Shown here: positions 1-17,558 of the stretch, piece after piece | Layout: every line of letters starts with the position of its first letter | Position numbering within the stretch: the stretch's first letter is position 1 | DNA from: a virus | Taxonomy: Duplodnaviria > Heunggongvirae > Uroviricota > Caudoviricetes | Length of the DNA stretch: 17,558 nt | Strand: one strand, 5' to 3' | Virus record (IMG/VR): IMGVR_UViG_2675903278_000001 | Position numbers and translations under genes: made by a program | The notes under the pieces: model-generated | Database searches by the model: none | What the model was told of the DNA's origin: nothing | Seen by the model: only the letters and a program-made list of their open reading frames with translations

Positions 1-242
1 AAAATCGTGTTGAGGCCAACGCCCATAATGCGGGCGGTTGCCCGGCATCCAACACCATTCATGGCCATATCAATGATTTTCTGGTGTGTACCGGGTTGAG
101 AAGCGGTGTAAGTGAACTGCAGTTGCCATGTTTTACGGCAGTGAGAGCAGAGATAGCGCTGATGTCCGGCAGTACTTTTACCGTTACGCACCACGCCTTC
201 AGTAGCTGAGCAGGAGGGACAACTGATGGAGATGGAAGCCAC
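1..242 (-). CDS. insA: IS1 InsA transposition regulator, truncated by the window edge (about 80 of ~91 codons present)
   Basis: Manual translation of the minus strand from a GTG at 242-240 gives [80 protein letters not shown], matching IS1 InsA with its Cys-rich zinc-finger-like N-terminus. Not in the ORF track because it has no stop inside the window. Confidence 0.85.
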
Positions 243-297
243 GGGAGCACCTCAAAAACACCATCATACACTAAATCAGTAAGTTGGCACCATTACC
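1..297 (-). mobile_element. IS1 insertion sequence, partial (terminal ~297 bp including one inverted-repeat end; the rest lies beyond the window start)
   Basis: Reverse complement of 260-297 reads GGTAATGGTGCCAACTTACTGATTTAGTGTATGATGG, the characteristic IS1 terminal inverted repeat (recalled from memory). The adjacent minus-strand reading frame translates as InsA. The element abuts Rz coding sequence at 297/298. Confidence 0.88.
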
Positions 298-628
298 GGC
301 GAACGCCACCATTACTGACATGCAGCAGCGCCAGCGTGATGCTGATGCACTCGATGATAAATACACGAAGGAGTTAGCTGATGCGAAAGCTGAAAATGAT
401 GCTCTTCGGCGCAAGCTTGATAATGGTGGTCGGGTGCTCGTCAAAGGAAAATGCCCTGTGCCATCCTCAGCCGAAACCTCCAGCGCCTCCGGCATGGGCA
501 ATGATGCCACCGTCGAACTCTCTCCAGTTGCTGGACGAAACGTTCTCGGTATCCGGGACGGAATTATCCGCGACCAAACAGCACTGAGAACGCTTCAGGA
601 ATACATCAGGACGCAATGCCTTCGATGA
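298..628 (+). pseudogene. Rz: Rz i-spanin, 3' fragment only (N-terminal ~40 codons removed or displaced by the IS1 insertion)
   Basis: The ORF-track protein 284-628 (ANATITDMQQRQRDADALDDKYTKELADAKAENDALRRKL...QEYIRTQCLR) matches the C-terminal two-thirds of lambda Rz. The frame is closed upstream by TAA at 272-274, inside IS1; the track's start at 284 is a TTG inside the IS1 terminus, not a real start. Confidence 0.85.
381..587 (+). CDS. Rz1: Rz1 o-spanin, outer-membrane lipoprotein embedded in the +1 frame of Rz
   Basis: 68 aa, MRKLKMMLFGASLIMVVGCSSKENALCHPQPKPPAPPAWAMMPP...: signal peptide with a VVGC lipobox and a proline-rich mature part, as in lambda Rz1. ATG at 381 is preceded by GGAG at 371-374. 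Wholly nested in the Rz remnant. Confidence 0.82.
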   Translation: MRKLKMMLFGASLIMVVGCSSKENALCHPQPKPPAPPAWAMMPPSNSLQLLDETFSVSGTELSATKQH

Positions 629-802
629 TAGCGATAATTTTACTCATCATCCTTCACATCTGGCTCTGTAGACAGGGTGGTGCTCACTTCTGGAGTGAAT
701 CCAGATTAAACATCTCATTGCTGATGCTTGATATTGAGCATTTTGCGCGCGGTAAGGGGCTGCGTTGAGATAAGAGTCAGTCATTACAAATACCAGGATT
801 TA

Positions 803-826
803 GCCTCGCATTCGCGGGGCTTTTTA
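803..826 (+). terminator. Putative intrinsic terminator-like hairpin (GC-rich imperfect stem followed by TTTTT) downstream of Rz/Rz1
   Basis: agCCTCGCattcGCGGGGcttttta at 803-826: imperfect GC-rich stem followed by a T-run on the plus strand. Confidence 0.4.
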
Positions 827-840
827 TTGCCATTACAAAA

Positions 841-860
841 GCCACTTCCTACAGAGTGGC
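841..860. other. Hairpin-forming inverted repeat GCCACT-N8-AGTGGC
   Basis: gccacttcctacagagtggc at 841-860: 6-bp perfect stem with an 8-nt loop, followed by TTTG on the plus strand. Function unknown. Confidence 0.3.
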
Positions 861-1119
861 TTTGATAATGGCTTATACCCTACACGGGATAACTTAACTG
901 ATATCCCTTTTAAAGGATAAAGGTATTCAAGCCTGACACATCATGCGCTGTATCGTCGCCGTATTCCCGTATTAACAGAGACCGTAGCCCGACGGGGAAC
1001 TCCTTCTGCGCGAGTGTGTGGGAATAATCAAAAACGATGCACACCGGGGTTACCGGGTACACATATTTCATCATGCCAGCGAGTCCGGTTCTGGCACGGA
1101 AGAAACCGGACGTTATGAT

Positions 1120-1545
1120 TTAGTGCGGAAATATTTGTGTAGTGTTCTGAATGTTCTCAGTAAAGAGTAATGAATTATCAAAGGTATAGTAATACCTTTT
1201 GTTTTCGTGGATATTTGTAATCCATCTGAAAACCCCTGCTGTAGCAAGATTTTTCCTGTATTCGTAAAATGATAACTCTCCTGATTTGAATCCTTTTAAG
1301 GTGGCTTCTATAAGGCATTTATTTTTTGAAAATCTTACATTTACAACCTTACCCTGTCCTTTTATTAAAACCGTATTATCGTTTTCAAGAACAAGATGAA
1401 TATTCTCTGTGGCTAAATAGTAAATGTAATGTGAGACATTGTGACGTTTTAGTTCAGAATAAAACCAGTGATAGTTTAAATTATTTCGCACTTTATCGAA
1501 TATTTGTTTAAAAATGGCAACCTGAGCCATTGTAGTACCTTCCAT
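1120..1545 (-). CDS. Hypothetical protein, 141 aa (136 aa from the second Met), AT-rich accessory gene, function unknown
   Basis: Complete minus-strand ORF in markedly AT-rich DNA. The second ATG (MAQVAIF...) is preceded by GGAAGG, so the real start is probably 1530. Lies 41 bp downstream (same strand) of the RHH-like ORF. I recognise no known domain. A closely similar ORF exists near the right end of lambda as far as I recall. Confidence 0.65.
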
Positions 1546-1586
1546 GTGATATGAGGGGTGTAGTCTGCACGATTATCTAAATTGCT

Positions 1587-1820
1587 TCAATCTGGTCTGA
1601 TCTGTTTTCTGAGCAATTCAGTAATGTCACTCTTTTCTTTGTTTGCTTCAGGAGAAACTCTTTTTTCTGAGCACAGTCTCCGGCGGCAGGCTTCAATGAC
1701 CCAGGCTGAGAAATTCCCGGACCCTTTTTGATCAAGAGCGATGTTAATTTGTTCAATCATTTGGTTAGGAAAGCGGATGTTGCGGGTTGTTGTTCTGCGG
1801 GTTCTGTTCTTCGTTGACAT
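1587..1820 (-). CDS. Small ribbon-helix-helix-like (Arc/MetJ/CopG-type) putative DNA-binding protein, 77 aa
   Basis: MSTKNRTRRTTTRNIRFPNQMIEQINIALDQKGSGNFSAWVIEACRRRL...: basic N-terminal tail, a short beta-strand motif (RNIRFP), then two helices, which is the typical RHH layout. GGGA lies upstream of the ATG (minus strand). Sits directly beside cos and is transcribed away from it. Confidence 0.6.
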   Translation of the reverse strand: MSTKNRTRRTTTRNIRFPNQMIEQINIALDQKGSGNFSAWVIEACRRRLCSEKRVSPEANKEKSDITELLRKQIRPD

Positions 1821-1989
1821 GAGGTTGTCCCGTATTCAGTGTCGCTGATTTGTATTGTCTGAAGTTGTTTTTACGTTAAGTTGATGCAGATCAATTAATA
1901 CGATACCTGCGTCATAATTGATTATTTGACGTGGTTTGATGGCGTAGATGCACGTTGTGACATGCAGATGATAATTATTATCATTTTGC

Positions 1990-2190
1990 GGGTCCTTTCC
2001 GGCGATCCGACAGGTTACGGGGCGGCGACCTCGCGGGTTTTCGCTATTTATGAAAATTTTCCGGTTTAAGGTGTTTCCGTTCTTCTTCGTCGTAACTTAA
2101 TGTTTTTATTTAAAATACCCCCTGAAAAGAAAGGAAACGACAGGTGCTGAAAGCGAGCTTTTTGGCCTCTGTCGTTTCCTTTCTCTGTTT
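1990..2190 (+). promoter_or_regulatory. cos: cos site: cosQ, cosN (12-nt cohesive-end sequence GGGCGGCGACCT at 2020-2031) and cosB with R3, IHF-site region, R2 and R1 terminase small-subunit binding elements
   Basis: ggttacgGGGCGGCGACCTcgcgggttttcgc matches the lambda cohesive-end junction. R-element-like repeats: gtgtttccgttcttcttcg (~2071-2089), gaaaagaaaggaaacgacag (~2124-2143, inverted), ctgtcgtttcctttctctg (~2169-2187). An A/T-rich stretch at ~2100-2120 lies between R3 and R2, where lambda has the IHF site I1. Confidence 0.9.
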
Positions 2191-2208
2191 TTGTCCGTGG
2201 AATGAACA

Positions 2209-2728
2209 ATGGAAGTCAACAAAAAGCAGCTGGCTGACATTTTCGGTGCGAGTATCCGTACCATTCAGAACTGGCAGGAACAGGGAATGCCCGTTCTGCG
2301 AGGCGGTGGCAAGGGTAATGAGGTGCTTTATGACTCTGCCGCCGTCATAAAATGGTATGCCAAAAGGGATGCTGAAATTGAGAACGAAAAGCTGCGCCGG
2401 GAGGTTGAAGAACTGCGGCAGGCCAGCGAGGCAGATCTCCAGCCAGGGACTATTGAGTACGAACGCCATCGACTTACGCGTGCGCAGGCCGACGCACAGG
2501 AACTGAAGAATGCCAGAGACTCCGCTGAAGTGGTGGAAACCGCATTCTGTACTTTCGTGTTGTCGCGGATCGCAGGTGAAATTGCCAGTATTCTCGACGG
2601 GATCCCCCTGTCGGTGCAGCGGCGTTTTCCGGAACTGGAAAACCGACATGTTGATTTCCTGAAACGGGATATCATCAAAGCCATGAACAAAGCAGCCGCG
2701 CTGGATGAACTGATACCGGGGTTGCTGA

Positions 2729-2754
<26 letters not shown>
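2209..2754 (+). CDS. nu1: Terminase small subunit (DNA recognition, winged-HTH N-terminus)
   Basis: 181 aa, MEVNKKQLADIFGASIRTIQNWQEQGMPVLRGGGKGNEV... matches lambda gpNu1. Lies immediately downstream of cosB and overlaps A. Confidence 0.96.
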
Positions 2755-6435
<3,681 letters not shown>

Positions 6436-6455
<20 letters not shown>

Positions 6456-7755
6456 TCTCCCGCATATTGCCAGCATGGCCTTTAATGAGCCGCTGATGCT
6501 TGAACCCGCCTATGCGCGGGTTTTCTTTTGTGCGCTTGCAGGCCAGCTTGGGATCAGCCGCCTGACGGATGCGGTGTCCGGCGACAGCCTGACTGCCCAG
6601 GAGGCACTCGCGACGCTGGCATTATCCGGTGATGATGACGGACCACGACAGGCCCGCAGTTATCAGGTCATGAACGGCATCGCCGTGCTGCCGGTGTCCG
6701 GCACGCTGGTCAGCCGGACGCGGGCGCTGCAGCCGTACTCGGGGATGACCGGTTACAACGGCATTATCGCCCGTCTGCAACAGGCTGCCAGCGACCCGAT
6801 GGTGGACGGCATTCTGCTCGATATGGACACGCCAGGCGGAATGGTGGCGGGGGCATTTGACTGCGCTGACATCATCGCCCGTGTGCGTGACATAAAACCG
6901 GTATGGGCGCTGGCCAACGACATGAACTGCAGTGCAGGTCAGCTGCTTGCCAGTGCCGCCTCCCGGCGTCTGGTCACGCAGACCGCCCGGACAGGCTCCA
7001 TCGGCGTCATGATGGCTCACAGTAATTACGGTGCTGCCCTGGAGAAACAGGGTGTGGAAATCACGCTGATTTACAGCGGCAGCCATAAGGTGGATGGCAA
7101 TCCCTACAGCCATCTTCCGGATGACGTCCGGGAGACACTGCAGTCCCGGATGGACGCAACCCGCCGGATGTTTGCACAGAAGGTGTCGGCATATACCGGC
7201 CTGTCTGTGCAGGCTGTGCTGGATACCGAGGCTGCAGTGTACAGCGGTCAGGAGGCCATTGATGCCGGACTGGCTGATGAACTTGTTAACAGCACCGATG
7301 CGATCACCGTCATGCGTGATGCACTGGATGCGCGTAAATCCCGTCTCTCAGGAGGGCGAATGACCAAAGAGACTCAATCAACAACTGTTTCAGCCACTGC
7401 TTCGCAGACTGACGTTACTGACGTGGTGCCAGCGACGGAGGGCGAAAACGCCAGCGCGGCGCAGCCGGACGTGAACGCGCAGATCACCGCAGCGGTTGCG
7501 GCAGAAAACAGCCGCATTATGGGGATCCTCAACTGTGAGGAGGCTCACGGACGCGAAGAACAGGCCCGCGTGCTGGCAGAAACCCCCGGTATGACCGTGG
7601 AAACGGCCCGCCGCATTCTGGCAGCTGCACCACAGAGTGCACAGGCGCGCAGTGACACTGCGCTGGATCGTCTGATGCAGGGGGCACCGGCACCGCTGGC
7701 TGCAGGTAACCCGGCATCTGATGCCGTTAACGATTTGCTGAACACACCAGTGTAA
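6436..7755 (+). CDS. C: Prohead (capsid maturation) protease C, GTG start
   Basis: The ORF-track frame 6301-7755 contains VTAELRNLPHIASMAFNEPLMLEPAYARVFF..., and lambda gpC begins at the TAELRNL position. GTG at 6436 gives 439 aa, the lambda length. The track's start at 6301 is an in-frame upstream extension overlapping B and is not used. Confidence 0.92.
7150..7755 (+). CDS. nu3: Scaffolding protein Nu3, nested in-frame in the 3' part of C
   Basis: Internal ATG at 7150 in the C frame (MDATRRMFAQKVSAYTG...). Position corresponds to the lambda nu3 start; the nested in-frame arrangement is known lambda biology. Confidence 0.8.
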   Translation: MDATRRMFAQKVSAYTGLSVQAVLDTEAAVYSGQEAIDAGLADELVNSTDAITVMRDALDARKSRLSGGRMTKETQSTTVSATASQTDVTDVVPATEGENASAAQPDVNAQITAAVAAENSRIMGILNCEEAHGREEQARVLAETPGMTVETARRILAAAPQSAQARSDTALDRLMQGAPAPLAAGNPASDAVNDLLNTPV

Positions 7756-7764
7756 GGGATGTTT

Positions 7765-8097
7765 ATGACGAGCAAAGAAACCTTTACCCATTACCAGCCG
7801 CTGGGCAACAGTGACCCGGCACATACGGCAACCGCGCCCGGCGGATTGAGTGCGAAAGCGCCTGCAATGACCCCGCTGATGCTGGATACCTCCACCCGTA
7901 AGCTGGTTGCGTGGGATGGCACCACCGACGGTGCTGCCGTTGGCATTCTGGCGGTTGATGCTGACCAGACCAGCACCACGCTGACGTTCTACAAGTCCGG
8001 CACGTTCCGTTATGAGGATGTGCTCTGGCCGGAGGCTGCCAGCGACGAGACGAAAAAACGGACCGCGTTTGCCGGAACGGCAATCAGCATCGTTTAA
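7765..8097 (+). CDS. D: Head decoration (capsid-stabilising) protein D
   Basis: 110 aa from ATG 7765 ([27 protein letters not shown]...), matching lambda gpD. TAAGGGA precedes the start. The track's start at 7759 adds MF and is less likely. Confidence 0.95.
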
Positions 8098-8118
8098 CTT
8101 TACCCTTCATCACTAAAG

Positions 8119-8139
8119 GCCGCCTGTGCGGCTTTTTTT
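8119..8139 (+). terminator. Terminator-like hairpin between D and E (GCCGC-ctgt-GCGGC followed by T7)
   Basis: aaaGGCCGCctgtGCGGCttttttta: perfect 5-6 bp GC stem, 4-nt loop, seven T residues on the plus strand. Inside the late operon, so likely a partial terminator or RNA-stability element. Confidence 0.45.
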
Positions 8140-8152
8140 ACGGGATTTTTTT

Positions 8153-9178
8153 ATGTCGATGTACACAACCGCCCAGCTGCTGGCGGCAAATGAGCAGAAA
8201 TTTAAGTTTGATCCGCTGTTTCTGCGTCTCTTTTTCCGTGAGAGCTATCCCTTCACTACGGAGAAAGTCTATCTCTCACAAATTCCGGGACTGGTAAACA
8301 TGGCGCTGTACGTTTCGCCGATTGTTTCCGGTGAGGTTATCCGTTCCCGTGGCGGCTCCACCTCTGAATTTACGCCGGGATATGTCAAACCCAAGCATGA
8401 AGTGAATCCGCAGATGACCCTGCGTCGCCTGCCGGATGAAGATCCGCAGAATCTGGCGGACCCGGCTTACCGCCGCCGTCGCATCATCCTGCAGAACATG
8501 CGTGACGAAGAGCTGGCCATTGCTCAGGTCGAAGAGATGCAGGCAGTTTCTGCCGTGCTCAAGGGCAAATACACCATGACCGGTGAAGTCTTCGATCCGG
8601 TTGAGGTGGATATGGGCCGCAGTGCGGCGAACAACATCACGCAGTCCGGCGGCACGGAGTGGAGCAAGCGTGACAAGTCCACGTATGACCCGACCGACGA
8701 TATCGAAGCCTACGCGCTGAACGCCAGCGGCGTGGTGAATATCATCGTGTTTGATCCGAAAGGCTGGGCGCTGTTCCGTTCCTTCAAAGCCGTCAAGGAG
8801 AAGCTGGATACCCGTCGCGGCTCTCATTCCGAACTGGAGACAGCGGTAAAAGACCTGGGCGAAGCGGTGTCCTATAAGGGGATGTATGGCGATACGGCGA
8901 TCGTCGTGTATTCCGGACAGTACGTGGAAAACGACGTCAAAAAGAACTTCCTGCCGGACAACACGATGGTGCTGGGGAACACTCAGGCACGCGGTCTGCG
9001 CACCTATGGCTGCATTCAGGATGCGGACGCACAGCGCGAAGGTATTAACGCCTCTGCCCGCTACCCGAAAAACTGGGTGACCACCGGCGATCCGGCGCGT
9101 GAGTTCACCATGATTCAGTCAGCACCGCTGATGCTGCTGGCTGATCCTGATGCGTTCGTGTCCGTACAACTGGCGTAA
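8153..9178 (+). CDS. E: Major capsid protein E
   Basis: 341 aa from ATG 8153 (MSMYTTAQLLAANEQKFKFDPLFLRLFFRESYPF...), matching lambda gpE. The track's start at 8126 is an upstream extension. Confidence 0.96.
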   Translation: MSMYTTAQLLAANEQKFKFDPLFLRLFFRESYPFTTEKVYLSQIPGLVNMALYVSPIVSGEVIRSRGGSTSEFTPGYVKPKHEVNPQMTLRRLPDEDPQNLADPAYRRRRIILQNMRDEELAIAQVEEMQAVSAVLKGKYTMTGEVFDPVEVDMGRSAANNITQSGGTEWSKRDKSTYDPTDDIEAYALNASGVVNIIVFDPKGWALFRSFKAVKEKLDTRRGSHSELETAVKDLGEAVSYKGMYGDTAIVVYSGQYVENDVKKNFLPDNTMVLGNTQARGLRTYGCIQDADAQREGINASARYPKNWVTTGDPAREFTMIQSAPLMLLADPDAFVSVQLA

Positions 9179-9219
9179 TCATGGCCCTTCGGGGCCATTT
9201 TCTCTCTGTGGAGGAGTCC

Positions 9220-9615
9220 ATGACGAAAGATGAACTGATTGCCCGTCTTCAGGTGCTGGGTGAGCAACTGAACCGTGATGTCAGCCTGACGGGGACGAAA
9301 GAAGAACTGGTGCTCCGTGTGGCAGAGCTGGAAGAGGAGCTTGATGACACGGATGACGCTGCCGGTCAGGACACATCTGTCAGCCCGGAAAATGCGCTGA
9401 CCGGACATGAAAATGAGGTGGTATCAGCGCAGCCGGATACCGTGATTGATACGGCTGCTCTGGTCACGGTCGTGGCACTGGTGACGCTGCATACTGATGC
9501 ACTTCACGCCACGCGGGATGAGCCTGTGGCATTTGTGCTGCCGGGAACGGCGTTTCGTGTCTCTGCCGGTGTGGCAGCCGAAATGACAGAACATGGCCTG
9601 GCCAGAATGCAATAA
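9220..9615 (+). CDS. FI: DNA-packaging accessory protein FI
   Basis: 131 aa from ATG 9220 (MTKDELIARLQVLGEQLNRDVSLTGTKEEL...GLARMQ), matching lambda gpFI. By my coordinate arithmetic it is one codon shorter than the lambda reference. Confidence 0.93.
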   Translation: MTKDELIARLQVLGEQLNRDVSLTGTKEELVLRVAELEEELDDTDDAAGQDTSVSPENALTGHENEVVSAQPDTVIDTAALVTVVALVTLHTDALHATRDEPVAFVLPGTAFRVSAGVAAEMTEHGLARMQ

Positions 9616-9626
9616 CGGGAGGCGCT

Positions 9627-9980
9627 GTGGCTGATTCCGATAACCTGTTCGATGCTGCCATTGCCCGCGCCGATGAAACGATACGCGGGTACATGGGAAC
9701 GTCAGCCACCATGACATCCGGTGAGCAGTCCGGTGCTGTGATACGTGGTGTTTTTGATGACCCTGAAAATATCAGCTATGCCGGACAGGGGGTGCGCGTT
9801 GAAGGCTCCAGCCCGTCCCTGTTTGTCCGGACTGATGATGTGCGGCAGCTGCGGCGCGGCGACACGCTGACCATCGGTGAGGAAAACTTCTGGATAGACC
9901 GGATTTCGCCGGATGATGGCGGAAGCTGTCATCTCTGGCTTGGGCGGGGCGTACCGCCTGCCGTTAACCGTCGCCGCTGA
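9627..9980 (+). CDS. FII: Head-tail joining protein FII, GTG start
   Basis: 117 aa, (M)ADSDNLFDAAIARADETIRGYMGTSAT...GRGVPPAVNRRR, matching lambda gpFII. GGGAGG lies 6 nt upstream of the GTG. Confidence 0.94.
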   Translation: MADSDNLFDAAIARADETIRGYMGTSATMTSGEQSGAVIRGVFDDPENISYAGQGVRVEGSSPSLFVRTDDVRQLRRGDTLTIGEENFWIDRISPDDGGSCHLWLGRGVPPAVNRRR

Positions 9981-9991
9981 AAGGGGGATGT

Positions 9992-10570
9992 ATGGCCATA
10001 AAAGGTCTTGAGCAGGCCGTTGAAAACCTCAGCCGTATCAGCAGAACGGCGGTGCCCGGTGCCGCCGCAATGGCCATTAACCGCGTTGCTTCATCCGCGA
10101 TATCGCAGTCGGTGGCACAGGTTGCCCGTGAGACAAAGGTACGCCGGAAACTGGTAAAGGAAAGGGCCAGGCTGAAAAGGGCCACGGTCAAAAATCCGCA
10201 GGCCAGAATCAGGGTTAACCGGGGGGATTTGCCCGTAATCAAGCTGGGTAACGCGCGGGTTGTCCTTTCCCGCCGCAGACGTCGTAAAAAGGGGCAGCGT
10301 TCATCCCTGAAAGGTGGCGGCAGCGTGCTTGTGGTGGGAAACCGTCGTATTCCCGGCGCGTTTATTCAGCAACTGAAAAATGGCCGGTGGCATGTCATGC
10401 AGCGTGTGGCCGGGAAAAACCGTTACCCCATTGATGTGGTGAAAATCCCGATGGCGGTGCCGCTTACCACGGCGTTTAAACAGAATATTGAACGGATACG
10501 GCGTGAACGTCTTCCGAAAGAGCTGGGCTATGCGCTGCAGCATCAACTGAGAATGGTAATAAAGCGATGA
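9992..10570 (+). CDS. Z: Tail completion protein Z
   Basis: 192 aa, the length and position of lambda gpZ (MAIKGLEQAVENLSRISRTAVPG...). Confidence 0.94.
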   Translation: MAIKGLEQAVENLSRISRTAVPGAAAMAINRVASSAISQSVAQVARETKVRRKLVKERARLKRATVKNPQARIRVNRGDLPVIKLGNARVVLSRRRRRKKGQRSSLKGGGSVLVVGNRRIPGAFIQQLKNGRWHVMQRVAGKNRYPIDVVKIPMAVPLTTAFKQNIERIRRERLPKELGYALQHQLRMVIKR

Positions 10571-10962
10571 AACATACTGAACTCCGTGCAGCCGTACTGG
10601 ATGCACTGGAGAAGCATGACACCGGGGCGACGCTTTTTGATGGTCGCCCCGCTGTTTTTGATGAGGCGGATTTTCCGGCAATTGCCGTTTATCTCACCGG
10701 CGCTGAATACACGGGCGAAGAGCTGGACAGCGATACCTGGCAGGCGGAGCTGCATATTGAAGTTTTCCTGCCTGCTCAGGTGCCGGATTCAGAGTTGGAT
10801 TCGTGGATGGAGTCCCGGATTTATCCGGTGATGAGCGATATCCCGGCACTGTCAGATTTGATCACCAGTATGGTGGCCAGTGGCTATGACTACCGGCGCG
10901 ACGATGATGCGGGCCTGTGGAGTTCAGCCGATCTGACGTATGTCATTACCTATGAAATGTGA
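10567..10962 (+). CDS. U: Tail terminator protein U
   Basis: 131 aa ([31 protein letters not shown]...), the length and position of lambda gpU. 4-nt overlap with Z. Confidence 0.94.
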
Positions 10963-10969
10963 GGACGCT

Positions 10970-11710
10970 ATGCCTGTACCAAATCCTACAATGCCGGTGA
11001 AAGGTGCCGGGACCACCCTGTTGGTTTATAAGGGGAGCGGTGACCCTTATGCGAATCCGCTTTCAGACGTTGACTGGTCGCGTCTGGCAAAAGTTAAAGA
11101 CCTGACGCCCGGCGAACTGACCGCTGAGTCCTATGACGACAGCTATCTCGATGATGAAAATGCGGACTGGACTGCGACCGGGCAGGGGCAGAAATCTGCC
11201 GGAGATACCAGCTTCACGCTGGCGTGGATGCCCGGAGAGCAGGGGCAGCAGGCGCTGCTGGCGTGGTTTAATGAAGGCGATACCCGTGCCTATAAAATCC
11301 GCTTCCCGAACGGCACGGTCGATGTGTTCCGTGGCTGGGTCAGCAGTATCGGTAAGGCGGTGACGGCGAAGGAAGTGATCACCCGCACGGTGAAAGTCAC
11401 CAATGTGGGACGTCCGTCGATGGCAGAAGATCGCAGCACGGTGACGGCGACAACCGGCATGACGGTGACACCCGCCAGTGCTTCCGTAGTGAAAGGGCAG
11501 AGCACCACGCTGACCGTGGCATTCCAGCCGGAGTGCGCAACCGACAAGAGCTTCCGTGCGGTGTCTGCGGATAAAACAAAAGCCACCGTGTCGGTCAGTG
11601 GTATGACCATCACCGTGAAAGGTGTTGCTGCAGGCAAGGTCAACATTCCGGTCGTATCCGGTAATGGTGAGTTTGCTGCGGTTGCAGAAATCAACGTCAC
11701 CGCCAGTTAA
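10970..11710 (+). CDS. V: Major tail tube protein V with C-terminal Ig-like domain
   Basis: 246 aa from ATG 10970 ([36 protein letters not shown]...), matching lambda gpV. The T/V-rich C-terminal segment is typical of the Ig-like domain. The track's start at 10940 is an upstream extension. Confidence 0.95.
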
Positions 11711-11725
11711 TCCGGAGAGTCAGCG

Positions 11726-12148
11726 ATGTTCCTGAAAACCGAATCATTTGAACATAACGGTGTGACCGTCACGCTTTCTGAACTGTCAGCCCTGCAGCGT
11801 ATTGAGCATCTCGCCCTGATGAAACGGCAGGCAGAACAGGCGGAGTCAGACAGCAACCGGAAGTTTACTGTGGAAGACGCCATCAAAACCGGCGCGTTTC
11901 TGGTGGCGATGTCCCTGTGGCATAACCATCCGCAGAAGACGCAGATGCCGTCCATGAATGAAGCCGTTAAACAGATTGAGCAGGAAGTGCTTACCACCTG
12001 GCCCACGGAGGCAATTTCTCATGCTGAAAACGTGGTGTACCGGCTGTCTGGTATGTATGAGTTTGTGGTGAATAATGCCCCTGAACAGACAGAGGACGCC
12101 GGGCCCGCAGAGCCTGTTTTTGCGGGAAAGTGTTCGACGGTGAGCTGA
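11726..12148 (+). CDS. G: Tail assembly chaperone G
   Basis: 140 aa (MFLKTESFEHNGVTVTLSELSALQRIEHLALMKRQAEQ...), the length and position of lambda gpG. Ends just after the slippery heptamer. Confidence 0.94.
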   Translation: MFLKTESFEHNGVTVTLSELSALQRIEHLALMKRQAEQAESDSNRKFTVEDAIKTGAFLVAMSLWHNHPQKTQMPSMNEAVKQIEQEVLTTWPTEAISHAENVVYRLSGMYEFVVNNAPEQTEDAGPAEPVFAGKCSTVS

Positions 12149-12564
12149 GTTTTGCCCTGAAACTGGCGCGTGAGATGGGGCGACCCGACTGGCGTGCCAT
12201 GCTTGCCGGGATGTCATCCACGGAGTATGCCGACTGGCACCGCTTTTACAGTACCCATTATTTTCATGATGTTCTGCTGGATATGCACTTTTCCGGGCTG
12301 ACGTACACCGTGCTCAGCCTGTTTTTCAGCGATCCGGATATGCATCCGCTGGATTTCAGTTTGCTGAACCGGCGTGAGGCTGACGAAGAGCCTGAAGATG
12401 ATGTGCTGATGCAGAAAGCGGCAGGGCTTGCCGGAGGTGTCCGCTTTGGCCCGGACGGGAATGAAGTTATCCCTACTTCCCCGGATGTGGCGGACATGAC
12501 GGAGGATGACGTAATGCTGATGACAGTATCAGAAGGGATCGCAGGAGGAGTCCGGTATGGCTGA
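11726..12564 (+). CDS. T: Tail assembly chaperone G-T fusion, made by programmed -1 ribosomal frameshift at GGGAAAG (12124-12130)
   Basis: Slippery heptamer G GGA AAG sits in the G zero frame at 12124-12130. The -1 frame ORF (track 12130-12564, 144 aa) continues to 12564 and overlaps the H start, as in lambda. Confidence 0.85.
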
Positions 12565-15118
12565 ACCGGTAGGCGATCTGGTCGTTGATTTGAGTCTGGA
12601 TGCGGCCAGATTTGACGAGCAGATGGCCAGAGTCAGGCGTCATTTTTCCGGTACGGAAAGTGATGCGAAAAAAACAGCGGCAGTCGTTGAACAGTCGATG
12701 AACCGGCAGGCGCTGGCTGCACAGAAAGCGGGAATTTCCGTCGGGCAGTATAAAGCCGCCATGCGTATGCTGCCTGCGCAGTTCACTGACGTGGCCACGC
12801 AGCTTGCAGGCGGGCAAAGTCCGTGGCTGATCCTGCTGCAACAGGGGGGTCAGGTGAAGGACTCCTTCGGCGGGATGATCCCCATGTTCCGGGGGCTTGC
12901 CGGTGCGATCACCCTGCCGATGGTGGGGGCCACCTCGCTGGCGGTGGCGACCGGTGCGCTGGCGTATGCCTGGTATCAGGGCAACTCAACCCTGTCCGAT
13001 TTCAACAAAACGCTGGTCCTTTCCGGCAATCAGGCCGGGCTGACGGCAGATCGTATGCTGGTCCTGTCCAGAGCCGGGCAGGCGGCAGGGCTGACGTTTA
13101 ACCAGACCAGCGAGTCACTCAGCGCACTGGTTAAGGCGGGGGTAAGCGGTGAGGCTCAGATTGCGTCCATCAGCCAGAGTGTGGCGCGTTTCTCCTCTGC
13201 ATCCGGCGTGGAGGTGGACAAGGTCGCTGAAGCCTTCGGGAAGCTGACCACTGACCCGACGTCGGGGCTGACAGCGATGGCGCGCCAGTTCCATAACGTG
13301 ACGGCGGAGCAGATTGCGTATGTTGCTCAGTTGCAGCGTTCCGGCGAAGAAGCCGGGGCATTGCAGGCGGCGAACGAGGCCGCGACGAAAGGGTTTGATG
13401 ACCAGACCCGCCGCCTGAAAGAGAACATGGGCACGCTGGAAACCTGGGCAGACAGGACAGCACGGGCATTCAAATCCATGTGGGATGCGGTGCTGGATAT
13501 TGGTCGTCCTGATACCGCGCAGGAGATGCTGATTAAGGCAGAGGCCGCGTTTAAGAAAGCGGACGATATCTGGAATCTGCGCAAGGATGATTATTTTGTT
13601 AACGATGAAGCGCGGGCGCGTTACTGGGATGATCGTGAAAAGGCCCGTCTTGCGCTTGAAGCCGCCCGAAAGAAGGCTGAGCAGCAGAGTCAACAGGACA
13701 AAAATGCGCAGCAGCAGAGCGATACCGAAGCGTCACGGCTGAAATATACCGAAGAGGCGCAGAAGGCTTACGAACGGCTGCAGACGCCGCTGGAGAAATA
13801 TACCGCCCGTCAGGAAGAACTGAACAAGGCACTGAAAGACGGGAAAATCCTGCAGGCGGATTACAACACGCTGATGGCGGCGGCGAAAAAGGATTATGAA
13901 GCGACGCTGAAAAAGCCGAAACAGTCCGGCGTGAAGGTGTCTGCGGGCGATCGTCAGGAAGACAGTGCTCATGCTGCCCTGCTGACGCTTCAGGCAGAAC
14001 TCCGGACGCTGGAGAAGCATGCCGGAGCAAATGAGAAAATCAGCCAGCAGCGCCGGGATTTGTGGAAGGCGGAGAGTCAGTTCGCGGTACTGGAGGAGGC
14101 GGCGCAACGTCGCCAGCTGTCTGCACAGGAGAAATCCCTGCTGGCGCATAAAGATGAGACGCTGGAGTACAAACGCCAGCTGGCTGCACTTGGCGACAAG
14201 GTTACGTATCAGGAGCGCCTGAACGCGCTGGCGCAGCAGGCGGATAAATTCGCACAGCAGCAACGGGCAAAACGGGCCGCCATTGATGCGAAAAGCCGGG
14301 GGCTGACTGACCGGCAGGCAGAACGGGAAGCCACGGAACAGCGCCTGAAGGAACAGTATGGCGATAATCCGCTGGCGCTGAATAACATCATGTCAGAGCA
14401 GAAAAAGACCTGGGCGGCTGAAGACCAGCTTCGCGGGAACTGGATGGCAGGCCTGAAGTCCGGCTGGAGTGAGTGGGAAGAGAGCGCCACGGACAGTATG
14501 TCGCAGGTAAAAAGTGCAGCCACGCAGACCTTTGATGGTATTGCACAGAATATGGCGGCGATGCTGACCGGCAGTGAGCAGAACTGGCGCAGCTTCACCC
14601 GTTCCGTGCTGTCCATGATGACAGAAATTCTGCTTAAGCAGGCAATGGTGGGGATTGTCGGGAGTATCGGCAGCGCCATTGGCGGGGCTGTTGGTGGCGG
14701 CGCATCCGCGTCAGGCGGTACAGCCATTCAGGCCGCTGCGGCGAAATTCCATTTTGCAACCGGAGGATTTACGGGAACCGGCGGCAAATATGAGCCAGCG
14801 GGGATTGTTCACCGTGGTGAGTTTGTCTTCACGAAGGAGGTAACCAGCCGGATTGGCGTGGGGAATCTTTACCGGCTGATGCGCGGCTATGCCACCGGCG
14901 GTTATGTCGGTACACCGGGCAGCATGGCAGACAGCCGGTCGCAGGCGTCCGGGACGTTTGAGCAGAATAACCATGTGGTGATTAACAACGACGGCACGAA
15001 CGGGCAGATAGGTCCGGCTGCTCTGAAGGCGGTGTATGACATGGCCCGCAAGGGTGCCCGTGATGAAATTCAGACACAGATGCGTGATGGTGGCCTGTTC
15101 TCCGGAGGTGGACGATGA
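12557..15118 (+). CDS. H: Tail tape-measure protein H
   Basis: 853 aa, exactly the lambda gpH length, with helical repeat-rich composition. Sits between G/T and M. Confidence 0.96.
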   Translation: MAEPVGDLVVDLSLDAARFDEQMARVRRHFSGTESDAKKTAAVVEQSMNRQALAAQKAGISVGQYKAAMRMLPAQFTDVATQLAGGQSPWLILLQQGGQVKDSFGGMIPMFRGLAGAITLPMVGATSLAVATGALAYAWYQGNSTLSDFNKTLVLSGNQAGLTADRMLVLSRAGQAAGLTFNQTSESLSALVKAGVSGEAQIASISQSVARFSSASGVEVDKVAEAFGKLTTDPTSGLTAMARQFHNVTAEQIAYVAQLQRSGEEAGALQAANEAATKGFDDQTRRLKENMGTLETWADRTARAFKSMWDAVLDIGRPDTAQEMLIKAEAAFKKADDIWNLRKDDYFVNDEARARYWDDREKARLALEAARKKAEQQSQQDKNAQQQSDTEASRLKYTEEAQKAYERLQTPLEKYTARQEELNKALKDGKILQADYNTLMAAAKKDYEATLKKPKQSGVKVSAGDRQEDSAHAALLTLQAELRTLEKHAGANEKISQQRRDLWKAESQFAVLEEAAQRRQLSAQEKSLLAHKDETLEYKRQLAALGDKVTYQERLNALAQQADKFAQQQRAKRAAIDAKSRGLTDRQAEREATEQRLKEQYGDNPLALNNIMSEQKKTWAAEDQLRGNWMAGLKSGWSEWEESATDSMSQVKSAATQTFDGIAQNMAAMLTGSEQNWRSFTRSVLSMMTEILLKQAMVGIVGSIGSAIGGAVGGGASASGGTAIQAAAAKFHFATGGFTGTGGKYEPAGIVHRGEFVFTKEVTSRIGVGNLYRLMRGYATGGYVGTPGSMADSRSQASGTFEQNNHVVINNDGTNGQIGPAALKAVYDMARKGARDEIQTQMRDGGLFSGGGR

Positions 15119-15444
15119 AGACCTTCCGCTGGAAAGTGAAACCCGGTATGGATGTGGCTTCGGTCCCTTCTGTAAGAAAGGTGCGCTTTGGTGATGGCTA
15201 TTCTCAGCGAGCGCCTGCCGGGCTGAATGCCAACCTGAAAACGTACAGCGTGACGCTTTCTGTCCTCCGTGAGGAGGCCACGGTACTGGAGTCGTTTCTG
15301 GAAGAGCACGGGGGCTGGAAATCCTTTCTGTGGACGCCGCCTTATGAGTGGCGGCAGATAAAGGTGACCTGCGCAAAATGGTCGTCGCGGGTCAGTATGT
15401 TGCGTGTTGAGTTCAGCGCAGAGTTTGAACAGGTGGTGAACTGA
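15115..15444 (+). CDS. M: Tail tip protein M
   Basis: 109 aa (MKTFRWKVKPGMDVASVPSVRKVRFGDGYSQRAPAGLNANLKTYS...), the length and position of lambda gpM. 4-nt overlap with H. Confidence 0.94.
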   Translation: MKTFRWKVKPGMDVASVPSVRKVRFGDGYSQRAPAGLNANLKTYSVTLSVLREEATVLESFLEEHGGWKSFLWTPPYEWRQIKVTCAKWSSRVSMLRVEFSAEFEQVVN

Positions 15445-16142
15445 TGCAGGATATCCGGCAGGAAACACTGAATGAATGCACCCGTGCGGAGCAGTCGGCC
15501 AGCGTGGTGCTCTGGGAAATCGACCTGACAGAGGTCGGTGGAGAACGTTATTTTTTCTGTAATGAGCAGAACGAAAAAGGTGAGCCGGTCACCTGGCAGG
15601 GGCGACAGTATCAGCCGTATCCCATTCAGGGGAGCGGTTTTGAACTGAATGGCAAAGGCACCAGTACGCGCCCCACGCTGACGGTTTCTAACCTGTACGG
15701 TATGGTCACCGGGATGGCGGAAGATATGCAGAGTCTGGTCGGCGGAACGGTGGTCCGGCGTAAGGTTTACGCCCGTTTTCTGGATGCGGTGAACTTCGTC
15801 AACGGAAACAGCGAAGCCGATCCGGAGCAGGAGGTGATCAGCCGCTGGCGCATTGAGCAGTGCAGCGAACTGAGCGCGGTGAGTGCCTCCTTTGTACTGT
15901 CCACGCCGACGGAAACGGATGGCGCTGTTTTTCCGGGACGTATCATGCTGGCCAACACCTGCACCTGGACCTATCGCGGTGACGAGTGCGGTTATAGCGG
16001 TCCGGCTGTCGCGGATGAATATGACCAGCCAACGTCCGATATCACGAAGGATAAATGCAGCAAATGCCTGAGCGGTTGTAAGTTCCGCAATAACGTCGGC
16101 AACTTTGGCGGCTTCCTTTCCATTAACAAACTTTCGCAGTAA
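15444..16142 (+). CDS. L: Tail tip protein L (Cys-cluster, Fe-S-binding C-terminus)
   Basis: 232 aa, the length and position of lambda gpL. The C-terminus carries clustered cysteines (CTWTYRGDECGYSG...KDKCSKCLSGCKF). Confidence 0.94.
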   Translation: MQDIRQETLNECTRAEQSASVVLWEIDLTEVGGERYFFCNEQNEKGEPVTWQGRQYQPYPIQGSGFELNGKGTSTRPTLTVSNLYGMVTGMAEDMQSLVGGTVVRRKVYARFLDAVNFVNGNSEADPEQEVISRWRIEQCSELSAVSASFVLSTPTETDGAVFPGRIMLANTCTWTYRGDECGYSGPAVADEYDQPTSDITKDKCSKCLSGCKFRNNVGNFGGFLSINKLSQ

Positions 16143-16147
16143 ATCCC

Positions 16148-16891
16148 ATGACACAGACAGAATCAGCGATTCTGGCGCACGCCCGGCGATGTGCGCCAGC
16201 GGAGTCGTGCGGCTTCGTGGTAAGCACGCCGGAGGGGGAAAGATATTTTCCCTGCGTGAATATCTCCGGTGAGCCGGAGGCGTATTTCCGTATGTCGCCG
16301 GAAGACTGGCTGCAGGCAGAAATGCAGGGTGAGATTGTGGCGCTGGTCCACAGCCACCCCGGTGGTCTGCCCTGGCTGAGTGAGGCCGACCGGCGGCTGC
16401 AGGTGCAGAGTGATTTGCCGTGGTGGCTGGTCTGCCGGGGGACGATTCATAAGTTCCGCTGTGTGCCGCATCTCACCGGGCGGCGCTTTGAGCACGGTGT
16501 GACGGACTGTTACACACTGTTCCGGGATGCTTATCATCTGGCGGGGATTGAGATGCCGGACTTTCATCGTGAGGATGACTGGTGGCGTAACGGCCAGAAT
16601 CTCTATCTGGATAATCTGGAGGCCACAGGGCTGTATCAGGTGCCGTTGTCATCAGCACAACCGGGCGATGTGCTGCTGTGCTGTTTTGGTTCATCGGTGC
16701 CGAATCATGCCGCCATTTACTGTGGTGATGGCGAGCTGCTGCACCATATTCCTGAACAACTGAGCAAACGAGAGAGGTATACCGACAAATGGCAGCGACG
16801 CACACACTCCCTCTGGCGTCACCGGGCATGGCGCGCATCTGCCTTTACGGGGATTTACAACGATTTGGCCGCCGCATCGACCTTCGAGTGA
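16148..16891 (+). CDS. K: Tail tip assembly protein K (JAB/MPN metalloprotease-like N-domain plus NlpC/P60-like C-domain); start uncertain, internal alternative at 16292
   Basis: 247-aa ORF starting 6 nt after the L stop. Contains HSHPGG...SEAD (JAMM-like H-x-H...S-x-x-D) and, downstream, DCYTLF and NHAAIY (Cys and His of an NlpC/P60-like fold). The internal ATG at 16292 (MSPEDWLQAEMQG...) would give the shorter classical lambda K. Confidence 0.85.
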   Translation: MTQTESAILAHARRCAPAESCGFVVSTPEGERYFPCVNISGEPEAYFRMSPEDWLQAEMQGEIVALVHSHPGGLPWLSEADRRLQVQSDLPWWLVCRGTIHKFRCVPHLTGRRFEHGVTDCYTLFRDAYHLAGIEMPDFHREDDWWRNGQNLYLDNLEATGLYQVPLSSAQPGDVLLCCFGSSVPNHAAIYCGDGELLHHIPEQLSKRERYTDKWQRRTHSLWRHRAWRASAFTGIYNDLAAASTFE

Positions 16892-17430
16892 AAACGGGGT
16901 CCGAAGCCATCCGGGCGCTGGCCATGCAGATCCCGGCATTTCGTCAGAAACTGAGCGACGGCTGGTACCAGGTACGCATTGCCGGGCGTGATGCAGGTGA
17001 AACCGAATTGTCTGCCCGTCTTAATGAGCCGCTGGAAAATGGTGCCGTGATCCATATCGTGCCGCGTCTGGCAGGAGCCAAAAGTGGCGGTGTGTTTCAG
17101 GCTGTGCTGGGGGCGGCTGTTATGGCGGTTGCTATATGGATGCCGGGGGTAGGAATTATGGCGAGTAATCTGCTGTTTTCTCTCGGTGCCAGTATGACGC
17201 TTGGCGGTGTTGCACAGATGCTGGCCCCTAAACCCAAAACCCCCCGCACACAGACAACGGATAACGGCAAACAGAATACCTATTTTTCTTCACTGGATAA
17301 CATGGTTGCCCAGGGCAATGTTCTGCCGGTTCTGTACGGTGAAATGCGCGTGGGGTCACGCGTGGTTTCTCAGGAGATCAGCACGGCAGACGAAGGGGAT
17401 GGTGGTCAGGTTGTGGTGATTGGTCGCTGA
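16789..17430 (+). CDS. I: Tail tip assembly protein I
   Basis: 213 aa (MAATHTLPLASPGMARICLYGDLQRFGRRIDLRVKTG...GDGGQVVVIGR). Overlaps the K 3' end by ~100 nt in another frame, as in lambda. Confidence 0.9.
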   Translation: MAATHTLPLASPGMARICLYGDLQRFGRRIDLRVKTGSEAIRALAMQIPAFRQKLSDGWYQVRIAGRDAGETELSARLNEPLENGAVIHIVPRLAGAKSGGVFQAVLGAAVMAVAIWMPGVGIMASNLLFSLGASMTLGGVAQMLAPKPKTPRTQTTDNGKQNTYFSSLDNMVAQGNVLPVLYGEMRVGSRVVSQEISTADEGDGGQVVVIGR

Positions 17431-17447
17431 TGCAAAATGTTTTATGT

Positions 17448-17469
17448 GAAACCGCCTCCGGGCGGTTTT
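17448..17469 (+). other. Hairpin in the I-J intergenic region (ACCGCC-tccg-GGCGGT followed by TTT)
   Basis: gaaACCGCCtccgGGCGGTtttatcgttt: 6-8 bp GC-rich stem with a short T-run. Probably an RNA-stability or weak pause element. Confidence 0.35.
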
Positions 17470-17490
17470 ATCGTTTATGGAGCATGACGA

Positions 17491-17558
17491 ATGGGTAAAG
17501 GCAGCAGTAAGGGGCATACCCCGCGCGAAGCGAAGGACAACCTGAAGTCCACGCAGCT
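17491..17558 (+). CDS. J: Central tail fibre / host-specificity protein J, 5' end only (continues past the window)
   Basis: ATG at 17491 followed by MGKGSSKGHTPREAKDNLKSTQ, the lambda gpJ N-terminus. GGAG lies upstream. Confidence 0.9.
   Translation, partial: MGKGSSKGHTPREAKDNLKSTQ

Follow-up and report, generated by a model that had tools for sequence, protein, structure and literature searches.

What is left of a two-component spanin when an insertion sequence lies against the i-spanin gene, and how did the two come to be joined? The question is raised by the first 628 nt of the window, that is, the whole 17,558-nt stretch of DNA that was analyzed. Here the end of an IS1-family element abuts the 3' part of a lambda-type Rz gene, and the o-spanin gene Rz1 is embedded in that part. 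The observation is confirmed, and its interpretation as a whole is partly supported.

The IS1 end and the truncated Rz gene

The window begins inside IS1, with 297 nt of the element visible, the insA-proximal (IRL) end only. Many IS1 records in E. coli match this segment at 100% over 297 of 297 nt, and the best match reaches at least 99% in 740 records of E. coli chromosomes and plasmids. The segment corresponds to positions 472-768 of a complete 768-bp IS1 copy in strain 4/4 (L015 730-1497). The IRL tip lies at 297 and reads GGTAATGGTGCCAACTTACTG... on the minus strand. The terminal inverted repeat is present (minus-strand 297-275, GGTAATGGTGCCAACTTACTGAT) and is the same as the end of the complete copy. 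The insA gene starts with a GTG at 242-240 on the minus strand and runs leftwards past the window edge. Its 80 visible codons (window 3-242, minus strand) match Zn_ribbon_InsA (PF03811, 4.3e-21) and HTH_Tnp_IS1 (PF12759, 2e-24). The element is a variant that is ~94% identical over 297 nt, and ~93% over the full 768 bp (L015), to the IS1A and IS1B copies of the fetched relatives. An outward promoter in the IS1 tip driving Rz1 was considered and rejected; a consensus scan placed the first plus-strand site only at 1091.

In relatives, the uninterrupted Rz gene is 468 nt long and encodes 155 aa. Homology to it begins exactly at window position 298, which is L001 3001 and nucleotide 138 of the 468-nt gene. 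The boundary between IS1 and Rz is exact because base 297, a C in the window, is already unlike the A found in Rz. Codon K46 contributes only its third base, at 298, and the first whole Rz codon is A47 at 299-301. The remnant comprises the last 331 nt of the gene, and its translation agrees at every residue (100% identity) with positions 47-155 of the intact 155-aa protein. It matches the Pfam profile Phage_lysis (PF03245) at 2.8e-25 and positions 47-154 of 154 of phrog_13, 'Rz-like spanin', at 8.5e-49. Chance resemblance is excluded for the IS1, Rz and Rz1 identities.

Missing are the start codon, the transmembrane domain at the N-terminus and ~22 residues at the beginning of the periplasmic part. 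In lambda, Rz has the type II topology in the inner membrane, and its N-terminal transmembrane domain spans residues 1-24 (PMC5295617). No such domain was found at the head of the window's Rz, where residues 1-46 are replaced by IS1. The first in-frame starts are a TTG at 284 and an ATG at 320, and a Shine-Dalgarno motif lies upstream of neither. Rz residues 1-46 and a second copy of Rz were both found to be absent anywhere in the 17,558-nt window. The 114-aa form of the truncated ORF, starting at the TTG, has no exact record in the protein collection. The 102-aa form, starting at the ATG, is on record, always in contigs that have other lesions and not this IS1 junction. Read from the sequence, the segment 298-628 is a gene remnant and not a functional i-spanin; with the anchor and the start codon severed, no functional i-spanin can be made from it. 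The region should be annotated as a pseudogene of Rz that IS1 has truncated at its 5' end, together with an intact Rz1 ORF.

Rz1 lies within the Rz remnant and has its own ribosome-binding site. Its product matches PF06085 over positions 1-41 of 41 (3.8e-21) and phrog_3198 over positions 1-68 of 68. In the protein collection, at least 998 contigs carry the exact Rz1 sequence under the name 'lysis system o-spanin lipoprotein Rz1'. The signal sequence and lipobox end in ...LIMVVGC, with the cysteine at position 19 (MRKLKMMLFGASLIMVVG-C19-SS). Lipoylation is predicted, the residue at +2 is not Asp, and a proline-rich stretch follows the lipobox cysteine. We infer that Rz1 continues to be transcribed and produced.

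The first-pass annotation had placed the IS1 terminus at 297 with Rz resuming at 298, had found the Rz frame stopped inside IS1, and had concluded that no intact Rz can be made from this segment and that Rz1 keeps its start, ribosome-binding site and lipobox. These points hold, with the homology starting at 298, the first whole codon following one base later, the Rz N-terminus lost and the Rz1 product identical to an annotated o-spanin. The coordinates are collected in Table 1.

Table 1. Features at the junction, and the lesions and junctions compared with it. Positions are those of the window unless a locus (L) is named.
Feature	Position	Strand	Evidence or remark
IS1-family element, right-hand 297 nt	1-297	minus	100% identity to full copies; InsA Pfam domains
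Promoter-like site GTGCCA-16-TATGAT	290-263	minus	promoter scan; points into IS1
TAA in the Rz reading frame, inside IS1	272-274	plus	sequence and ORF list; closes the frame upstream of the remnant
IS1 end, window junction	297/298		this window; counted among the Rz lesions
i-spanin gene Rz, 3' remnant, residues 47-155 and stop	298-628	plus	100% identical to intact alleles; PF03245, phrog_13
GGCGAACGC, 9 bp of Rz adjoining the IS1 tip	298-306		target-site duplication expected if simple insertion; inferred from other IS1 events
9-mer CACCATTAC in Rz	307-315	plus	word count; same as the IS1-tip 9-mer at 288-296; 10 nt from the junction
Ribosome-binding site AAGGAG, 7 nt before the Rz1 ATG	368-373	plus	read from sequence
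o-spanin gene Rz1, intact, 68 aa, +1 frame of Rz	381-587	plus	Pfam PF06085 and phrog_3198, full length
IS1A, duplication CCATTACTG, strain 2015C-3121	L014 3280-4075		~10 nt downstream of the window junction, other Rz allele
IS5-family end	L007 1-68, L011 1-68		16 nt upstream of the window junction
IS3-family end	L013 1-47		18 nt upstream of the window junction
bet-Rz deletion junction	L006 1830-1850		3 nt or less from the window junction
Rac rzpR breakpoint, K-12	L022 4346-4645		near the window junction
Nonsense GAA to TAA, Rz codon 35	L008 ~3215-3225		~30 nt further upstream
int'-IS1A-ompC junction, ybhC side	L016 11610-14566, L017 3867-5571, L018 3071-4775		ET76, ES1 and EC6

Origin of the junction

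The junction probably arose by a simple insertion, that is, by a recent transposition of the IS1 variant into Rz codons 46-49 of a lambda-like prophage. Such a jump, with the transposase genes facing away from the Rz remnant, would have parted the start and membrane anchor of Rz (residues 1-46) from its periplasmic coiled-coil part (47-155). The remnant has no start codon preceded by a ribosome-binding site, and a product made from it would have neither a membrane anchor nor an export signal. Beyond the left edge of the window would then lie the matching IS1 end, a duplication of GGCGAACGC, as the first-pass annotation expected, and a 5' Rz stub. Under simple insertion, the left flank would be Rz nucleotides 1-146 ending in GGCGAACGC (or GGCGAACG), and the left junction would read ...GAACTGGAGAAGGCGAACGC/GGTAATGACTCC..., after rrrD and essD. 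The 5' stub is predicted to encode Rz 1-49 plus VMTPTY. The predicted left junction, with an 8- or 9-bp duplication, is absent from the species-representative genomes and from the JGI metagenomes. For the 5' stub, four candidate proteins were predicted, from two alleles and with either a 9-bp or an 8-bp duplication, and an exact look-up found none of them on record.

IS1 is 768 bp long, produces an 8-9-bp duplication upon insertion, and also makes replicative deletions (PMC12428005). A rearrangement bounded by IS1, whether a deletion, an inversion or an IS1-IS1 recombination, is an alternative, possible but rather unlikely. It would have removed or moved the DNA between the IRL and Rz nucleotide 138 and left no target-site duplication. 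Rz would have lost its 5' part, either deleted or relocated, probably together with R, S and more, and the prophage would be a cryptic remnant without any lysis cassette. Junctions of this kind occur in related elements: an int'-IS1A-ompC junction without a duplication is found in ET76, ES1 and EC6, and an xis-IS1B-essD junction in 13C1065T. The bet-Rz deletion junction lies at nearly the same Rz position (Table 1), and the Rac prophage of K-12 has a 5'-deleted rzpR with an intact rzoR. Adjacent deletions made replicatively by IS1 are attributed to Turlan and Chandler (1995), as cited in PMC12428005. However, the survey of comparable events points toward insertion: as a rough prior, eight independent IS1 events were compared (seven in prophage regions of the fetched relatives, and L015, an unrelated chromosomal site in strain 4/4), and six of the eight are simple insertions with an 8-9-bp duplication, one of them Rz::IS1A in strain 2015C-3121, versus two deletion junctions without a duplication. 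The window itself holds no direct sign of a deletion. Moreover, its IS1 shares only 94% identity with the IS1A and IS1B copies found at the deletion junctions of the relatives, so that it is none of those copies. The candidate explanation that it is the same copy is thus ruled out and, because the variant differs from them, the IS1 here represents a separate event. The counts of events together with the distinct variant place simple insertion ahead of rearrangement. Of the earlier statement that IS1 inserted into Rz, the anatomy of the junction and the identity of both partners are secure, but the act of insertion is a probable reading, given that two of the eight comparable events are deletions.

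An assembly artefact would be another explanation, in which a contig ending in the repeated IS1 was joined to the wrong flank and Rz is really intact. IS1 is a multi-copy repeat, found in a median of ~10 places per E. coli genome, and none of the collections searched contains this exact junction. A 141-nt query across the window junction is absent from 5,426 complete E. coli genomes, and the exact junction pattern is absent from the species-representative genomes, the JGI metagenomes and IMG/VR. But homology to Rz breaks off precisely where the IS1 inverted repeat has its last base, which is what a genuine transposition end demands, and a mis-join would not take away 137 nt of Rz. A comparable real junction, Rz::IS1A, is also known from a complete genome. 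An artefact is therefore extremely improbable.

The location of the simple insertion favored here raises a further question, whether this part of Rz is broken repeatedly. Seven independent lesions fall inside a ~60-nt stretch of Rz, all but the L008 nonsense codon at positions homologous to window ~280-330 (Table 1), in a small sample gathered via the 102-aa ORF look-up and the junction query, which favors breaks upstream of the internal ATG. That the Rz stretch just upstream of Rz1 is a recurrent breakpoint, at which prophages repeatedly lose the i-spanin and keep the o-spanin lipoprotein, seems very doubtful. One conceivable cause would be that the Rz codons A-T-I-T (GCCACCATTACT) mimic the IS1 terminus and attract IS1. 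Another conceivable cause would be host selection to disarm lysis while retaining the Rz1 lipoprotein. Sites preferred by IS1 reportedly resemble the ends of the element. The 9-mer CACCATTAC occurs in three copies in the window versus 0.12 expected by chance, and the copy in Rz may be a cue in target choice. If the clustering of breakpoints proved real in a systematic survey, it would inform how resident prophages get disarmed. Public assemblies also contain, in at least eight places, the same Rz allele with a deletion that joins nin-region DNA to Rz codon ~5 (L005 4700-4720).

Prophage context and consequence for lysis

The window is a lambda-type late region. It contains Rz/Rz1, a 50-aa ORF, minus-strand DUF1398 and YlcI/YnfO genes and the cos region, followed by Nu1, A, W, B, C, D, E, FI, FII, Z, U, V, G, T, H, M, L, K, I and the start of J. 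The head and tail ORFs from Nu1 to I are all open. The conserved 50-aa ORF at 616-768 belongs to phrog_11822. Downstream of it and of the lysis genes lie a hairpin that resembles a terminator and has a T-run (802-830) and, after it, an inverted repeat of 18 nt (829-872). The DUF1398 and YlcI/YnfO (DUF3950) genes occupy window 1120-1820 between the lysis cassette and cos, on the minus strand, and are conserved in all relatives. They look like moron-type genes, and their position is the one where lambda carries bor. A search for known RNA families in the window found none.

Against E. coli ET76, EC6 and ES1, window positions 298 to 17558 give a gap-free alignment with '100.0%' identity, and Rz is whole in all three. 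A direct count against ET76 gives 8 substitutions over the 17,261 nt, and the stretch 298-628 contains none of these. By this measure of sequence divergence, the disruption of Rz is recent, because the window differs so little from a relative with a whole Rz and because the IS1 segment is identical to other copies of the element.

Five substitutions are specific to the window when it is compared with ET76, JS01 and VTB97420v (positions 777, 5902, 8589, 10795 and 15266), and all are G:C to A:T. Three of the five change an amino acid (G350D in the portal, A146V in the major capsid protein and P51L in tail protein M), and at each of these three residues ET76, JS01 and VTB97420v agree with one another. 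The substitutions fit relaxed selection on a prophage that no longer makes virions, or a mutational bias of the source, in numbers too small for proof.

The prophage lies in the lambda attachment region, between ybhC and ybhB, in ET76, ES1, EC6, JS01 and VTB97420v. In ET76, ES1 and EC6, a truncated int is joined via IS1A, without a target duplication, to DNA just beyond ompC/nmpC, and because of this deletion the early region from xis through Q is gone. ET76 and ES1 also have a ybhI::IS1A insertion in common, and EC6 has a further IS1A at the ompC 5' end. JS01, VTB97420v and PSS-13, which are 99.3-99.9% identical over the window, keep O, P, the nin region and quuD (Q); the repressor was shown for JS01 and VTB97420v. 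The prophage analyzed here may not be inducible at all, as is suggested by the three nearest relatives without int through Q. If its source resembles these three, the prophage would already be cryptic and a lysis phenotype would never be seen. The first-pass annotation had suggested that the insertion is recent, and the recency is borne out. It had also described the prophage as possibly spanin-defective, with head and tail genes that all look intact. The open structural genes agree with that description, but 'intact' is doubtful for the prophage as a whole, given that ET76, ES1 and EC6 lack the early region including Q.

A functional two-component spanin was not found: the i-spanin is truncated, and Q and pR', which would lie outside the window, are missing in the three nearest relatives. 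[quoted passage not shown] A lone o-spanin cannot disrupt the outer membrane. Should the prophage still be inducible, lysis would be expected to halt once the cells are spherical. In ordinary operons the polar effect of IS1 is well known. Late transcription in lambdoid prophages, however, is Q-antiterminated and expected to read through terminators. The argument for IS1 polarity on Rz1 and the head genes is therefore weak; a literature search on IS1 polarity versus antitermination found nothing directly useful. Most likely, the loss of Rz is a further neutral step by which a resident prophage decays and not a regulated state.

The significance of the locus is small beyond annotation. A prophage should not be scored 'intact' merely because its head and tail genes are open. 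Completeness calls that rest on structural genes overlook small lesions in lysis genes and, as in the nearest relatives, the early region may be lost altogether despite open structural genes.

Comparison with known systems

The loss of Rz by IS1 with Rz1 spared is a known kind of event, and the exact allele is not recorded elsewhere. The reference arrangement is the embedded Rz/Rz1 pair of lambda. As in lambda, the Rz1 gene is embedded in Rz in the +1 frame, both genes are recognized by their Pfam domains (Phage_lysis and Rz1), and the lipobox of Rz1 is VVGC. The intact Rz allele of the relatives is 63% identical to lambda Rz. In contrast to lambda, the window keeps only Rz residues 47-155, with the anchor and the start cut off by IS1. 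The element itself has the same terminal repeat and the same InsA zinc-ribbon and HTH domains as IS1A and IS1B of E. coli K-12, and differs from them as a variant that is ~93-94% identical.

The closest counterpart is Rz::IS1A in an Stx-type prophage of E. coli 2015C-3121 (NZ_CP027340.1, L014). The IS1 has the same orientation there, and Rz1 is whole downstream. Both IS1 ends are visible, and the 9-bp duplication CCATTACTG lies close to the position homologous to the window junction (Table 1). In its annotation, the gene is split into two pseudogene halves, both called 'lysis protein'. This case differs from the window in its IS1A variant, its diverged Rz allele (~85% DNA identity) and its prophage type.

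The Rac prophage of E. coli K-12 MG1655 provides a second likeness. It is a defective lambdoid prophage in which a 5'-truncated rzpR (300 nt) encloses an intact rzoR. In Rac, unlike the window, no insertion sequence is annotated at the junction, rzpR directly follows ydaW, and most late genes are lost. Set beside these systems, an IS1 that cuts off the first third of Rz and leaves Rz1 untouched is an ordinary recent step in prophage decay and not a new kind of system.

Follow-up and report, generated by a model that had tools for sequence, protein, structure and literature searches.

Genes and features between the lysis genes and cos

The window (the whole stretch of DNA analysed, 17,558 nt) carries two minus-strand genes between the remnant of a lysis cassette and a lambda-type cohesive-end site. 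The features in and around this segment are listed below.

1..296, minus strand: end of an IS1 element, with InsA reading leftwards from 242 (Pfam Zn_ribbon_InsA and HTH_Tnp_IS1) and the terminal repeat GGTAATGGTGCCAACTTACTGATTTAGTG
297..628, plus strand: 5'-truncated Rz (Rz'), Pfam Phage_lysis, compared with the intact Rz of phage Kati
381-587, plus strand: Rz1, Pfam Rz1
1083..1111, minus strand: hairpin just past the DUF1398 stop codon, a predicted fold of unexceptional energy (z = -0.84) without a U-tract
1120..1530, minus strand: ydfO/ybcV-family gene (DUF1398), 136 aa, pI 9.4; likely start at 1530, with an alternative ATG at 1545 that gives 141 aa
1120-1545, minus strand: the DUF1398 open reading frame as first read, 141 aa; the reading frame is confirmed
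1531..1602, minus strand: conserved DUF1398 leader, with a CAGAT-CAGAC-CAGAT repeat, then a GATAAT -10-like hexamer and a GGAAGG Shine-Dalgarno sequence
1594-1602, minus strand: GATCAGACC box in the DUF1398 leader, overlapping the last ynfO codons
1587..1820, minus strand: ynfO/ylcI-family gene (DUF3950), 77 aa, pI 10.6; residues 1-50 are the conserved core and 51-77 a variable tail
1821..2019, minus strand: ynfO upstream region, reaching cos, with an inverted repeat and a palindrome
1890-1902 / 1910-1922: 13-nt inverted repeat, candidate operator
1967-1984: palindrome in the ynfO upstream region
2020-2031, plus strand: cosN cohesive-end sequence GGGCGGCGACCT, read directly; homologous to lambda-type genome ends, it marks the right and left ends of the virion DNA
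2209-2754, plus strand: nu1
2729-4654, plus strand: terminase A, with head and tail genes beyond

A first-pass annotation of this DNA had described two co-oriented minus-strand reading frames running against the late operon, and both were confirmed at the positions it gave, opposite to nu1, A and the rest of the structural genes. Judged by their sequences, both are real genes, because they have strong family matches and dN/dS values of 0.06-0.37 against their paralogues. The spacing of 41 bp first reported between them holds for a start of the larger gene at 1545; with the likely start at 1530, the spacer is 56 bp. A possible third cassette gene (910-1074, minus strand, 54 aa) was discarded, as it has no family match, is not annotated by RefSeq and differs in start and frame in DLP12. 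An Rfam scan of positions 1-2400 gave nothing above noise.

We compared the base composition of the two genes with that of 411-nt windows taken from positions 2209-17558 (mean 57.1% GC, sd 2.7%). Both are anomalous, the DUF1398 gene at 31.4% GC (z = -9.4) and the DUF3950 gene at 44.0% GC (z = -3.9), so that the initial description of an AT-rich pair of about one-third GC was right as to the anomaly but fits in its figure the DUF1398 gene only. Likewise, lysis genes and cos (here Rz/Rz1 and cosN) do flank the pair, as had been proposed, but the lysis cassette itself is damaged: the IS1 end abuts Rz and removes approximately its first 40 codons, leaving Rz' and Rz1 as the only lysis genes in the window, which therefore derives from an IS-damaged prophage. 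Neither bor nor ybcW (lambdap79) is present in the window.

The small gene encodes a DUF3950 protein with a likely ribbon-helix-helix core

The 77-aa product belongs to Pfam DUF3950 (74.8 bits, cutoff 25), matches the NCBIfam model YlcI_YnfO_N (35.7 bits, cutoff 30) and is 96% identical to YnfO of the K-12 prophage Qin. Its core is under very strong purifying selection, with dN/dS of 0.06-0.11 against the Stx-phage copy at a near-saturated dS of ~0.8-1.0.

The idea that this product resembles ribbon-helix-helix (RHH) proteins found moderate support. The sequence can be read in an RHH-like register (RNIRFP strand, helix, G-x-x-N/S turn, helix), and the predicted helices, the size and a basic N-terminal arm agree with it. 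The AF2 monomer, of moderate confidence (pLDDT 67), has helices at residues 19-32, 34-53 and 60-73 behind a basic, unstructured N-terminus, and forms no N-terminal strand. In its 77-aa form, the protein would combine an RHH with a C-terminal helix, a build typical of antitoxins. No significant sequence or profile match to an RHH family was obtained. Pfam RHH families searched against 24 DUF3950 members at E-values up to 10 gave no match, nor did the DUF3950 profile against the PDB, and BLASTP of the small protein against Arc and Mnt returned nothing. With hhalign, RNIRFP...G33 fell on the Arc/Mnt register, with an E-value of 0.023 and a probability of 2% against a hand-made RHH alignment. PHROGs returned a weak HicB-like match (E 0.007). 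A match to a 'transcriptional repressor' of Pasteurella phage Pmp7 was rejected, as it is weak and falls on the other strand from the gene annotated there.

Compared with known RHH regulators and antitoxins (Arc/Mnt, CopG, RelB, ParD and Mycobacterium MazE), the small protein is similar in its apparent motif register, predicted helices, size and basic arm, but it differs from them in having no significant match to any RHH family or solved structure and no conserved partner toxin. We consider an RHH fold of the DUF3950 core likely but not established.

The larger gene encodes a DUF1398 protein of known fold

The larger protein had first been said to match no recognisable family. It is in fact a member of Pfam DUF1398 (147 bits, cutoff 22), with residues 13-131 aligned to profile positions 1-119 of 119, and it matches E. 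coli YdfO (NMR structure PDB 2HH8) with an E-value of 1.4e-69 and ~75% identity. It shares the fold of this solved member, an orphan (alpha2-beta3)x2 arrangement which, in a structure comparison, resembled no toxin, enzyme or virion protein. The start at 1530 (136 aa) is more likely than that at 1545, because the GGAAGG Shine-Dalgarno sequence (1538-1543) lies 7 nt upstream of the ATG at 1530 and because RefSeq annotates 136 aa both in the identical E. coli copy and in K-12.

DUF1398 is under purifying selection (dN/dS 0.12-0.37). Its invariant or near-invariant residues are R15, Y35, T41, N43, Y91, G99, W103, R112, Y114 and E125, several of them on predicted strands. This placement, together with the basic pI of 9.4, suggests a binding surface for nucleic acid or a small ligand, and the protein probably binds one or the other through a conserved Tyr/Trp/Arg face of its sheet. 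Both proteins of the pair have negative hydropathy scores, and by eye neither has a hydrophobic N-terminal stretch, so both look cytoplasmic.

Several labels attached to the DUF1398 family or to the pair were set aside. 'Head protein' (PHROG 413) and 'putative envelope protein' (lambda) do not agree with the lack of a hydrophobic N-terminus by eye, the lack of a virion-like fold and the normal plating after knock-down. The Pfam HEPN_AbiA_CTD match of the DUF1398 protein (E 0.014) scores 15.8 bits against a cutoff of 27, and an NCBIfam TrpE match is far below threshold. The apparent DUF3950-DUF1398 'fusions' P0013 (233 aa, 761 members) and P0014 are gene-calling artefacts in which the TGA stop of ynfO is read as Trp; the upstream ATG of ydfO in Qin shares the reading frame of this stop.

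A conserved leader and 3' hairpin bound the DUF1398 gene

Approximately 75 nt of the DUF1398 leader, in which the CAGAY repeat occupies positions 1590-1604, are common to the window, Qin, DLP12 (upstream of ybcV) and a further locus where the segment is non-coding. The hairpin past the stop codon also exists in Qin, in DLP12 and at a third locus; the Qin stem carries one compensatory change (GGTT/AACC to GGCT/AGCC). The hairpin may be the 3' end or an RNA stabiliser of the DUF1398 module. With the leader and the 3' hairpin kept in four loci, one of them with a non-coding leader, DUF1398 is thus a self-contained module with boundaries of its own. Upstream of ybcV in DLP12, the homology with the window starts at the GGTCAGACC box, ~75 nt ahead of the start codon.

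The region upstream of ynfO hardly differs among lambda, 434, Qin and DLP12, and it is unrelated in Stx-type phages beyond ~50 nt from the ATG. A scan of the minus strand for promoters and terminators found no consensus sigma-70 promoter and no U-tract terminator. As leads only, the inverted repeat at 1890-1922 and the CAGAT-CAGAC-CAGAT repeat are candidate targets of YnfO.

Comparison with Qin, lambda and DLP12

The closest known arrangement is that of K-12 Qin, where ynfO (b4533) and ydfO (b1549) have the same gene order, strand relation and spacing as the pair in the window, with the same leader and the same 3' hairpin, in the same place beside the nohA/cos remnant. The two loci differ in their DUF1398 coding sequences, which have drifted apart (dS 0.67), in the leader box, which is GATCAGACC in the window and GGTCAGACC in Qin (as in DLP12), and in the packaging and head-tail genes, which keep long open reading frames in the window but are gone from Qin. 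The element is therefore already known: it is another copy of ynfO-ydfO, known as sequence, as family and through one solved structure.

The suggestion that a related pair exists at the right end of lambda was borne out. It consists of lambdap78 and an often unannotated YlcI-like reading frame. Lambda and DLP12 (lambdap78/ybcV, lambdap79/ybcW and YlcI) share with the window the two families, their location between Rz and cos and their orientation. They differ from it by the plus-strand gene ybcW, inserted after approximately codon 50 of the RHH gene. As a result, YlcI has 64 aa and another tail, and an opposite-strand gene stands between the two genes that are adjacent in the window. They also carry bor, which the window does not. 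Translated extensions of lambda-type ybcV retain part of the YnfO tail (...VRPD), and the sequences are most simply explained if the Qin/window arrangement is ancestral and lambda and DLP12 arose by insertion of the ybcW segment.

The moron character first proposed for the genes was upheld by their anomalous composition, their position at a module boundary and their patchy occurrence in related phages. Between Rz and cos, each of DUF1398, ybcW and bor is found in some phages and missing from others. Like the lambdoid morons bor and lom, the window genes are non-essential extras of atypical composition that prophages retain and whose transcription opposes the late operon or does not depend on it, and bor fills the adjacent slot in lambda and 434. 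Bor and Lom, however, are outer-membrane proteins with known phenotypes, whereas the proteins of the window look cytoplasmic.

The two families are distributed independently

An 800-bp region around the pair has matching DNA in 70% of the complete E. coli genomes (3802 of 5426), with as many as 12 places in a single genome. Among phages, Escherichia phage Kati is the closest, with 99.3% identity along 1.5 kb, and an identical copy lies within a decayed prophage of one E. coli chromosome.

The distribution of the two families is decoupled. Among phage records, DUF3950 occurs in 155 and DUF1398 in 43. In E. coli, the DUF3950 core was found at 9861 places in 4184 genomes and full-length, phage-type DUF1398 in 3011 genomes; one O157 genome has 8 DUF3950 places, and a different O157 genome has 1 DUF1398 place. 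DUF3950 stands alone, without DUF1398, in 434 and in Stx-type phages. Distant DUF1398 genes are in turn solitary and chromosomal, without an RHH neighbour, in Salmonella (beside sopE), in Kluyvera (near icd), in Pseudocitrobacter and as ycgX in K-12 (beside bluR); one of the solitary sites is near an aryl-polyene-type cluster. Where both genes are present, they are usually close together.

In those loci that included flanking genes, DUF3950 lies at the lysis/packaging junction and leads the strand that runs against the packaging genes. This position is kept with lambda-type Nu1-A modules and with HNH-TerS-TerL modules, the divergent start codons being just 41 bp apart in the latter type. The downstream neighbours of DUF3950 vary, and may be bor (434), small reading frames or DUF1398; in Stx-type phages, KilA-N or TonB_C genes lie downstream on the other strand. 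A 64-aa DUF3950 variant with an unrelated tail also adjoins a DUF1398 gene. The YnfO tail thus differs among DUF1398-paired loci, and it is therefore not a conserved partner-binding element.

Published data on the K-12 and lambda paralogues

The first-pass annotation held that the function of these genes is undescribed, and indeed no function is assigned to either gene in the literature that we searched. The GGTCAGACC boxes of Qin and DLP12 are reported PdhR SELEX sites, and ybcV mRNA is down 10-fold in a pdhR mutant (PMC7660256). The ydfO gene is up ~100-fold after ionic-liquid shock (PMC4077768). A statement that this paper cites second-hand, that overexpression of YdfO raises oxidative-stress resistance, was set aside, as it may reflect confusion with yfdO. 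RNA-seq of K-12 shows ybcW and ylcI as a convergent, overlapping transcript pair (PMC12288877), and ylcI is thus transcribed from a cryptic prophage. Overexpression of T4 MotB, which alters H-NS-dependent repression, raises DLP12 ybcV and ybcW more than 1000-fold (PMC7827196), and ydfO was called essential by TraDIS only, not by deletion collections (PMC5821084); both the MotB induction and the TraDIS call would fit coating of the AT-rich DNA by H-NS. A ybcV deletion is viable (the ybcV::kan strain). In lambda, lambdap78 is non-essential by CRISPRi, and its knock-down leaves plating on a laboratory host unaffected (PMC10695390).

The neighbour of the lambda pair, lambdap79, activates the Vulcan NADase defence, and phages that escape Vulcan delete lambdap79, apparently via recombination with Qin (bioRxiv 10.64898/2026.09.04.749371). 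Such a deletion by recombination with Qin would yield the arrangement seen in the window, which, having no ybcW, is without the gene reported to trigger Vulcan.

Possible roles of the pair

The two genes had been put forward as a toxin-antitoxin, abortive-infection or superinfection-exclusion pair. In a type II toxin-antitoxin system, YnfO would be the RHH antitoxin, its C-terminal helix would neutralise a DUF1398 toxin, and the complex would autoregulate the operon. The layout, in which a small RHH gene precedes a larger one on the same strand at a distance of 41-56 bp, invites such a reading, and so does the weak HicB-like match of the small protein. The comparisons of sequences and genomes, however, argue strongly against an obligate toxin-antitoxin pair. 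The two families are not obligately linked either in phage records (155 against 43) or in E. coli genomes. Solitary DUF1398 genes occur in several genera, and in K-12 as ycgX, with the RHH neighbour absent, and an opposite-strand gene lies between the two genes in lambda and DLP12. Loci that pair DUF3950 with DUF1398 share no conserved YnfO tail, as the 64-aa variant shows. Furthermore, DUF1398 has its own leader and is unlike any toxin family or fold, YdfO was overproduced alone for NMR (2HH8), and an ASKA clone of ybcV was scored in a glycogen screen. Of the roles considered here, this one seems to us the least probable, and an abortive-infection system made up of the two genes finds no support either. 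We find it unlikely, to a lesser degree, that DUF1398, the RHH protein or both have a single-gene or loosely coupled anti-phage role in the lysogen, such as superinfection exclusion or abortive infection. Such a role would suit the moron position next to the bor slot of related phages, the anomalous composition and the retention of the genes in cryptic prophages of most E. coli; moreover, the lambda neighbour lambdap79 is sensed by Vulcan, and the lambda region thus takes part in phage-host conflict. On the other hand, no defence model of PADLOC-DB 2.0 was matched (the single hit, to Csx23, came from DUF1398 with an E-value of 0.025 and 12.6 bits, and the RHH protein had none), the HEPN_AbiA_CTD match is far below its threshold, the searched literature reports no phenotype, and the solitary chromosomal paralogues adjoin ordinary host genes.

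Two further readings start from the position beside cos, and we regard both as very unlikely. The right end of lambda DNA reportedly enters the cell first (Chattoraj and Inman 1974), and the genes, ~200 bp from cosN and pointing away from it, could be early genes that read inward from the first-entering end and counter host defences. DUF3950 is end-proximal even in phages with unrelated terminases, and both proteins, being basic, could interact with nucleic acid. This reading is at odds with the retention of the genes, under selection, in cryptic prophages that never inject, with the solitary DUF1398 paralogues on chromosomes, with the lack of an effect of lambdap78 knock-down on plating on a laboratory host, and with the lack of an evident early promoter. 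Alternatively, the RHH protein could be a boundary regulator, acting in the prophage as a roadblock or repressor that limits late read-through into the packaging genes, or serving as a cos factor, with DUF1398 as an unrelated passenger. DUF3950 is invariably divergent from the first packaging gene, in lambda-type and HNH/HK97-type modules alike, and the low dN/dS of its core (0.06-0.11 at a dS of ~0.8-1.0) would also agree with a conserved regulatory role. However, beyond ~50 nt the upstream DNA of the two phage types is unrelated and shows no operator common to both, and remnants that have lost their packaging genes still keep the gene. Moreover, minimal lambda cos fragments in cosmids are packaged without the DUF3950 gene. 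A broader variant, in which YnfO/YlcI is a conserved lambdoid regulator fixed at the junction whatever the terminase and forms with variable cargo such as DUF1398 a first-injected, inward-reading unit acting in phage-host conflict, by counter-defence or by control of late leakage in the prophage, is improbable too, if slightly less so.

We favour the reading, which we hold to be probable though far from certain, that these are two separately mobile prophage accessory genes, or morons, which lie side by side by chance in the Qin-type arrangement. Several observations count against it: the genes are usually close together where both are present, the 77-aa form of the small protein has the antitoxin-like build noted above, the consensus scan gave no minus-strand promoter, the RHH assignment has no significant match and a model of moderate confidence behind it, and the expression data stem from the K-12 paralogues rather than from the element in the window. 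As two morons, the genes would work as follows. The conserved first 50 residues of YnfO most likely form an RHH dimer that binds DNA, and YnfO may regulate its own minus-strand transcription and possibly also act at the repeat in the DUF1398 leader. DUF1398 would be an AT-rich cargo gene that brings along its own ~75-nt leader and 3' hairpin, and its basic, cytoplasmic product may act on host physiology; host factors affect the expression of its K-12 paralogues. Both genes run antisense to the late pR' transcript, so convergent late transcription should silence them in lytic growth, and they would be expressed mainly from prophages and cryptic prophages. This timing of expression is our inference, as the minus strand has no consensus promoter.

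Implications

Comparison across genomes shows the two genes to be independent modules, and appearance alone is therefore no ground for listing the pair among toxin-antitoxin or defence candidates. The 'head protein' label of PHROG 413, which has spread to lambdap78 homologues, is without support. The lambda genes lie beside the recently reported Vulcan trigger lambdap79, and the Qin-type arrangement is apparently what lambda escape mutants acquire. The genes belong to the best-studied phage and bacterium, are present in most E. coli genomes and are under purifying selection, and a function for the junction-anchored RHH gene would close a small, long-standing gap in lambda biology.

The source of the window

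The left end of the window carries part of an insertion sequence next to the lysis genes:

1-296, minus strand: IS1 end, adjoining Rz at a junction near 297
leftwards from 242, minus strand: InsA, within the IS1 end

The last position of the IS1 terminal inverted repeat is 296, and the IS1 end has removed roughly 40 codons from the 5' end of Rz, and with them the membrane anchor. Because this IS1 end truncates Rz, the window derives from a bacterial chromosome that carries a lysis-defective prophage and not from a free phage. Two further features lie at and beyond the 3' end of Rz, in the slot that bor occupies in lambda:

616-768, plus strand: 50-aa ORF with a hydrophobic N-terminus, overlapping the Rz stop codon
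802-821, plus strand: GC-rich hairpin with a T-run, terminator-like, 3' of the 50-aa ORF

An E. coli copy of identical sequence has this ORF annotated in RefSeq as a hypothetical gene.

Candidate regulatory sequences around the gene pair

One repeat lies at the 3' end of ynfO, the DUF3950 gene, and another close to cosN:

1590-1604, minus strand: three CAGAY pentamers in tandem (CAGAT-CAGAC-CAGAT), at the ynfO 3' end, where the DUF1398 leader begins
1967-1984: near-perfect AT-rich palindrome, ATGATAATTATTATCAT, approximately 40-50 bp left of cosN

The equivalents of the CAGAY repeat in the E. coli K-12 Qin (L004) and DLP12 (L005) loci carry GGTCAGACC and are reported sites of PdhR binding in SELEX (PMC7660256). 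The window has GATCAGACC, which differs by one change in the left half-site. The palindrome, which lambda-type phages keep with small changes, resembles by eye a Fur-box-like GATAAT repeat, and it may serve cos or regulation.

In Stx-type and related prophages, where the HNH endonuclease gene is followed by TerS-TerL, lambda-type homology upstream of DUF3950 stops approximately 50 nt before the ATG. Only 41 bp separate the DUF3950 start codon from the divergent HNH start (L015 2959-3001, L017, L021-L024). This short gap means that the DUF3950 promoter has to be located within the HNH gene or up against it.

Protein annotations and gene neighbours

We rejected the 233-aa ynfO-ydfO 'fusion' proteins (P0013, P0014), hundreds of which are predicted by metagenome gene callers. 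In Qin (L004 6988-7047), the upstream ATG of ydfO is in frame with the ynfO TGA stop, 14 codons apart, and the fusions arise because gene callers take this TGA as Trp. Homologues of lambdap78, the lambda DUF1398 gene, are labelled 'head protein' via PHROG 413 or 'putative envelope protein' in RefSeq/PHROG (e.g. NC_001416, NC_049951, phage Kati). Structure, sequence and genetics support neither label, and both appear to be mis-annotations that spread by propagation.

Cold-shock-domain genes recur near DUF1398 genes. The Qin copy (L004) has cspI, cspB, cspF and ydfK as neighbours, and in Kluyvera (L029-L031) a gene for a 158-aa cold-shock-domain protein is convergent with a solitary DUF1398 copy. 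This proximity may be coincidence, or it may be a clue to the regulation or function of DUF1398.
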